Shown here piece by piece: positions 1 to 64,000 of a stretch of 64,000 bases of DNA. Position 1 is the first letter of the stretch, and each line of letters opens with the position of its first letter. Position numbers and translations under genes: made by a program. Source of the stretch: a virus; the IMG/VR virus record IMGVR_UViG_3300036823_000324, positions 1 to 64,000 of that record, one strand, 5' to 3'. Below the pieces are notes generated by a model. That model was not told the DNA's origin. It saw nothing but the letters and a program-made list of their open reading frames with translations, and searched no databases.

Positions 1-557
1 CCGGCCTGTTTCGCCAGGTAGCGGCAACAGGAGAATGCTTCCTGGTCGATCCCGCTCAGATCTCCTGGGGGGAACCCCCCGGAGGGTTCTTCTCCTTCTT
101 TACCTTTGTTCCCTCTTATAGAGGCCTCATCACCATTCGACGGCGCCTCATCACCATTCGACGGCGTGCCCTCATCGTTCGACGGCGCCGTCGAACCCTG
201 CCTCGGCTCCATGAGCCTCCAGAGGTGGGCGCCCTGGCCGCCCTGGGTGTCTTCCTCGACCGCAAGGACCCCGGCGATCTCGAGGTGCTCGGCGTAGCGA
301 CTGATCGAGGCCTCGGAGAGGCCCGATACCAGTGAGATTTCCTTTCGCTTCCACTGACCCCACTTCGAGTGGAAGCCGTCGTGCTCCTCGGTGCTGAGAA
401 GGAACGAGATTCCCATGTAGAGCGCTATCCCCGACTTGAGCTCGCCTTCGTGCGTGGCGAAGTAGACCTGCATCGCCCGCATCGAGTCGTGGGTGACGTA
501 GCTGAACGGCGCCGGGCGATCGTCGCTGATCTTCTGGCCCCGTCGGCTGCGTTTCAT
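1..557 (-). CDS. Phage replication initiator, N-terminal winged HTH (runs off the window)
   Basis: Translated by hand from ATG 557 (ATGA overlap with the HNH stop): MKRSRRGQKISDDRPAPFSYV...RKEISLVSGLSEASISRYAEHLEIAGVLAVE (wHTH), then a linker carrying 21-bp repeats and a purine-rich tract, as in lambda O-like initiators. Not in the ORF track because it has no stop. Confidence 0.7.
   Translation of the reverse strand, partial: MKRSRRGQKISDDRPAPFSYVTHDSMRAMQVYFATHEGELKSGIALYMGISFLLSTEEHDGFHSKWGQWKRKEISLVSGLSEASISRYAEHLEIAGVLAVEEDTQGGQGAHLWRLMEPRQGSTAPSNDEGTPSNGDEAPSNGDEASIRGNKGKEGEEPSGGFPPGDLSGIDQEAFSCCRYLAKQA
124..196. repeat. Iteron-like repeats, probable replication origin
   Basis: gcctcatcaccattcgacggc twice (124-165), a degenerate third copy (166-186) and palindrome gttcgacggcgccgtcgaac (177-196), beside an AT-richer tract at about 88-120. 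Confidence 0.65.
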
Positions 558-997
558 ACTGGCCATGTGGCGACCTCCTCCAGCCTGCGCTGTTCCATCT
601 CGGCCCACTCCGGAGTCGCTTCTTCAGCTGCCATGATTTCGTCGTTGACCCGGATGTAATCGAGCTCGGCGGCGGTGAGCGGACGACTTGGCCGCATCGG
701 GCGCGGCGGGTGGATCTCGTTCCACTCGGGCGCCGGGCAGAGCTGCCAGCCGAGGAAGGCGAGGAGGGTCTTGATCCCCTTGCTTGAGTTGCAGCTGCGG
801 CAGATGCCGGCGTAGTTGGCCCAGTCATCGGGGCCGCCCCAATGTCTCGCGACGATGTGGTCGAGGATCCCGCCACGCCCGCCGCAGTACACGCACGGAT
901 CGGCCTTTAGCGCCGCTTCGTAGTCTTCGGCGAAAAGGCCGCCCTCGGTCCAGTCGTCGAGAACCTCCAACGTACCCGCCACTCCGTCTCCTTTCAC
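554..997 (-). CDS. HNH endonuclease
   Basis: CVYC...DHIVARHWGG.DDWANYAGICRSCNSSKG; GAAAGGAG RBS. Confidence 0.85.
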   Translation of the reverse strand: MKGDGVAGTLEVLDDWTEGGLFAEDYEAALKADPCVYCGGRGGILDHIVARHWGGPDDWANYAGICRSCNSSKGIKTLLAFLGWQLCPAPEWNEIHPPRPMRPSRPLTAAELDYIRVNDEIMAAEEATPEWAEMEQRRLEEVATWPV

Positions 998-1128
998 TCG
1001 CCGCCGCCGCGGGCACCCTATAGGCGCGAGGCGCTATCAACCTCACCGGACGCCGCAAATGCCGTGGCTTTCAGTTCAAAGTTCCGTCCGATGCCATTTC
1101 CGTCCTCCCGGTTTGCAAGCCTTTTTTC

Positions 1129-1431
1129 GTGATGCAATCCACTTATCCCCTCAAGATCACCGGCACCCTCTCCGCCGACCCCGAGGTGATCCCGCATCCT
1201 CACTCCCCGCACGTCACCTACTGTGCGCTCGTCTTCCTGAATACGGGACCCGGCGGGATCGGCCGTTCCGATGGCCTGTTCGTGTGGTGCGCGCCCGAGG
1301 CGGCGAAGAGGCTCGAAGGGGTTCCCAAGGGATCGAAGGTCGTGCTTCACTGTCGTCTGGACGCCGACGGATTCCGGGCGGGCGGCGCCGATGTGGTCGA
1401 GGAATCTCACACGGTCCTCTCCGGCTGCTAA
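1129..1431 (+). CDS. Divergent SSB-like OB-fold protein
   Basis: ITGTLSADPEV...W..EAAKRLEGVPKGSKVVLHCRL resembles the SSB pattern GNLxxDPE...KGxxVxVxGRL. Confidence 0.5.
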   Translation: MMQSTYPLKITGTLSADPEVIPHPHSPHVTYCALVFLNTGPGGIGRSDGLFVWCAPEAAKRLEGVPKGSKVVLHCRLDADGFRAGGADVVEESHTVLSGC

Positions 1432-1464
1432 AACTCCCCGCGAAATGCCGCCCCGGGGGAGTCA

Positions 1465-1782
1465 TTGAGCGCGACGGTCGTCAAGGCCGTGGCTCGCCGC
1501 ACCGCGCGGGTGCCGGTGGGCCCGAAACTGACGGCGCAGGGCCTACGGAAATTCCTCTCCCGTGAGTCGAACCCGTGCGGCCCCGGGCTGCTGACGCTCC
1601 GGATCCGCGCGGTGGTCGCCGCCGAAAAGCAGGATGAGCCCAAGCTCCTCGCCGGCGCACTCGAGGACCTGGCCGCCGCCTCCGTCGGCTACGCCTACCG
1701 GCTCAGGTCGGAATCGGGCGTCTGGCCCAAAGAATCGATCTGGAAAGAGGCAGTCGAGGCGCCGGTCCGTGTCGGCCGCTGA
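1465..1782 (+). CDS. Hypothetical protein
   Basis: Fits the plus-strand operon; overlaps the next gene. Confidence 0.55.
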   Translation: MSATVVKAVARRTARVPVGPKLTAQGLRKFLSRESNPCGPGLLTLRIRAVVAAEKQDEPKLLAGALEDLAAASVGYAYRLRSESGVWPKESIWKEAVEAPVRVGR

Positions 1783-2485
1783 GGCCGAGGTCCTCGACCC
1801 CGGCGTCAACTTCGTCCGCTGGCAGGCGGGCTATTGCCAGCGTTGCCGGCGGGCGCCTGCCCGCGGCCGGCTGATGCTGATCCACGTGAGGCCGATCGCG
1901 GCCTCCCCCCCTCACTCGCCACGGCGGCAGGTCCACCTACGCGCCGAATGCGCCGACCCGGGTGAGTGCAAGGCCTTCCGTGACGCCGAGCAGACCCGTC
2001 GCGAACTCCGCTCGGGCCCGCTCGAGTGGCGGTGCTCGCGCTTCCGGGCGGCCGGGCGGGGGAACTGCCACTGGTGCGGCGAGCCCATCGTCATCGCCGA
2101 CCCCGACGACTACCGGCGCCGGGCCCGCGCCTATCACCGTGGCGACGAGCACGAGGCGGGCGATCGCAACTGCCAGTCCGAGCAGTACGGCAGCTACACG
2201 ACCGACCCACGGAGGCTGATCCAGCTCCGCGGGGACCCATGCTGCGTCGACTGTGGCGACACGGGCGAGCGGTTCGTCGCGAACGAAGGCGGCGAGGGCG
2301 GCTACTGGTACCAGACGGGCGAGTGGGAAGCCGACCACGACGTGCCGCTGTGGGCAGGCGGCGAGCACTCTGTCACGAACATAGTCCGCCGCTGCGTCGA
2401 CTGCCACAAGAAGAAGACGCAGCGCGAGGCCCGTGAACGCGCCGAGCGGCGCCGCGGCCCGTCTCCCCAAGGGGTGCTGGTGTGA
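1769..2485 (+). CDS. Zn-finger HNH endonuclease
   Basis: CQRC, CHWC, CVDC...EADHDVPLWAGGEHSVTNIVRRCVDCHKKKT; start moved to GTG 1769. Confidence 0.8.
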   Translation: MSAAEAEVLDPGVNFVRWQAGYCQRCRRAPARGRLMLIHVRPIAASPPHSPRRQVHLRAECADPGECKAFRDAEQTRRELRSGPLEWRCSRFRAAGRGNCHWCGEPIVIADPDDYRRRARAYHRGDEHEAGDRNCQSEQYGSYTTDPRRLIQLRGDPCCVDCGDTGERFVANEGGEGGYWYQTGEWEADHDVPLWAGGEHSVTNIVRRCVDCHKKKTQREARERAERRRGPSPQGVLV

Positions 2486-2739
2486 CCCCCGGGCTCGACG
2501 GCGCCGACGGGCTCGAGGCTGTCCCGCGGGAGTTGCCACCGGCGGTCCTGGCACACCTCCGCCGCGGCTGGCACCTGCTGAGGCGCGCCGAACGCGCCCG
2601 GCTGAACTCCAACGACGAACGCAAGGCGAGGAAGGTCGCGATGCAGCACATCGAGGCCGCGGTGGCGCAGACCGCCGCCGCGGGCCTGTCGCTCGACCTG
2701 CTCCCCGCCTGGGTCACCGACAAGCACGGACCCGTCTGA
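2482..2739 (+). CDS. Hypothetical protein
   Basis: GTGA overlap with the HNH gene. Confidence 0.55.
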   Translation: MTPGLDGADGLEAVPRELPPAVLAHLRRGWHLLRRAERARLNSNDERKARKVAMQHIEAAVAQTAAAGLSLDLLPAWVTDKHGPV

Positions 2740-2881
2740 AAGCCGGCCACGCCGGCGGGAATCAGTCCCTCACCCCCCGGCATCATTGGCCGAGATCCCC
2801 GGGACAGGACTCCCAAGACTTACGGCCTCATCCTGTCGGCCAGGTGGTGCTATAGGACCTACGCATACCGGCGTGACCAGC
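2739..2881 (-). ncRNA. Putative structured ncRNA, about 143 nt
   Basis: TAGGCT -10 at 2893-2888; a 14-bp closing stem (GCUGGUCACGCCGG/CCGGCGUGGCCGGC) starts 6 nt later; inner stems UGGCCGA/UCGGCCA and GACAGGA/UCCUGUC. Confidence 0.5.
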
Positions 2882-2896
2882 GGCGGGAGCCTACTA

Positions 2897-3556
2897 CTAC
2901 CGGGCGTCGACGCGCAGGATCTCGGCCTTCAGCGGCTGCCCGTCGAATTCGAGATCGGCGAGCACCCGCGCCGCGGCCTCCCCGGCGCTGCTCGCGTCCA
3001 CGTGCCGGGCCAGCGCGACGATCACGTCGAAGCGACGGAGCACCCCGTCCCAGCCCATCTTGGTCGAGATTTCCTCGTGGACCTGCAGGGTGGGTGCCGA
3101 CAGCCCCTTCAGCCAGTCGCCGTAGGTGCCGACCGAGACGCCCAGCTCGGAGGCCATCTGTCGTTTCGTCCAGCGCCGCGCCGACCGCTCGCCCTCGAGC
3201 CGCTCGCCGAGGTCGGCGCGGCGGCGCGGCGCGATCGCCGGATCCTGGATGTGGCGGATCCGCGTCCCCTCCGGCCAGATGTCGAGGTGGGTCGGGCGCA
3301 CACAGCCGCGCGGCCCGCCGGCGCACATGTGGCCGACCTCCATCTCGGGCGGCACGTCGCCGAAGGCGGCCTCGAAGAAGGCCAGGAAGGGACCGAAGCC
3401 GGTCGACGCCCGCTCTTCGGCGATCCAGCAGCCGGTCTCCTCCTCTTCGCGGTAGCCGTAGCGGCCGCGGATGGCCGCGGCCGCCTCCTCGGCTGTGCAG
3501 GTGAGGCCTAGGTGGCGCGCGTCGCGGTGCTGCGGGCTCTCGGGCGTCGAGCTCGT
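2897..3556 (-). CDS. HNH-like domain plus XRE HTH protein (start uncertain)
   Basis: GCW...VGHMC....CVRPTHL followed by RRWTKRQMASELGVSVGTYGDWLKG; coding-like frame extends about 65 codons upstream of the first GTG (3355). Confidence 0.6.
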   Translation of the reverse strand, partial: TSSTPESPQHRDARHLGLTCTAEEAAAAIRGRYGYREEEETGCWIAEERASTGFGPFLAFFEAAFGDVPPEMEVGHMCAGGPRGCVRPTHLDIWPEGTRIRHIQDPAIAPRRRADLGERLEGERSARRWTKRQMASELGVSVGTYGDWLKGLSAPTLQVHEEISTKMGWDGVLRRFDVIVALARHVDASSAGEAAARVLADLEFDGQPLKAEILRVDAR

Positions 3557-4113
3557 CGCAGCCTCCCTCGCTGGCGCTCCTGGGCCCGCATCGCGTCGAG
3601 GCGGATGTCGGGCCCGAGGGCGGCGTGGCTCTCGTCGTGCCAGTGGCCGAGACCGGTCGCGGCGATGATCCGTAGCAAGGTTCCATACGGGGGCGCCACC
3701 CTGCCGCTCTCCCAGAGCTGCCAGGAGCGGCCGTTCTCCGCGTAGCCGACCCGCTCGGAGGCCTCGGCACAGGTGAGCCCGTGCACGCGCCTGAAATGCG
3801 TCAGCGCCGCCGGCACGTAGAGACGGTCTTCGGGGTCCGACTGCGGCGCCCGTTTCCTCGTCCGGCCGTCGAGGAGGAGGTGCCGGCGCTCGTCGCGCGT
3901 CAGCTCGCGGCCGAGCTGCTCCTCACGGTCACTGATCAGCCGCTCCCGGGTCTCTCTCCGTTCCCGGCTCCCGGCCTTGCGGCGCTTCTTCAAGCCCTGG
4001 TTCAGCATCACCCGCTGCAGGTCGTCCGGGATCTCCGCCCAGATCGCCGAGGCCTGCGCGATCAGGGTCTGTTCCTCCGGGGTCCGCTCTTTCTTCGGGC
4101 TCGTCGAACTCAT
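3508..4113 (-). CDS. XRE-family HTH protein
   Basis: LTHFRRVHGLTCAEASERVG...SWQLWESGRVAPPYGTLLRI. Confidence 0.7.
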   Translation of the reverse strand: MSSTSPKKERTPEEQTLIAQASAIWAEIPDDLQRVMLNQGLKKRRKAGSRERRETRERLISDREEQLGRELTRDERRHLLLDGRTRKRAPQSDPEDRLYVPAALTHFRRVHGLTCAEASERVGYAENGRSWQLWESGRVAPPYGTLLRIIAATGLGHWHDESHAALGPDIRLDAMRAQERQRGRLRRARRPRARSTATRAT

Positions 4114-4936
4114 CGTCGACCGGGATCTCGGTCGAGGCCGAGTCTACGGGCTCCTCGGTCGCCTCCCCGTCGACGACCACGGCGGCGTGCAGCGCGGCGG
4201 CACCGGCGAGCACGTCCGCGGCCTTCTCGGCCGGCAGCTCCATCAGTTTACGCAGGAGGTCGACCTTGTCGGGCTCGGTGGGGACTGCCTCGCCGCTGCG
4301 GGGGTCGAAGCTGCCGTGCAGCTCGACGCTGAAGTTGCGGTTGGTCTGGTCGACCTTCTGCTCGATCCGGTCCGGCGCCGCCTCGTAGCCTTCGAGGCCG
4401 AGCTTCGATTTCATGTCGAGGGAGGTGTTGGCGGCGTTCATCAGCTGGTCCTGCGCCTGCAGCGTCGTCGGCTGCACCATCCCCATCTCGGCGTCCTGGG
4501 AGAGCGCCCGGGCGAGGTTCATTTCGGCGGCCCGCACGCCGGCTTCGGCGACGTCGAGCTCGAACGGGATCGCCTTCGGCGCGGGGAAACGGCGCCCGAT
4601 CTGGTCCTCGAGGTCCTCGGAGAGGCCGAATCCCGCCATCGCCTCGGGCATGAACTTCTTGCGGTATTCGTCGATCAGGGCGGGAGTCAGCTGCAGTTTC
4701 TCGTGGGCCGTGAAGAGCTCGTGCCTGGTCTCGATCTCGTCGCCGTCGTCGTTGATCTCGGGGGCGCCCTCGAGCGGGTATACCTCCTCGAGCCACAACG
4801 AGATCCAGCTCGCCGACTTGCCGCGCCGCAGCAGCGCCTCGATCTTGTCCCGGTCGGGGTGGTGGCCGATCTTCGAGCGCTCGCGTGCCTCGTCGACCTC
4901 GGACTCCGGCTGATCTCGGACGACGACGTCGGTCAC
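3929..4936 (-). CDS. HTH-containing protein, possibly terminase small subunit
   Basis: HPDRDKIEALLRRGKSASWIS (HTH-like), helical core, DRIEQKVDQ motif, acidic tail; leaderless TATCCT-N8-GTG. Confidence 0.4.
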   Translation of the reverse strand: MTDVVVRDQPESEVDEARERSKIGHHPDRDKIEALLRRGKSASWISLWLEEVYPLEGAPEINDDGDEIETRHELFTAHEKLQLTPALIDEYRKKFMPEAMAGFGLSEDLEDQIGRRFPAPKAIPFELDVAEAGVRAAEMNLARALSQDAEMGMVQPTTLQAQDQLMNAANTSLDMKSKLGLEGYEAAPDRIEQKVDQTNRNFSVELHGSFDPRSGEAVPTEPDKVDLLRKLMELPAEKAADVLAGAAALHAAVVVDGEATEEPVDSASTEIPVDDEFDEPEERADPGGTDPDRAGLGDLGGDPGRPAAGDAEPGLEEAPQGREPGTERDPGAADQ

Positions 4937-4939
4937 GAG

Positions 4940-5020
4940 AGAGAAGGATAACTCCGGCGCCGCGGCATGGCGCCGGAGTCAGTCCCATTCGCGGCCTGCG
5001 AAAGGAGTTAAGCCAGCCGC
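4940..5020 (-). ncRNA. Putative small RNA of about 80 nt with an anti-Shine-Dalgarno loop
   Basis: TAGGAT at 5033-5028; first hairpin starts at 5020 with loop UUAACUCCUUUCG; 12-bp terminator-like hairpin at 4950-4980. Confidence 0.5.
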
Positions 5021-5045
5021 GGCAGGAATCCTATCGTGCGGGGAC

Positions 5046-6032
5046 TCAGGTCGCCGCCGCGCGGACCTCGGGCATATCGCGGATCCGGAGGTCTTCCGGC
5101 AGATCGTCGAGATCGGTGCCCGGGCGGGCGCCCCCGAGCTGCTTCATGAAGAAGAGGGTCCCGCTGCCGTCGTCGTCGGGGATCAGGTCGTTGTCCATGT
5201 AGCCGCCCATCAGCGGGATCGGGAACGTCCCCATGCAGGCGTCGCGGAGGTCCCGGGCCCAGGCGAGGTCCATCGGCCGGTGGTCGGGCCCGGACTCGCC
5301 GCCGCAGATCAGCCAGTCGATGCCCCTGAGGTCGATGTCGGGAGCCAGGCAACGACAGCCGGCGGCGTGCTGGCCTGCCCCTTCCCATGACGGTACGCCG
5401 CAGTCGCAATCACGGTCGCCGACCAGCGGCCCCAGCAGCGGCTCGGCGCTGATGAATCGGACCTGCGCCGGCGTGGCCCGGAGGATGTCGGCGCGGTCGA
5501 CGTGCCTGCGGCTCTCGATCGAGGTGCCGAGCCAGATGTTCTTCGCCCAGATCTCGCTGCTGTCCACGGCCGCCATGCTGATCTGGCGCGCGAGGCGATC
5601 GTCGTCGTCGATTTCTCGCACCTCGTCGCCGACGTCGAGCCAGAACGCGATGTCCCCGAGGAGGTCGCGCATCCGCTCCGGCCGCTTGGTGAGGATCTGG
5701 AAAGTGTGTTGTCTCGCGGTCGCCATGACGGCGAACATCCTCACGATGTATTCGTTCGGGATCTGCTCGTGGAACACGTCGCTCATGCTGTTCACGAACA
5801 CCAGCCGGGGTACGTCGAAGGGCTTACGGCCGCTGAGCGGCTCGAGCAGCTTCTTCGGTTTCAGGATCACGTTCTCGGCCGCATTGCCCGCCGTCCACGG
5901 TTTCACCGTGTGGCCGAATCGGAGGCTCGTCGTCTCCGCGTAGCAGTGTTTACAACCGTCGCTGACGTGCGAGCAGCCGTGCGTCGGATTCCAGCTGACG
6001 TCGGTCCACTCGATCTTCGTCTCCTGCGCCAT
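5046..6032 (-). CDS. DUF5131 / phage Gp37Gp68 family protein
   Basis: TKIEWTD.SWNP..GC..VS.GCKHCYAE, FVNSMSD.FH, FQILTKRP, RFISAEPLLG, W.ICGGESG, FFMKQLGG. Confidence 0.92.
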   Translation of the reverse strand: MAQETKIEWTDVSWNPTHGCSHVSDGCKHCYAETTSLRFGHTVKPWTAGNAAENVILKPKKLLEPLSGRKPFDVPRLVFVNSMSDVFHEQIPNEYIVRMFAVMATARQHTFQILTKRPERMRDLLGDIAFWLDVGDEVREIDDDDRLARQISMAAVDSSEIWAKNIWLGTSIESRRHVDRADILRATPAQVRFISAEPLLGPLVGDRDCDCGVPSWEGAGQHAAGCRCLAPDIDLRGIDWLICGGESGPDHRPMDLAWARDLRDACMGTFPIPLMGGYMDNDLIPDDDGSGTLFFMKQLGGARPGTDLDDLPEDLRIRDMPEVRAAAT

Positions 6033-6238
6033 CAGAGGTCCTCTACCTCGTCGGGTCCTTCCAGCGCGAGCAGGTCAAACGGGATGGTTCCCGCGGGAGC
6101 AGTGAACCGGAGTATCTGTCGCTCCTCCGAAGCCTGCACCACCTCGTCGACTGTTGCGCGTCGCAGCCGATCGCCCCTCTTGAGCGGAGGCGCGCCGTTC
6201 AAGATCACGTCAGCGAGCCAGTGCCATTCTTCGATCAT
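6032..6238 (-). CDS. Hypothetical protein
   Basis: Start and stop both overlap neighbours (translational coupling). Confidence 0.55.
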   Translation of the reverse strand: MIEEWHWLADVILNGAPPLKRGDRLRRATVDEVVQASEERQILRFTAPAGTIPFDLLALEGPDEVEDL

Positions 6239-6657
6239 CGTGCGTCCTCTTTCGCGTCGTGCGGCGGTTGCTGTCCGTCGGGCGCCGGGATCCGCGTGAA
6301 CACCCAGGCCGCCAGCGCCCCGCTGCGGAAGCTCTGGCTGACGGGGTCGTGGCCGGCCTTGTGGACGCGGTAGCGGCCCTGCTCGATCGTGAGCGGTGGG
6401 CCCTCGGCCATCAGCGCGGCGGCGAGCTCGCACTCGAGCAGTTGCTGGTCGATCCGCTCGCGGAGGGGGTGCTGCATGTTCCACGCGTCGTAGCCGATGG
6501 TGACGATGTGCTCCGTCTCCTGGTCGCTGAGGACCTTCGTCGCCGCGGTCGCGTCAGGGCAGTCCTTTGATTCGCAGACGATCGCGCCGTCGCTGTCACG
6601 GAAGAGCGTCTCCCCGCAACCCATCGGACAGAACCCCGCTATCCCCACTTCTTCCAT
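6235..6657 (-). CDS. Zn-binding actinophage-type protein (DUF6085-like)
   Basis: GFCPMGCGETL...C...C.D..A...L...ETEHIV...HPLRERI; GAAAGGAG RBS. Confidence 0.65.
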   Translation of the reverse strand: MEEVGIAGFCPMGCGETLFRDSDGAIVCESKDCPDATAATKVLSDQETEHIVTIGYDAWNMQHPLRERIDQQLLECELAAALMAEGPPLTIEQGRYRVHKAGHDPVSQSFRSGALAAWVFTRIPAPDGQQPPHDAKEDAR

Positions 6658-6835
6658 CGGTGTCTCCTTTCAACTGCAGCTCCTCGGGATCGAGGAAGTT
6701 CGAAAGCTGGATCAGCTCGTCAAGCAGGTCGTGCGCCTCGTGGATCGCGTCCTCGAGGCGGCGGCGTTTCACGTGGCGCGCGACCGCGAGCGCCCCCTTG
6801 TGCGCTTCGTCGAAGTGGCGGTCGAGGTCAGCCAC
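6596..6835 (-). CDS. Hypothetical helical protein
   Basis: ORF track; fits gene packing. Confidence 0.45.
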   Translation of the reverse strand: MADLDRHFDEAHKGALAVARHVKRRRLEDAIHEAHDLLDELIQLSNFLDPEELQLKGDTDGRSGDSGVLSDGLRGDALP

Positions 6836-7027
6836 GGTTGTCGACGTGACCGTGCAGGGGGCAATCCCACCAGGCGAGGAAGCATCGGGCCACCAGGCCG
6901 GGGCATCTGCATGGCTTCGACATCACCGGCCCGAGTTCATAGGGGTTGATCAGCCCGGGCGGGAGATCGCCTTCGACGGTCGGGGGTCCTGGGGCCACTC
7001 CCATACCCTACACCCCTCTAGAACCAC

Positions 7028-7210
7028 TAAAGGCCTCCCTGGGGAGGCCCGCCGTGGGTCACGGGATCGCTCCCGTCTAGATCTCGTCTTGCCCACCAAC
7101 GCCCCCGCAGGTTGTCGACACGAAGCGCCCCCGCAGACCACGCTGAGAACTCGTCTAGACGAGTAGCAGCCCGCCCAATCCCCCGCTACGGGGCGACTAC
7201 GAGATCCAGC
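7028..7210 (-). ncRNA. Putative structured ncRNA, about 180 nt, with terminator
   Basis: TAGGGT at 7222-7217; 11-bp stem 7209-7199 with 7087-7077; internal hairpins; CUGCGGGGGCG twice; ends in GGCCUCCC-CA-GGGAGGCC-UUU. Confidence 0.5.
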
Positions 7211-7228
7211 CCGCGCACCCTACCACGC

Positions 7229-7438
7229 TCAGGCGAGGGCTTTTTCCTCCGCGGCGAGGACCTCGAACTGGCGCTCCACGGCCTCGACACGTGCCCGGTG
7301 GGGGGCGAGTGACTCCTCGGTCGGGTTGTCGCCCGCCTCGGCGACCTTCAGGTCGAGCTCGGCGGCGTACTGTTCGTGCTCGAGCGTCCCGCGCCGCGCC
7401 TTGATCTTCGCCAGCTTCTCCTCTTTGGTCAGGCTCAC
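7229..7438 (-). CDS. Small coiled-coil protein
   Basis: Leaderless TAGACT-N7-GTG; SLTKEEKLAKIKARRGTLEHEQY. Confidence 0.65.
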   Translation of the reverse strand: MSLTKEEKLAKIKARRGTLEHEQYAAELDLKVAEAGDNPTEESLAPHRARVEAVERQFEVLAAEEKALA

Positions 7439-7469
7439 GGTCGGGAGTCTAGCGGCGCCCCGCAGGCAC

Positions 7470-7495
7470 AAAAAAGGGGCGGCCGAGGCCGCCCC
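7470..7495 (-). terminator. Intrinsic terminator
   Basis: GGGGCGGCC-TC-GGCCGCCCC-TTTTTT. Confidence 0.85.
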
Positions 7496-7512
7496 CACCA
7501 GCACGGTCGGAA

Positions 7513-7611
7513 CTACTTTTTCCGACCGCCGGCACGCGCTTTACGGCGCCCACCCCGACGACCCCGTTTGGGGGCGGCGGCGGCTTTACGCCGACGTCTC
7601 GCAGCTGCCAT
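7513..7611 (-). CDS. Protamine-like 32-aa basic peptide
   Basis: MAAARRRRKAAAAPKRGRRGGRRKARAGGRKK (16 of 32 residues R/K); GAAAGGA RBS; own terminator. Confidence 0.7.
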   Translation of the reverse strand: MAAARRRRKAAAAPKRGRRGGRRKARAGGRKK

Positions 7612-7840
7612 CAGCTGTTCCTTTCGATTCGTGGACCCGAGGGCCCAGATCGTCCTACTGGACGACGCCTTGCGGCGGCGCCGGTCGGCTGGCGATGCGA
7701 GCACAAGCCCATCTGCGCGCTCGCAGTCCCGGGGCTAGCCCCGGCATCGCCGCCCGAAGGCGACGAAGGGCCGGAGGGAAGGATGGCCCCCCGGCTTGCA
7801 GCGTCGATTTGATCTCGGCCACTCATGGGCGAGATCGACG

Positions 7841-8620
7841 TTAGCGCGGGTGTGGTCGAAATCTCAAGATGGTGGAGCCGACATGGTCGGCGGTCATCGG
7901 GATCTCGTAGGTCTCGTCATTGCGGAAGCCGGCCTTGTGCGCCTCCGCCACGAGGTCCGCGGCGCTCATCTCGTGGTAGCGCACGGTCTCGGTCGAGAAG
8001 CGCAGCCAGTCGCGGCGCCGGCGGGTGATGTCGACGACGCCGCGCGGCCCGCCGGCGCGCATCTGGGCGCCTGAGCGCGTGGATGCGATGACCTGGCTGG
8101 CGAAGCGCAGGCCCTGGCGGTCGGGCTTCGGCCGGTGCGCCGGGTGGGCGACGATCGCCTCGCTCAGGTCCTCGTGGATCGAGGCGTAGAAGACCCCGTC
8201 GGCCTTCAACGATTCGGCGACAGCGTGGAAAATCCGCTCGCGGTCGCCCCTCGCGAAGAGCTGCATGAACTGAGCCGGGGCGATGGCGACATCGAAGCGG
8301 CGGATCCCCGCGGCGCCGGAGTGGAGGCTGCGCGCGTCGTCGACGATCGGTCGAAGACGGACGGTCCCGCCGTGGCGCCCGCGCAACTCGTCCATCAGCT
8401 CCGGGTCGCTGTCGACGGCGGTGACGAAGAGGCCCTGATCGAGGAAGAGCTCGGTCAGGCGCCCCGTGCCGGCGCCGAGCTCGAGGACCAGGCTTCCCTC
8501 CTCCCACTTCGCCGCGGTCTCGCGCCAGAAGAGCTCGTCGGGCTGATCGCGGTTTTCGAGGTCGTGGAAGGCGGCGGCTGGTTTTGTTCCAGCTTGGACA
8601 GAAAGGAGCGGCGGGGTCAC
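7841..8620 (-). CDS. Class I SAM-dependent methyltransferase
   Basis: VLELGAGTGRL, VTAVDSD, DARSL, FDVAIAP. Confidence 0.9.
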   Translation of the reverse strand: MTPPLLSVQAGTKPAAAFHDLENRDQPDELFWRETAAKWEEGSLVLELGAGTGRLTELFLDQGLFVTAVDSDPELMDELRGRHGGTVRLRPIVDDARSLHSGAAGIRRFDVAIAPAQFMQLFARGDRERIFHAVAESLKADGVFYASIHEDLSEAIVAHPAHRPKPDRQGLRFASQVIASTRSGAQMRAGGPRGVVDITRRRRDWLRFSTETVRYHEMSAADLVAEAHKAGFRNDETYEIPMTADHVGSTILRFRPHPR

Positions 8621-9996
8621 TGTTTCTTCCTCCTGAAGGGGTCGTTTTTGGCTCTACGAGTACGTTTACGGTTTTGTCCCTTTTTGGACAAAACCTCGCC
8701 CTTCCCCAGCACCCGGTCGGCGAGACGCGGATACGCTTCGAGGTTGTGGGCGAAGACGTCTCCCTTCGTCCACCCGGCCGGCGCCGACACCTTCTCAGGG
8801 TTGAGGGTGAAGAAGGCGGCGCCCGCGGCGGCGACCACGTTCGAGAACATGATCTTCCGGTCTTCGTCGAAGACGCCGAGCAGCTTCGCCGACATCTTCA
8901 TCCGCAGCATCGTCGTCGTCCCGAAGTGCAGCCACCTGACATCGTCGGGGTAGAACTCGCGGGCGCGCCGGTGGTCGCGGATCGCCTCGGGGATCATGCC
9001 GCCGCGGCTGCCGTGGGTCTGCGTCGAGAAGGCGACCAGCTTGCAGCCGGCGCGGGCGACGAAGTCGTAGCACTCCTGGGTGAGCCAGTCGGCCTGGAAA
9101 CCGGGGTGTTGGAAGACGTTGTACTTGAAGCCCGCCGCGCAGGTGTCGAGGTACCAGTCCATGATCCGCGCCACGTTCAGCAGCGCCATCGCGTTCTGGA
9201 GGTCGGGGTAGGTCGAGAACTGCGGCCCGATCATCCCCTCGACGCCTTCCGCCAGCAGCCACGGGAAAAACTCCTCGCGGGCGTCCCAGCACTTCTCGAG
9301 GGCGTCGTCGAGCACCTGGCCGTGGACGAAGACGATCGTGTCGGGCCCGACGCCGAGCCGCTCGCGGAGGTTCAGCCGCGGCCCCGGTTTGCGTTTCTTT
9401 TTCTTCTGGCCCTCCATCACCTGCCAGGCGAAGTCGGCACCCGTGCACACGATGGGCGGCATGTTCTTCAAAGCACCCATCCACGTCCCAACTTTCTTGC
9501 CCGTCTTCTTGTCGACGTCGTCCATGTTGTGCCGGATCACCGGGAACCAGCTGACATCGAACGGGAGCTCGGCCGCGGCGCCGGCCTCGAGGTGCTCGAT
9601 CCGCTCGTCGGGGAAGTCGGGGTTGGCCCACTGGTCGAGGCGGAGGGTGGGGAATTCGCCCTCCGGGCCGATCCACGAGTCGAGCGTCCAGCTGCGCTTC
9701 TGCCCGCAGATCGCGACCGTTTCGGCGCGGGTGCCGCCGCCGCAGATGTCACAGCCGTTGTCGCAGCTGTTCACCACGCAGGCGAAGATCCGGTTGCCCT
9801 TGTTGCGGCAGCCCGGGCAGCTTTCCTCCACATACATCGGGCAGACGTGCTGGTCATCGCCCCATCCGGTTCCGCAGGCGATTTTGTTCTTGAGGGGTGT
9901 CCCCCAGCGGTCCTTGCCGTCGCGGCCGTCGGTGAAGAAGCTGCATTTCTCGACGACCTGGTCGCCTGATCCGAACCTATTACTACGACCCGTCAC
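8617..9996 (-). CDS. Cys-rich N-terminus plus DUF4417-like domain (start uncertain)
   Basis: Nine Cys in the N-terminal region; MIGPQFSTYPDLQNAMALLNVAR resembles the DUF4417 PxFSxY motif; WLHFG. Confidence 0.6.
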   Translation of the reverse strand: MTGRSNRFGSGDQVVEKCSFFTDGRDGKDRWGTPLKNKIACGTGWGDDQHVCPMYVEESCPGCRNKGNRIFACVVNSCDNGCDICGGGTRAETVAICGQKRSWTLDSWIGPEGEFPTLRLDQWANPDFPDERIEHLEAGAAAELPFDVSWFPVIRHNMDDVDKKTGKKVGTWMGALKNMPPIVCTGADFAWQVMEGQKKKKRKPGPRLNLRERLGVGPDTIVFVHGQVLDDALEKCWDAREEFFPWLLAEGVEGMIGPQFSTYPDLQNAMALLNVARIMDWYLDTCAAGFKYNVFQHPGFQADWLTQECYDFVARAGCKLVAFSTQTHGSRGGMIPEAIRDHRRAREFYPDDVRWLHFGTTTMLRMKMSAKLLGVFDEDRKIMFSNVVAAAGAAFFTLNPEKVSAPAGWTKGDVFAHNLEAYPRLADRVLGKGEVLSKKGQNRKRTRRAKNDPFRRKKQ

Positions 9997-10013
9997 GCGA
10001 CTTCCGGCCCGAC

Positions 10014-10238
10014 CTAGAAGTAGGCGAGGACGTCGCCGCCGCGCGCGTAGCCGGCACGGCTGTAGCAGTACCGGCAGAGGGGGCCCTCTGCCGCCTCCGA
10101 TGAGCCTTCCACCACTTCCTCGACCACCAGGTGCCGATTGTGGGGAGCGATCATCACGGCGAGCCGGGTGCAGCCAGGGTCGCGGTGGACCGTCCCGGTC
10201 TTCTTGTAGCGCCAGACGGCGATCTTCGGTTTGGGCAT
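10014..10238 (-). CDS. Small metal-binding protein
   Basis: VHRDPGC..L...LCRYC. Confidence 0.55.
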   Translation of the reverse strand: MPKPKIAVWRYKKTGTVHRDPGCTRLAVMIAPHNRHLVVEEVVEGSSEAAEGPLCRYCYSRAGYARGGDVLAYF

Positions 10239-10651
10239 CAGCCGCTCTCACTGTACGCGGCGGCTCGATCGAGCTCGGCGCCGATCGAACCCAGCCAGTC
10301 GGCGGCCTCTTCGCGGTAGGCCTTCATCAGCGGGTCGCCGGTGATCAGGTCGGTCGCGTCGGCCAGCTGCGCATGGAAGCGGCCGCTGAGCTCGCGTAGG
10401 GGCGTGTGAACGGATTCGTGAGCAGGTCTGTGGGCGGACCTCGCCGGGGTGCTGAACTCCGCTCTGCGGGCATGTGCCAGCTGCAGGGCGATGCTCTCGG
10501 GCACCGGCGGCAGGCCATGGTGGGCCCGGATCTCGGTGCTGATCGCGTGGATCCGCTGCGAGGCGGCGATCGCCCGCTCGAGCGCCGCCTTCGTCATCTT
10601 CGGCATCGGCCGGTTCCGCTCGCGGAAGGCCTTCGAGGTGTATTCGGCCAT
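10238..10651 (-). CDS. Hypothetical protein
   Basis: Coupled gene packing. Confidence 0.55.
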   Translation of the reverse strand: MAEYTSKAFRERNRPMPKMTKAALERAIAASQRIHAISTEIRAHHGLPPVPESIALQLAHARRAEFSTPARSAHRPAHESVHTPLRELSGRFHAQLADATDLITGDPLMKAYREEAADWLGSIGAELDRAAAYSESG

Positions 10652-10652
10652 C

Positions 10653-10928
10653 TCAGGCCGCCGGCGGGAGGGGATCCGGGTCGTCGCGCAGGGTGATCTT
10701 GGCCTCGATCGGCTGCGGGCCGAGCCGGGAGAGCGTCCCGCCGTGGACCGAGGGGATGCGGGTGAACCCGTCCTCGTCGGGCGGCGGGGCGAGGCCCGGG
10801 TGGAACGCCGTCCTGGCGACTTCCCAGGTGTCGTCCTCGGCCTCGACCAGGTCGGAGTCGCGATCGGGGTCGAGCAGCGCAGCCAGCAGGGCCACGATGT
10901 CGTCGTCGAGGTGTAGTCGGAGCGCCAT
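10653..10928 (-). CDS. Hypothetical protein
   Basis: TGATG coupling; MALRLHLDDDIVALL. Confidence 0.5.
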   Translation of the reverse strand: MALRLHLDDDIVALLAALLDPDRDSDLVEAEDDTWEVARTAFHPGLAPPPDEDGFTRIPSVHGGTLSRLGPQPIEAKITLRDDPDPLPPAA

Positions 10929-11131
10929 CAGTCCCACCCGAGGTTCTTGCTGGCGGTGACGTAGGAACCGTTGTCGCGGGCCCGCAGTTCGCCGAGTCGT
11001 TTGACGACGGCGTTGATCACGAGAACGCGCCCATCGTTGTCGGGACTCGGCAAGAAGCGGTTCCACCGGAGGCATTCTTCGACGTTCTCGCAGGCCTCGA
11101 CCTGCTCGACGCTCGGCCAGTCGGTACGCAC
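10928..11131 (-). CDS. Hypothetical protein
   Basis: WPSVEQVE...LRWNRFLPSP; coupled. Confidence 0.6.
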   Translation of the reverse strand: MRTDWPSVEQVEACENVEECLRWNRFLPSPDNDGRVLVINAVVKRLGELRARDNGSYVTASKNLGWD

Positions 11132-11132
11132 G

Positions 11133-11885
11133 TCAGGCCTCCACGGTCTCGATGTCGCGGGCGGCCATCTCGGCGCGCTCCTGCTTCTCGAGCGCCAGCC
11201 GTTCGGCGACGTACTCGGCGCTCCGTTGCGCTTCGTCGCGGATGGTGTCACCGCCCAGATAGCCCCAGCAGGACTCCTCGAACGGCGTCCCCCGGGCGAC
11301 GATGTAGCCGTAGACTTCGCCGCGCAGATACTGGTCGTAGACCTCGACCTCGACCTCGATCGCCTCGGTCAACCGCTCCGACATCGGCTTCTCGGTCGGC
11401 GAGACCTCCCATCTCTCCTCGGTGATGATCGCGAAGCCGCAGAAGCTGGTGTCCCAGCCGGCGCCGTCGCCCGCGAACCGGCCGCGCGAGTCGGTGTCCA
11501 CCCGCTTCAACTCCTGCTCGCCGATCACCGTGATGTCCCCCACCTTGATCGAGAGGATGGAGTGGTCGTGGAGGAACAGCGGGGCGACCGCCAGCGCTTT
11601 CCTCTCGACCAGCCATTCCGACAGGAAAGGATCGACCGTGCCGGTCGCGCCGCATCGGATGCAGTCGTCTTCCTGGTCGCCGACGACGCAGGCGCCATGG
11701 CACGTCGGGCACTCGATTTCCGGGAGGCCGGACTCCTCCAGCTGGTGATCGCCGAGGGTGTAGCCCCGCGAGTAGATGTAGAGCTCGGTGTAGTTGCCGT
11801 CGAATTGGCGCGGGTTCGAGCTTTCCATGTCCTCATCGACCAGGATCTCGATCTCGACGCCTTCGTGTTCGTACATTTCGTTCAC
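11133..11885 (-). CDS. Conserved phage protein with a DnaJ-type Zn finger insertion
   Basis: CPTCHG...CIRCGATG; C-terminal YDQYLRGEVYGY...ESCWGYLG. Confidence 0.7.
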   Translation of the reverse strand: MNEMYEHEGVEIEILVDEDMESSNPRQFDGNYTELYIYSRGYTLGDHQLEESGLPEIECPTCHGACVVGDQEDDCIRCGATGTVDPFLSEWLVERKALAVAPLFLHDHSILSIKVGDITVIGEQELKRVDTDSRGRFAGDGAGWDTSFCGFAIITEERWEVSPTEKPMSERLTEAIEVEVEVYDQYLRGEVYGYIVARGTPFEESCWGYLGGDTIRDEAQRSAEYVAERLALEKQERAEMAARDIETVEA

Positions 11886-11911
11886 GGGTGTCCCCTTTCG
11901 GTTGGTACCTA

Positions 11912-12691
11912 TTACTTTCCGCTGCCCGACGTCTTGCCTCGATGCCGCTTCGGCGTGTATTTGGCAGTGGTGTGTTTCTGTGACCCCCAGCCGGAGGTCT
12001 TGAACTGCTGGATGTCCACGAACCCGCGCCCCTCCTGGCGGATCCCGTCGAGCCAGTCCTCGAGCTCATCCAGGCCCTCATCGGTGCAGAAGGCGTCGAG
12101 CATCACGATGTCGAGTTCGACGATCCGCTCCGGGGCCGCCATGAATTCGACGAGCTCCATCTGGGCCTTCCTGAACCGCTCGGCGGTCTTCAGGCTGTGG
12201 CCGGTCAGCTTCGCCAGCAGCTCCGCCGACGTCGCCTTCAGGCCGATCGTCAGCTGCAGGCGGTCGGCTTCCTGGAGCATCTCTGCCTCGAATCGCTCGA
12301 CCTGGGCCGGCTTCAGGATCGTCCCGTTCGTCTCGATCACGAGGAACGGTTCCTCGTCGCCGTCGGGAAGGGTGCCCTCGGTCTGCTCGACGAACTTCTG
12401 CGCGACCAGGCGCATGTGGCCGTCCCAGTTCAGGGTCGGCTCGCCGCCACTGACCCGCGCCATGCTGACGTGGTTGCGGTCGAGGCCGCGGACGATCCGC
12501 TTCACGACCTCGTCGGAATCGAGCTCGTAGGTCGGATCCTGGCCCTTCCACCCCATCTGGCTCCAGCAGTTGTCGCAGGCCCAGTTGCAGTTCTGCACGT
12601 CGACCGTGAAGCAGCCGCCATAGAACCGCGCCTTGCGGAACCGCTTGTAGGGCGCCAGGTCGGCGCCTTTGTAGTCCCTTGCTCCGGGCAC
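11912..12691 (-). CDS. Radical SAM enzyme (COG5014-like)
   Basis: ARFYGG...NCNWACDNCWS (CxxxCxxC), RVSGGEPTL, VIETNG; GTG start overlaps the upstream TAG. Confidence 0.85.
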   Translation of the reverse strand: MPGARDYKGADLAPYKRFRKARFYGGCFTVDVQNCNWACDNCWSQMGWKGQDPTYELDSDEVVKRIVRGLDRNHVSMARVSGGEPTLNWDGHMRLVAQKFVEQTEGTLPDGDEEPFLVIETNGTILKPAQVERFEAEMLQEADRLQLTIGLKATSAELLAKLTGHSLKTAERFRKAQMELVEFMAAPERIVELDIVMLDAFCTDEGLDELEDWLDGIRQEGRGFVDIQQFKTSGWGSQKHTTAKYTPKRHRGKTSGSGK

Positions 12692-12897
12692 TAGTCGATC
12701 CTCCTCGAGGTCAGCTCGAGACCGTCGAAGACGACCCTCGCGTCTTGCATCCCTTCGTCGGTGTCGACGACGATGTCGAGTGCGTCGGCGCGACGGAGCA
12801 TCGTCGCGATCGCCTCCTGGAACTCCTGCTGGGACGGCTCGGCCCCGCCCTTGTGGTCGACCCACATCTTCACGTCGACCAGCCACCGCGCGGCCAT
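12691..12897 (-). CDS. Hypothetical protein
   Basis: Coupled on both sides. Confidence 0.6.
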   Translation of the reverse strand: MAARWLVDVKMWVDHKGGAEPSQQEFQEAIATMLRRADALDIVVDTDEGMQDARVVFDGLELTSRRID

Positions 12898-13361
12898 CAG
12901 CGCTTACCTCGGTGGAGCATCGCCAGCTCGGTCCTGCCGGCCTTGTCGAGCTCGCGCCTGATGTCGTCGGTGACCTCGTCGTCGGGCGTCCAGAAGTTCT
13001 GGTACCCGCGGTGCGGGATCGGCTCCGCGAAGAGCCTCGCCGCGTCGGGGTCGAGGAGGTAGTGCTGTTCGCCGGGCACCGCCCAGTCGCTCGCCTCGGT
13101 GCCGTACCCGTCGGCGAGCTTCGCGTCGTCGACGACGTCCTCGATCACCGCGACGCCGATGATCGAGGACGTCACCATCGGGTCGGGGAGCTCGAGCTCG
13201 AACTCGTAGACGACCCGTTTCGCCGACTCGACATCGTTCGTCTTCCCCGCGTGCACCAGGAAGGGCCCGCGGTGGCTCGTCGTCCGCGGCCGGTTCTCGA
13301 TGTCCTTGTGGCCGGAGGCCACGAGCCACGCCCACGGCTGCCAGAGCGTTAGTGCCTTCAA
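12897..13361 (-). CDS. ASCH domain protein
   Basis: KALTLWQPWAWLVASGHKDIENR...HRGPFLVHAGK...PIPHRGYQNFW. Confidence 0.92.
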   Translation of the reverse strand: MKALTLWQPWAWLVASGHKDIENRPRTTSHRGPFLVHAGKTNDVESAKRVVYEFELELPDPMVTSSIIGVAVIEDVVDDAKLADGYGTEASDWAVPGEQHYLLDPDAARLFAEPIPHRGYQNFWTPDDEVTDDIRRELDKAGRTELAMLHRGKR

Positions 13362-13384
13362 CTCCGTCTCCTTTCGTCGTCAGA

Positions 13385-13535
13385 ACAAAAGCGGCCCGAG
13401 CGTCCCCACCCATGCGCGGACACCCGGGCCACTCTTCGCCGCACCCTCTGCTGGGTGGCGCGGCGAGGGCTGGCGCCCCGTCGACGGGATCCCAGTCCGA
13501 TCCCGTCGACGCGACACCTCACCACCTCCACTACT
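13385..13535 (-). ncRNA. Three-hairpin leader or small RNA ending in a terminator
   Basis: TAAAAT at 13548-13543; perfect 11-bp hairpin GUCGACGGGAU/AUCCCGUCGAC; second stem; third stem followed by UUUUGUU. Confidence 0.45.
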
Positions 13536-13548
13536 TCCCTCTATTTTA

Positions 13549-16018
13549 CTACACCTCTCCACTACCACCACCCTCGGCCTCGATTCCCTCGATCACCGCG
13601 CGCTCGTCGGCGTGGGCCCTCTCGGCGACCTGCACGAGGTCCTCGCGCGTGACGCCGGCGAGCTCGGCGAGGTAGTCGACGGCGGCGGCGTGCTGCAGCG
13701 ATAGCCGCTCTAGGTCGTAGATCGTCTCGAACGCCGCTTCATGCCTTTCCTCGGGCGTCATGTGGGCCGGGTCGGTCAAGGCGTCCCCCCTTCGCCGGCC
13801 AGGACGCCCCATGCGGTCACCAGGCGGCCATCCGTTTTGACGATGACCCGGTAGGGACCCCCTGCCTCCTCCAGCTCCTCGGCGATCGCCTGGGCGGCGT
13901 TGACCACACTCTGGTCGGCCAATGGCTGGTCGGTGTCTATCTCGATCGCGTAGATCACGGCACCCGTCCTTCCTGGTCATAGGCGCCGCGATCTTCGAGC
14001 GCCAGCATCCGGTCGACGCGCCGGTCGCTCGGGTCGTAGGTGTCGAGTCCCGCGTCCTCGAGGACCTCGGGCGCCAGCCCGACCCGCTCGGCGTCCTCGA
14101 TCAGTTCAGACTCCTCGACCGCGGTCATGGTGAGCCCGGTGACGCCATTGACCTTCAACATCTCCCCGTCGACCAGGCCGCCCCAGCCCTGCCGGCGCAG
14201 GACCCGTAGCGCCTGCTCGGCTTCGTAGCGCGCCCGCTCGGGATCGTCGGCCGGGTCGACGGCCACACCCGCCTCGGCGAGGCCGCCGGTGTCGTCGTTC
14301 AGCCCTTCGGCGGTCCAGACGAGCAGCTTGATCTCGTCGCGGATCTCGTCGGGAGCGCCCATCAGCGGCGCCTCCGATGGTTGTAGGGCCCCCGCGGCCG
14401 CTCGTGCAGCTGCGAGGTCGGCTCCCGCTCCTCGAGGAACCAGCGCTCGTCTTCGGCGACGAGTTCGTCTTCGTCGGCCAGGTCCCAGCCGCCGCAGCCC
14501 TTGTGCTCAGGCGCCTGGGGGGACGGTGCTTCGGTTGGTGACATCGGTGTCTCCTTTCGTTGTCAGCCGGCAGTGCCGAGCAGCTGCATCGCCCGGTGGT
14601 AGTGCTGATCGCCCTTCGCGGCGGCGTAGGCGGCCTCGAAGCTGCGCTGGTAGAGATCCACGTCGCCGCGCCGGACCGCCTCGTCGTAGCACTGGCGCGC
14701 TCGGGCATCGGCGGACGAGAAAGTCGGGGACTGGTTGGCCCGGTCGATCTGCTCGAACACCTCCCGGGTGAGGTCCTCGTCAGTGAGCGCCTCGAGATGC
14801 GCCGCGTAGTTCTGCTCGTCCATCGTGATCTCCTTTCGTTCCCTCCGCCTCCTCGATGTCGGCGGAGATGTCATCGGTGGCGTCCGCCAGGTCGTCGGCG
14901 AACTCGGTGATTCCGTGCTGCATTTCCGCGAGCCGCTCATCGTGAGGCTGCTGCTCGATGCGGAGCGCCGCGCGCCGCAGGGTCTTCTCGGCCGTTTCCA
15001 ATTCCGTGCGGGTCACGCGGCAGAGCAAGGCGAAATGGTGGGGAGTGATCATGGACCCACCTTACGCCGGGACCTATAACCCCCTTTCGTTGCCGACTTC
15101 CCGGAGGTCCTCCTCGGCTCGATCGAGGAGGTTGATCAGGTCCCAGCAGTCGGCGGCGCGGCCGGCGTTCATGCACGCTTCCTGGAGGTGCCCGTGCCGG
15201 CCGGCGATCTCCCGGCAGGCGGCGAACCGTCCCTCCTGCGCATAAAGCAGCAGCTCCTCGGCGTCGTGCTCGCTCTCGAACCGGATCTGCGTGAGCCCGT
15301 CGTGCTCGGCTATTTCGGTCATGACCATAATTGCCTCGGCCATGGTTATAGGTTCACCCGGATCGTGAACCCTGACACCGGCGAGGCGGCCGCGTCCTTC
15401 GGTTCGTCGAGCCATACCCGAGCCTGCGCCGCGACGTTGGCGAGCACGTCGCTCAGCAGATGCCCCTCGGCGTAGGCGATACGGCCGTCACCTTCCGACT
15501 CCTCGGCCAGCACGTCGGGGATCACCTCGTCGAGGTAGACGGGGAAGCACTCGGCCTTGAAGAAATGGCCCGACGCTTCCCGCTGCTCCCGGGCCGCCTT
15601 CCGGGTCGACTCTGCGTCTCGGTGGTCGATGTTCATGGGGTCACCGATCCCCACACGCGATTTGCCTCGAGGACGAGGGCATCGTCGCCCGGTGAGTCGC
15701 CGATCGAGTTGGTCAGGTCGTCGACCAACAGCGCGACGGTCAAGCCGTCGACCGCCTCGTCGGGATAGTCGACCCCGTATTCGGTCAGCCGCTCGAGAAG
15801 CTCGACGGCTTGTGCGTCCTCCATCAGGCGGCCGCCAGCTCGTCCTGTGCCTCGATGTACTCCTCAAGGCCTTCGCAGATCAGGCTCCCCATCGCGCTCC
15901 GCTGCTCGGGCTTCCCCATCGGGAAGCCGTCGATCGCCTCGATGACCTTCGCGCACATGCTGTAGGCCATCTCGGTGCCGATCTCGCCGGCCCGTTCCTC
16001 TGCTGCCTTCGGGTCCAT
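13549..16018 (-). other. Run of about 10 small, acidic, coupled ORFs (13549-13761, 13776-13958, 13955-14362, 14362-14544, 14563-14823, 14780-15052, 15074-15343, 15346-15636, 15633-15824, 15824-16018)
   Basis: ATGA/TGATG overlaps and GAAAGGAG-type RBSs; no recognisable domains. Confidence 0.6.
15059..15080 (-). promoter_or_regulatory. Repeated promoter motif (GTTATAGG-N7-GTAAGGT)
   Basis: Variant of the 22-bp motif; 6 nt before ATG 15052. Confidence 0.55.
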
Positions 16019-16070
16019 GGTGCCCCTTTCGTAGGCCTGTCTCGTCGGTGCGCGGCGGCCAACCCGGCGC

Positions 16071-16097
16071 AGACGCGGGCCCGGAGGCCCGCGTTTC
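16071..16097. terminator. Terminator-like hairpin after the collagen gene
   Basis: acgcgggcc-cgga-ggcccgcgt. Confidence 0.6.
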
Positions 16098-16099
16098 GA

Positions 16100-17206
16100 C
16101 TATTCGGTCGAGATCACCCGAGCGGCGATCTGGCTTTCGCCGATGAACCATTCGCCCGGGGTTTCGTCGAGCCGGAAGGTCGATGTCTTCTCACCGAACC
16201 ACTGGCTGTCCCAGTAGACGGCGCCGCCCGATTCGACGGGGTTCTGCCCGATCGTCGGCGGACCCTCCACCGCGACGTTCAGCGAGTCGAGCGCCGTCGT
16301 GGTGGGCGTGAACCCGACGGCGACGATCGCCTTGTGGGGGATCTTGCCGGTGAGGTCGAACTTCACCGTCTGCGGGAGCCCGTGCTGGCAGTGGCCGTCC
16401 GAGGCCTTGAACGAGGTGCCATCGGGGCAGGTCAGGTCGGTCGTCGGCCGGTAATGCAGATCGAACGTCTGCGTCTCCGTGGCCAGCAGCTGCCCCACCG
16501 CGTTTTCGTAGGTGACTTCGTACACGTTCAACGTCAGGGGCGCGGCGAACGTCGCCGAGGGATCCACGGTGACGCAGGTCGCTTCGCCGCCGCTCTCGCA
16601 CGACCACACCGACATCAGCACTTCGACTTCGGGATCGGTGGTGCCACCTTCCTTGGCGAGGACGATCTGGGAGCCGAACTGCGTCGTCCCCGTGGCCGCA
16701 TAACCGAGGCTGGGCGGGTTGGCGATCCGCGATTCCGGCGTGATGTTGTCGTAGACGAGCGGGTTGGTCGGCGCCGGCGGACCAGGGGGGCCGGCCGGGC
16801 CGGCGGGACCCTGCGGACCGGCGCCGCCCGGGCTGCCGGGAGCACCGGGGTTGCCCTGGGGTCCGGTCGCTCCGGGAGCACCCGGGGCGCCGTTGGCTCC
16901 CTGGGACCCGGTCGCGCCGGGGGAGCCCTGCGGGCCTTCGGGGCCGCTCGTCCCCTGAACGCCCTGTTCGCCCGTGTCGCCCTTCTGGCCGGCCGCTCCG
17001 GGGCTTCCTGGCGTGCCCGGGGACCCCGCGGCCCCTGCGGGCCCCTGCGGGCCACGGGCCACGTGGGCCTTCACGCACTGCCTGCCGCTCCTGTGCTTGC
17101 CGTGCGGGCACTTCTTCGGGTGGTGCTTCTGAGTCGCGACTGCGACTGCGGGGAGGGCGAGGGCGGCGATCGCCGCGACCAGCCAGATCATTAGTTTCCG
17201 TCTCAT
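16100..17206 (-). CDS. Secreted collagen-like protein
   Basis: Signal peptide [24 protein letters not shown]; [16 protein letters not shown]; 31 Gly-X-Y triplets; Cys-containing beta-rich C-terminal domain. Confidence 0.85.
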
Positions 17207-17249
17207 GGGTGTGTGTGGTCCTTTCTCGTTTGGTTGGTGTGGAGGAAGA

Positions 17250-17573
17250 TCAGCTGGCCTTGACGCCTGTGTTGGCGGCGAACGCCTCGGCGAGCGCCTC
17301 GGCGAGCTTGTCGATCACGAGATCGAGGCGAGCACCCCCGCAGGCGGTCCACAGGCCGCCTTTCTCGTTCTTGCCGATCACGTCGTGGAGGTCGGGGAAC
17401 GATCCGGTGCTGACGTTGAATTGGAAGATGAAGCTGACGATCGGCTCCATCTGGTCGGGGTAGGCGAACGAGATCCGGCCGGTGTTGGTGTACCGTTGGT
17501 CGACCACCAGCTGGACCTTGAAGTCCTCGGCCATCTCCTGCAGGCGCCCGATGAACTTCTCCTGGGTGTTCAT
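17250..17573 (-). CDS. Hypothetical protein
   Basis: [14 protein letters not shown]; ATGA coupling. Confidence 0.6.
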
Positions 17574-17857
17574 CGGCAGGCCCGGATCCGCGGTTGTACC
17601 GCACGAGCGCCCCGAAGGCGCCGCCGCGGGCGGGAGGTGAATTCGTCCTGGTAGCTGAACCGCGACCCCTGTGGGACCCGGCTCAGCGGCAGCCCATAGT
17701 GCCGTTGCCACCGGTGCTCCTCCTCGAAGAGCTCGCGGCGCGTCTCTTCTTCGTGGTGGCGCCAGGCCTGGATGCCGCGGCACTGCCCGTGGCTGCAGGT
17801 CCACGTGCGTTCCATGTATCGACTGCCGCCGTGGGAGGTGTCATTGCAGAACGTCAT
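17570..17857 (-). CDS. Hypothetical protein
   Basis: Coupled; Cys/His-rich N-terminus. Confidence 0.5.
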   Translation of the reverse strand: MTFCNDTSHGGSRYMERTWTCSHGQCRGIQAWRHHEEETRRELFEEEHRWQRHYGLPLSRVPQGSRFSYQDEFTSRPRRRLRGARAVQPRIRACR

Positions 17858-18882
17858 CCCGTCGCCTCCGGATCGTTGTCGACCATGGCCACCGAGCCCT
17901 CGACGACGCCCACGATCCTCAACTCGGCTTCAGCTGCGGAGATCACGCTCTCTTCGGCGTCCTCGACGCTCTCGGCTTCGACCGATTCGGCGAACCCCTG
18001 GCCGCCCTCGGCATAGATGGCGATCACGGTGAACACGCGGGATTCCTTTTCCCTCTGTTCCTGATCGGCTTCGGCGTCGACCTGGGCGAGGGTCTTCTCG
18101 CCCAGCAGCACTTCGATCCGCCGGCGGATCACCGGTGAGCCTTCCTGCAGGTGCCCGAGCAGGGCGTCGAATTCGGCGCGCTTCATGTGGAGGTCGGCCC
18201 CCATCGTCCGGCAGACCAACTCGTCGTCGAGCTGCGCGGTGGCAGACGGCACCGTCGTCATGGCGTCTTCGTGCGCCTCACCCAACACCCCGTAGGGCGT
18301 CGCCTCCTCGGTGGTCTCGATCGGCTGGAAGTCCTCGGCGCTGCAGTTGCCGCATTTCCACCCGGCCCCGTCGACCTCCCGCACGTCTTCGCTCCCGCAC
18401 TCCGGGCAGAGCATCACGTGGGGAGCTTCCGGCGGCGATGCGAACCCGAGCCGGAGGGGGATCGCCAGCCGCAGATCGTCGGCCGAGTTGACCGGCTTCA
18501 GCTGGCCGTCGTAGTGCTCGTTGGGCGCGGTCGAGAAGAAATCGGTCGGCTCCACGATCAGGCAGGCCTCGCCATCGACATCCTCGGGGCCCCAGACCAG
18601 CAGCCGCGCCGCGATCGGGTTGCCGTCGGTGTCGAAAACCTTGTCGACGATGCTCTCCTCCCTGCCGTCGCCGAGTTGATCGACACGGAGGGTCTGGGTG
18701 CTGGGCCGCATGTTGTCATCCCACTGCGCCCCGGCCTCCGCACCGAAGGTGCCGGCGAAGCTGTAGACCTCGCCGTCCTCACATCTGTTCTTGCCGTCGG
18801 GGTCGTCGAAGTTTGCCCCCCAGGTGTTGCCATATACGTCTCGGTCGGTATCGACCAACGTCTGGACCAGGAACTGGGTCAC
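17854..18882 (-). CDS. Multi-domain acidic protein with Zn ribbon
   Basis: CPECGSEDV...WKCGNC; CGAAAGGAG RBS. Confidence 0.7.
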   Translation of the reverse strand: MTQFLVQTLVDTDRDVYGNTWGANFDDPDGKNRCEDGEVYSFAGTFGAEAGAQWDDNMRPSTQTLRVDQLGDGREESIVDKVFDTDGNPIAARLLVWGPEDVDGEACLIVEPTDFFSTAPNEHYDGQLKPVNSADDLRLAIPLRLGFASPPEAPHVMLCPECGSEDVREVDGAGWKCGNCSAEDFQPIETTEEATPYGVLGEAHEDAMTTVPSATAQLDDELVCRTMGADLHMKRAEFDALLGHLQEGSPVIRRRIEVLLGEKTLAQVDAEADQEQREKESRVFTVIAIYAEGGQGFAESVEAESVEDAEESVISAAEAELRIVGVVEGSVAMVDNDPEATG

Positions 18883-18921
18883 AGGTTCTCCTTTCGTGTT
18901 ACCGATTCACAACTACATGAC

Positions 18922-18943
18922 ACTCTACGAATCCTCCTATAAC
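18922..18943 (-). promoter_or_regulatory. Repeated promoter motif GTTATAGG-N7-GTAGAGT
   Basis: Same bipartite motif at 21785-21806 and 23716-23737. Confidence 0.7.
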
Positions 18944-19125
18944 TCCCCTCCTTGTTCGACTTTCTGCCCGAATTCGTCGGGCTCGACTTTCGCCGGATCG
19001 GAGTCGATCGCCATCCAGCCCATGCCGGACTTCTCGACCGTGTTGGCGAGGTCGCGTGCGTTCTCGACCGCCTCGGTAGGTGAGTCGGCTTCGACGTTCA
19101 CCCAGGCCGGCACCAGGAACCTCAT
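18937..19125 (-). CDS. Hypothetical protein
   Basis: AAGGAGG RBS; VEADSPTEAVENA. Confidence 0.6.
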   Translation of the reverse strand: MRFLVPAWVNVEADSPTEAVENARDLANTVEKSGMGWMAIDSDPAKVEPDEFGQKVEQGGEL

Positions 19126-19667
19126 CCAGTCCTCCTTCTCGTGGTGTCAAGGTCGATGCCGAGGCTGTCATCCAGAGCCTCCCACCGCACCTGTTCGCCA
19201 TCGGTCTCTTCGGCCACGGCGTTGAGCTGCGAGAAGTAGTCCCGCAGGGTCAGCGACACTCGCTCGCGCCGGGTGTCTCCCGGGTCCAGGAGGATGTCGG
19301 CCTGTTCGGCGATCCCGGCAGCGATCGCGTTCAGGAAGCGGGCAAGGTTGGGGCCATACTGGGCGTCGACGGCCTCCATCAGCCGCTCCTCGAGGGCGTT
19401 CTTGTAGTCGATCAGTGAGTCGACGCCGCTCTCCTCGCCGTCGGAGCCGTCGCTGTACTTCATGGCCTCCTGCATTTCCGCGATGGTCTGTTCGCCCGGA
19501 GAGAAGTCGGGGCGTGCCGCCAGGGAGAGGTCGACCTTGCCGATCTCGATCTTCGCCGCGGCTGCGGCGCGCCACTCCTCCTGTGCCTCGGCAGAGAGCG
19601 CCGGCCACTCGACACCCTCGTTGGCGGCGAGGGCTTGCGCGATGAGGTACTCGACCACGGAGCTCAT
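19122..19667 (-). CDS. Hypothetical protein
   Basis: MSSVVEYLIAQALAA; ATGA coupling. Confidence 0.6.
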   Translation of the reverse strand: MSSVVEYLIAQALAANEGVEWPALSAEAQEEWRAAAAAKIEIGKVDLSLAARPDFSPGEQTIAEMQEAMKYSDGSDGEESGVDSLIDYKNALEERLMEAVDAQYGPNLARFLNAIAAGIAEQADILLDPGDTRRERVSLTLRDYFSQLNAVAEETDGEQVRWEALDDSLGIDLDTTRRRTG

Positions 19668-20092
19668 ACGACCGCCTCCGCCAGACGCAGTGCCGGTTTG
19701 ACACGCCAATAGTGCTTGGTCGAGTTGATCTCCCGGGCCTCCTCGTTCACGAGTTCGACGATGCCGAGCTTCTCGAGCCGCTTGAAGTGGTAGCTGACGG
19801 TGCTCAGGCCGACGCCGGTGATGTCGGCGACTTCGGTCGGCGCCACCTCTCCCTCCCCTTGCACGACGGCGACGAGCAAGGAGGAGAACAGCGCCTCCGA
19901 CAACACCCTCTCGGCGATCGCCCGCCAGGTCGTGCCGCCCGTCAGCAGCCCCGTCGCGCACGATCCGCAGAGGTAGACCCCGTCCTCCTCCTCGAGCGTC
20001 GACACCCGGAGGTGTCCGGGTCCGAAGGTCGAGCAGGCGGAGCAGTGCGTTTCGCCCCCCTCCTCGACCAGCAGCAGTTCTTCGATGTTCAC
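19664..20092 (-). CDS. Zn finger plus ArsR-like winged HTH regulator
   Basis: CSAC...CGSC then APTEVADITGVGLSTVSYHFKRLEKLGIVELV...KHYWR. Confidence 0.8.
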   Translation of the reverse strand: MNIEELLLVEEGGETHCSACSTFGPGHLRVSTLEEEDGVYLCGSCATGLLTGGTTWRAIAERVLSEALFSSLLVAVVQGEGEVAPTEVADITGVGLSTVSYHFKRLEKLGIVELVNEEAREINSTKHYWRVKPALRLAEAVV

Positions 20093-20138
20093 TTCGGTCT
20101 CCTTTCGTCTGTTTCCCTGTTTCCAAATCGGAAACAGT

Positions 20139-20369
20139 TCAGTAACGCGCCCACCAGCGGACGGTGCGGACGGCCATGATCACCCCGAAGGACAGGGGCG
20201 CCCAGCCCCATTCCTGGCCCGCCGACAGCGCCAGCCCGCCGAGCATCAGCAGTAGCGCGGCGAGGGCGAGGAACCCGCCGGCGCCCATCTCGCTCATCCC
20301 GATCGGCTGCCGCGGCGGCCGCGTCAGCAGCGCCGCAAGGACCACGAGGGTCACGATGGCCAAGATCAT
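20139..20369 (-). CDS. Small membrane protein (about 3 TM)
   Basis: Three hydrophobic segments. Confidence 0.6.
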   Translation of the reverse strand: MILAIVTLVVLAALLTRPPRQPIGMSEMGAGGFLALAALLLMLGGLALSAGQEWGWAPLSFGVIMAVRTVRWWARY

Positions 20370-20527
20370 CGTCCGCTCCCTTCTCTCGCGACGGGCTGCA
20401 GCAACTGCGCGTGACCCGCCTCATATTCACCTTCGACATCGAAGCCACCGGCGATCGCCAGCAACATCAGCATCACCGCCAGCACCGCGACTCCCAGCAC
20501 GATCTCCCCACGCTTCGTGAGTGTCAT
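20366..20527 (-). CDS. Small single-TM protein
   Basis: MTLTKRGEIVLGVAVLAVMLMLLAIAGGFD (translated by hand); coupled at both ends. Confidence 0.55.
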   Translation of the reverse strand: MTLTKRGEIVLGVAVLAVMLMLLAIAGGFDVEGEYEAGHAQLLQPVAREGSGR

Positions 20528-21047
20528 CTCAGGTCAATCCTTTCGACTGGACCGACGCCGATCTCATCGGCGTGGTGTTTGCACATCTCCGTCTTGATCC
20601 CGACCTGCAGCGTCTTACACCTACAGGTCACCTCCTGCACCGCTCCATACACGATCTTCCCCATCTGCACTTCGAGGAGGCAGAACTCGCAGGCACGCCG
20701 CGGCCACTCCCAGGCGGGCATCAGCGGGCCTCGGTCTTAGCATGCGCCATCGCCATGCGGACCAGGCCGTCCACGTCGTAGCCGCGCTGGATCGCGATGA
20801 TCAACTCGTCGGCGACGATGTCGATCATCATCGGCCGGCAGTGGTGGCGGGAGCCGACCTCCTTGCCGCAGGACTCGCAGGTGCGGCTGGCCGCCGGTGG
20901 GGTCGCTTGGTCGAAGTCGAGCAGGATCTCATTGCAGTCCGTGCACTCCACGGCGATGTTTTCCTTGCCGCCATAGGTGACGCACTCGATGTCATGCCCG
21001 ATGTGACGGAAGAGATCGTCGGTGCTGTGCGCGCCCATGTCACTCAC
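20524..21047 (-). other. Two small Cys-rich ORFs (20524-20721, 20721-21047)
   Basis: CxxC pairs; HIGHDIECVTYG...VAVECTDCNEILLDFD-like motif. Confidence 0.6.
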
Positions 21048-21747
21048 TCAACTGTGGGACGACGCGCCGCGCGAACGCCTCTACAGCGGCGCGCGCCTCG
21101 CCCGAGAACTCGTAATCGGCCGTGCCCGACCAGCTATAGCGGTAGCACACCCGCCGAATTTCGTAGGACAGTTCCCGCTCGTAGCCGCTGGGGACCGTCG
21201 CCGGCGACCCGTGCTGCTCGACATCGCACTCGATCAGGATCCGGCTGTCGGGCCCACCGACGCCGAGCACGATTTCAAAGGTCACCGTCGATTCGACCGC
21301 TAGCGGCCACCCGTCCATGACCCGTTCCGCGGCCTCGGCGAGGTCCTGGGGATCTTCGTCGAGGATGTTGCCGATCCCCAGCAGCCCCTCGATCTTCTCG
21401 CTGGAGCCGACTTCGTTGACGTCCTCCCGGTCGGTCGCCTGTGAGAGCGCCATCAGGAGGGCGATGTCGGCCGCGTCCCCGACCGCGGCCTCGGCGACGT
21501 GCAACTCCGGCACGGTCTGCGGGTTCTCCATCTCGTAGGGCGACGCGATCCGCTTCCGGTAGACGTCCAGCTGGTCTTCGGCGATCGTCGGGCCCGCGTA
21601 CCCGTGTAGTTCGCTGTCGGAGCCGAACTCCTCGCGGATGCGAGCGTCGACGCGATTCGTGATCTGGCCCGCGGCGTCGTCGTGGTTGCCGCTGTCGCCG
21701 GTAAGGGTGAACTCGGCGGTGATCCGGTGAATGCTTTGTGCTGGCAC
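21040..21747 (-). CDS. Hypothetical protein
   Basis: GCGAAAGGAG RBS before GTG 21747; downstream of the promoter motif. Confidence 0.65.
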   Translation of the reverse strand: MPAQSIHRITAEFTLTGDSGNHDDAAGQITNRVDARIREEFGSDSELHGYAGPTIAEDQLDVYRKRIASPYEMENPQTVPELHVAEAAVGDAADIALLMALSQATDREDVNEVGSSEKIEGLLGIGNILDEDPQDLAEAAERVMDGWPLAVESTVTFEIVLGVGGPDSRILIECDVEQHGSPATVPSGYERELSYEIRRVCYRYSWSGTADYEFSGEARAAVEAFARRVVPQLSE

Positions 21748-21784
21748 GGCTTCTCCTTTCGCTTGCACTATTCGATCCTCTACC

Positions 21785-21806
21785 ACTCTACGATTACTCC
21801 TATAAC
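21785..21806 (-). promoter_or_regulatory. Repeated promoter motif GTTATAGG-N7-GTAGAGT
   Basis: Intergenic exact copy. Confidence 0.7.
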
Positions 21807-21831
21807 CAACTCCGCTGCCCGACTTCTCGGC

Positions 21832-23610
21832 TCACTTGCTCGACCTCCACATGCGCAGCACATCCCCGGTCTTGAGCTCGAGCCACGGCTCGCCGTCGGG
21901 GTCGCGGAACGTGTGGTCCTGGGTGAGCACCTGCCGGCCGTCCCCGTAGAGCGGCACGTCGTCCCAGCCGAGGTAATAGATCGGCAGCGTGGCGAAGCTG
22001 ACGACCTGTCCACGTTGGCTCGCCTCGAACCAGGTGACGCCGTCGTCGTTCACGACCTCCGTCGGCCGGGACTCCGCGCACGCAGCGGTGAGCATCCCCC
22101 AGAGGTGCCTCTCGGTCCAGCCGAGCTTGACTTCCTCCTTCTCGCGCAGGATCTGGGTGTTCAGTGGCATTACCGGGCTCCTCTCTTCAGCCGCTCGCAC
22201 TCAAGGTGGTTCGGCAGGATTTGCGTACTCGTGGTGACGCTGTGCCAGTCCAGCCCCAGCTTCACCTTCACGTCGTTATCGCCGATCGGCTCGACGGACC
22301 AGACCTTGTCGAAACCGCCCGCGACAGGCGCGGCGCCGACAAAGGTCAGGGTGTCGCCCGGCTCGAGCCTGAAGGCGTCTACCGTCTCGACAGCCATCAC
22401 GCCACCTCGTGGGGAGTCAGCGAGGAGGACCCGAATGGCCGCTCCAAGGAGAAGCCGGTGATCTTGCCGGCCCGGACCAATGCCTCGGCCGCCGCCTCAT
22501 CGCCCTCGTAGCGCTCGCATTCGTCGCAGCGCTCGATCCAACGGCGGCAGCCGTCCTCGTTGGCCGCCGTCGGGAATCGCACCCCCGGGATCGACTCGGG
22601 GTGGTCGCGGCAGCCTTCGCAGTCGTTCAGTGCCATCTCGACGCGCTGCACGATGGTCCCGTTGGCGGGGTCGTTGTAGGCAGCGATCCGGTCTATCGCG
22701 TCGGACATCATCGGTCCTTCCTGCAGCGCTCGGCGAAGTCCGCCAGCGCCGCGGTTTCGTCGAGGTCGTAGTGGCCCCAGAAGAGCTCAACCTCGCCCGT
22801 GTTCCGGTTGTGGCCCCAGCGGATCGTCACGTAGGGAGGGAAACCCTTGTCCAAGTCGACCTGCCGCAGCGCGGTGGCGATGCCTTCGACCTTGTGCTGG
22901 TCGGCGATCGGCGAGGTCACGGCGATCGCCGTGACCAGCCCGATGCGCTCGCGGACAGCCTGGGCGCCGGCCTCGACCGACAGCGGTCCCCGTTCGACAT
23001 AGGTGCCCCCGCGGTCGGCGCTCATCGGACCACCCCCCGACCTATAACTGCCTCTCGGCGCTCGACTTCCTGCCTCATTCGCCGGAGCGACTCCCGCTCC
23101 CGCCGGCCGGAAGCGCGGCGGGGCTTGGGCTGGTTGGTCTGGAGCCACGCGGGCTTCTTGGCGGTCACTAGTACCGCACCTCCCCGTACGGTTCCTCTTG
23201 TGAGTCGATGCTCATGGTGTCCTCCTGCCAGCCCGGGCGCATGGCCCGGGCCGGGTTCATGGGTGGTCGGTGGACTACTAGGAGTTGACTTTGCGCGCGT
23301 CCGTTTCGCCCGCTTTGTGGGCCTTGGTCCCGGGTTTGCGCGGCTTCGCCTTCGGTTTCGCCGCCGCTTTGGCGCGCGTTTCGATGGTCGCGAGCGCCTG
23401 TTTGCCGTACACGGCGGCGCGGTTCAGGTCGGCACCGAGGTCCTCGAGCCACTCCTTGGTGTCTTTGCGGTACTGCTTCTGCTCGCTGAACGGGACGATC
23501 ACCGCGACCGCCTCGTCGATCTGGGCGTTGAAACCGTCCGCCAGGCCTTCGAGCTCAGCGACGATCTCACGGGCCTTGTCCAGCGCGCTGCTCTTGGTGC
23601 TGCTAGCCAT
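21832..23610 (-). other. Run of small ORFs (21832-22170, 22170-22400, 22397-22711, 22708-23025, 23278-23610 and two short ones between)
   Basis: Coupled starts and stops; no recognisable domains. Confidence 0.6.
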
Positions 23611-23715
23611 ATGGCCATCTCCTTTGCGATGCCCGCGGCTGCCGGCGGGCGCGGCTTGGAGCCCCAGCGGCTCCGGATCAGAGAGAACCTCTAATCCCCT
23701 CTCCGATCCCCTACT

Positions 23716-23737
23716 ACTCTACATATACACCTATAAC
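23716..23737 (-). promoter_or_regulatory. Repeated promoter motif GTTATAGG-N7-GTAGAGT
   Basis: Intergenic, AT-rich exact copy. Confidence 0.7.
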
Positions 23738-23763
23738 TCTCTCCCTATTCCGACTTCTCCGCC

Positions 23764-25380
23764 TCACGCGGGCTCGAAGCCGAGGATCAGGGGGTCGTCG
23801 GTGGGCACGGCGATCGCCCGGCTGGCGATCTCGCCCTCGTGCTCGGTCTCGACCAGCTGCATCGCCTCCTGAGCGTCGCCGGCGATCACCAGGTAGGTCG
23901 TGCCGTCCCCCAGGACCCGCCAGAGGGGCGTCACGGGGTCGGGCGGCGGCCCGTAGGTTCTAGGTTCTACGAGAGGCTTGAGGTCGGCCGGGTAACGCTG
24001 AAAGCTGAGGTCCGCCCAGTTGCGGCCGCTCGCCGTCAGGCGGGCGGTCCTCCGGGAGTTGCGGGTCCGCTGCTCGACCAGCGGGAAGGTGGCGAAGATC
24101 GTCCGGTCCTCGACCCACGGCCCGCACTCGCCGGCCAGCCAGCGGGTGCCTCCGCGGGCGGAGCTGTAGGAGACCGGCAGGCCGAGCACCTCGGCGACCT
24201 CGACGACGCGGAAGGCGTCCATCCATTCGCCGCCGTGCAGGCAGCGGAGCGCATAGACCGCGGCGGCCGGCCAGTCGTCGAACTCCAGGCCGTGGGCGAG
24301 CAGGAGGGCGTTCGTCTGGTGCTGCCGCCGCGACATCAGCTCACCGGAGGGCCTGTCCGCGCACCAGCGCGCGGCCCTTGGCCGTGGGCGTACACATGAT
24401 CGGCGGGCGCCCGATCAGCGTGACGAGCCCCCGGCGCGCCAAGGCACGGGCCGACGGTTCAGGGACCGACACGCGGTAGATCGTGCGGCCACCGCGCTCG
24501 ATCTTGTAGACGCCCCACTCGAAGTCGGCGAGCGTCGCCGCGGGGACGACCTGCGCGTCGAGGCCGCCGCGGCCCTCGAATCGCACGATGTACGTCAGCG
24601 CCTCGAAGCTGATGTCGGTCAGCGCCATCTCAGCCGGCGAGGTCGGCGCAGTCCCCGCAGAGGCGGTAGTAGCGGGGATCCGGGCCGGCGATCAGGTACC
24701 ACTCGCCGTCCGAGGTGCGCCGTAACAGCACCCCCTCCGGGAGCTCGGCCTTGACGTGGCTCTGACAGCGCGGGATGAAGCGCGGGGTGAAACGAGAGTC
24801 CCCCTCCGCCTTCTCGTTCTTCCGCTCGCCGTGCTCGATCAGCTTCTGCAGCTTGCGCCAGCTGCGCGGGAGGTGGACCAGGATCGGGTCCATCAGTAGC
24901 CGCCGAACTGGACGCGGTACCAGCGCCAGTAGAGCTGGCCGTCCGACTCGAAGGTTTCGCGATAGCACCCGCGGAACTGCGTTAGATCCGCCAGGAGGTC
25001 GCGCTTCAGCGACTCAAGGAAAAGCTTCCTCTCGAAGGCGTCCATCAGGACCTCGGCGTGGCTTCCACGGCAGCACTGAGCTTGTCGCGGGCCATTTCCT
25101 CCTCCACCGTCTTCGCTTCACGGTCGCGCAGCAGCGCAAGCAGGGCTTCGGCCTCGTGCCTGTCGAGGAGGCCTCGCGGCCAGCAGGTCAGCATCTAGTG
25201 GTCCTCCTTCGGTTCGATCGGGGCGAAGTTCTCGGGATGCTCTCGACGCGCCCGGTAGTAGCTCTCCGGCGTCACGTAGATCGTCATGAAGTGATCGCAT
25301 GGGCCTCGCAGCGCCGGGATGTGGGGCCGCATCCGGCGCTTCAGGAGCAGGCGGCCTTCGCGCCCGGCCATCCCGAACAT
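23764..25380 (-). other. Run of small ORFs (23764-24336, 24341-24628, 24630-24893, two of about 50 aa, 25195-25380)
   Basis: Coupled packing; the first two end in wHTH-like LTASGR / PTAKGR wings. Confidence 0.55.
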
Positions 25381-27479
25381 CAGACGAGTTCGACTTCGCT
25401 CGGCGAGGCGGACGAGGCTCGGCTGACCACCAGCCGCTGCGGCAGCGCGTCGACGAGCTCCACCTGGTGGCTGACCAGCAGCACCTGGTGGGGCAGTTTG
25501 GTCAACATCTCGGCGAGCATCGCCACGCCGGCGGCGTCGAGGTCGGTCGGCTCGTCGATCAGCAGGCAGTCGAGCTCCTGGCGCTGCAGGGCGCCGGCGA
25601 TGCCGAGGCGAAGGGCCAGGTGGATGCGGTATTGCTCGCCGCCGCTGTAGGTCTCGAGCGGCCGCTCCATCGTCCCGTCGTCGACCAGGATGTCGAGGGT
25701 CTCGCTGAGGCTGCCGGACTTCGTCTGGCGCTGGGTCGCGAGCCGGATGCTCATCGAGCTGTCGAGCTGGTCGAGGACCTCGTTCGCGCCCGCCTCTATC
25801 ACCCCCACGGCGTTGTCGAGGATCATCGCCGGGATCCCCTCGCGGCTGAACGCCTTCGCCAGCACCGCCAGCGCCCGGGCGTCCACGTCGGCCGCGGCCG
25901 CGGACTTCCTGTATTCGACCGCCTTCTCCTCGAGGATCCGGACGCTGTCGCGGGCGTTGGTGCTGGCGGCGATCCGCTGTTGGAGGTCGGTTATCGCCCG
26001 CTCGAGCTCGCGCACCGTCTCGCGGCAGGAGGCAGTCGAGGGACCCACGGGGACCTCCGCCGGCAGCTCCTCGGCCTCGCCCTTCAGTCGGTCCCACTCC
26101 TCTTTCAGATCGGCGGCCGTCTCGTGGCCCTCCAGCTCGGTGATCGTGCCCTCGAGGCGATCGCGGAAGCGCTGCCGCGCCTCGAGGGCTTCGAGGTGGG
26201 CGGCGTCGAAGGGCACCGGATCGTCGACCGCGACCGCTCCCCGGGCCACCTCCTCTTCATGGGCGACGGCGGCCTCCACGGCCCTTTTCCGCTGCATAAG
26301 ACCCTCCGTCGCGTCGGAGAGGTCCGTCTTGGCCGCGGTGAGCCGCGTCGCCAGGACATCGAGCGCCGCGGCGCGATGCTCGATGTCCACCTCCTGGTTG
26401 CAGGTCGGGCACCTCGCGCCGGGTTGTTCGGCGGCGGTGATCTCGAATTTGATCCCGCTGCAGCGCTCTTCGGCCTGTTCGACCTGGCGGGCCGCGGTGC
26501 CGACCTCGCCCTGAGCGGCCTCGAGGGCTTTCTCCGCCGCCCGGTAGGCCTCGCCCTGCGCTTCGCGCCGGGCGTCTGCCGCGGCACGTGCGGCATCGAC
26601 CAGTGCCTTCTTCTCGCGCTCACCGGCGACCACGTCGTCGATGCCCTCGAGGCCCGTCATGTCGTTGCGGGCCTCGAAGAGGCGTCTCTCGTTCTCTTTG
26701 GCCTGTTTCCCGCGCTCACGCACGCCGTTCATCTGGGTGATCAGCTGCCGGCGACGGTTGACCTGTTCGACGGCCTTCTCGCGCTCGATCGCGGCGTCGA
26801 GCTCCTCCTCGGCGGTCTCGTGGCTTTCCTCCCCGTGCTCGAGCTCCATCGAGAGAAGCCCGTCGTCCTCGATCAGCTCTTCCTGGGCGCCCAGCTGCTC
26901 TTCGATGCCCTCGATCCTCACCCGGGCCGAGTCTGCCCGCGAGGCGGCGTCCCTCGCGTCCTGAGAGGCGCTCTCGCGCCAGTCCTCGTACCGCTCGAGG
27001 CCCAGGAGGCCGCCGAGCAGCTGCTTCCGTTTCCCCGGCCCCATCGCGGCGAGCAGCCCCGCCTCGCCCTGGGGGGCATAGATCGAGGCGGTGAAGGCAT
27101 CGCCGTCCATCCCGGTGATCATCTCCTCGATCAGGGCCTGTGACTCGGCGATCGTCCGCATCGCGATCGGCTTGAAGCCGCTCGGGCCGGTGGAGGATTC
27201 GACGACCAGCCAGCTCTTGCGGCCGCGCTCGCGGCCGCGGTTGACGCGCCAGCGGATGCCGTCCTGCTCGACTTCGAGCGTGACCGCGCCGCGGTCGGCG
27301 CTGCGCGAGATCAACTCGTCGGCCGAGCCGCCGTAGAGGGCGAAGTCGACGGCGAGCAACAGCGAGCTCTTGCCGGCGCCGTTCGGGCCCACGATCGCCG
27401 CGCAGTCGAGCATCGCCAGGTCGAGGTCCAGCTTCTCGTGCGAACGGAAGTTCTCCAGCTGCAGGTGCGTGAGTCTCAA
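25380..27479 (-). CDS. sbcC: SbcC/Rad50-like SMC ATPase
   Basis: LENFRSH, Walker A GPNGAGKSS, coiled coil with CPTC zinc hook, YSGGE signature, Walker B LLIDEP, VSH. Confidence 0.92.
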   Translation of the reverse strand: MRLTHLQLENFRSHEKLDLDLAMLDCAAIVGPNGAGKSSLLLAVDFALYGGSADELISRSADRGAVTLEVEQDGIRWRVNRGRERGRKSWLVVESSTGPSGFKPIAMRTIAESQALIEEMITGMDGDAFTASIYAPQGEAGLLAAMGPGKRKQLLGGLLGLERYEDWRESASQDARDAASRADSARVRIEGIEEQLGAQEELIEDDGLLSMELEHGEESHETAEEELDAAIEREKAVEQVNRRRQLITQMNGVRERGKQAKENERRLFEARNDMTGLEGIDDVVAGEREKKALVDAARAAADARREAQGEAYRAAEKALEAAQGEVGTAARQVEQAEERCSGIKFEITAAEQPGARCPTCNQEVDIEHRAAALDVLATRLTAAKTDLSDATEGLMQRKRAVEAAVAHEEEVARGAVAVDDPVPFDAAHLEALEARQRFRDRLEGTITELEGHETAADLKEEWDRLKGEAEELPAEVPVGPSTASCRETVRELERAITDLQQRIAASTNARDSVRILEEKAVEYRKSAAAADVDARALAVLAKAFSREGIPAMILDNAVGVIEAGANEVLDQLDSSMSIRLATQRQTKSGSLSETLDILVDDGTMERPLETYSGGEQYRIHLALRLGIAGALQRQELDCLLIDEPTDLDAAGVAMLAEMLTKLPHQVLLVSHQVELVDALPQRLVVSRASSASPSEVELV

Positions 27480-27963
27480 ACGTTGCTCCTCTCGTGATAG
27501 TCGAACTGCTCGTATCCGCACTGGATCAGCGCTTTGCGCAGGCGATCGCCGGGGCCGCCCGGGTACCAGCCCATGTGATTGCCCCACTGCTCGAGCGACC
27601 AGCGCCGGACCTGCGCGCCGTGCTTCTGCTCGAGGCTCTCGATCTCGGCGAGCATCCAGCAGGAGGGTTCGCCGGTCGACCACATCTGGCCGATCCAGCG
27701 CAGGACGGCCCGGGCGCGGGTCGGCTGGCCGCCGTAGGTGATGTAGCTCACGGCTTCCGCCCGATGTGTTCGGAGCGGGCGATCGCCGCCCGGAAAGGCG
27801 CGGTGGGGCCTTTCAGACCCTCGAGGCGCTTCGCGGCGGCGGCGCGGGTGAAGAGCGCCGCGGCCTCGGCATGCACGGTCCAGAACGGCTCATGGTCGAG
27901 CGTCCCGGCGTAGTAGCGGTCGTGGCTGTCGAGGATCAGGTAGTTGGGGATCTGCCCTGCCAT
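27476..27963 (-). other. Two small ORFs (27476-27751, 27748-27963)
   Basis: Coupled overlaps. Confidence 0.5.
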
Positions 27964-28509
27964 TCAGTTCTCCTCGGTCCAGTAGTTCTCGAGCACGACG
28001 TCGTCGGGCACACGGTGTTTGCCGCGGGCGAGCGGGTGCTTCGGGTCACCCGCGCCGGTGAGCCCGAGGGCCATCGGCTGCTCGCGGGCGGCCAGGATCT
28101 CGATCACGGCCCGGACCCGCTCCGCATGACCGGTGAGCCGTCTCGGCGCCGCGCCGCCCCAGGCGACCACGATCTCGTCGGCTTCTTCGGCCATCGACCG
28201 CAGCCATTCGTCGTTGTCGGGCCCGACCGGGTCGGTGAATTCGAGCAGCGATTTCGGATCCGTGGCGCGGCGGGCGTAGAGGTTGCCGACCGCGAGGCGC
28301 TCGAAGCCCCACCTCTTGGCGAACTTCATGCAGCGGGTGATCGTCGGGTCGTTCTTGTTCGCGTCGGCGGTCGAGGGGTTCAGCATCACGAACAGGCAGG
28401 TGCCGATCGCCCGGCTCCATCCGTCGCCCCCGCCGAGCTCCGGCGGAATGTCCCGCCAGAGCCCGTAGCGATAGATGCCGTCGGGGCTGATGACCGCGCC
28501 GGCGCCCAT
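27964..28509 (-). CDS. DUF1643 domain protein
   Basis: YRYGLWR, FVMLNPSTAD...DPTITRCMKFAKRWG...NLYARRATDP, VAWG, PKHPL. Confidence 0.92.
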   Translation of the reverse strand: MGAGAVISPDGIYRYGLWRDIPPELGGGDGWSRAIGTCLFVMLNPSTADANKNDPTITRCMKFAKRWGFERLAVGNLYARRATDPKSLLEFTDPVGPDNDEWLRSMAEEADEIVVAWGGAAPRRLTGHAERVRAVIEILAAREQPMALGLTGAGDPKHPLARGKHRVPDDVVLENYWTEEN

Positions 28510-29420
28510 CAGTGGGCGCCGTCCGTCAGCGCCAGCTGCTCCTCGGGTACCAAGGGCGATCGCGCCGCGCCGGCCAGGCGCTCACGACACTCGGGCAGAT
28601 GCGCGCCCTGCAGCTCCATCCCCAGGAAGCCGCGTCCGAGCTGCAGGGCGGCGACGCCGGTGGTGCCGCTGCCGGCGAACGGGTCGAGGACCACGGTCCC
28701 CTCCGGGGCGGCAAGGGCGACCAGGTGACGGCCGAGCCGCAACGGCATGACCGCCGAGTGCCGGATGCCGGCCTCGCCGCCGACCGGGCAGTCGAAGACC
28801 GAGCTCGGCCGCGCGCCGTCGGGGTGGAGGTTGTAGTCACGCTTGCCGCCCTCGTGGCTGCGTGGGCGGCGCGCCCGTGACAGCGTCGAGGGCTTGTGCG
28901 GCGTCCGGGTCCAGCGGTCATAGCCGCGGTAGGCGTCGATCGAGCGCGCCAGCCAGAAGACCCACTCGTGGCTCTGGCGGAGGTAGCCGGGGAAGCTCGG
29001 CGTGTTGCCGTTCGGCTTCGTCCACACCATCCTCTGCAGCAGCCTGAAGCCGAGCTCCCGGGCGCCGGCGAGTATGTGGTCGGCGTAGGCCGACTCCTCA
29101 CCGTCCCGCACGACCACGCCGAGATTCAGCATCAGCGCACCGTCCTCGGTCAGGACGTCGAACATCGGCGGCAGGTAGGTCTCCACGAACTCGCGCGCGA
29201 AGCGCATCGGAAACTCGCTCCGCGTCTTGCGGCTCTGGTTCTTGACGCCCGGCCTGACGCCGTTGCGGTTCGCGCGCTCGGTCGAGCGCGCCTCACTGCC
29301 GCCCTCGTAGTTCCGCTGGTCCGCATACGGCGGCGAGGTGATGATCGTCTGCACCGAGGACCTCGGCAACTCGCGCATCAGCTCCCGGCAGTCGCCCTCC
29401 CGGACCTCCCAGCCGCTCAC
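28509..29420 (-). CDS. Site-specific DNA methyltransferase (N4-C/N6-A, beta order)
   Basis: GDC, ITSPPY, W.KPN, HE, VLDPFAGSGTTG. Confidence 0.92.
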   Translation of the reverse strand: MSGWEVREGDCRELMRELPRSSVQTIITSPPYADQRNYEGGSEARSTERANRNGVRPGVKNQSRKTRSEFPMRFAREFVETYLPPMFDVLTEDGALMLNLGVVVRDGEESAYADHILAGARELGFRLLQRMVWTKPNGNTPSFPGYLRQSHEWVFWLARSIDAYRGYDRWTRTPHKPSTLSRARRPRSHEGGKRDYNLHPDGARPSSVFDCPVGGEAGIRHSAVMPLRLGRHLVALAAPEGTVVLDPFAGSGTTGVAALQLGRGFLGMELQGAHLPECRERLAGAARSPLVPEEQLALTDGAH

Positions 29421-29686
29421 TTCGGCCCCATCCCGCGGATGCTGAAGCCGGTGATGTCGGAGTGCGCCGGCAGCAGGTCGGCAAGGTCGGAGTCGATCGA
29501 CACTTCGAGCGCCGGACCCTTCGGGGGCTCCTTGAGGATCTGGATCACGTGGGCCTCGCCGACGACCTCGTCGCGGATCTTGAGCGGAAGGGTCCTGGCC
29601 CCCGCCATCAGGCGCCGCTCGTAGTCGTCGAGGGCGCCCTTCGTCATGACCATCCCGGGCCACCTCAGCGAGACGATGATCAGCAC
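29417..29686 (-). CDS. Hypothetical protein
   Basis: Coupled overlaps. Confidence 0.5.
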   Translation of the reverse strand: MLIIVSLRWPGMVMTKGALDDYERRLMAGARTLPLKIRDEVVGEAHVIQILKEPPKGPALEVSIDSDLADLLPAHSDITGFSIRGMGPK

Positions 29687-30087
29687 CCGGCCATCACCCT
29701 CTCGGCGTGCTTCAGGACCTCGGGCCGCAGGTCCTCGTCGACGTCGCGCGCGTCCAGGTAGGCGCCGAGCGCGACGGCGGGGTCGGTCTCGAGCGTCGTC
29801 TCCGAGCGCTTGCGCCGCTCGCGGACGGTCTTCAGCTGCGGCCCGACGATCTTGTTGGCGCCGGCGGCCTTCAGCGCCTCGAGGAGGTCGCGGATGCGGC
29901 GCTGGCCTTCGGCGCCGAGCTGCTCGGCCTCGCTCTCGGTCGCCTCGCCCCGGATGCGGACGATGGCGCCCTTGAGGCCGGTGAGCGGACCGATTTCGCC
30001 CTTCTCCAGGAGGCGCCCGACGTCGAGGTTCAGGGTGACCATCGGGCGATCGCGAATCGAGTGGTGGATGACGACCGGATCAGGCAT
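29680..30087 (-). CDS. SbcD/Mre11 C-terminal (capping) domain as a separate gene
   Basis: DRPMVTLNLDV...GAIVRIRG...TDPAVALGAYL, typical of phage SbcD C-termini. Confidence 0.65.
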   Translation of the reverse strand: MPDPVVIHHSIRDRPMVTLNLDVGRLLEKGEIGPLTGLKGAIVRIRGEATESEAEQLGAEGQRRIRDLLEALKAAGANKIVGPQLKTVRERRKRSETTLETDPAVALGAYLDARDVDEDLRPEVLKHAERVMAGC

Positions 30088-30439
30088 CGGTGGCCACCCA
30101 GCGCGCGGCGATCCGCGGGCACTTGTCGCGGATCACGTCGGCGAGCTTCTCGCGGCCGGCCTCGGGGATCGCCGCGAGGATGTCCGTGCCCTCGATGTTG
30201 GCGGCGATGCAGATCCTGCTCTTTTTCGTCGTGCCCACCCCCGGGAGGAGGACGAGGAGTTCGGCGACATGCAACGAGTCGCCGTAGCGCCCCGGAGACC
30301 CGATCAGGGCGAACGGGTCGACCTTCCCTTCGCGGAGCCGCTTTTTCAGCTTCGCCCTCCCGGTGCGGATGTCGTTGGCCCGGTCGAGCGCATCCATGCT
30401 CTGGCTGGTGCGCTCCTCGGCGGTGCGGATACCACTCAT
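30080..30439 (-). CDS. mihF: Actinobacterial integration host factor (mIHF/sIHF, H2TH)
   Basis: DALDRANDIRTGRAKLKKRLREGKV...VAELLVLLPGVGTTKKSRI. Confidence 0.8.
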   Translation of the reverse strand: MSGIRTAEERTSQSMDALDRANDIRTGRAKLKKRLREGKVDPFALIGSPGRYGDSLHVAELLVLLPGVGTTKKSRICIAANIEGTDILAAIPEAGREKLADVIRDKCPRIAARWVATDA

Positions 30440-30440
30440 C

Positions 30441-31208
30441 TCAGTCCTCCCACTCGATCGTCATGAACCCGGTCTCGATGTCCTCCTCGCCGAAGCCGCC
30501 GCGCATCGGCGGCCCACACGACCACGTCTTTGGCCCGATCTGCTGGGGCCGGTGGTTGTGGCCGAAGACGATCGCGTCCCAGGGGCCCGAGGCTTCGAGG
30601 TCCTGGGCCTGCGGCAGCGGCTCGCGCGTCTCCATCACGGACATGCCGCTCGCGAGTGCCTCGCCCGCGATCAGCCAGTGCCCGATCAGGATCGATGGGC
30701 GGTCGGGGTCGAGTTTCGCGCCCATGCCCCGGGCGATGTCGATCAGCTTCTCGGCGACCAGGCGGCTGATCCCGCGCGGGTCGTGCGGGGCCTCGGCGAA
30801 GAGGCGGTTCGGCGGGGCCCACGGCAGGCACCCGACCTGCAGCCCGTTCGGGAGCTGGAGCAGCTCGGGCATGGTCATGACCTTCACCAGGTCGCCGGTC
30901 ACCCCCTCGGCGAGCTCGTCGAGGCAGGTGTAGCGCTCGCCGGCGTGGTCGTGGTTGCCGTGCAACAGGATCGTCGAGTGCGCCGGCGAGGCCTTCATCG
31001 CCTCGCGGGCGACCGCGTAGGCGACCGGCCCGGGCTTCGGCCCTTGGGCGACATCGCCGAGGAAGAGCATCACGTCGGCGTCGACCTCGCTGATCTTGCC
31101 GAGGATCCTCTTCGCGTCGGCGATCCGGGTGTTGCCGAGCTCAATGTCGGCGTGGCCGAGATGCGTCCCGCTCTCGAGGTGCAGGTCGCCGAACAGGACC
31201 GCCTTCAT
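30441..31208 (-). CDS. sbcD: SbcD/Mre11 metallophosphoesterase domain
   Basis: GDLH, LGD, GNHD, GHW, FGHNH; ends GPPMRGGFGEE...GFMTIEW. Confidence 0.88.
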   Translation of the reverse strand: MKAVLFGDLHLESGTHLGHADIELGNTRIADAKRILGKISEVDADVMLFLGDVAQGPKPGPVAYAVAREAMKASPAHSTILLHGNHDHAGERYTCLDELAEGVTGDLVKVMTMPELLQLPNGLQVGCLPWAPPNRLFAEAPHDPRGISRLVAEKLIDIARGMGAKLDPDRPSILIGHWLIAGEALASGMSVMETREPLPQAQDLEASGPWDAIVFGHNHRPQQIGPKTWSCGPPMRGGFGEEDIETGFMTIEWED

Positions 31209-32113
31209 CCTTGCTTCCTCTTCGTGTGGATCGTCCCTCGGGTGACACGCCGGGGTTTCATGTGGAGGGGATGGGCTCGTTCGGTGAACGAGCCGCTGCA
31301 ACGTTCGTCGGGCCCCATCATCACGCGCCCGCAGGCCGGGCACTCCCAGGTCACCTTGGTATCCGCTTTCACTGTTCGATCTCCTTGGGGGTCACGTCGA
31401 TTACCTCCTCTGCGTCGATGTAGCCGCGGTCGTCGTCTGGCATCTGCGTCCATTCGACGGCCACCGAGGCGGGCGCAGGGGACATCCCCGGGACGAGCTT
31501 CCACAGCTGGGTACGGTCGTCGATCCGCATGGTCTCGTCGGGCTCGATCTGTGCGTGGATCTCGCCCGCCATGCCTTCGACGACCAGCTTGCCGTCACGC
31601 AGCCGCAGGCGGCCGATCGGAGCCATCAGAGGTAGCCCCCCGAGTCCGCGGTGAGGTCACAGATCCTGTTCAGCAGGCGACCCCGGCGGTTCGCCGGATC
31701 GATACGCCGCCGCGTCGCCAGCTCACAGCCGATGATCGGATCACTGTGGCTGTCGCCGACGCCGAACCAGACGCCGAGGTAGTCCTGGTCGACCTCGCCC
31801 CACACGATGTGCAGGTAGGGGAGAGGAATCGCGGCAGGGTGCCAGGCGACGTGGAGCGGCCCGATCTTGAGGCTGCTGCCGAGTCCGTTCAGGTGGCGTC
31901 GGGCCACTAGGCGCGCCTTCGTGCCCGCTCGACCAGTTTCGACGCGGCTTCCTCTCCGCGTTCCTTCGCATGCCGGTAGACCTCGCGCTCCTCGGCGTCG
32001 TAGCCCATCCCGCCGATCGGTTCCGCCATCGTACGCGCGAGACCCTGCTCGAATCCTTCCTGCCGCAGTTGAGCCAGGCGCAGATCCTTCCTCAGTTCCT
32101 TCCCACCGAACAT
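31205..32113 (-). other. Four small ORFs (31205-31372 Zn finger, 31369-31626, 31626-31907, 31907-32113)
   Basis: Coupled overlaps; WECPACG motif in the first. Confidence 0.55.
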
Positions 32114-32126
32114 CGCTCTCCTTTCG

Positions 32127-32585
32127 TCAGGCGCCGTGGCACCGCTTGAACTTCTTGCCGCTACCGCAGGGGCACGGGTCGTTGCGGCCGACCAGCTTCC
32201 CCGTCTCCGGGTCCCGGGTGAACACCCGGCCCTTCGTCTCGCCCTCGCAGCTGCGCCTGAACTTCTGCAGCTCGGGGTCGTAGACGATCCAGCAGATCGC
32301 CTCGTCCGCCAGCTGGTCAGCCTCCCAGTCGTCGGCGAGGGCGGTGACCCTCCCGCAATGCGCACAGGCGCCGCCGTCGACGATCTCGTCCATCACCTTC
32401 TTGAGCGCCCGCATCGGGTCCAGGCCGGCGCCGACGGCGTGCCCATACCCATAGTCGATGTAGACGTTCCAGATGGTCGGCTCGTTGTCGTCCTCGTAGC
32501 GGAGCTGGATGCTCTTCGCGCCGGTGCGGGCGATGAAGTCGTACGCCGCGACGAAGACGGGATCCTCGGGGCTCTTCGCTTCCAT
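32127..32585 (-). CDS. SEC-C motif protein
   Basis: C-terminal [21 protein letters not shown]; internal CAHC. Confidence 0.85.
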
Positions 32586-33064
32586 CAGGCGGCCGGGAGG
32601 TCGATGCCGGTGACAGCAGGGCCCGTGCGCTCGAAGGGCACGTAGTTCGCGCGGGCTCGGCTCACTCCCGACCCCGGCTCCCTGTCGATGTTGAACGAGA
32701 CCGTCACGCACTCGCGGCCGAGGCCGTTCCACTCGCCGATCACCGGTACCACCTCCTCGAGCAGCTCGCAGAGGCGGCGCTTCGCGTGTTCGTCGATCCC
32801 GTTCGTCAGGTTTGCGGCGGTATCCCGTTTGTAGGCGTCGGGACGGACCTCGAAGACGACGACGCACCCACGTCGCTTCGGCTGCCGATTATTCCGATCC
32901 GGCGCCTGCGGGCAGACCGTCACCCTGAACTCGCCGACCTTCGCAGCGACGCCGTGATGGGAGACCACGGCGTCCTCGGCCTGGTCGGAGTCGAGCCAGG
33001 CGACGACCGCGCGCAGCTGGTCGACGTCGACGCCGCGGAACGGCTCAGCCGGCGAGGTAGTCAC
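32585..33064 (-). CDS. Hypothetical protein
   Basis: GGAG RBS before GTG 33064; TGATG coupling. Confidence 0.55.
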
Positions 33065-34238
33065 CGAGCGTCTCCTCCGTGATCTCGCCGTTGCTGCCCC
33101 ATTCGAGCCATTCGAGGGCCTGGCGCCCCTGCTTCTCTTTGCGGGGGTCATCCGCGCCGAGCATGGCGTCCACGAGTTCGGCAAGCCAGCGCCGGCCGTC
33201 GTCTTCGGAGACGATGTCCTCGACGTCCTGGCCGGCGAAGGGGCCTTTTTTCGGCTTGAAGCCGCGCTCGGGTTTCGGGATCTCGAAGGCGTCCTCGGTG
33301 TTGCCGTCGACATCCCATTCCTCGGGCTCGGCGCCGCCGGCCTCGACCTCGGAGAGGTCGACGGGGTCACCACCTTCTTCGGCGGCCTCTTCGGCGGCGT
33401 CGAGTTCGTCCAGGTCGGCCGGCACCTGTGCGAGGCGATCGGCGTGACTGACATCGGGGTCAGGGGTCGTGTCCTCGATCTGGGCGACCGGTTCGGCATC
33501 TTCGGCGGACCCGCCGTAGAGCTCGGCCGCACCCGACCGGAACTGTGCGGCGATCAGATCCCTGACGTGAGGGTTGCTCCAGTCCGGGGTCATGTTCCAG
33601 CCGATGACCAGGAACGGCTTGGCCAACTCCGCCGCGGAGTATTTGCCTTTCACACTCAGCAGGAGACGGACGCAGCGGAGGAAGGATTTCGTCTCGGCCT
33701 TCTCGTTGACGAACTCGAGTTCTTCGTCGTAGGCCTTGTCGATCGCGTCGTCGTCGACATTCGCGTTCTTCTCGCGGAGCCGGCGGGCGACTTTACGCCG
33801 CAGCTGGTCGAAGCGGACGGTCTTCGACTGGGTGGAGTGACGCCACAGGCCGTCCGGTCCGCGCATCTTGGCGGTGGTGGTGGTGGTGATGCCGGTGCCG
33901 CCCATGTAGTCGCGCTTCTGGTCGACGATCTCGATCTGGGCGAGGTCGGCGAGTTTGGCGAGGCCGACCTTGTTGAGGGCGCGGCCACCCTGCACGGGGA
34001 AGGAGTCACTCTGGACATTCAGCTGGACGATGCGAGGGTTGGGCGACCAGTTCGGGTCGAGCTGCACCACCTGCGAGATCGGCCCGAGCACGTGGACGCG
34101 CTGTTCGAGCTGCGGGGTGATGGAGATCATCCGTTTGCCGCCGACTTCTTCGACGGTCACACCCGTCTGCTGAGAGAGCCATTCCTCAGTTTTCGTGAGC
34201 TCGCGACTGTCGGAGCGCTCGACCTCGGTACCCGCCAT
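33045..34238 (-). CDS. Putative recombination / ssDNA-annealing protein
   Basis: ALNKVGLAKLA...KAETKSFLRCVR.LL.VKGKYS.AELAKPF, acidic tail; first gene of the sbcCD operon; GGAGG RBS. Confidence 0.5.
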   Translation of the reverse strand: MAGTEVERSDSRELTKTEEWLSQQTGVTVEEVGGKRMISITPQLEQRVHVLGPISQVVQLDPNWSPNPRIVQLNVQSDSFPVQGGRALNKVGLAKLADLAQIEIVDQKRDYMGGTGITTTTTAKMRGPDGLWRHSTQSKTVRFDQLRRKVARRLREKNANVDDDAIDKAYDEELEFVNEKAETKSFLRCVRLLLSVKGKYSAAELAKPFLVIGWNMTPDWSNPHVRDLIAAQFRSGAAELYGGSAEDAEPVAQIEDTTPDPDVSHADRLAQVPADLDELDAAEEAAEEGGDPVDLSEVEAGGAEPEEWDVDGNTEDAFEIPKPERGFKPKKGPFAGQDVEDIVSEDDGRRWLAELVDAMLGADDPRKEKQGRQALEWLEWGSNGEITEETLGDYLAG

Positions 34239-34328
34239 GTGTCCTCCCTCTATCCGATCCTCTAATCCTCTCGGAGGAGGCTACCAGATCCCCTCAAATA
34301 GCGGGGATGGGCTACTACTACTAGCTAG

Positions 34329-35723
34329 CTAGCCCCACGGCCGTATGCCGATATGCAGCCCGCGCACCAGGACTTGGCCCGACGGCGTGGAGCTTCCCTG
34401 AAAGGAGACGACACCGGGCGCTTTTTCGGCTTCCGGAGCTATGAAGAACAGCGCCGCTGGTAGCTGCGGCCCGTAGTTCATCCCGGTGCCGCTCTCTATC
34501 CCCGCGATCAAAGTTTCAAGGTTGGCTTTGGTGATCGTGGCGCCTGATTCCATCGCCGTCGCCGCGGCCGGCGCGGTGACGAACCGCGACCAAGTCGTTT
34601 CAGCGCTTCCGACCTTGCTCACCGACGCGACCTTGACACCGAAGATGTTCAACTGGACGACGGCGGTGTTGCCCGTCACGACCGGTCCCAGCCAACCACG
34701 GACGACGACCTCAAGCATTTGATGCGGCTTGACCACGGGAAGTTCGAGTTTCGTGCCACCCGAGAATTCGGCGGGAGAGGTGCTCGTGACCCCGATTTCT
34801 CCTGGTATCCAGAGGTGGGCCGCCGCACTGCCACCGGCCTGAAGCGCTGCCTTGACATCGCTGCCGAGCTTTTCCATCGTGACCGCTTCGGCGGCGAGTT
34901 TCCCGGCCGTCACCGCCAGCGCTTTGATCTTCGCTTCTTCGACGGCTTCCGAGCCGATTTTCGCCGCGGTGACGGCGCTCGCGGCGATCTTCGCGGCCGT
35001 CACCGCTTCGGCGGCGAGCTTGACGGCCGTCACGGCGCCGGTGCCGAGCTTGGCTTCGGTCACCGCTTCTGCGGCGAGCAGCGCCGCGGTGATCGCGCCG
35101 TTCGCGATCTTGGCGGTGGTCACCGCGCCGGCCTGGATCGCGGCGGTCACGACGGCTTCTGCGGCGATCTTGGCGGCGGTGACCGCGCTCGCGGCTAGTT
35201 CATTGGTCCCGATCCCGCCCGCCTTCACCTTCGGGACCATCCCGCCCCCCGGCGCGCGTTCCCATTCCATAGACGTGCTCGAGCCGAGCGCCGTGCTCGT
35301 GATCATCGCTCCGGTGACGCCGTCGATCCCGCTCTGTTCGATCGACGTGATTTCGGTGCCCGACCAGGTGACGGTCCCGATCTTGCGGGAGTTGGCCGGC
35401 GCGGACGCGGCGATCACGATGTCGGTAGCCGTCAATTCTTCGGTTTCCCCGGCGATCACGAAAACCCCGTAAGTGGCCGCGGCTCCCGTGACCGTGACGG
35501 TGATGATCGATTTCCACCAGCGCATCTGGCCGTCGATGATCATGCTCGACTGGCCGGCGATCGAGTCGTCGCCATCGTCGATCGGCACGAACTGCAGGTG
35601 GGTCGAGGAGGCGCGTTCCATCCGCACCCCGATCGCGATCCCGCTCAGCACCTCCTGGATCGCGTTGAGCCAGTTGGCCGGGACGACGGTGACGCCGTCC
35701 ACGTAGTCGATGTCACGGGACAC
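34329..35723 (-). CDS. Tail fibre protein
   Basis: N-terminal TVVPANWLNAIQE anchor; about 11 10-aa repeats (AVTAAKIAAE); lower-GC C-terminal domain. Confidence 0.75.
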   Translation of the reverse strand: MSRDIDYVDGVTVVPANWLNAIQEVLSGIAIGVRMERASSTHLQFVPIDDGDDSIAGQSSMIIDGQMRWWKSIITVTVTGAAATYGVFVIAGETEELTATDIVIAASAPANSRKIGTVTWSGTEITSIEQSGIDGVTGAMITSTALGSSTSMEWERAPGGGMVPKVKAGGIGTNELAASAVTAAKIAAEAVVTAAIQAGAVTTAKIANGAITAALLAAEAVTEAKLGTGAVTAVKLAAEAVTAAKIAASAVTAAKIGSEAVEEAKIKALAVTAGKLAAEAVTMEKLGSDVKAALQAGGSAAAHLWIPGEIGVTSTSPAEFSGGTKLELPVVKPHQMLEVVVRGWLGPVVTGNTAVVQLNIFGVKVASVSKVGSAETTWSRFVTAPAAATAMESGATITKANLETLIAGIESGTGMNYGPQLPAALFFIAPEAEKAPGVVSFQGSSTPSGQVLVRGLHIGIRPWG

Positions 35724-35761
35724 GCCCCTATGGTCGCGGGTCGGGGGGCGCCCTGGCTAGG

Positions 35762-37072
35762 TCAGAGGTGGTCGCCGGCTTTGCTGACGCCGGCGATGAA
35801 GGTACCGAAGTGCACTTCGGTATCGACATTGCAGGCCAGATGGGCCGGTTTCGTGTCTTCGATCAGCTGGCGCACCCGTTCGGCGAGGGTGCCCGAGATG
35901 CTGTAGGCGATGTGGACTTCGAACGAGCGGTTGGCGAAGTTGGTCAGCACACGGACGCCCGTGGCGCTGAAGGATTTGTTCTCGGTCTGGATCAGTTCGA
36001 CGATCAGGTCGATGAAGGTCGAGCTCGCCGAGTCGCGCCGTGCCTTCCACCGTCCCTCGAGGACCGTCTGGCGCTGGGCGGCGGTGAATCCGACCGGCGC
36101 CACCCCCAGCCGCGCCTCGCGCTCGCGCATCGCCAGCAGGTCGAACTGCGGTCCGTAGCGCCGCGATCGCGACACGTCGCGGCCACCGGCCCAGCCATAG
36201 AGGTTGCGGTTGGAGACGGCGAGGTCGCCGTAGAAGGGCTCCTCCGGGTCTACACCTACGCAGGCCGTACCGCCCGTCATCGCAAGCTGCTCGCCGCCTT
36301 TCCTCGTCGTTTCCACGTAGAGCCAGTGCTGGCCGGGCGTCGAGAGCGTCACCGGCGTCCCCGTCGGGATCGTGCCTTCCCCGCCGGTGCAGCCGGTGAA
36401 GGTCGTCGACGTCTTGCCCGTGTAGTTCACCTTCTGGCCGGCGATCAGCAATGTGCCCGAAGGGGGGAATTTTTCGGTCGCGGTCACTCCGATCGTCGCC
36501 AGCGGCAGCGTCTGGGTACTCGAGAGCGCGGTCGCGGGCAACACGAGGGTCGCCTTCAGCGCCAGCAGCGTCCAGCCGGGCATGGCGATCGCGAATGACG
36601 CGCTGGCCTCGATTTCTTCTTTGCCGAAGAGCTGCTTGACGGCGAGATGGCTGGTCGGCGTCGTGGCGATCGCCGTCGCCCCCATGACGAGGAGGTAGAA
36701 CCAGTATTCGCCCGCTTCGGGCGGCGCGAAGGTCGGCCCGGCCTTGAGCACTTTTTCTTCCCCGGTGGCGGCATGGGCGGCGCGCACGCCGCGGGGGAAG
36801 CGCGGCAGGTCGGTCGCTTCGAACTGTGTGAGCTTCGCGGTGCCCGGGCTTTCCGCCCGCCAGATCGTCGACCAGGCGCCGCCGCGCCCGAGCGGGTCGA
36901 GGATCAGATTTTCGGCCTCGATCTCGTTGGCGGTGGTGGGCTGGCCGGACATCGCCAGCGGCCGGTCGAGGTAGGTCGGCAGCGACATCGCCGAGATGTC
37001 CTGGAGCGCCTGGCGGATCCGGGCCGCCTCGAGGGCTTTGGCCTGCATGACGGCGCGCGCGACGTCGCTCAT
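35762..37072 (-). CDS. Baseplate wedge protein (XkdU/YmfQ-like C-terminus)
   Basis: LAMREREARLGV...QRQTVLEGR...LIEDTKPAHL. Confidence 0.65.
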   Translation of the reverse strand: MSDVARAVMQAKALEAARIRQALQDISAMSLPTYLDRPLAMSGQPTTANEIEAENLILDPLGRGGAWSTIWRAESPGTAKLTQFEATDLPRFPRGVRAAHAATGEEKVLKAGPTFAPPEAGEYWFYLLVMGATAIATTPTSHLAVKQLFGKEEIEASASFAIAMPGWTLLALKATLVLPATALSSTQTLPLATIGVTATEKFPPSGTLLIAGQKVNYTGKTSTTFTGCTGGEGTIPTGTPVTLSTPGQHWLYVETTRKGGEQLAMTGGTACVGVDPEEPFYGDLAVSNRNLYGWAGGRDVSRSRRYGPQFDLLAMREREARLGVAPVGFTAAQRQTVLEGRWKARRDSASSTFIDLIVELIQTENKSFSATGVRVLTNFANRSFEVHIAYSISGTLAERVRQLIEDTKPAHLACNVDTEVHFGTFIAGVSKAGDHL

Positions 37073-37152
37073 TCGGGCGCACCTCCGACCCAGCCGAGCA
37101 GCAGGATCGCGGCGACCACGAATGCCAGCTGTGCCCAGTCGCCGAGGCTCAT
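37069..37152 (-). CDS. 27-aa single-TM peptide
   Basis: MSLGDWAQLAFVVAAILLLGWVGGAPE; ATGA overlaps at both ends. Confidence 0.5.
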   Translation of the reverse strand: MSLGDWAQLAFVVAAILLLGWVGGAPE

Positions 37153-39047
37153 GGTTCTTCGGATTCCTGGTAGAAGGGCGGTTCCCAGAGGTAGGACGGC
37201 GCCCATCCCTCCTGCAGGGCCAGCTGTGGCGCTTCGGGCTGCTGCGCCGAGCTCGTGAACCGTGGGCCGGTCCATTCATTGCTGCCGCGGTCGCCGTCGA
37301 TCGGGCCCTCGGGGGCGAGCGCCCCTTCGACCAGCGCCACCTCGTCGAAGGTCACCTGGCCTACCGCTTCGACTTCGTCACCCCACAGGCTCAGGCCGAT
37401 GGCCACGTAGGCGGTTCCGGGGGGCGCCGTCGCGCCGGCGAGTTCCAGCCACGAGGGTTGCAGCTCGCCCGTGCCTGCCGCGACCGACAGGTCTTCGCCC
37501 AGGGGTTCGCCGTCTTCGTCCCGGAAGCCGACCGAGAGCTCGCCGTGGGTGTCGGGGCTCGCGTACGCGCTCAGGGCGCCCGCCGAGAAGACCTGACCCG
37601 CTTTCGCCGGCAGCCGGCGTTCGGTTGCGATGCGCCGCCCCGGGAAGTAGGCCCCGGCCAGCATCGCGGTCGCCTCGGCCACTTCTTCTTCGCTCAGATC
37701 GGTGAGGAAGACGGCGAAGGGGAGCATCTGGCCGGCCGCGAAGTTGCCGCCCATGTTGCCGACGATGAACGACTGCCCGGTGTCCTGATGCGTGGTGACG
37801 GACGCGCCGCTCGCCACCAGCACGGCGTTCACGTAGGAGGCATAGGTATTGGCCACGCCGTCCCAGGCGACGGCCACGATACAGCTGGCCCCGCTTTTGA
37901 CCTGTTCACCCGTCGCGGCCTTGTTGGAGGCGGTTTCCCCGTTGCCGAGCCTGAAGGTGAGGTTCCCCGCAGCCGAGACGTAGACGCCGCTGTTCAGCCC
38001 TCCTGCCCCTCCGCAGATCCCTTCGGCCGTCGTGATCGATGGGAAGTTGAAGGCGGCGAGGAACGTCCTCCGGACCCCCCGAGCAAAGGGGCCGATGTCG
38101 GAGGCCGATTCGTTGGCGGTTCCAGACCAGCCCGCGAGGCCGGATTCAAGCTGGGCGACGGTCGGGAAGTATTCGCCTGCGACTTCGCCGCGTTCCCAGA
38201 GTGGTTCTTTCCACGCGTATTTGCCGGTGACGACCGTGCCGCTGGAAGTGCTGGAGATGATCACATAGGGCTGGGCAAAGGCAACTTCGCCGCCGGGGAT
38301 GACGCAGACGCGGGTCTGAGTGCCGGATTTCGTGATGGCGACGAGGTCGCTGCTCAGGAATGACCCGGCTGCGGTGAGGTAGCGGAGGCCGTAGGTGAAT
38401 TGCATTCCGGCCGCCGCCTGGACGATTTCCGCAGGCATCTTGATCACGATCTTTTCCCCGGCGACGACGGGGAAACGACAAGCTTCGGAGGACGCGACCG
38501 GGAGGAACTGCGTGTTGCCCGCGATCGAGGCTTTGGACGTGGCAGTGACGTAGTTGGTCCAGCCTTCTTTTTCTTCGAGGACGGTCGTCCCGAAGTTCTG
38601 AGTGAAGAAGTTGTTCCATTTCTTCAGCGGGTTGACGCAGAGGTTCGTCCGCGTCTTCCACCCGGTGTCGATGTAGTTGGTGCCGCCGAGGGTGGCCACG
38701 GCACTGCCGGGAACCAGCCCCGGCGCCACGAGCCCCCCACCATTGACGAAAACCCCCGCAGGGAGTGGGACAGTTCCGAGATTTGGGACTACGACGGCGC
38801 TCGCCGCGCTCGCAGGAGGCGCGTAAAGAAGCGCGGCCCGCGACAAGGGGCCACCCGCGGCGAGGGTCTTCAGGGCGAGGGAGCGCTCCCCCAGGATCGT
38901 CGGGCCGTAGGAGGGGTCGCTCTCGGCGAGGCCGGAGCCCACGACCCGGCTATCGTCGACTACCCCTTCGGCGACAACCCGCGGATCGGCCTTGATCGCC
39001 CCCGACTCGAAGCCGGGATCGAGGTAGAGGTTGGCGACGGCGGTCAT
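37149..39047 (-). CDS. Baseplate/tail protein with carbohydrate-binding and LamG-like modules
   Basis: NLYLDPGFES, RTNLCVNP, YVNAVLVAS, DGDRGSNEWTG...SS. Confidence 0.65.
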   Translation of the reverse strand: MTAVANLYLDPGFESGAIKADPRVVAEGVVDDSRVVGSGLAESDPSYGPTILGERSLALKTLAAGGPLSRAALLYAPPASAASAVVVPNLGTVPLPAGVFVNGGGLVAPGLVPGSAVATLGGTNYIDTGWKTRTNLCVNPLKKWNNFFTQNFGTTVLEEKEGWTNYVTATSKASIAGNTQFLPVASSEACRFPVVAGEKIVIKMPAEIVQAAAGMQFTYGLRYLTAAGSFLSSDLVAITKSGTQTRVCVIPGGEVAFAQPYVIISSTSSGTVVTGKYAWKEPLWERGEVAGEYFPTVAQLESGLAGWSGTANESASDIGPFARGVRRTFLAAFNFPSITTAEGICGGAGGLNSGVYVSAAGNLTFRLGNGETASNKAATGEQVKSGASCIVAVAWDGVANTYASYVNAVLVASGASVTTHQDTGQSFIVGNMGGNFAAGQMLPFAVFLTDLSEEEVAEATAMLAGAYFPGRRIATERRLPAKAGQVFSAGALSAYASPDTHGELSVGFRDEDGEPLGEDLSVAAGTGELQPSWLELAGATAPPGTAYVAIGLSLWGDEVEAVGQVTFDEVALVEGALAPEGPIDGDRGSNEWTGPRFTSSAQQPEAPQLALQEGWAPSYLWEPPFYQESEEP

Positions 39048-40897
39048 CAGCTCAAGGTGAGTTGACCCAAAACCGGATATTGCGTGACCTTGATCGGCAG
39101 GTCGACCTGGCGCACCGGTTCACCCACTTCGATGCCGACGATCGAGCTGACGCCTTCCAACACTTCGCCCGTCCTGCCGGCATAGGTGACTTCCTTGCCG
39201 CCGACGTAGACCGTCCCCGAGGTCGCGAACGGGTCCCCGGATTCGGGGACGAGGACGATGAACCCCGACCCGGATTCGATGACCGAGCTCGTCGCGCCGG
39301 GCGAGAGCAGGACCAGGTCGGCGACCCCGGCGACGTTCTTCATCACTGCCTCGAGGGCGGAGATGCGGAGCGGCTCACCCGGCTTCAGCGTCTGCATCCA
39401 TTCGCTGATCGCCGCTTCGAGCAGCGCGCTGAGGTTGGCCGTGCCGGGGGCGCCCGAGAGGCTGAAGCCCGCTTCCGGGATCACCTTGGCGGCCACGTCG
39501 AAGACCTTCGGCAGCGGCGTCCCGACCGTCACCGCGGCGCCAACCGGGGCGCGGCCGCCGCCGGCGGGGCCGCCCTCCGACTGGATCGTGAAGTAGTCCC
39601 AGGTGATCGTGGCCGCGGCGCTGGTGACCTGGTGGATCTGCAGCGCGGTGATCGCCGACCAGTCAGGTTCTTCATGTTCGGTGAACTGGTTGCGCTGGAT
39701 CCGCCACAGCCACCATGCGCTGCCGCTGGTGGGCTTGGTGGTTCCCGACCCCGAGACCATGGTCATTTTCGCCTCGAAGTAGGCCGTTTCGCCCGACATG
39801 AGGCGGACGCTGGTGGTGTTGGTGAGGCTGGCCCAGTTGCCGGCCTTCACCCACAACATGATTTCGTCGCTGCCGCTGAACCGCGACAGGTCCATTCCCC
39901 GCAGCACCTGGGCGACGTCGGCCTCGGCGCCGATCGAGGTGACCACGAGCGCCTGGGCGCCGGCCTGTCGGTTGGCTTCGCTCCAACTGATCGAACCCGC
40001 GCCTTCGGTGTGGGTCCAAGGATCGCCTTCCTCCATCTGCGCGAGCAGTTGACGGGAAGGGTCGAGGTACTTCTGCACTTCCTGCACGGTCGGCCAGTCG
40101 ATGCCGACGAAGCCTGGCCCACGTAGCGAGACGAACACCGAGCCGTTCACCCGGTTGTCGCGCACCCCCGGGGTGGTGCCGGAGGTGTCCCACAGCGGTT
40201 CGACGGCGACATCGACAATGCCCGGTTTTTCGAGGCTCCAGACGATGTAGTCGAGGACCGCCCCCGAGCCGAGGCTGAGGGCCGCCTGGGCTTCGAGGCG
40301 CAGACGGTAGGCTTCGTCGGTCTCCGGGTCGCTGCCGCCGCTGATCGCCGTCGGGTTCGAGACGCCTTCCACGCCTTCCACGTTGGGCGATTCGAGCAGG
40401 GTCGCGGCACCCGGGCCCTGGTTTCCGGCGGAGCCGTTTTCGACCGAGATCACGGGCACGTCGACGAATCCCGCGGCGCCGACTTCGACGGAGAAGAGGT
40501 TGCTCGTCTGGTAGGTGACGCGGGCCTGGTCGGGGTCCGTGATCGCCACCCCGACCAGCGTCGCCGGAGGAATGTGGGTGTCTTCCGGGGCGGTGAAGCG
40601 GACCATGCCGACGGCGGCGGTCCCTTCCTTGCGGGGCGTCCCGTAGTTCACCCCGTGCGCGTCGAGCAGCGGCCCCCAGGCCCAGCGGATGAAGGTGTAG
40701 GAGAGGTAGCGGTTGAGTTCCTGCCATATCCGCGTGAATTCGGGCACGTCGATCTCGAGCATCTGGCGGGCCCATGCACCTTCGATCGACGACCAGTTCT
40801 CCGGCACCCCCGCCAGTAGTCTCGCCCGCACCGTATCTTCGGTCTCGAGGTAGACCCTCGGGAAGACTTCGGGGAGCGGGGTGAGGGTGGTCGGCAT
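39047..40897 (-). CDS. Baseplate J / XkdT-like protein with inserted domain
   Basis: WGPLLDAHG...GTPRKEGTAAVG.V.F, GSAGN, GGSDPETDEAYRLR, DYIVWSLE, APVGAAVTV. Confidence 0.9.
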   Translation of the reverse strand: MPTTLTPLPEVFPRVYLETEDTVRARLLAGVPENWSSIEGAWARQMLEIDVPEFTRIWQELNRYLSYTFIRWAWGPLLDAHGVNYGTPRKEGTAAVGMVRFTAPEDTHIPPATLVGVAITDPDQARVTYQTSNLFSVEVGAAGFVDVPVISVENGSAGNQGPGAATLLESPNVEGVEGVSNPTAISGGSDPETDEAYRLRLEAQAALSLGSGAVLDYIVWSLEKPGIVDVAVEPLWDTSGTTPGVRDNRVNGSVFVSLRGPGFVGIDWPTVQEVQKYLDPSRQLLAQMEEGDPWTHTEGAGSISWSEANRQAGAQALVVTSIGAEADVAQVLRGMDLSRFSGSDEIMLWVKAGNWASLTNTTSVRLMSGETAYFEAKMTMVSGSGTTKPTSGSAWWLWRIQRNQFTEHEEPDWSAITALQIHQVTSAAATITWDYFTIQSEGGPAGGGRAPVGAAVTVGTPLPKVFDVAAKVIPEAGFSLSGAPGTANLSALLEAAISEWMQTLKPGEPLRISALEAVMKNVAGVADLVLLSPGATSSVIESGSGFIVLVPESGDPFATSGTVYVGGKEVTYAGRTGEVLEGVSSIVGIEVGEPVRQVDLPIKVTQYPVLGQLTLS

Positions 40898-41520
40898 CAG
40901 ACGGTGAACTGGAGTGGGATCGCGCCGGTCGCTTCGTCGTCGACGTAGATCGCGAGGTCGATCAGCAGCGAATCCTGGGTGTCGGCGACGACACTGCCCT
41001 TCGACACGGATTCGATTTCGACGCTGCTGATCCGCGGGTGCCGTTCGAGCCCTTCTTCCACGGTGCGGGCGGCCTCTGAGTAGAGGACGGGTTCGCTCAG
41101 GCTTTCGCCGAGCAGTTGCTGGAGGTCGGTGCCGAAGTCCGGGTCGAAGATCACGTAGACGCCCTTCGGCGTGTTGATGCACGTCTGGCACCATTCGATG
41201 ATCGCCTCGACGCCGGTGACCATCAGCACGTCACCCGTGGTCGTCCTGAAGAATTCGCCCGTGGTCCAGTCGAACGCAGGTTCCTGTCGGTAGTCGAGAT
41301 CCGGTTCTTCGGGCAGGTCGGGTTCTTCGGCGCTCTGTTCTTCGAGGTCGCTGAGCAGCTGCGCGTCCCCACCTTCGTCGGGGGGGTAGGGATCGTCTTC
41401 GGCGGGAACGACAGGGAAGAGGAGGTCGAATTCGGTCGCGAGATCTTCGACGAATTCGTTGTCGGAGAGGATCGCCTCCTGGGTGGCAGGATCCTGTTCC
41501 GGATTCAGTCCTTCGGGCAT
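40897..41520 (-). CDS. XkdS/DUF2634 (gp25-like) baseplate protein
   Basis: AFDWTTGEF...GVEAIIEWC...T...Y.IF..DFGTDL...EEGLERHPRISSV. Confidence 0.8.
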   Translation of the reverse strand: MPEGLNPEQDPATQEAILSDNEFVEDLATEFDLLFPVVPAEDDPYPPDEGGDAQLLSDLEEQSAEEPDLPEEPDLDYRQEPAFDWTTGEFFRTTTGDVLMVTGVEAIIEWCQTCINTPKGVYVIFDPDFGTDLQQLLGESLSEPVLYSEAARTVEEGLERHPRISSVEIESVSKGSVVADTQDSLLIDLAIYVDDEATGAIPLQFTV

Positions 41521-41548
41521 CGGGGGCGATTCTAGGCCCGATGCCGGA

Positions 41549-41842
41549 TCAGGCGCCGTCGAGAACGCCGACCACCACGTATTCGTCGCCGACCGCGATC
41601 ATCAGGACGCGGTCGTCCTTTTCCAGTTCCGATGGTTTGGACCCCACGAAAGAAAGGTCGTCCTCGTTCATCGTGATCCGCTCCCCGGGCACGTAGATCT
41701 CGACGTGTCCGCCTTCGGCCAGGATCACTTCGCCGATGTCGTTGGCTTCGCGCTGCTGGATCCGGCCGGCCGTCTCGCGCGAGTGGTGGCCGAGGATCTT
41801 CCCCAGTTCCTTACCTGCGCGGCGCGCGCCCTGGCGGCTCAA
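41549..41842 (-). CDS. Baseplate spike (XkdR-like)
   Basis: LEKDDRVLMIAVGDEYVVVG; position after hub. Confidence 0.6.
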   Translation of the reverse strand: MSRQGARRAGKELGKILGHHSRETAGRIQQREANDIGEVILAEGGHVEIYVPGERITMNEDDLSFVGSKPSELEKDDRVLMIAVGDEYVVVGVLDGA

Positions 41843-43605
41843 TGGACCTTCACCCGGCTGTTGTAGACGCCGAGGATCAGCTGTTCGTAGCCGGCTTCGC
41901 CGCACCAGGGCGAGATCGCGATCTCGTGGATCTGCTGGGTGTCGGGTCCGCCGGCCGTCGCCATCACGCCCGAGTAGGGCTGCGTCTTCAGCAGGTTCGA
42001 GCTCGCTTCCGCGGCGCCGGACGCCGATCCGAAGTGCTGCCCGGGACCGATGTTCAGCGGGTTGTCTTCGGGGCCGCCCTCGGCGACCGCCCAGGCCCCC
42101 AGCACACGCAGCGAGAGACCGGTTTCTTCGGCCACCTGTTCGCAGAAGGCGGTGTACTGGCCGGCGCCGGTCAGGGTCCCTTCGACGGGGTGCTTACCCG
42201 AGGCCCTCGAGCCGGGGCTCAGTTCTTCCCCGGAGGGCTGCACGTCGACGTCGACTTCGCGCTCGCGCCAGACCAGGCTGAGTTCCATCTCATAGTCACC
42301 CGGCGTGATGGTGTGGGTCACCGTCTGGGTGAACAGTTCTTTTTTCAGCACGCCCGCGGCGCCCATCGGGATCCGCACGTAGATGCGATCCCCTTGTTTG
42401 ATGAAGAAGTTCCCGTCGGCGCTGATGGTCAGGGTCTTCAGCGCCCGCCCCAGCGCATTGACCGTCCTCTGCGCCTCCTTGTAGGTCCAGTCGGGGTCGC
42501 GCAGGTTGGCGAACCGCTTGCCGACGATGATGTTGCCGAAGAGCAGGGTGAGCGCCGCCGCCTCGTTGGTTTCGGCCTCCAGGCGTTTCTTGTTGTGCGC
42601 TTCTTCGCGGCGTTCCTTCGCCCGCGTCTTCTCCGCCTTTTTCGGATCTTTGGCTTTCTTTTCGCCTTCGAGTTTCTTGCGTTTCTTGTTCGATTTGAAC
42701 GAGCCCAGCGGCAGGACGACGGTGGCGAGCGAGCTGGTCAGGTCGCGCGAGAAGGTGCGATTGCGGATCTCCCTCGGGGTCAGCGCCAGGATGCGCCGCG
42801 CCGCCGGTTTGCGGACGATCGCCAGCCGCCCCTTCGTCGACAGGATGTAGTAGTGCTTTTTTTCGTGCTTGCGCTCGATCGTGTACGCGCGGGCGAGGGC
42901 TTCGTACACGCTGACATTCCGCATGTGGAGATAGGGGAAGCGGTATTCGGCCTTCGCGATCCGCATCTTGCCGGTCGTCTTGGCACTGCCCCCGGCGGTG
43001 TGCCCGGCTTCTCCCACCTTTTCGCCCTTGTCGCGCGTGACGGGGGCGGTGTAGGCGACCGGGATCTTGAACGTCTTGATTATGTCCTGCGCCACTTCGT
43101 CGGCGGTCCACCCTTTGGGGTGCTTCTTGTCTTTGCGGTACAGGAAGTTGTGGCCTTTGGCGATCTGGAGGAAGAGCAGCAGGTCGTAGGCGACGATCGT
43201 GATCATCGCTTCGCCGGATTCCGATTCGGTGTCTTCGGCCTCCCAGGCGACGACCCGCAGGCGTTCCCTCCACTTCTGGCCGGCCGCTTTCATCTCGACG
43301 AACCACACGATGCCGAGTCGGTTGAAGAAGTCGCTGGCTTTGCCGTCGCCGTTGTCGAGGCTGATCGTCACCTCGGTCGCGCCCTGTTCGGCGGCTTCGG
43401 TCCAGCTGACTTCCTTCAGGCGCCTCGTCGCATCACGGAACTCACGGGTCGGGGGGTAGTAGGCGCGGAGGCGGACGGCTTCCGCGGCGCCGGCGTCGAA
43501 GGCACCGGGACCGCCCAGGGAGCGCTTCTGCCCGGGCGGGCCACCGGTGTCGCCGATCGCCTGTTCTTTGGCCTGTTCGGCGAGGCCCCCGGCCCGGCGC
43601 GCCAC
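41839..43605 (-). CDS. Baseplate hub (XkdQ-like) with C-terminal lysozyme-like domain
   Basis: ITIVAYDLL.FL, TADEVAQDI, VTHTI..GDYEMELSL; C-terminal LGAWAVAEG...NPLNI...SPW. Confidence 0.75.
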   Translation of the reverse strand: MARRAGGLAEQAKEQAIGDTGGPPGQKRSLGGPGAFDAGAAEAVRLRAYYPPTREFRDATRRLKEVSWTEAAEQGATEVTISLDNGDGKASDFFNRLGIVWFVEMKAAGQKWRERLRVVAWEAEDTESESGEAMITIVAYDLLLFLQIAKGHNFLYRKDKKHPKGWTADEVAQDIIKTFKIPVAYTAPVTRDKGEKVGEAGHTAGGSAKTTGKMRIAKAEYRFPYLHMRNVSVYEALARAYTIERKHEKKHYYILSTKGRLAIVRKPAARRILALTPREIRNRTFSRDLTSSLATVVLPLGSFKSNKKRKKLEGEKKAKDPKKAEKTRAKERREEAHNKKRLEAETNEAAALTLLFGNIIVGKRFANLRDPDWTYKEAQRTVNALGRALKTLTISADGNFFIKQGDRIYVRIPMGAAGVLKKELFTQTVTHTITPGDYEMELSLVWREREVDVDVQPSGEELSPGSRASGKHPVEGTLTGAGQYTAFCEQVAEETGLSLRVLGAWAVAEGGPEDNPLNIGPGQHFGSASGAAEASSNLLKTQPYSGVMATAGGPDTQQIHEIAISPWCGEAGYEQLILGVYNSRVKVH

Positions 43606-43607
43606 GT

Positions 43608-43943
43608 CTAGCCCCCCGCGGGGATGACCCTCAGTACGATCCCCTCCCGGAACGGCAGGTCCGGCGGCACGATGTCGCCGAGCCAGGACTTCCCGTCACC
43701 CAGCAGCTGATGACCGCCGGCCTTGTTGAGGATCCGCTCACCGAGGGTGCCGGGGAAGCGCCATGCGGGCTCGCCCATCGGCACCGGGTCGGGGTACCAC
43801 CACAGTTCGCCGATCAGGCGGCGGTTCAGCGAGACCAGCTCTCGCCACTTGGCTTCCGAGCCCCACTCATACATCGCGACGTAGAGGAGGGTGTCGCCTT
43901 CGTTGGTCTGGTAGGAGGCATCTCGGGGTTCCTTGCGCAGCAT
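43608..43943 (-). CDS. LysM-like tail protein X
   Basis: YQTNEGDTLLYVAMYEWGSEAKWRELVSLN...GIVLRVIP. Confidence 0.7.
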   Translation of the reverse strand: MLRKEPRDASYQTNEGDTLLYVAMYEWGSEAKWRELVSLNRRLIGELWWYPDPVPMGEPAWRFPGTLGERILNKAGGHQLLGDGKSWLGDIVPPDLPFREGIVLRVIPAGG

Positions 43944-43945
43944 CG

Positions 43946-44692
43946 TCAGCTCTTGCGGTTGCCGCGCTTGCGGCCGACGTGGGCGCCGTGCTTGGAGACG
44001 GTCGCGCTCTGCACTTCGAGCTCACGGAATTCTTTGAAGCTGATGTTGAAGAGGAGCACGTCGGGGTCGACATCTTCCCAGCGGTAGGTGAATTCGGTGA
44101 TCACGGCCGGGTTGTTCCACCCGAAGTCGTCGCCGATGATCAGCCGGATCACCTCGCCCTTGTCCTTGATGTTGGTCAGCAGGTCGGCGAAGGCCTGGGC
44201 TTCGAGGTAGTTCTGCCCGGCGACCGCGCCTTCCTGCATGACGACGCCGTTGTCGCCGCCGATGTTGAAGGGCGCGCCGGCACCCGAGATGTGCGCCTGG
44301 TTCATCAGCTTGTTGAGCAGCGAGTCGTTGATTTCCTTCGCTTCCGGGCTTTCGCCGGCGCGCAGGCTGCCGTGGGTGTAGTAGAGCGGCGGCTCGAGCC
44401 GGCCTTCGAACGGCACGACGTCGAGGTTGCGGCCGCCGAAGGCGATCCGCTCGCCGCCGTGCAGGAGGCGCGTCGAGACCCATTCGGCGGCGGTCTGGAC
44501 CGGGATCACCGTCGGGGTCACGGGGAACGTCACCCAGAACTGCAGGTCTTCTTTGTCGTAGGGCCCGACCGAGATCTGGATCCCGTGCTGTTCGACGGCG
44601 CCGCGCTTGCGCGGCCTCGGCCGTTTTGCGGCCTTCTTGCCGCGCCCGGCGTTGCCGAGGCTGCGGGCTTTGGCGAGGGCATAGCGGGCCAT
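43946..44692 (-). CDS. Tail tube initiator (XkdP N-terminal-like)
   Basis: FPVTP..I...IRLII...ITEFTY...DVLLFNISFKEFR. Confidence 0.7.
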   Translation of the reverse strand: MARYALAKARSLGNAGRGKKAAKRPRPRKRGAVEQHGIQISVGPYDKEDLQFWVTFPVTPTVIPVQTAAEWVSTRLLHGGERIAFGGRNLDVVPFEGRLEPPLYYTHGSLRAGESPEAKEINDSLLNKLMNQAHISGAGAPFNIGGDNGVVMQEGAVAGQNYLEAQAFADLLTNIKDKGEVIRLIIGDDFGWNNPAVITEFTYRWEDVDPDVLLFNISFKEFRELEVQSATVSKHGAHVGRKRGNRKS

Positions 44693-47600
44693 CAGACCGT
44701 CGGACCCGTCAGGTGGGTGAACTCGCCGCCGCCTTCGGGGTGGTTCTGCATCTCCCGGCGCACCGCGGCGACGAGCTCCTTGGCGAACTCGTCGAGGTCC
44801 TCGTGGCTGCCGATCGACACCGGGCCGTTGATTTCGATCTTGACGCCGCCGCTGCCCGTCCCCGGCGTCGCCGTGCCGTGCCTCAGGACTTCGGGCGACG
44901 GCCGGCCGCCGGCGCGGAAGTGCGGCCGCTGCTCGCCTTCGAGCCAGTTGAGGACACCCGGGAAGGTCATCCGCTCGAGCTGGCGCTCGCCGTCGTCGGT
45001 GACCACGAACTCCTTGGGCGAGACCGAGATGTCGACCGAGTCTTCGGGGGTCCGCATCCCTGGCACGCGACCGCCGGCGGCGAAGCCCTTTTTCTGTTTC
45101 TGGCCTTTGCCGGCCATCCGGGTGCTCGAGACGCCGCCGGTCAGCCCGAGGTTCGCGTGGCGTTCGCTGAAGCCGGGCCGGTAGGTGTAGTCGCTGATCC
45201 AGCCGTAGCCTTCGCCCGGGTTCGAGGCCGAGGTGCCGATCGCTTTGGGCCCGCCGCGCGTCTTCAGGACCGAGTAGACGTGGTCGGGGCTGGCGAGCAC
45301 AGTCGCGGCCCCTTTGCCCGGCCGTTCCCAGTTCATGAAACCGCCCGAGACCATCGGGGGGAAATTCCAGCCGGCGCCGTCGAAGAGCTCGGTGGTACCT
45401 CCTGAGCAGTCCCAGGCGCCGTCACGCGAGGCGGTGGCGCCGTGTCCGCCGCCCCACAGGTACGGTTTGCGCAGGGAGGTCATGCGGTTGCCGTTGGCGA
45501 TCAGCGCGGCCATTTTCGGTCCGCCGCCCGCCTGTGCCTCTTCGTCGATACGGCTCCGCAGCGAGCGCAGGATCGCGGTGTCGAGGGACCCTCCCTCGGT
45601 CTGGCCGGCGGCGAAGGCGGCGCCGCCGACGCGACCGCCGGAGGCGAACCCCGCGCGGCCGCCGCGGCGTTTCCCTTTTCCCCCGCCGCCGCCGGCGCCG
45701 ACTTCGGGCTGGGGCATCGTGCCGCCGCCTTTGGAGCCTCCCGGAACCGTGTTGAGCGCCCCGAAGGCCGCTTTGACCAGGCGCTGCGCGGCGTTGCGGA
45801 CGGCGCCTTCCTTGGACTGGATCCCGAGCGCGTACTGGCTCGAGATCGTCGCCCCGCCCTTCTGCGCCGCTTCCTGCGTTTCATGTGAAACGAGGCCGCC
45901 CGGGCTGGCGCCGTAGAGCATGCCTTTGATCACCGGTTCGGTCGCGCGCGCCGCTTCGTGGGAGCTCTGGTTGCTGCCGAGACCTTCCGCGAAGGATTCC
46001 GAGGCTTTCTGGCCGGCCTTCTTCAGTTCCCCGGCTTTCGATTCGATCTGTTCGGCCGAGGATTTGACCAGCCCACCGCCGAAGGAGAGGCCGAAGCCGC
46101 CCGCGTGCACGCCCGCGCCGACGGGCGCGTTCTTGCCGGCCGCGGCGGCGGGATGGAAGCCGAGCAGGCTCGCCATTTCGTGGCGCACCTTGGTCGCCTC
46201 CCCGCCTTTCAGGCCGAGGTGGTTGACCACGCCTTTCATGTAGAACTGCGCGGCTTCTTCGCCGTCGCGCTGCTCTTTGCGGTTCGAGCTGTGGAGGAGT
46301 TTCTTGATCGTCCCGGTGCCCGGCAGTTTGCCCCCGTGGATGTCGCCGACGGTCACCCCTTCGAGTTCCTTCTCGAAGTGTTCGAGCGGCCCTGAGATCT
46401 GGCCCAGCTCGTGGGAGAACTGCGATGCGGTACCGCCGATGTTGCGCCAGGTGGAGCCGAACTGTTTCAACGGGTTGCCGGCGCCGCGGCCGAAGACGTT
46501 CTCGAACTGCCGCCCGAGGACGCTGACTTCACCGACGTTGCCGGTGCGCGCCGCGTACATCGCCTCCTGCAGTGGTTTGCCGGTGATCCCCTCTTTCTGC
46601 AGGCGGGCGCGGAGGGTACGTTCGGCGCGCTCGGCTTTGACGAGGCCTTCGCTGGCACGGATGCCGCCGAGCAGTTTCGCGCCGGGCACTCCCGCTTCGA
46701 CCCCGAACGCCTGCCGTTCGCCCTGTTTTTTGTTGAAGTTCTCGGCCACTCCGGTGATCGGGTTGTAGTGGACCAGCGTCGGTTCGATCGCGGCGATCGA
46801 CTGGATCAGCGACTTCCGTTTTTCCACCAGTTCGTTCTGCCGTTTTTCGTGGCCGGCCTGTTTTTCGATCGCCTTGGTGAGGTGGTCGTATTCCTTGACC
46901 ATCGGCGCCAGCTCTTCGCGCCGCTGTTTCCACTGCGTGGTGATCTGTCGTTCCGCGGCGCCCGATCGCTGCGGGAGAAGTTCGCGTTTGCCTTCTTCGC
47001 CGCTCGGGAACAGCGAGAAGCCGCTGAGCACGTCCTGGAAGGCCTTCGTGCGGTTGCCGAGCATCCCGTAGCCGTTGTTGCCGAACATCCCGGCGGGGCC
47101 GGGATGAGCGGAGCCACCCAGTCCCCTTTCGCCGAGGACCCCGTTGTAGATGCTCGGGTCGATCAGACCCAGCGCGAGGGGTGCGAGGCCCGCTGCCGCG
47201 CCGCCGAGCCCGGTGAGGGCCGCGGCGCCACCCTCCTCGCCCGCGCCCCAGAAGGGGCTCAGGAGCCGTCCCAGGAGACCACGACCCGCCGACGTCGTCG
47301 CCGCGCCGGTGCCGGCGCCGAAGAGCCCCGACGTTGCCAGCGCGGCGCCCTCGCCGAACTCGCCGGACGCCGCCTGGCGCGAGGCCGCGGCTCTGAGCAG
47401 GTCCTCCGAGCTGTAGGCGGTGACACTCTGGGGGATGGTCGGCACCGGCCTGAAGGCGGCGCGGATCCTCGACAGCACCCCGCCGCCGGCGGCAGGCGCC
47501 GCGTTGAAGGCCGCCCCTTCGACGGCGGTGCGGCCGAGTGACGGCACCAGGGAACCGCCGCGCAGTTTGGAGATGCCCCGGGCGCTCGAGAGCATCCCGC

Positions 47601-49188
47601 CGGCGGCGATGTCGGCCGCCATCAGCCTTTTCTCGCTGACCTCGTGCTTCTCGAGCCCTAGCAGCGGCGCGCCCAGGAGGCCGCCGACGATCGTCCCCGG
47701 CACGCCGCCGAACATGCCGCCGATCGAGGCGCCCGCGATGCCGCCGCCGAGGCCTCCGCCACCGGCGGCGTGGCCGAGCAGCAGCGAGCCGCCGACCGTG
47801 GTCAGGACGCTCAGCGCCTCCGGTGAGACGCCGGCCAGGCTCTGCAGCACCTTGGCGATGTTTTCCATCAGGTTGAGGGCCAGTTTCAGGCCGCTCGAGG
47901 CGCCGAAGAAGAGCCCCGCGGAGTGGGCGAGGTCGCCGAGGATGTTGACGAAGCGCGGCGTGTATTCGGTGGCCTCGCCGATGAAGTGGGTGAATTTCGG
48001 GATCGTCGATTCGGCGAGGTGGTCGAGGATGTAGGTCGCCGACGTCCCGCTGCGCCCCTGGCCCAGTTTGAGGATGCCTTCACCGAGCGCGTCGAAGTCC
48101 ATCACCAGCCCGTGCACCAGCGGCTGGGCGTTCTGGGAGAAGGTTTCGATCTGGGATATGCCTTTCGCGGAGTCGGCCCATTCGGCTTTGCTCCCGAGCC
48201 AGCCGGCGAGGCTGCCGCCGAGGGTGCGCGCGAGGGGCGAGAAGTCGGCGGCGAGCGAGGCGCCCAGATGCGCCGCCTCGCCGATCACCTTCACCAGCAC
48301 TTCGCTGGTGGGGGCCAGCTGGGTGATCCAGCGTTCGAAGTCGTTTTTGCCCTGTTTGGAGCCGAAGAATCCCTCGAGCCCTTTCACACTCCGGTCGACG
48401 ACGGGGAAGAAGGCGTCCCAGGCGCGCGTCGCCGCCGGCAGCCCGGTCGACTCCATCCATTTCAGGGAGGTGTTGATCAGCGCGAACTCTTCGGTCCCGC
48501 GCGGCCCTTTGGTGAAGGTGGATTCGTACTGGTTCTGTACGCCTTTGAAGTTTTTGACGGTTTCGACCGCCTGGGGACTGACACCTTTACCCAGGCGTGC
48601 GAGTTCCTGTCTCTGGGCGGCGGTCATGTGACCGCCATAGCGTTTTTCGTATTCGGCCAGTTCGTTGGCTTTGCCGAGCGATTTCCCTAACGGGTAGGCG
48701 CCGAACGCCGTCGCCCCATAGAGGCCGAAGAGGGACCCGTAGGCGCTGAGCCCGGCGCCGGCCAGCGGCAGGGCCTGTCCGGCCGCGCCGCCGACGGATC
48801 CGAGCAGCGCCGCGGCGCCCTGGACGAGCGGCGGCGCAAAGAGGCCGCCGATGCCGAAGAGGCCGGTGCCGATCCGGCCGCCCGCGCCATGGCCAGAGCT
48901 CTGGCCGCGCACCGCTCCCGACATGCCGCCCCCGCTGCCCATCGCGTCGAGAGCCAGTTTGGTCTCGAAGGCGTCGTCGCGGGTTTTTTTCATCTCCCGC
49001 TGGACGACGCCGAGCTCGGTTTTCATCTTGCCGGCGAGCTTCGCCGTCGCATCGTTGCGGCCGAGCTCGTCGATCTGGCGGTCGAGCGCTCCTACAGCCC
49101 GTTCCGTTTTGTCGGAGCTGACCGAGATTTTGTCCAGTTTGGACGAAATATCGTCGCGGAGGGAGAAGACGGCTTCGACGCGCACCAC
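44692..49188 (-). CDS. Tape measure protein with C-terminal NlpC/P60 peptidase
   Basis: 1498 aa, Ala/Gly-rich helical; KPYLWGGGH...DCSG...HVY between FAxGGRV motifs. Confidence 0.88.
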   Translation of the reverse strand: MVRVEAVFSLRDDISSKLDKISVSSDKTERAVGALDRQIDELGRNDATAKLAGKMKTELGVVQREMKKTRDDAFETKLALDAMGSGGGMSGAVRGQSSGHGAGGRIGTGLFGIGGLFAPPLVQGAAALLGSVGGAAGQALPLAGAGLSAYGSLFGLYGATAFGAYPLGKSLGKANELAEYEKRYGGHMTAAQRQELARLGKGVSPQAVETVKNFKGVQNQYESTFTKGPRGTEEFALINTSLKWMESTGLPAATRAWDAFFPVVDRSVKGLEGFFGSKQGKNDFERWITQLAPTSEVLVKVIGEAAHLGASLAADFSPLARTLGGSLAGWLGSKAEWADSAKGISQIETFSQNAQPLVHGLVMDFDALGEGILKLGQGRSGTSATYILDHLAESTIPKFTHFIGEATEYTPRFVNILGDLAHSAGLFFGASSGLKLALNLMENIAKVLQSLAGVSPEALSVLTTVGGSLLLGHAAGGGGLGGGIAGASIGGMFGGVPGTIVGGLLGAPLLGLEKHEVSEKRLMAADIAAGGMLSSARGISKLRGGSLVPSLGRTAVEGAAFNAAPAAGGGVLSRIRAAFRPVPTIPQSVTAYSSEDLLRAAASRQAASGEFGEGAALATSGLFGAGTGAATTSAGRGLLGRLLSPFWGAGEEGGAAALTGLGGAAAGLAPLALGLIDPSIYNGVLGERGLGGSAHPGPAGMFGNNGYGMLGNRTKAFQDVLSGFSLFPSGEEGKRELLPQRSGAAERQITTQWKQRREELAPMVKEYDHLTKAIEKQAGHEKRQNELVEKRKSLIQSIAAIEPTLVHYNPITGVAENFNKKQGERQAFGVEAGVPGAKLLGGIRASEGLVKAERAERTLRARLQKEGITGKPLQEAMYAARTGNVGEVSVLGRQFENVFGRGAGNPLKQFGSTWRNIGGTASQFSHELGQISGPLEHFEKELEGVTVGDIHGGKLPGTGTIKKLLHSSNRKEQRDGEEAAQFYMKGVVNHLGLKGGEATKVRHEMASLLGFHPAAAAGKNAPVGAGVHAGGFGLSFGGGLVKSSAEQIESKAGELKKAGQKASESFAEGLGSNQSSHEAARATEPVIKGMLYGASPGGLVSHETQEAAQKGGATISSQYALGIQSKEGAVRNAAQRLVKAAFGALNTVPGGSKGGGTMPQPEVGAGGGGGKGKRRGGRAGFASGGRVGGAAFAAGQTEGGSLDTAILRSLRSRIDEEAQAGGGPKMAALIANGNRMTSLRKPYLWGGGHGATASRDGAWDCSGGTTELFDGAGWNFPPMVSGGFMNWERPGKGAATVLASPDHVYSVLKTRGGPKAIGTSASNPGEGYGWISDYTYRPGFSERHANLGLTGGVSSTRMAGKGQKQKKGFAAGGRVPGMRTPEDSVDISVSPKEFVVTDDGERQLERMTFPGVLNWLEGEQRPHFRAGGRPSPEVLRHGTATPGTGSGGVKIEINGPVSIGSHEDLDEFAKELVAAVRREMQNHPEGGGEFTHLTGPTV

Positions 49189-49297
49189 CTGATCTTCGCA
49201 GTGACCGCGGGCGCCTTCCAGTCGAAGGAGGGCGGGGCGGCCCCCTATGAGCGCCCCGCCCTCTATGCCACCCGGCGGCGCGAGTCTAGCCGCCTGC

Positions 49298-49560
49298 TCA
49301 GTCGCCTTCGCTCAGCGTGTCGAGCAGGATCGGCATCTTCACCTCGGCGCCCATCGCTTCGGCGAGGAGCGCCGTCTCGCCGCGGTCTTTGTCCTCGATC
49401 CAGTAGGCCATCGCGTAGAGGAGCGTGCGGTAGGCCCGCGGTTCCGGGTGTGGCGGGATCTCCACCACGCCCACGTTCCACAGCTCGTACGGGTCGAGGC
49501 TGAAGTGTTTGGCGCAGAGGGCGAGAGCCTGGGCCTCACCAGACTCCGCCAGGATTATTT
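49298..49560 (-). CDS. Tail assembly chaperone frameshift extension (gpGT-like)
   Basis: Open -1 frame KIILAESGEAQALALC... begins at GCA AAA TAA, with no start or RBS of its own. Confidence 0.65.
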
Positions 49561-50298
49561 TGCCCGTTCGAGCGCCCCGTCCGCCCAACCCGAGATGTCG
49601 GTCACGACCTGCATCAGCTGGTCTATCTCGCCGGCCAGGAACCACTTCTGGATCACATGGTGCGGCGTCGGCGTCTCTTTGCTCGCGAGTCGCTTGTCGG
49701 TCATGTCGGGCTTCAACATCGACCGGATGACGGAGATCCGCTTCACCATCGACTGATCGGTGAGGTAGTCGCCGGCGCCGATGATCTTCTCCTGCTTGGT
49801 CGATTTCCGCCGGCAGTTTTTCTCGATCTGGACGTACTCGTCTTCGCCGAGCCCGCGGAGCGTCACCCAGAATTCGGGTCTGTCGGAGGGAGCCTCACGA
49901 TGCCCTTCCTCGATTTCCTCGGCCTCGAGGCGTTCGGCGAAGGCCACCATGTTGACGTCCTGGGTCGTCGGCTCCGGTGCCGCTTTGACGCTGAGCATCC
50001 GATCGAGGGCCCCGTTGGCGGCTTTCGAGCGTTCATCCTGGGTAATGCCAGGATCGCGGATCTTGTCCTGCTCGCGGTTGGCGACCCGGGTGCCGTCCTC
50101 GTCGTCGGGGAGATCCTCGGACTGCGGCTCCTTGGGCTCGAGCGGTGGACCCTGCCAGCCCAGCGACGCGGCCTGCATCGGGCTGATCTCGGCGCCCTCG
50201 CTGTAGAGCTTGCCGCCTCGTTCTTCGACCTGGTCGCCGTCGGCCGGGCCGATCGGCTCTTTCGTGGATATGGCACCTGCGCCGGGGTCCTCGGGCAT
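49555..50298 (-). CDS. Tail assembly chaperone (XkdN-like)
   Basis: Between tube and tape measure; LKPDMTDKRL...FLAGEIDQL....ISGW; AGGAGG RBS. Confidence 0.8.
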   Translation of the reverse strand: MPEDPGAGAISTKEPIGPADGDQVEERGGKLYSEGAEISPMQAASLGWQGPPLEPKEPQSEDLPDDEDGTRVANREQDKIRDPGITQDERSKAANGALDRMLSVKAAPEPTTQDVNMVAFAERLEAEEIEEGHREAPSDRPEFWVTLRGLGEDEYVQIEKNCRRKSTKQEKIIGAGDYLTDQSMVKRISVIRSMLKPDMTDKRLASKETPTPHHVIQKWFLAGEIDQLMQVVTDISGWADGALERAK

Positions 50299-50445
50299 CT
50301 GTCCTCCTAGGGGGTGGGTTGGCGGCGCCAGCCTACCCCTCGACTGCGGACGGCTACCTCGGGCTGCCCTTCAGGCCCGTCGTTTCCTGTGCGTTGCCCC
50401 AGATCAGAAGCGCCCACGCCGGCCAGCGGACGGCGCCGCGCGGCG

Positions 50446-51030
50446 TCAGGAGAATTCGCCGGGGAGCGGCAGGACCGGGTCGGCGTCTTCGCCGGCGGCC
50501 GGGTAGGTGAATTCGCCTTCGGGGGACGCGCCGTAGAGGTTGCCCGGGCGGGCGATCCCCTCGACCAGGTGCTCGGTGTTCCAGGTCATCGGCAGGTCCC
50601 GTTCGAGCATCGTGTTCTGGGTGAAACCGATCGGCAGCTCCCAGAATTTGATGCCGAAGAGCATCAGTTCCTCCGAGCCCCACGATTCCGGGTCGGCGAG
50701 TTTGACGAGGAGTTCGAGGTCCTGGAAGACCGGCTCGCCTTTGCCGCGGGCTTCGCGCATTTCCTGCGCGGTCATGTTCGCGTACTTGAGCATCCAGCTC
50801 TCGAAGCGGGAGTCGACCTTCAGCAGCGAGACGGAACCGGAACGGGTGATGCGGCCGCGGCGGTAGACCTGGGTGTTGGAGCCCGAGCGCGGCAAAGCCT
50901 GCTGGGCGATCGCGACCGTGCCGGTGATCCCCTTGAGGTCGGCCTGCACGTGGCCGTTCATGAAGATCTGACCCCAGTTCCCGTCGATCGCGCGCTCCTC
51001 GATCGCGGCGACAGATGCGCTCGCAGCCAT
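50446..51030 (-). CDS. Tail tube protein (XkdM-like)
   Basis: IDGNWGQIFMNG...GSVSLLKVDS...KLADPESWGSE...ERDLPMTW. Confidence 0.85.
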   Translation of the reverse strand: MAASASVAAIEERAIDGNWGQIFMNGHVQADLKGITGTVAIAQQALPRSGSNTQVYRRGRITRSGSVSLLKVDSRFESWMLKYANMTAQEMREARGKGEPVFQDLELLVKLADPESWGSEELMLFGIKFWELPIGFTQNTMLERDLPMTWNTEHLVEGIARPGNLYGASPEGEFTYPAAGEDADPVLPLPGEFS

Positions 51031-51043
51031 TCCTCAGCCCCCC

Positions 51044-52582
51044 TTATCCGCCGCTCAACGCGACGCTGTTGAAGATCCGCTTCACGATGCCCTGGAAGGC
51101 GATGCCGTAGCGAAGGTAGACGCCATCGCCGACCTGCACGAACCGTTCATCGAATTCGACCGAGCTCGTCCCCGATTCCAGCGCGCCGCTGACCTCGAGC
51201 GCCTGCAGGAATTTCAGGAACGCGCCCTTGAGCGTGTTGCGGCCGGTCTTGTTGTTGAGCAGGGTGCCCAGGTAACTCGCGCCCGAGACTTCGGTCAGCG
51301 TGTTCTCGATGAAGTGGCAGATCGCCGAGTTGCGGATGTCCTTCAACTCGACCGGCCGTTCGTCCTCATCGGTCGTGAGCAGCGCAGTGTTGCCGTTGTC
51401 GATCGCGATCTGGGTGGTGGTGGTGTTGGCGAACACCACCACGCCACTTTCACCCGCCTTTTCATAGTTGGCCGGGGTGAGGGGGTTGTTCACCTGGTAG
51501 CCGGTGAGGCGGATGTTGAAGATCGACCGCGTGATGCCGACCCGTGCCACGACGCCCGCGATTTTCGAGGCGATCTGCGCCGTCGAGAACACCGCGTTGT
51601 CGCTGAGGCGCCGAAGGTCGGTGGCGCCGACGTTGATCAGGTCGACCGCGACGTTGTGGTACGTGTATTCGCCGTTGGTGTTTTTGCCGTCGGAGTAGCC
51701 CGTACCCGAGGCCGGCGGCACCGAGCCGGCGGCCAGCCGTTCCTTTGCTTCGGTCAGGGTCTCGGCGGCGGCGCCGCCGATGACGCCGAAGGTGCGGATC
51801 CCGGCCTCGTTTCGTTCCTTGAGCCAGGCGACGAAGGCGTCCATCGTCGGTTTGTCGGTGTTGTCGGCGAGAGCGATCGTTTCGAACGCCTGGTTCTGCA
51901 TCGTCGCCAGGGCGTTCGTGGTGTCTTCGAGCGCCGTGGTGAGGCCGGAGTTGCCTTCGACGAACCCGCCGGCACCGCTGATCACGCCGACGATGTTGAC
52001 CAGCGCGCGGGCGCTGGAACCTTCGATCGCGGCGGTCACGTATTCGGAGGGGAACAGTTCGTTGATCGCCGTGACGAAGTTGTTGTTCAGCCCTTCTTTG
52101 ACGTTTTCCCAGCGCTCGAGTTCGACGCCGCTCTCGAACAGGATCAGGTCTTTGTTTTCGGATTTCACCGCATTGGTCTGGACGACCACGGTGAAGTTGT
52201 TGGCGCGGGCACCGGGGTACTTCGCGGTCAGCTTGAGGGCCACCCCGGCGCTCGAGTCTTTGAGTACCACTTTCCCGGCTTTCGCCGCCGTGCCGGCGAT
52301 CCGCATCGAGAGGACGCGCGTGGCGCCGCCCCCGTCGAAGCCTTCGAGCATGGACAGGACCGATTCGCGCAACGTGCCGTTCTGGCTCCCGCTGTAGAGC
52401 AGTTCGAGCAACGCCGCGCTGTTGATTTCTTCGACGTGCCCGACCGGACCCCAGTCCGCGGTGCCGATCGTCGCACCGACGCCGACGCTGCCACCGCTGA
52501 TGGCGGTCTGGAGGGCCGCCATGAAGTTGAAGTAGATCCCACCCCGCGTCGGAGGCTTCGACGGGTTCCATTTGCCAGGCAT
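51044..52582 (-). CDS. Tail sheath protein
   Basis: RGGIYFNF, ADWGPV, AKYPGARAN, YLGTLLNNKTGR. Confidence 0.92.
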   Translation of the reverse strand: MPGKWNPSKPPTRGGIYFNFMAALQTAISGGSVGVGATIGTADWGPVGHVEEINSAALLELLYSGSQNGTLRESVLSMLEGFDGGGATRVLSMRIAGTAAKAGKVVLKDSSAGVALKLTAKYPGARANNFTVVVQTNAVKSENKDLILFESGVELERWENVKEGLNNNFVTAINELFPSEYVTAAIEGSSARALVNIVGVISGAGGFVEGNSGLTTALEDTTNALATMQNQAFETIALADNTDKPTMDAFVAWLKERNEAGIRTFGVIGGAAAETLTEAKERLAAGSVPPASGTGYSDGKNTNGEYTYHNVAVDLINVGATDLRRLSDNAVFSTAQIASKIAGVVARVGITRSIFNIRLTGYQVNNPLTPANYEKAGESGVVVFANTTTTQIAIDNGNTALLTTDEDERPVELKDIRNSAICHFIENTLTEVSGASYLGTLLNNKTGRNTLKGAFLKFLQALEVSGALESGTSSVEFDERFVQVGDGVYLRYGIAFQGIVKRIFNSVALSGG

Positions 52583-52585
52583 CGA

Positions 52586-52930
52586 CTAGCTCTCCTTCGT
52601 CGTCGTCGGGGTGTGGGCCAGCAGCGCTTCGATCGCGGTGCGGGCGTCGTCGACGGTCATGAAGTCGGCGCCGGCGTGGCGGATCGCGGTGGAGACGATG
52701 TAACCGGGCTGGCCGAAGAGCTCGTCGCCATGTTCGACCAGCTGCTGGGCGCTGAGCAGATCGGGGGCGTAGCCCTCCTCGACCTGGTCGGCCACCGGGG
52801 CCTCCGCGACGGGGGCTGCGTCTGCCGGCGGTGCCGACACCGCGGGCGCCTTGCCGGTGACGGGAGTCTGTTTCTGCTCGTCGCTGTTCTCCTGCACGGC
52901 GCCTGCTTTCGTGTCGCGATCCTCAGCCAT
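52586..52930 (-). CDS. Small protein before the sheath
   Basis: AGGAG RBS; ELFGQPGYIV...MTVDDAR.AIEALL. Confidence 0.6.
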   Translation of the reverse strand: MAEDRDTKAGAVQENSDEQKQTPVTGKAPAVSAPPADAAPVAEAPVADQVEEGYAPDLLSAQQLVEHGDELFGQPGYIVSTAIRHAGADFMTVDDARTAIEALLAHTPTTTKES

Positions 52931-52938
52931 CCCCGCTC

Positions 52939-53538
52939 CTAGTGGATGCTCGGTTTGAGCCCGATGCTCTTGACTGCCGGCACGTGCTGGGTGCCCCGAC
53001 GCCTGCCGGCCTTGACCCGCAGGTTCATCGAGCGTTGCCACATTCCCTGCTCGTTCGTTTCGGCCAGTTCCATCTGCACGGAGTCTGGCACCACCTGCAT
53101 CCATCGCGCAAGGCGTGCGTCAAGGTCGAAAGCCCACAGCGGGATCCGGTACGGGGCAAAGAGCGGCGACGATCCCTCGCTGATCATCCGCCGCATCCGT
53201 TCGCCCAGCGAGAAGGTCTCGTCGTAGTCGTCGCCGTAGGCGGTCAGCACGAACGAATGTTCGACCTGGTAGTTGGTCGAGGCCAGGTTCTCGGTGATCC
53301 GAGGGATGACCGGTAGCTGGCGGACGGTCACCGCCGGCCGTTTGAAGGTGCCGATGATCGGCTCGACGAAGACGAAGGGTTCGCCCGGCCCCGGGTCGGT
53401 GTCGTCGTCGGTCGCCGGCGAGAGTTCCCGCTTCAGCCAGCGACGGACGCTCTTGATGTCGTCGGGGTCGTTGTAGCCGTAGAGGATGCCGCTGCTCTGG
53501 GTGGCGATCGCGACGAAGTTGCGTTCGAGGGTGGTCAT
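52939..53538 (-). CDS. Tail terminator
   Basis: Position; FKRPAVTVR, RIPLWAFD. Confidence 0.65.
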   Translation of the reverse strand: MTTLERNFVAIATQSSGILYGYNDPDDIKSVRRWLKRELSPATDDDTDPGPGEPFVFVEPIIGTFKRPAVTVRQLPVIPRITENLASTNYQVEHSFVLTAYGDDYDETFSLGERMRRMISEGSSPLFAPYRIPLWAFDLDARLARWMQVVPDSVQMELAETNEQGMWQRSMNLRVKAGRRRGTQHVPAVKSIGLKPSIH

Positions 53539-53602
53539 CTGCTCAGGAATAATTTCGGCGAATATTCACGGTCATATTTGACGGCCCGATTTCCATCCGA
53601 TC

Positions 53603-54079
53603 TCAGTGGAAAATCACGGCCATCGTCGCTTCGGCCTCGATTTTCATGCGGAACTCGGCGGCGACCAGGCCGCGCTCGAACATGTGGACACCGGTCGTGC
53701 CGGGGTGGTTGACGCTGCGGGCGAAGTGCAGCTGCGCGTCGGTCCAGTAGCGCAGGACCGTCTTCGAGCCCGGCCGTGGGATCGGGTGGGCCCGGGTGCC
53801 CTTGTCGACGTAGCCGGCGTGACCGTTGTCGCTGAATGCGCCGGCGACCCAGACGCCGCGTTCTTCTTTGGGCGGCAGTGGCTTGACCGAGTCGTAGAGC
53901 TCGGTCGACGGGCCCTCGTCGTCGCCGGTCTCCGGGTCGATGATCCGGCCTTTGGGGGTCCGGCGCTTGACCTCGTCGGCGACGACGGCCGAGGTTTTCT
54001 TCGCGAGTTTGGGGAGGGCGCCTTTCCAGGCCTCTTTCATCTTCTCGACGTCGCGGCTGATGCTGCCCGTGACCGACAC
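53603..54079 (-). CDS. HK97 gp10-like tail completion protein
   Basis: EVKRRTP...YVDKGTRAH...VNHPGT.G.HMFERG. Confidence 0.8.
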   Translation of the reverse strand: MSVTGSISRDVEKMKEAWKGALPKLAKKTSAVVADEVKRRTPKGRIIDPETGDDEGPSTELYDSVKPLPPKEERGVWVAGAFSDNGHAGYVDKGTRAHPIPRPGSKTVLRYWTDAQLHFARSVNHPGTTGVHMFERGLVAAEFRMKIEAEATMAVIFH

Positions 54080-54490
54080 CTACATCTCCTCGTACTCGTG
54101 CGTGGTGACGTGGTAGAGGGGGATCTCGCCCCACGCCGCCAGGCGCGGTTCCACGGTCCCGGTGACGTGGCAGATGAAGTAGGTGACCCCTTCCCGCTGG
54201 ACGTGGATCTTGTCCGCCGTCTGCGGTTTGACGTCGGAGGCGATCGCCAGCTCGCGCGTGTCGGTCTGGGTGGTGCGGTCAGGCTGGCGCTCCTGCTCGG
54301 AGGTCGGCTGCGAGAGCTTGGCGGCGTAGGGCCCGTAGACCGCTTCGGCCTCGAGCGGCGTGCCGTCTTCGGTGCCGACGAGCTCCTCGAGCCGCACCAG
54401 CCATGCCTGGTCGGACATCCAGTCCTCGACCGACCCGCGGATCACCGGGAAGATCCGCGGGCGCGATTTCATCGGGCCCACGGCGCGCAT
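54080..54490 (-). CDS. Head closure (stopper) protein
   Basis: Position; DVKPQTADKIHV. Confidence 0.55.
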   Translation of the reverse strand: MRAVGPMKSRPRIFPVIRGSVEDWMSDQAWLVRLEELVGTEDGTPLEAEAVYGPYAAKLSQPTSEQERQPDRTTQTDTRELAIASDVKPQTADKIHVQREGVTYFICHVTGTVEPRLAAWGEIPLYHVTTHEYEEM

Positions 54491-55119
54491 CAGCGGAAGG
54501 GACCGGCCGGCCAGTAGCCGATCTGGTTGAAGAGCGCGCCGCGGTCTTCCCAGTTCCCCGGGTACTCGGGATCGTCGGCGTCGTAGATGATGTCGAAGAC
54601 CTGCAGGAAGGGTTCGTCGGCCTCTTTTTCGAGTAGCGCTTCCGCCAGTTCCCGGCGTTTGAGCAGCCGGTCGAAGACGCTGACGACGTCGTACTTCTCG
54701 TCGCCCGAGCCGAAGTTCTGGCCGACGGTGACCCCCATCAGGATCGAGTCGACGGCGTAGATCAGCGCCTGGTAGGTGACCGTGACCGGCGTCGTCCACT
54801 TGTCTTCGCCACGTTCGAGGTAGAAGGCGAGCTCGTTGTCGGTCCAGGTCAACCGCGCGTATTCGATCTGGATCAGCGCATCCTTTTCGGGGCTCACGGA
54901 GAAGGAGATCCGCCGTTCCTCTTCGACCGTGTAGTCGACGCCCTCGGTCTTCGGTTCGCCGTTCACGAACACGCGGCTCGTGCCTTCGCTGACCGGCGGG
55001 TTGTTGAGGAAGAAGATCCTCTCGGCGCCGCTCGCCACGGCCGTCTCGTTCAGGTAGCGCGGTTCGTCCTCGAGGAGTTTCCGCAGCCACTGGATGTTGG
55101 TCAACGGGGTGTAGGCCAC
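54490..55119 (-). CDS. Head-tail adaptor
   Basis: IQWLRKLLED...WTDNELAFYL with an inserted beta domain; leaderless start. Confidence 0.6.
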   Translation of the reverse strand: MAYTPLTNIQWLRKLLEDEPRYLNETAVASGAERIFFLNNPPVSEGTSRVFVNGEPKTEGVDYTVEEERRISFSVSPEKDALIQIEYARLTWTDNELAFYLERGEDKWTTPVTVTYQALIYAVDSILMGVTVGQNFGSGDEKYDVVSVFDRLLKRRELAEALLEKEADEPFLQVFDIIYDADDPEYPGNWEDRGALFNQIGYWPAGPFR

Positions 55120-55147
55120 GCTGTGACGGTACTGCGGCAGCCAGCCG

Positions 55148-57748
55148 CTAGGGAAGCGGCGAGCTCGTCGGCAGCCCCGAGACACCCTGCCCGGGGTCCG
55201 GCCGGCCCACGTTGGCGCCGCCGATCCCCATCGTCGCCCAGCCGCTGGTCCCGCCGACGATCAGCACCAGGAACGCCTCCGCGCCGCCCGCGGCCAGGAA
55301 CTGCAGGTCCATCGGCACCGCCAGCCCCATGGATGCGTCCGCCCCGCCGGCGGCGAACACCGTCAGCCCGGTCGGGGCCGAGACCAGGGCCGCCGCGCCC
55401 GCCGCACCCGCCGCGGACGGTGCCAGCCCGGTCGGGGCCGTGAGGCGGGCGGCGGCCGAGGAGCTCCCGGTCGCGCCCAGTTCGAGCGAGCTGGGCGCGA
55501 CCAGGGCGCCGGAGACGTCTCCGGCGCCCGCGGCGGTGAGCGAGATGAAGGCGATCGAGGGGACGACCACCACGGCATCCGCTTCCCCTTCGCCCGCCGC
55601 GGTGATGACGAGGTCGACGGGGACGATGACCGTGGCCGCCGCGGCGCCTTCGCCTACGAGCGGTGCGAGCAGCAGGTGCGCGGGCGCGGTGAGCGCGGCC
55701 GTCGACGAGCCGAGCCCCACCGCGGCGAGCGCCAGGTCTGCCGGGGTCGCCAGCCCCGAGTGCGCAGCGGAGAGGCCGTCCGCCTCGAGGGTCAGCGCAG
55801 TCGGGGCGCTCAGTGCCGCTGCAGCGGCGCCGCTGCCCACCATGCCCGGCGAGAGGACCGAGTTGGTCATGAGGGCGGCCACGGCATTCCCGGCGCCCGC
55901 GGCGTCGACGAGCAGCGCGGCCGGGGCGGTGAGCGCGGCGGCGGGCGCGGCGGCGCCGGAGCTGTCGAGCGAGAGCTCTGCGGCGGCCGCCAGCTGCAGG
56001 GTCGCCACACCGGCGCCCGCGGCGATGAGCCGCAGGGCCGATGGTGCCGTCACCGCCGCCACCGCCCGGGACCCGCCGGCGGCCGTGAGAACCAGCATCG
56101 GCACGGAGGAGGTCGCAAGCGTGAGCACGGCTTCACTTCCGCCCGGCGCCGTGAGCGCCAGAGACATCGGCGCGGCGAGAGCCATCGCGGCGGCCGAGCC
56201 GCCGGCGGATCCCGCCGAGAGCAACGACGGCGCCGCCAGGGCGATCGCCGCGGCGCCGGATCCGGGCGCCGCGATCACCATGAGAGGACGCGCCGTCAGA
56301 GCGAGATGGGGGACACCCGCGCCCGCGGCGAGGAGCGCCAGCGAAGAGGGCGCCTTCAGGCCGACCCCGGCCGAAGAGGAGCCGGCGGCGGTGACGGAGA
56401 GCAAGGACGGTGCCCTGAGCGCGGCGGACGCGGCGCCGGCGCCGACCGCCGCCGCGGAGAGAGCCGTCGGCGCCTTCAGGGCGGCCGCTACGCCGGCGCC
56501 GCCTGTCGGAGCGAGGGTCAGCAGCGCCGGGGTTGTCGTGCCCGCCAGGTAGCTGAGGTAGACGCCCACCATGTCGCAGGCCAAGGCATCGGTCGAGGCA
56601 GCGTTCTTGCGGATGACAACGCGGGGAGATTCTTTGTATCCGAGGCCGCCAGGCATTTTGTTTTCGGCTTCGACATAGATCGGTTCGGTGGTCGCAGTGC
56701 CCCAACCGGTCGGCTCGGTACCGGCGGTGCCGCTGGTCGAGGCAGTTTTCTCGATGACACTCGGGAAGGTCGACTTGACCCCGAAGCCTCGCGCGGTCCC
56801 CGAGGAGTTGCTGAACCGGGCGAGCAACATCATCACCTTCATCTGGTCACCTTCGACCATGCCGCCCCCACCTTCGGTGACCGTATGGTTCGGCTGCTGG
56901 CATACAGCCTTGTATTCGTGCGTGGTGGTTGATTCAGCGTCGTAGTCTTGCGTCGTGCCGGTTTTCGACCCGTTGGCCACACCTTTCGGCGGGAAGTTGC
57001 TGACTGCTTTATAGAGTTCCGTCGTGCCACCGGAGCCGGTTTTCCAGCCGACCCTAGATTCATCGGATGTCGGCTTCAGCAGGACCACTTTTTGTTTACC
57101 GACCCAAGAGTTTTCTTTCGTCCCGGTCGAGTCGTTGATGATGAACTGCGAGACGCACACGCTCCAGTTCGTATCGCTGCCATGGTGGCCGACTTCAAAC
57201 CACGGCGGTTTACCGCCCATCGTCCATTTTGCCGATGCTTCATACACCCCGGCGCTCGTTTCCGCGTCGGTGATTTTGACGGTCCAGTTCGCGGCTTCGG
57301 CCGCGTTGGGGATTTCCACGAACATCTCGACCAGGTACTGCCTGTTGAGTTCGGCCGGAGAACTCGACTGGACTTCAGTACCACCATTCTGGCCGCTCCA
57401 GATGTACCATTTGCCGCCAGCGGCCAGGCCGAGTTCAAGGGCGACGCCGAGTTCGCTCTGCACCAGCAGCATTTCTATGAAGTTGCTCGGGACGCCCGTG
57501 CCGATGAACTTGACGACGGTCTGGAGGTAGTAGCTCCGACCGGTCGCCACACCGCCGGCTTCCACCGCATCGAAGAGGCACGCCTTGCTTTCCCCGGCCG
57601 GGAATTTCGCACAGCACGAGCCTGCCCACTGGTCCGTGGTGTCGGGCGAGATGGCGCCGCTGAAATAGGTGTTCTGACCCTCCCCGTTCGTTGAGAGCGA
57701 GGTCGTGTACAGACGGGACTCGAACCCGGTTGTCAGGAGTCGCGCCAC
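55148..57748 (-). CDS. Putative head/collar fibre: lectin-like N-terminal domains plus about 21 Ala-rich 20-aa repeats
   Basis: LLTTGFES N-terminus in a lower-GC segment; periodic xxAAGxGxAxAALxAPxxLx repeats at about 55250-56520. Confidence 0.6.
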   Translation of the reverse strand: MARLLTTGFESRLYTTSLSTNGEGQNTYFSGAISPDTTDQWAGSCCAKFPAGESKACLFDAVEAGGVATGRSYYLQTVVKFIGTGVPSNFIEMLLVQSELGVALELGLAAGGKWYIWSGQNGGTEVQSSSPAELNRQYLVEMFVEIPNAAEAANWTVKITDAETSAGVYEASAKWTMGGKPPWFEVGHHGSDTNWSVCVSQFIINDSTGTKENSWVGKQKVVLLKPTSDESRVGWKTGSGGTTELYKAVSNFPPKGVANGSKTGTTQDYDAESTTTHEYKAVCQQPNHTVTEGGGGMVEGDQMKVMMLLARFSNSSGTARGFGVKSTFPSVIEKTASTSGTAGTEPTGWGTATTEPIYVEAENKMPGGLGYKESPRVVIRKNAASTDALACDMVGVYLSYLAGTTTPALLTLAPTGGAGVAAALKAPTALSAAAVGAGAASAALRAPSLLSVTAAGSSSAGVGLKAPSSLALLAAGAGVPHLALTARPLMVIAAPGSGAAAIALAAPSLLSAGSAGGSAAAMALAAPMSLALTAPGGSEAVLTLATSSVPMLVLTAAGGSRAVAAVTAPSALRLIAAGAGVATLQLAAAAELSLDSSGAAAPAAALTAPAALLVDAAGAGNAVAALMTNSVLSPGMVGSGAAAAALSAPTALTLEADGLSAAHSGLATPADLALAAVGLGSSTAALTAPAHLLLAPLVGEGAAAATVIVPVDLVITAAGEGEADAVVVVPSIAFISLTAAGAGDVSGALVAPSSLELGATGSSSAAARLTAPTGLAPSAAGAAGAAALVSAPTGLTVFAAGGADASMGLAVPMDLQFLAAGGAEAFLVLIVGGTSGWATMGIGGANVGRPDPGQGVSGLPTSSPLP

Positions 57749-57761
57749 CGGCGCGGGCCCC

Positions 57762-58376
57762 CTAGCTCTCGGTGGCTTCGAGGGCGTTGACCGCGATGGT
57801 GGGCGGCGTCTGGGTGGTGGAGATGACGGTCGATGCCGTCGTCCCCCAGTAGAGCGAGTTGCCGCTGGCGGCCACCGTCGAGTCGGCGATGATGAACCCG
57901 ACGATCGTCGAGGAGCTGCCGGTGCAGCCGGCGAGTTCGAGTTTCGCCGAGTTCGTGAGTTTCTGCGCCGTCGATTCGTTCAGCGACGCGGCTTCGAGTT
58001 TGAAGCGGGCCCAGCCGGTGTAGGCGGCTTCGGTGACCGACGATCCGGTCGAGGCCGCGGTCGGGACCACCGTCAGCAGCACGATCGCCACCGTGGCGGG
58101 CATGGTGAATGCCCCTTTGCCGAAGTTGTGGTTCAGGTCTTTGTTGGAGAGGTAGTTCGACTTGCCGCTCAGCAGCTGGCCGAGGTACCAGTCGGCCAGC
58201 GCGGACTCGTCGTCGGCGAGGATCAGCCGCGAGCGCAGGTACTCGCTCGGCTGCGCACCGCCGAGGTCGAGGACCGCGCCGTCACCGTTCTCACCCGGGA
58301 TGAAGAGCTTCGGCGGTTCGCGGCGGATGTCCTCGCCCGGGAGGATCAGCCGCGGGGTCTCGAGCGTGGCGCTCAT
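57762..58376 (-). CDS. Small beta-rich fibre subunit with N-terminal extension
   Basis: SGKSNYLSNK.LNH...PATV...T..PT.ASTG...EAAYTGWAR...TN...GNSLYWG. Confidence 0.65.
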   Translation of the reverse strand: MSATLETPRLILPGEDIRREPPKLFIPGENGDGAVLDLGGAQPSEYLRSRLILADDESALADWYLGQLLSGKSNYLSNKDLNHNFGKGAFTMPATVAIVLLTVVPTAASTGSSVTEAAYTGWARFKLEAASLNESTAQKLTNSAKLELAGCTGSSSTIVGFIIADSTVAASGNSLYWGTTASTVISTTQTPPTIAVNALEATES

Positions 58377-58831
58377 TGCTCGGGGTGCTCCGGGGTGGGG
58401 GCGGCGGTGATCGCGCCCTGGCCGACGATCGGCGTCGGCCCGAGGTCGATGAACGCCGGACCCTCTACGGCGGCAGCCGGATCCGGCTCGTTCGCGATCG
58501 GTCCGGTCAACGTCTTGAACCCCTCGAGGGTCATGCGCCAGACGCCGGGGTCAGGCGTCTCGGCGAAGCCGTCTTCGCCGAGCTCGTCGAGCACCGCCTC
58601 GAGTTCGGCCAAGCCCGTCTCGTAGTCGAGGAAGCCGTGCTCGGTGCTTCTGGGCGGGATCGGCGTGTGCCGATCTTCGGCCAGGCGATGGAGCAGGGCG
58701 ACGGGGGTCCAGCCGAAGTCCTCGTCGTGGGGCGCGAGATGGGCGAGCACGCGACGATGCACGTCCGAGTTGAAGACCCCCGCCTTGTCGGCTGCGCGTG
58801 GCGTATCCATCGAGAGCAAGATAGCCCCCAC
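58373..58831 (-). CDS. Hypothetical protein (wHTH-like)
   Basis: LDELGEDGFAE....VWRMTLEG. Confidence 0.5.
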   Translation of the reverse strand: MGAILLSMDTPRAADKAGVFNSDVHRRVLAHLAPHDEDFGWTPVALLHRLAEDRHTPIPPRSTEHGFLDYETGLAELEAVLDELGEDGFAETPDPGVWRMTLEGFKTLTGPIANEPDPAAAVEGPAFIDLGPTPIVGQGAITAAPTPEHPEQ

Positions 58832-58953
58832 CTCGCGCGCCTGTCTACCTACACCCGGGGCAGCTGGTCAGACACCGCCTAGCTAGCTTCCATCTCCTTG
58901 GTCCGGGCCCCTCGGCTGTTAGCGCAGCGCGGGGCCATTCGTTGACCGGACGC

Positions 58954-58983
58954 AAAAAGACGGCCTCCCTCGGGAGGCCGTCT
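58954..58983 (-). terminator. Intrinsic terminator after the capsid genes
   Basis: AGACGGCCTCC-CGAG-GGAGGCCGTCT-TTTT. Confidence 0.88.
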
Positions 58984-59095
58984 CAGCGTCTGGCAAAGGA
59001 CGCAGACATCTGGTTCAAGGGAAGCTAGCAGCGGGGCCGGCGCGAACTCCAGTGCCAGAACGCATTACGTCCCGCCCACCCCGGGGCGCCCGAGG

Positions 59096-59476
59096 CTACC
59101 CGAAGGCGACGCGCAGCAGCCCGATGCCGATCGACGGTTCGGGATCTTCTAGGTCGATCATGAATTCGACGGTGTCGCCGGAGGTCTTGACGAAGCCGCC
59201 GGTGAGCGCGGAGCAGATCGCCCAGGCGATCACCCGGCCGCCGGGGGGGCCGGTCATCGGCGCGAGGGCGACCTTGACGATGTTGACGACGCCGGACCCT
59301 TCAGGGGGCCCGAAGGTGCCCGCCGGCAGTTCGACCCGCCGGTAGCCGCCATAGGCGACCTCGGTGATCGTCGATCCGGTGTCCGCGGGGACGGGGCGGA
59401 CCGTGCACATCGCCAAGAAGGCGGGGGAGCCGACCGTCTCTTCGAGCAGCTCCCCCGCCCAATGGTCCGACAGCAT
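59096..59476 (-). CDS. Paralogue of the small fibre subunit
   Basis: FLAMCTVRP..ADTGSTITEVAYGGYRR...AICSALTGG aligns with 57762-58376. Confidence 0.6.
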   Translation of the reverse strand: MLSDHWAGELLEETVGSPAFLAMCTVRPVPADTGSTITEVAYGGYRRVELPAGTFGPPEGSGVVNIVKVALAPMTGPPGGRVIAWAICSALTGGFVKTSGDTVEFMIDLEDPEPSIGIGLLRVAFG

Positions 59477-60084
59477 CAGTTCAGCGCGACGATGTGCTTC
59501 TTGCCGTCGTTGGTGACGACGCGGAGGTATTCGGGGCCGAGCCAGCCGCCCGCCTTCGTCCGCTTCTGGCGGATCGTCCAGTCGAGGATGTCCTCGACGT
59601 CGACCTCCGCCTTCGTCGCGACTTCGCCGCCCTCGAGCTCTTCGGCCGCTTCCCGGTTGACCGGGAAGGAGCCGCTGAGCTCTTCGAGGGTCGGGCCGCG
59701 CTGTTCGGGGGCGGTGCCCTTGCCCCCCATCGCCGCGGCGACGGCGCCTTTCAGCCGCTCGAGCTCGCGGAAGCTGAGTTCGTCGAGCCCGAGGGCCTCG
59801 GCGCTCTCGCCGTCGGTGTCGGGGCCTTCGCCCTCGGCGTCCTCGTCCGCCCGCTGGTGACGGGCGGCGGCGATCGCCTCCTGGGCCTGGACCTCGGTTT
59901 CCTTGGCCTGGGTCTCGGCAGCCGTCGCCTTTGCGGCGGCCTCGTCCTTTTCGGCGGTCAGCTTGGCGATCCTCGCCTCGAGGGCCGCCGTGTCGGGAGC
60001 CGCCACCGCGGCGGCACCGCCCTGGCCCTGTGCTCGGCCCTGCGCCTGCGCCTGGCCCTCTGCTTTTTTGTCCTGCTCTGCCAA
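59476..60084 (-). CDS. Hypothetical head-associated protein
   Basis: Coiled-coil N-terminus; small C-terminal domain LRVVTNDGKKH. Confidence 0.6.
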   Translation of the reverse strand: MAEQDKKAEGQAQAQGRAQGQGGAAAVAAPDTAALEARIAKLTAEKDEAAAKATAAETQAKETEVQAQEAIAAARHQRADEDAEGEGPDTDGESAEALGLDELSFRELERLKGAVAAAMGGKGTAPEQRGPTLEELSGSFPVNREAAEELEGGEVATKAEVDVEDILDWTIRQKRTKAGGWLGPEYLRVVTNDGKKHIVALN

Positions 60085-60100
60085 CCGGATCAGCCCCTTC

Positions 60101-61198
60101 CTAGGCGACCGACGCGAAGGTGGCGCCGCGCCAGTCGAGGAGGGCCGTGCCCCACTCGTAGCGGATCTTCCACCAGATCTCGTCGTATTTCCCGGTGTAG
60201 GGGTCCGAGCCGCCAAGCACGTTCCGCATCCCCGGGTCTTTCAGGAATATGTCGGGGGTCTCGATCCCGTTCAGGAACCCCACCCCCATCACCGGCGCCA
60301 GCTGCGGGTCGGCGAACGTGTACCAGTCGTTCGCGTCTTCGAGGTAGTCCTCGACGACGTAGTCGGTGATCGCGGCCAGGACGTTGTCGCCGCCTTTGCC
60401 GTGCTCGATCGTCGTCCCGTCGACCCCTTCGGACCCCGCGGGCTGCGGGACCGTCGTGGAGTTGAGGATCCGCCGGATCGTCATCTCGAGCTCGGCGGGG
60501 ATCACCGACAGTTTCGGACGCAGGCCGATCCGATTGCCGCTGAATTCCTTCTGGATCCGCATCTTGATGACGGCCTGGGCGAGGGATTCCTCTTCGAGCG
60601 CTTCCGAGAGGAGGTTGCCGTGTTCGGCCGAGAACACGGCGTCGCCGTCGTAGGCGTGCGGATTCGCACGGATCGCCCGCCAGATGTCTTTCGACAGCGT
60701 GCGGGCGGCGGAGCGCCCGAAGGCGGCCGGCCGGTCGCGCAGCTGGTTCAGGTCGTCGTTGATCAGCGCCCGTCGGCTGAGCGAGAATTCGCGGCCGAAG
60801 GTTTCGACCGAGCAGCTCGGGCCGACGATCTGTTCGATCTGGGAGTCGTGGTATTCGCCTCCCTCGGGCACCGGCAGCAGATCTTCCATCTCGCTGACGC
60901 GGACGAAGTTGATCGGCTTGAAGTCGGGCACGTTGTAGATGCGCGAGTACCGGCGCCAGTTGCTGGTCTCCTCGCGGTATGCCCACATGAGCCGCTTGGT
61001 GATTTTGTCGTCGAGGTACGTGGCGAAGTCGGACGTGGTGCCGGACTCCCGCAGGACCTCATCGTCGGAGGAGATGGCCTCGTCGAAGGTGATGCCCGCC
61101 TCCTGGAGGCGCCCCTCGTCGACCTGCCGCCTCTGCATGTAGGCCTCGAAGAGCTTGACCTCTCCTGGCCACTGGTTGCTGTACTCGCGGAATTGCAT
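60101..61198 (-). CDS. Major capsid protein (Mu gpT-like)
   Basis: TTSDF, VPDFKP, V.EGGEY, TFGREFSLSRRALINDDL, F.AEHGNL, FLNG.ETP, DWRG. Confidence 0.92.
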   Translation of the reverse strand: MQFREYSNQWPGEVKLFEAYMQRRQVDEGRLQEAGITFDEAISSDDEVLRESGTTSDFATYLDDKITKRLMWAYREETSNWRRYSRIYNVPDFKPINFVRVSEMEDLLPVPEGGEYHDSQIEQIVGPSCSVETFGREFSLSRRALINDDLNQLRDRPAAFGRSAARTLSKDIWRAIRANPHAYDGDAVFSAEHGNLLSEALEEESLAQAVIKMRIQKEFSGNRIGLRPKLSVIPAELEMTIRRILNSTTVPQPAGSEGVDGTTIEHGKGGDNVLAAITDYVVEDYLEDANDWYTFADPQLAPVMGVGFLNGIETPDIFLKDPGMRNVLGGSDPYTGKYDEIWWKIRYEWGTALLDWRGATFASVA

Positions 61199-61231
61199 GA
61201 GTGTGTTTGTCCCTTTGTCTCTCGCCGGGCT

Positions 61232-61621
61232 TTATTCCTGTTTACCCGCGAACTGCGGCAGGATCTTCACCCACATGAATCCGGTCTTCGGCGCCTGGGT
61301 GGCGTCAGTGGTCTCGCCGGCACCTGGCACGGCGACGATGGTCGCGAACGGCCGCGTGCCCGTGGCGGGCGCGCCCCCGTAGGCGCGGCGCGTCAGGGCC
61401 TTCGTCGAGTTGTTGATGTCGACGACGTCGCCCTGGACCGAGCTGGTGATGAAGGGGATCACCCACTCCTCCTCGACCATCAGGGCGTACAGTTCGTTTT
61501 CGGCGGGTGAGGTCTCCGGGATGCCGTGGATGTTGTGCTCCACCATCGGCACACCGGAGGTTCGCGCGGCCGCCGCTTTCACGGTGATCCGCTGGCCCGA
61601 CCCTATGTGGTTCAGTGCCAC
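61232..61621 (-). CDS. Capsid cement/decoration protein (DUF2190-like)
   Basis: NHIGSGQRITV.A.AART SG-like start; directly before the capsid gene. Confidence 0.75.
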   Translation of the reverse strand: MALNHIGSGQRITVKAAAARTSGVPMVEHNIHGIPETSPAENELYALMVEEEWVIPFITSSVQGDVVDINNSTKALTRRAYGGAPATGTRPFATIVAVPGAGETTDATQAPKTGFMWVKILPQFAGKQE

Positions 61622-61633
61622 GTCTTTAACTCC

Positions 61634-63976
61634 TTAGATCTCGAGTTCTCTGTCGATCTGTTCGTCGAGCGGCGCCCCGTTGCCCTTGCTCTTGGCCTTG
61701 GGGGTCGCTCCGTCGCCGGTGTCGATCGGCGCTTCGGTCATCGTCTCGCCGGCCTCGCTGACCCGAGACTCGCGCACCGGCCCTTTGGGGGCCGGAGTCG
61801 TCGATCCGGTGCTCGACCGGATCTCGTCGCGCTTGGCTTTGATCGTCCGTTCGACCGTCTCGCGGGCGATCTGGTTGCCGTCTTTGCTGACCTGGCCGCT
61901 CTCGCTGTCGACCTCGGCCTCGAAGTAGGCGTCGTGGAACTCGGCCTTGAGCTCGCGCACCGTCGCCTCCTTGAAGTTCGCGGCGTCGATCAGCTCGTTC
62001 GCGATCACGCGCTGCTCGGACTGGTCGAACTTCCGCCGCCAGGAGTCGTCGTTCTCGCGGAGGGCCTCGGCGAGCCGGACCTCGTGCTGTTCGTTGGCGA
62101 CGGCGACCGCGGTGCGCACCGCCTCGCGCAGCATGCCCTCGGCGATCTCCTCGGCCTGGGCCGAGACATCGTCGCCGGCGTCGCCCTCGGCGAACCAGTC
62201 GTCGCCTTCCCATTCGCCCTCGCCCGCCTCGAGCAGATACTCCTCGGCGAACTCGTCGTCGCCGAAGTCGCCCTCGGCGAACGGATCGTCGCCCTCCTCG
62301 AGGTCGTCGCCTCCCGGGACGAGATGGATCTTGTCGCCGGTGCCCGTCGGGACGTCGATGTCCCACTCGCCGAACTGCTCGTCGGTCTCGATGGGCACGG
62401 GCTCCTCCTCGCGGTGGCGGGAGCGGCGATGCAGACGCTCGGCGTGCTGGAGCATCTCCCGGGCGCCGCGGCCGCGGTGATGACCCGACCCGTCGTGGGC
62501 GCGGATCTCGTACTTCCCGCTCGGGTGGTGGTAGCGGATCGTGTGCGTCGCGGTGCGGCGGACGTGCGTGGGGCCCTCGCGGTGGAAGCCGAGGCGCTCG
62601 AGGTGGTGGTGGAGGCGGCGCGGTTTGTGGTGGCCGGCCTCTTCGAACTCCTCGCCCTCGCGGACGCGGTGATGCCCGCGCCGGTGCATCTCGTGCACCA
62701 GCTTCGGGTCGTGCGCGGACAGTCGATCGAGCGTCGCGCCGGCATCCTCCCGCGTCATCTGGTGGTCCCCGTCGGGACCTTCGAGGGCGTGGCCCATGTC
62801 GTTTTTGACGACGTGGCCCTTCTTGCTGGTCCCGACCGCCACGGCTTTGTAGGGACCGCGCAGCTGCGCGACCTCGGCGTCGGGGCCGGCCGGGCAGGCA
62901 CCGGCCTGGCCCATCCGACCTTTGTGCTGGACGATCGCGGTCGGCGGCACGTCGCGGAGCCGGTGCCGGGCGTGCGGCCGGGTCATCGCCTCCTCCATGT
63001 GCTCGCCGTCGTCGAGCCACTCCACCGATTCCTCCTCGCGGTGGCGCCGGTGGTGGTGGTCGAAGCGCAGCTCGTGCCGGTCGCCGTGGCGGCCGTGAAG
63101 CTCGTGGGCGGCGCGGAGCATCGCGTTGTGCCCACGCCCGCGGGCGTGCTCGCCGCGGCCGCCCTTCACCGGGTGGATCTCCCAGTTGCCCTCGTGGTCG
63201 ACCTGGGCGGTGTGGTGCCCGGCAGATCCACCGAAGGTGGCCATGTGCCGGTTGCCCTCCTTGGTGAAGCCGAGGCCCTCGAGATGCGCGGTGCCGCGGC
63301 CGCCCGGAGATCCTTTGCCGCCTTTGCCCTCGAGGCTCTCGCCGCCGCCGCGACTCTCGGCCGGCGTGCCGCCGAGCTGCTGGGCCTCCTCGAGCTCAGC
63401 CTCGCGCTCCTCTTCCGCCACCTGCTCTTCGACCTGGGCCTCCATCAGCGCTACCACCTTTCCTCCTGCTCCGGCCTTGGTCACCCAGTCGACGGAGCCG
63501 ACGTTCTTGATTGCCTCGACGATTCTCGCGCGCCGGCCGTCCATCTGGCCTTCGCGGCTGGAGCCGCGCGCGTTGATCGAGACGCCGAGCAGTTCGGGGT
63601 CGTGCTCGATCATGTTCCACAGCCATGGCTGGCTGACCGACGCGATGCCGACGATGCACTGGCGGCCCGCCTCGTCCGTGGTGACTTCGGTCTCGCGGAT
63701 GCGGCCGATCAGTTCCTGCACCGGCCGCGGCAGCCCTTTGAGTTTGCGCTCCACTTCGGGCGACTGGTGGTTCGCGTACATCTGGGCACCGACGAAGGAC
63801 TCCGCCGCCTCGCGGAGCACGTCCGCGGTGTAGTAGTGGCTGTCCCGTTTGTTGCCGAAACCCTCACGGATCAGGACGATTTTGACGAGACCGCCGCGAC
63901 CGTCGGGTTCCGCGGTCCCCTCAAGGATTCGCCCGTCGTCGACGATCGCGCCGTTCTCCACCAAAGTTCCTTCCAT
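61634..63976 (-). CDS. Capsid maturation protease / cassettes / scaffold fusion
   Basis: Protease aa 1-180 (YYTADVL, YANH, GVSI, SVDWVT.AGAGG); His/Arg-rich middle; acidic coiled-coil C-terminus. Confidence 0.85.
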   Translation of the reverse strand: MEGTLVENGAIVDDGRILEGTAEPDGRGGLVKIVLIREGFGNKRDSHYYTADVLREAAESFVGAQMYANHQSPEVERKLKGLPRPVQELIGRIRETEVTTDEAGRQCIVGIASVSQPWLWNMIEHDPELLGVSINARGSSREGQMDGRRARIVEAIKNVGSVDWVTKAGAGGKVVALMEAQVEEQVAEEEREAELEEAQQLGGTPAESRGGGESLEGKGGKGSPGGRGTAHLEGLGFTKEGNRHMATFGGSAGHHTAQVDHEGNWEIHPVKGGRGEHARGRGHNAMLRAAHELHGRHGDRHELRFDHHHRRHREEESVEWLDDGEHMEEAMTRPHARHRLRDVPPTAIVQHKGRMGQAGACPAGPDAEVAQLRGPYKAVAVGTSKKGHVVKNDMGHALEGPDGDHQMTREDAGATLDRLSAHDPKLVHEMHRRGHHRVREGEEFEEAGHHKPRRLHHHLERLGFHREGPTHVRRTATHTIRYHHPSGKYEIRAHDGSGHHRGRGAREMLQHAERLHRRSRHREEEPVPIETDEQFGEWDIDVPTGTGDKIHLVPGGDDLEEGDDPFAEGDFGDDEFAEEYLLEAGEGEWEGDDWFAEGDAGDDVSAQAEEIAEGMLREAVRTAVAVANEQHEVRLAEALRENDDSWRRKFDQSEQRVIANELIDAANFKEATVRELKAEFHDAYFEAEVDSESGQVSKDGNQIARETVERTIKAKRDEIRSSTGSTTPAPKGPVRESRVSEAGETMTEAPIDTGDGATPKAKSKGNGAPLDEQIDRELEI

Positions 63977-64000
63977 GCGGGCGAAGGTACTCGCACCTGC

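Follow-up and report, generated by a model that had tools for sequence, protein, structure and literature searches.

What are three His-rich modules doing inside a phage gene whose product appears to be both a head protease and a scaffold? The gene occupies positions 61634..63976 on the minus strand of the window, a stretch of 64,000 nucleotides from an uncultured soil phage, and forms a 780-aa ORF for which 47 homologues with both ends, protease and scaffold, were found. Translation probably starts at a GTG at codon 6, giving a 775-aa product that is the same as the database gene call P0004. The two ends lie in one frame and are conserved in these homologues, and they are separated here by a 420-aa linker, variable among relatives, that contains the three His/Arg-rich modules between the protease and the conserved helical scaffold. 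An earlier sequence-only reading of this DNA had placed the modules at 62402-63382 on the minus strand, which agrees with aa 199-525 of the 780-aa ORF, and had proposed that they are proteins packaged into the head and cut free there. The best explanation as a whole, to which we assign a probability of about 0.5, is that a fused protease-scaffold would be cut after Glu residues and would free the modules, which would most likely be kept in the head.

The gene lies within the head module beside the major capsid gene, as expected of gp21-type proteases, and the gene order on the minus strand is portal, a 777-aa protein, a 1158-aa protein, the protease-scaffold, a decoration protein, and the major capsid protein (MCP). 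The prohead protease domain (aa 28-178; 63443..63895, minus strand) yields a confident AF2 model with pLDDT >90 (aa 30-170), for which the best PDB match per Foldseek is T4 gp21 (5jbl, E 6.7e-4, prob 1.0). VIA-align superposed the domain on gp21 with Z 10.7 and rmsd 2.8 over 123 residues, and ranked the herpesvirus assemblins next (Z 6-8). The domain is also matched by phrog_15531, a head maturation protease family (6e-14), and a tblastn search retrieved a Stenotrophomonas phage gene annotated as a "prohead core protein protease" (E 5e-7). Sequence identity to gp21 is about 18%, and the hhalign comparison of the family with T4 gp21 was weak (E 0.0012, prob 19%), with the His region ambiguously placed. 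Residues H70, S133 (within GVSI), and E179 are invariant among 31 homologues, and H47 is nearly so. Judged by its predicted structure, the N-terminal domain is a protease of the gp21/assemblin fold; the sequence-only reading had already taken it for a capsid protease. The invariant E179 falls in the motif LME/A (aa 177-180; 63437..63448, minus strand; slashes mark predicted cuts) where the protease domain ends, a place at which most of 126 family proteins carry hydrophobic-x-E-[A/S/T/N], and from this sequence pattern LME/A is probably the site at which the protease cuts itself.

Downstream of the modules, an acidic linker (aa 526-600; 62177..62401, minus strand) has a net charge, calculated here and below as K+R-D-E, of -27, and past aa 561 it carries a candidate cutting motif every 7-16 residues. 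It leads into the helical scaffold domain (aa 600-725; 61802..62179, minus strand), which AF2 predicts as long helices with pLDDT 94-98 and which is conserved across homologues, for example in the block EFHDAYFEA. The C-terminal tail (aa 749-780; 61637..61732, minus strand) follows a family consensus, A-x-LD-x3-D-x2-LG, with a helix at 769-777, and possibly contacts the capsid shell. An N-terminal head protease and a C-terminal scaffold encoded in one frame are also found in P2 gpO, lambda C/Nu3, and Mu I/Z, and a decoration gene followed by a capsid gene after the protease-scaffold gene is likewise the order seen in lambda (C, D, E). To our knowledge, no additional folded domains separate protease from scaffold in the P2, lambda, and Mu fusions. 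The protease of lambda gpC is of the ClpP type, in contrast to the gp21 fold predicted here. In lambda and Mu, an internal start gives a second product that consists of the scaffold only, whereas in this gene no in-frame ATG, GTG, or TTG was found with a Shine-Dalgarno-like match of at least 5 nt at 4-10 nt, per a simple scan that leaderless or weak starts may escape. With no such start detected, scaffold copies that lack the modules are not expected.

The proposal that the protein is processed depends on hydrophobic-x-Glu motifs. All of those previously listed in the scaffold (LMEA, LLEA, LREA, LAEA, FKEA, VRES, VSEA, and MTEA) are present in the translation. In the form hydrophobic-x-E-[A/G/S], the motif occurs 20 times in the protease-scaffold protein vs 5.1 expected (21 vs 5.6 when Tyr and Trp are also counted as hydrophobic), and among 64 called ORFs enrichment is restricted to this protein, the MCP (7 vs 2.0 expected, at residues 18, 28, 33, 40, 51, 112, and 199), and the 1158-aa protein encoded upstream (20 vs 5.5 expected). 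Across 113 relatives, the motif is enriched 3.49-fold, whereas the ratio is 1.08 when the motif is reversed and 0.91 when Asp replaces Glu. In the loci of 54 relatives the ratio is 2.99 in the protease-scaffold gene and about 1.0 in distant genes. A metagenome scan aimed at the genomic surroundings of close relatives yielded chiefly distant ones. The same count applied to T4 as a control marked gp67 (5.0x), gp21 (5.6x), gp22 (3.3x), and gp23 (2.65x), which are known gp21 substrates plus gp21 itself, and did not mark gp18, gp19, gp20, or SegD. Because the enrichment within this phage is limited to three head proteins and recurs across the relatives, and because the T4 control behaves in this manner, cutting after Glu at hydrophobic-x-E-[A/G/S] is computationally well supported, and the motif stands as a candidate cutting site, as previously suggested. 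We would like to note that amphipathic helices also suit hydrophobic-x-E-A, which may inflate the enrichment in the scaffold part.

The count also indicates further candidate substrates. The MCP (365 aa; 60101..61198, minus strand) matches Pfam Phage_capsid_4 from aa 50 onward (1.3e-38) as well as Mu gpT-like models, and its first 51 residues (61046-61198, minus strand), which hold 5 motifs, probably form a propeptide removed by cutting. The 129-aa head decoration protein (61232..61621, minus strand; phrog_122, 4.8e-6) has 0 motifs vs 0.6 expected. A peptidoglycan-binding module is present in the 1158-aa protein.

Within the linker, each of the three modules is preceded by a predicted cutting site of the form hydrophobic-E-E-A, as the sequence-only reading had described: LEE/A (aa 195-198; 63383..63394), MEE/A (aa 327-330; 62987..62998), and FEE/A (aa 444-447; 62636..62647), all on the minus strand. 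Three such motifs in the linker compare to 0.08-0.12 in shuffled linkers (p <= 2e-4), for a pattern that was picked post hoc. The described module endings RHREEE, HRVREGEE, and RHREEE are likewise all in the translation. The three modules coincide with three motif-free stretches of 111-132 residues. We also considered whether the modules have no internal motifs because they are protected from cutting and set this aside, as the depletion is not significant (about 1.9 motifs expected in aa 186-530, boundaries included).

The piece containing module 1 (aa 198-329, 132 aa; 62990..63385, minus strand) is motif-free inside and consists of a Gly-rich lead-in, a domain at about aa 229-316, and a short acidic tail. 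This domain is paralogous to module 3, bearing out the earlier claim of homology: BLASTP aligned modules 1 and 3 at 39% identity over 89 columns (E 5e-7), and 36 identical positions are retained. The piece containing module 3 (aa 447-561, 115 residues; 62294..62638, minus strand) comprises an AF2 domain at aa 451-523 and a 38-aa acidic tail running to LEE/G. The predicted domain is compact and alpha/beta, with the topology helix, five strands, helix, and with a mean pLDDT of 78.7, a pTM of 0.65, and a core of about 90. The piece containing module 2 (aa 330-446, with ends VRE/G and FEE/A; 62639..62989, minus strand) is unrelated to the other two, module 2 giving no BLASTP match to module 1 or 3, and its AF2 prediction is mostly unstructured, with only the helices at 409-434 reaching moderate confidence. 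The modules thus lie between candidate sites, and on the AF2 model the domain shared by modules 1 and 3 is a folded domain and not a disordered spacer.

The modules had also been called basic, which applies to their cores and not to the pieces that would be cut out. Module 1 (aa 199-316) has 13.6% His, 11% Arg, and a net charge of +1; module 2 (aa 331-443) 9.7% His, 10.6% Arg, and +3; and module 3 (aa 448-525) 20.5% His, 20.5% Arg, and +9. In contrast, the motif-bounded pieces 1, 2, and 3, with 17, 11, and 17 His residues, have net charges of -5, +5, and -1. Because these pieces are near neutral unless their His residues are protonated, the idea that they condense DNA is weakened.

When 1.84 billion representative proteins were searched exhaustively with HMMER, no homologue of the three modules was returned other than the protein itself, so conservation cannot vouch for module function. 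The modules had no match in Pfam (E <= 1; single modules E <= 10) or PHROGs and no usable match in the ESM Atlas, and a search of the phage genome for the module 1/3 domain yielded the two known copies and no more. A family-profile sequence search of the PDB retrieved only low-complexity and coiled-coil noise. For the module 3 model, Foldseek returned nothing at E <= 0.001, and the best VIA-align match was the TriTu immunity protein (Z 5.9), followed by frataxin and type III chaperone-like chains (Z 4-5); all of these fall within the tool's stated noise, and no known fold was assigned. A HicA-type (PF07927) RNase, a family with a dsRBD-like alpha-beta3-alpha fold, was considered for modules 1 and 3 and gained no support, as the PF07927 profile matched control genomes but nothing in this phage's genome at E <= 10, and HicA chains were absent from both the PDB profile search and the Foldseek and VIA-align matches of module 3. 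A literature search on scaffolds rich in His or on cargo carried by a protease-scaffold yielded no specific reports.

The linkers of the relatives are hypervariable and include poly-His repeats, zinc ribbons, and plain acidic spacers. The part of the protein following the protease has a median length of 267 aa in 115 relatives vs 599 aa here. His repeats occur in the linkers of P0005, P0006, and P0009, and CxxC...CxxC in those of P0007, P0011, P0016, P0027, and P0029. The modules share only His-richness with the poly-His repeats, and the possibility that they are diverged copies of these was rejected when a 10-repeat HMM gave them scores no higher than those of 500 shuffles. A 55-aa module is common to the linkers of three relatives, the 1158-aa protein, and stand-alone small proteins, and the relatives' copy is 65% identical to a motif-bounded piece of the 1158-aa protein (E 3e-18). 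As the sequence-only reading had predicted, inserts vary between conserved ends when homologues are aligned. The expectation that inserts are always bounded by motifs was not borne out: a motif lies within about 6 residues after every complete zinc ribbon, but in P0005 and P0009 motifs flank the array of poly-His repeats as a whole and not each repeat. The suggestion that cassettes are exchangeable between phages agrees with the several protein contexts of the 55-aa module; exchange of the three modules themselves was not observed, since they are found in no other sequence.

Proteases of the gp21 family cut after Glu, cut themselves at the C-terminus, and reduce scaffolds to small pieces (PMC5694885, PMC10052503), and small extra proteins enter the core and are freed by the same protease (PMC5694885, PMC10052503, PMC3012670). 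In this reading, a single polypeptide would combine the roles that T4 divides between its protease gp21 and its scaffold gp22. A Ser/His protease of predicted gp21 fold would be joined by a long tether to the helical scaffold domain, and the C-terminal part of the latter would draw the entire chain into the procapsid during assembly. After closure of the shell, the protease would cut behind the Glu of hydrophobic-x-Glu wherever the next residue is Ala, Gly, or Ser. Cutting at LME/A would detach the protease, the acidic linker and scaffold would be reduced to pieces of 5-66 residues, the MCP would be trimmed by about 51 residues, and the neighbouring 1158-aa protein would be dissected by the same protease. 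The linker appears to have gained three modules, for which the predicted cuts delimit pieces of 132, 111-117, and 115 residues, and two of these modules are apparently duplicates of a single compact, His-rich alpha/beta domain. These would be loaded at the copy number of the scaffold, freed as separate pieces of 12-14 kDa, and would most likely remain in the head as internal proteins. We infer these cuts and the retention, as well as any function of the pieces, be it His-dependent binding of DNA or metal or a role as effectors. Proteins larger than the modules, such as the P22 scaffold, can exit procapsids intact, so the size of the pieces is no proof of retention.

One competing account, which we find doubtful though deserving of weight, is that the modules have no cargo function and only lengthen or bulk the scaffold core, or ride along as passengers that are cut and then lost or degraded. 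The relatives' linkers accept nearly any content and length, from a plain acidic spacer of about 110 aa up to 430 aa, the modules are orphans and near neutral as pieces, and T4 core fragments mostly leave the head (PMC5694885). However, the domain predicted for modules 1 and 3 is compact and is kept in two diverged copies, whose retained identical positions suggest selection on the fold; His-rich inserts recur in the three closest relatives with no detectable homology; and the relatives' 55-aa linker module also exists as an independent small protein.

The inserts could alternatively act before cutting, as metal-binding regulatory or oligomerisation elements that might keep the protease inactive or cross-link the scaffold until the shell is complete. 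Unrelated inserts rich in metal ligands (His repeats, CxxC...CxxC) occur at the same place in many relatives and directly adjoin the protease domain, but such inserts seem unneeded for control of the protease, as most relatives are without one (any CxxC in 10 and His-rich in 4 of 115 relatives), and the flanking candidate cut sites fit release better than permanent regulation. We regard this role as unlikely.

Lastly, a false His/Arg-rich stretch could have arisen from a frameshift or chimera in the assembly or from translation of a wrong frame, as such frames stay open in high-GC DNA and off-frame translation is typically rich in Arg, His, and Gly, but this is very improbable and was rejected on codon composition and an identical second assembly. 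Each 30-codon block of the protease-scaffold frame, through all modules, combines a GC3 of 0.8-0.97 (about 0.9) with a low GC2, and therefore the module region is genuine coding sequence in its frame. A 42.9-kb contig from a second assembler, probably made from the same soil sample, matches 61500-64000 with zero differences and no indel at a depth of 11. The confidently predicted fold of module 3 and its diverged in-frame paralogue, module 1, also argue against an artefact. A sequencing-run look-up of the sequence returned a single DNA run, from soil, and listed no RNA run. The hosts are likely to be actinobacteria of the soil, in line with a GC content of 67%.

Returning to the proposal that the modules are freed from the protease-scaffold and kept in the head, we compared this arrangement to T4 gp21, gp22, IPI-III, and Alt, phiKZ gp175, SPN3US gp245, and inner-body and ejection proteins. 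The likeness to T4 gp21/gp22 lies in the protease fold, the predicted Glu cut with a hydrophobic or small P3, and a motif count that marks head proteins in both. In T4, protease and scaffold are two genes, and the cargo consists of further separate genes with an N-terminal targeting peptide of roughly 10 residues, whereas here protease and scaffold share one gene and the modules are internal ORF segments within that chain, which sets them apart from internal proteins of the T4 type. Unlike in T4, an address tag would not be needed, and the module copy number would be that of the scaffold. The arrangement may also be compared to the polyvalent proteins of phages and conjugative elements, which are virion-associated, multidomain, variable in module content, and presumed to undergo processing and delivery together with the DNA (Iyer et al. 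2017, PMC5512222). There, MuF, portal, or other domains anchor the cargo, and self-processing by other peptidase domains has been proposed (PMC5512222). Architecture likewise varies among the relatives here, and the 1158-aa neighbour with its peptidoglycan-binding module fits this picture; in contrast, the anchor would be the head protease-scaffold and the proposed cutter the head protease, and no module belongs to a known effector family, per the Pfam and PHROGs searches.

More tentatively, the protease-scaffold linker may be a natural plug-in site at which any small motif-flanked domain would be packed into each capsid at the copy number of the scaffold, freed, and delivered with the DNA, with the His-rich domain conceivably a new injected or DNA-associated head protein that relies on pH-switched charge or metal binding. 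The His-rich orphan domain together with the poly-His repeats of the nearest relatives suggests that histidine has a selected role within the capsids. Provided that the modules are indeed cut out and retained, scaffold-borne cargo would be a second route for loading heads beside the T4 targeting peptide, a gp21-fold protease plus enrichment of hydrophobic-x-E-[A/G/S] would give a sequence rule for finding head-packaged proteins in uncultured phages, and the design would offer a simple means of filling capsids with many copies of a foreign protein. Should the modules be mere filler, the candidate substrate set and the cutting motif of a large head-protease family would still have been mapped. 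Related contigs of phages in this head-protease family reach 75-135 kb.

Searching 5.8 billion clustered proteins retrieved 47 homologues (431-775 aa) of the 780-aa protease-scaffold ORF (61634-63976, minus strand), which share about 175 residues at the N-terminus and about 180 at the C-terminus, with nothing shared between. In the AlphaFold model generated with the homologue alignment, pLDDT exceeds 90 for aa 28-178 and aa 600-725. The best match of the N-terminal domain is T4 gp21 (Foldseek E 6.7e-4, probability 1.0; VIA-align Z 10.7, rmsd 2.8 over 123 residues), followed by herpesvirus assemblins at Z 6-8, and a profile comparison of the family with T4 gp21 was weak but positive (E 0.0012). 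H70, S133 (in GVSI) and E179 are invariant in the homologues, and the C-terminal part forms a scaffold of long helices that ends in a conserved helix. As modelled, these conserved ends indicate a gp21-type protease fused to a scaffold. P2 gpO, lambda C/Nu3 and Mu I/Z have the same layout, but here there are predicted folded inserts and a nested start was not detected. The gene likely starts at the GTG at codon 6, which lies five codons past the annotated ATG, is preceded by AAGGAA at a distance of 5 nt and serves as start codon in the database gene call (P0004, 775 aa). The annotated ATG (window 63962-63976) is without a ribosome-binding site.

Proteases of the gp21 family cleave after Glu (A-x-E in SPN3US, S/A/G-x-E in phiKZ, and T4 gp21 likewise), remove their own C-terminal part and reduce the scaffold to small fragments (PMC5694885, PMC10052503). 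We compared observed counts of the motif hydrophobic-x-E-[A/G/S] with those in shuffles for the 64 ORFs called on the contig, and only three were enriched: the protease-scaffold protein (20 versus 5.1 expected), the major capsid protein (MCP; 7 versus 2.0) and the upstream 1158-aa protein (20 versus 5.5). Past the protease domain, 113 non-identical relatives together hold 698 motifs where 200 are expected (3.49-fold); in the same relatives the control patterns are unenriched (reversed motif 1.08, Asp version 0.91), as are other residue classes following Glu (0.67-1.33). Across the loci of 54 relatives, the protease-scaffold gene has a ratio of 2.99 and distant genes have one of 1.00; the second gene downstream, in most cases the MCP, has 1.69. 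The same count in T4, used as a positive control, picks out the known gp21 substrates plus gp21 itself (gp67 5.0, gp21 5.6, gp22 3.3, gp23 2.65) and leaves gp18, gp19, gp20 and SegD unmarked. From these counts, we consider predicted cutting after Glu at the motif to be quite probable. A hydrophobic-x-E-[A/S/T/N] sequence directly past the last protease-domain strand in most of 126 family proteins fits a candidate self-cutting site. In the MCP (60101-61198, minus strand), five of the seven motifs lie within the first 51 residues (61046-61198) as the candidate sites LFE↓A, VDE↓G, LQE↓A, FDE↓A and LRE↓S (arrows mark predicted cuts), which suggests a short propeptide that would be fragmented, in place of a long delta domain. 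The last of these sites falls exactly where the Pfam capsid domain starts.

The sequence-only reading had described three His/Arg-rich modules, preceded by LEEA, MEEA and FEEA and closed by RHREEE-type endings, with modules 1 and 3 homologous and further hydrophobic-x-E motifs in the scaffold part. The translation bears this out: the stretch (62402-63382) corresponds exactly to aa 199-525, modules 1 and 3 are 39% identical (E 5e-7), and every listed scaffold motif is present. The predicted cuts in linker and scaffold would yield pieces of 5-66 residues plus three long ones on this minus-strand ORF that coincide with the modules, namely aa 198-329 (132 aa, module 1), aa 330-440 or 330-446 (111-117 aa, module 2) and aa 447-561 (115 aa, module 3). 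Predicted with module 1 as the sole aligned sequence, module 3 (aa 451-523) is compact, with a helix, five strands and a further helix (mean pLDDT 78.7, pTM 0.65, core about 90), and this compact folding in the model argues that modules 1 and 3 represent one genuine domain in two diverged copies. Together with 36 positions identical between the two, it speaks against a disordered-spacer reading of these modules. Searches with Foldseek and VIA-align returned no convincing known fold for module 3 (best Z 5.9), and no homologues of modules 1-3 were found among 1.84 billion representative proteins. A HicA-like identity for modules 1 and 3 was without support in profile or PDB-sequence searches. 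Module 2 is mostly without predicted structure, helices at aa 409-434 excepted. After the predicted cuts, the pieces of modules 1, 2 and 3 carry net charges of -5, +5 and -1 and 17, 11 and 17 His; these pieces are rich in His and basic only conditionally.

We give a probability of about 0.5 to the full reading, in which modules of 12-14 kDa would be released and then retained as internal proteins. That the modules are plain filler is a weaker but serious contender, and a role that precedes cutting, in metal-dependent regulation or in cross-linking, seems to us improbable. A scan of the ORF detected no ribosome-binding site ahead of an internal start, so each scaffold chain would enter the procapsid together with one protease and the full set of three modules. 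The proposed mechanism resembles T4-type head maturation, internal proteins included, except that protease and scaffold are a single chain here, with the extra domains as part of it; T4 internal proteins carry an address peptide instead. By analogy with T4, small acidic pieces would be able to exit after the cuts. Entire scaffolding proteins exit P22 procapsids. The internal proteins kept in the T4 head number about 1000 molecules (PMC3012670).

The post-protease part has a median length of 267 aa in 115 family members, and the 599 aa found here are the second longest. Linker content in relatives varies, comprising plain acidic spacers, CxxC...CxxC zinc ribbons (with a motif within about 6 residues after each complete one), poly-His repeats and a 55-aa basic module. 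The three nearest relatives (P0005, P0006 and P0009; proteases 62-70% identical) contain this basic module and 2-4 copies of a 35-aa poly-His repeat, with the motif bounding the repeat block as a whole, not single repeats, and with no detectable relatedness of the repeats to modules 1-3. The consensus of ten aligned copies of the repeat is HxHHHxH-x-S-[MF]-G-x-G-x-H-x-H-x-H-H-x(3-5)-G-E-x-H-x-H; it resembles a metal-binding unit and retrieved no Pfam family at E <= 1.

Within the phage's own 1158-aa protein, aa 726-779, flanked by FDE↓S and VAE↓A (L002 2154-2348; P0051 aa 726-790), match the 55-aa module at 65% identity (E 3e-18), and the module also occurs as stand-alone small proteins of 121-227 aa. 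The alignments give direct evidence that the same module can occupy a protease linker or a neighbouring polyprotein. This agrees with the earlier idea of exchangeable cassettes, for the 55-aa module, which is a different module from modules 1-3. Its consensus is basic, W-I-x-x-A-I-K/R-H-x-G-x-L-H...G-K-x-G-x-R-A-R-L-A, and its three settings are the polyprotein, the protease-scaffold linkers and stand-alone or terminal units of small proteins (P0053-P0057), one of which additionally has PF18905.

Every 30-codon block of the protease-scaffold ORF has an in-frame GC3 of 0.8-0.97, and a 42.9-kb contig from a second assembler, probably of the same soil sample, shows zero differences across the gene; the His-rich stretch (aa 199-525) is therefore genuine coding sequence, and an artefact is very improbable. 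The window comprises bases 1-64000 of the 75,084-bp IMG/VR virus record, and the minus-strand order is terminase-like gene, portal, 777-aa protein, 1158-aa protein, protease-scaffold gene, 129-aa decoration protein and 365-aa MCP (Pfam Phage_capsid_4, 1.3e-38). In lambda, decoration and then capsid genes likewise lie downstream of the protease-scaffold fusion.

The 1158-aa protein (contig 64046-67522, minus strand, past the window end; L002 1047-4523) has a peptidoglycan-binding domain and, from its motif content, looks like a second head polyprotein. Its extended motif consensus is about A/Q-L-x-E↓A, and the predicted cuts would split it into lengths of roughly 82-118 aa, among them a PG_binding_1 module (net +20, 14 His), one rich in Cys, one very basic (net +28) and the 55-aa WIxxAI[KR]HPG...RARLA module. 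Together, the protease-scaffold protein and this neighbour resemble the polyvalent proteins of Iyer et al. (PMC5512222), but the proposed cutter here is the head protease, and recognisable effector domains are lacking. Located between the portal and the 1158-aa protein, the 777-aa protein (contig 67724-70057, minus strand; L002 4725-7058) shows no cut-motif enrichment (3 versus 3.0) and has a weak C-terminal HTH match (HTH_24, 0.0011). In a distant relative (L055, IMGVR_UViG_2873314349_000003), a 1185-aa ORF starts with the protease domain and is a possible fusion of protease, scaffold and capsid, comparable to PHROG 4523 'major head and protease protein'.
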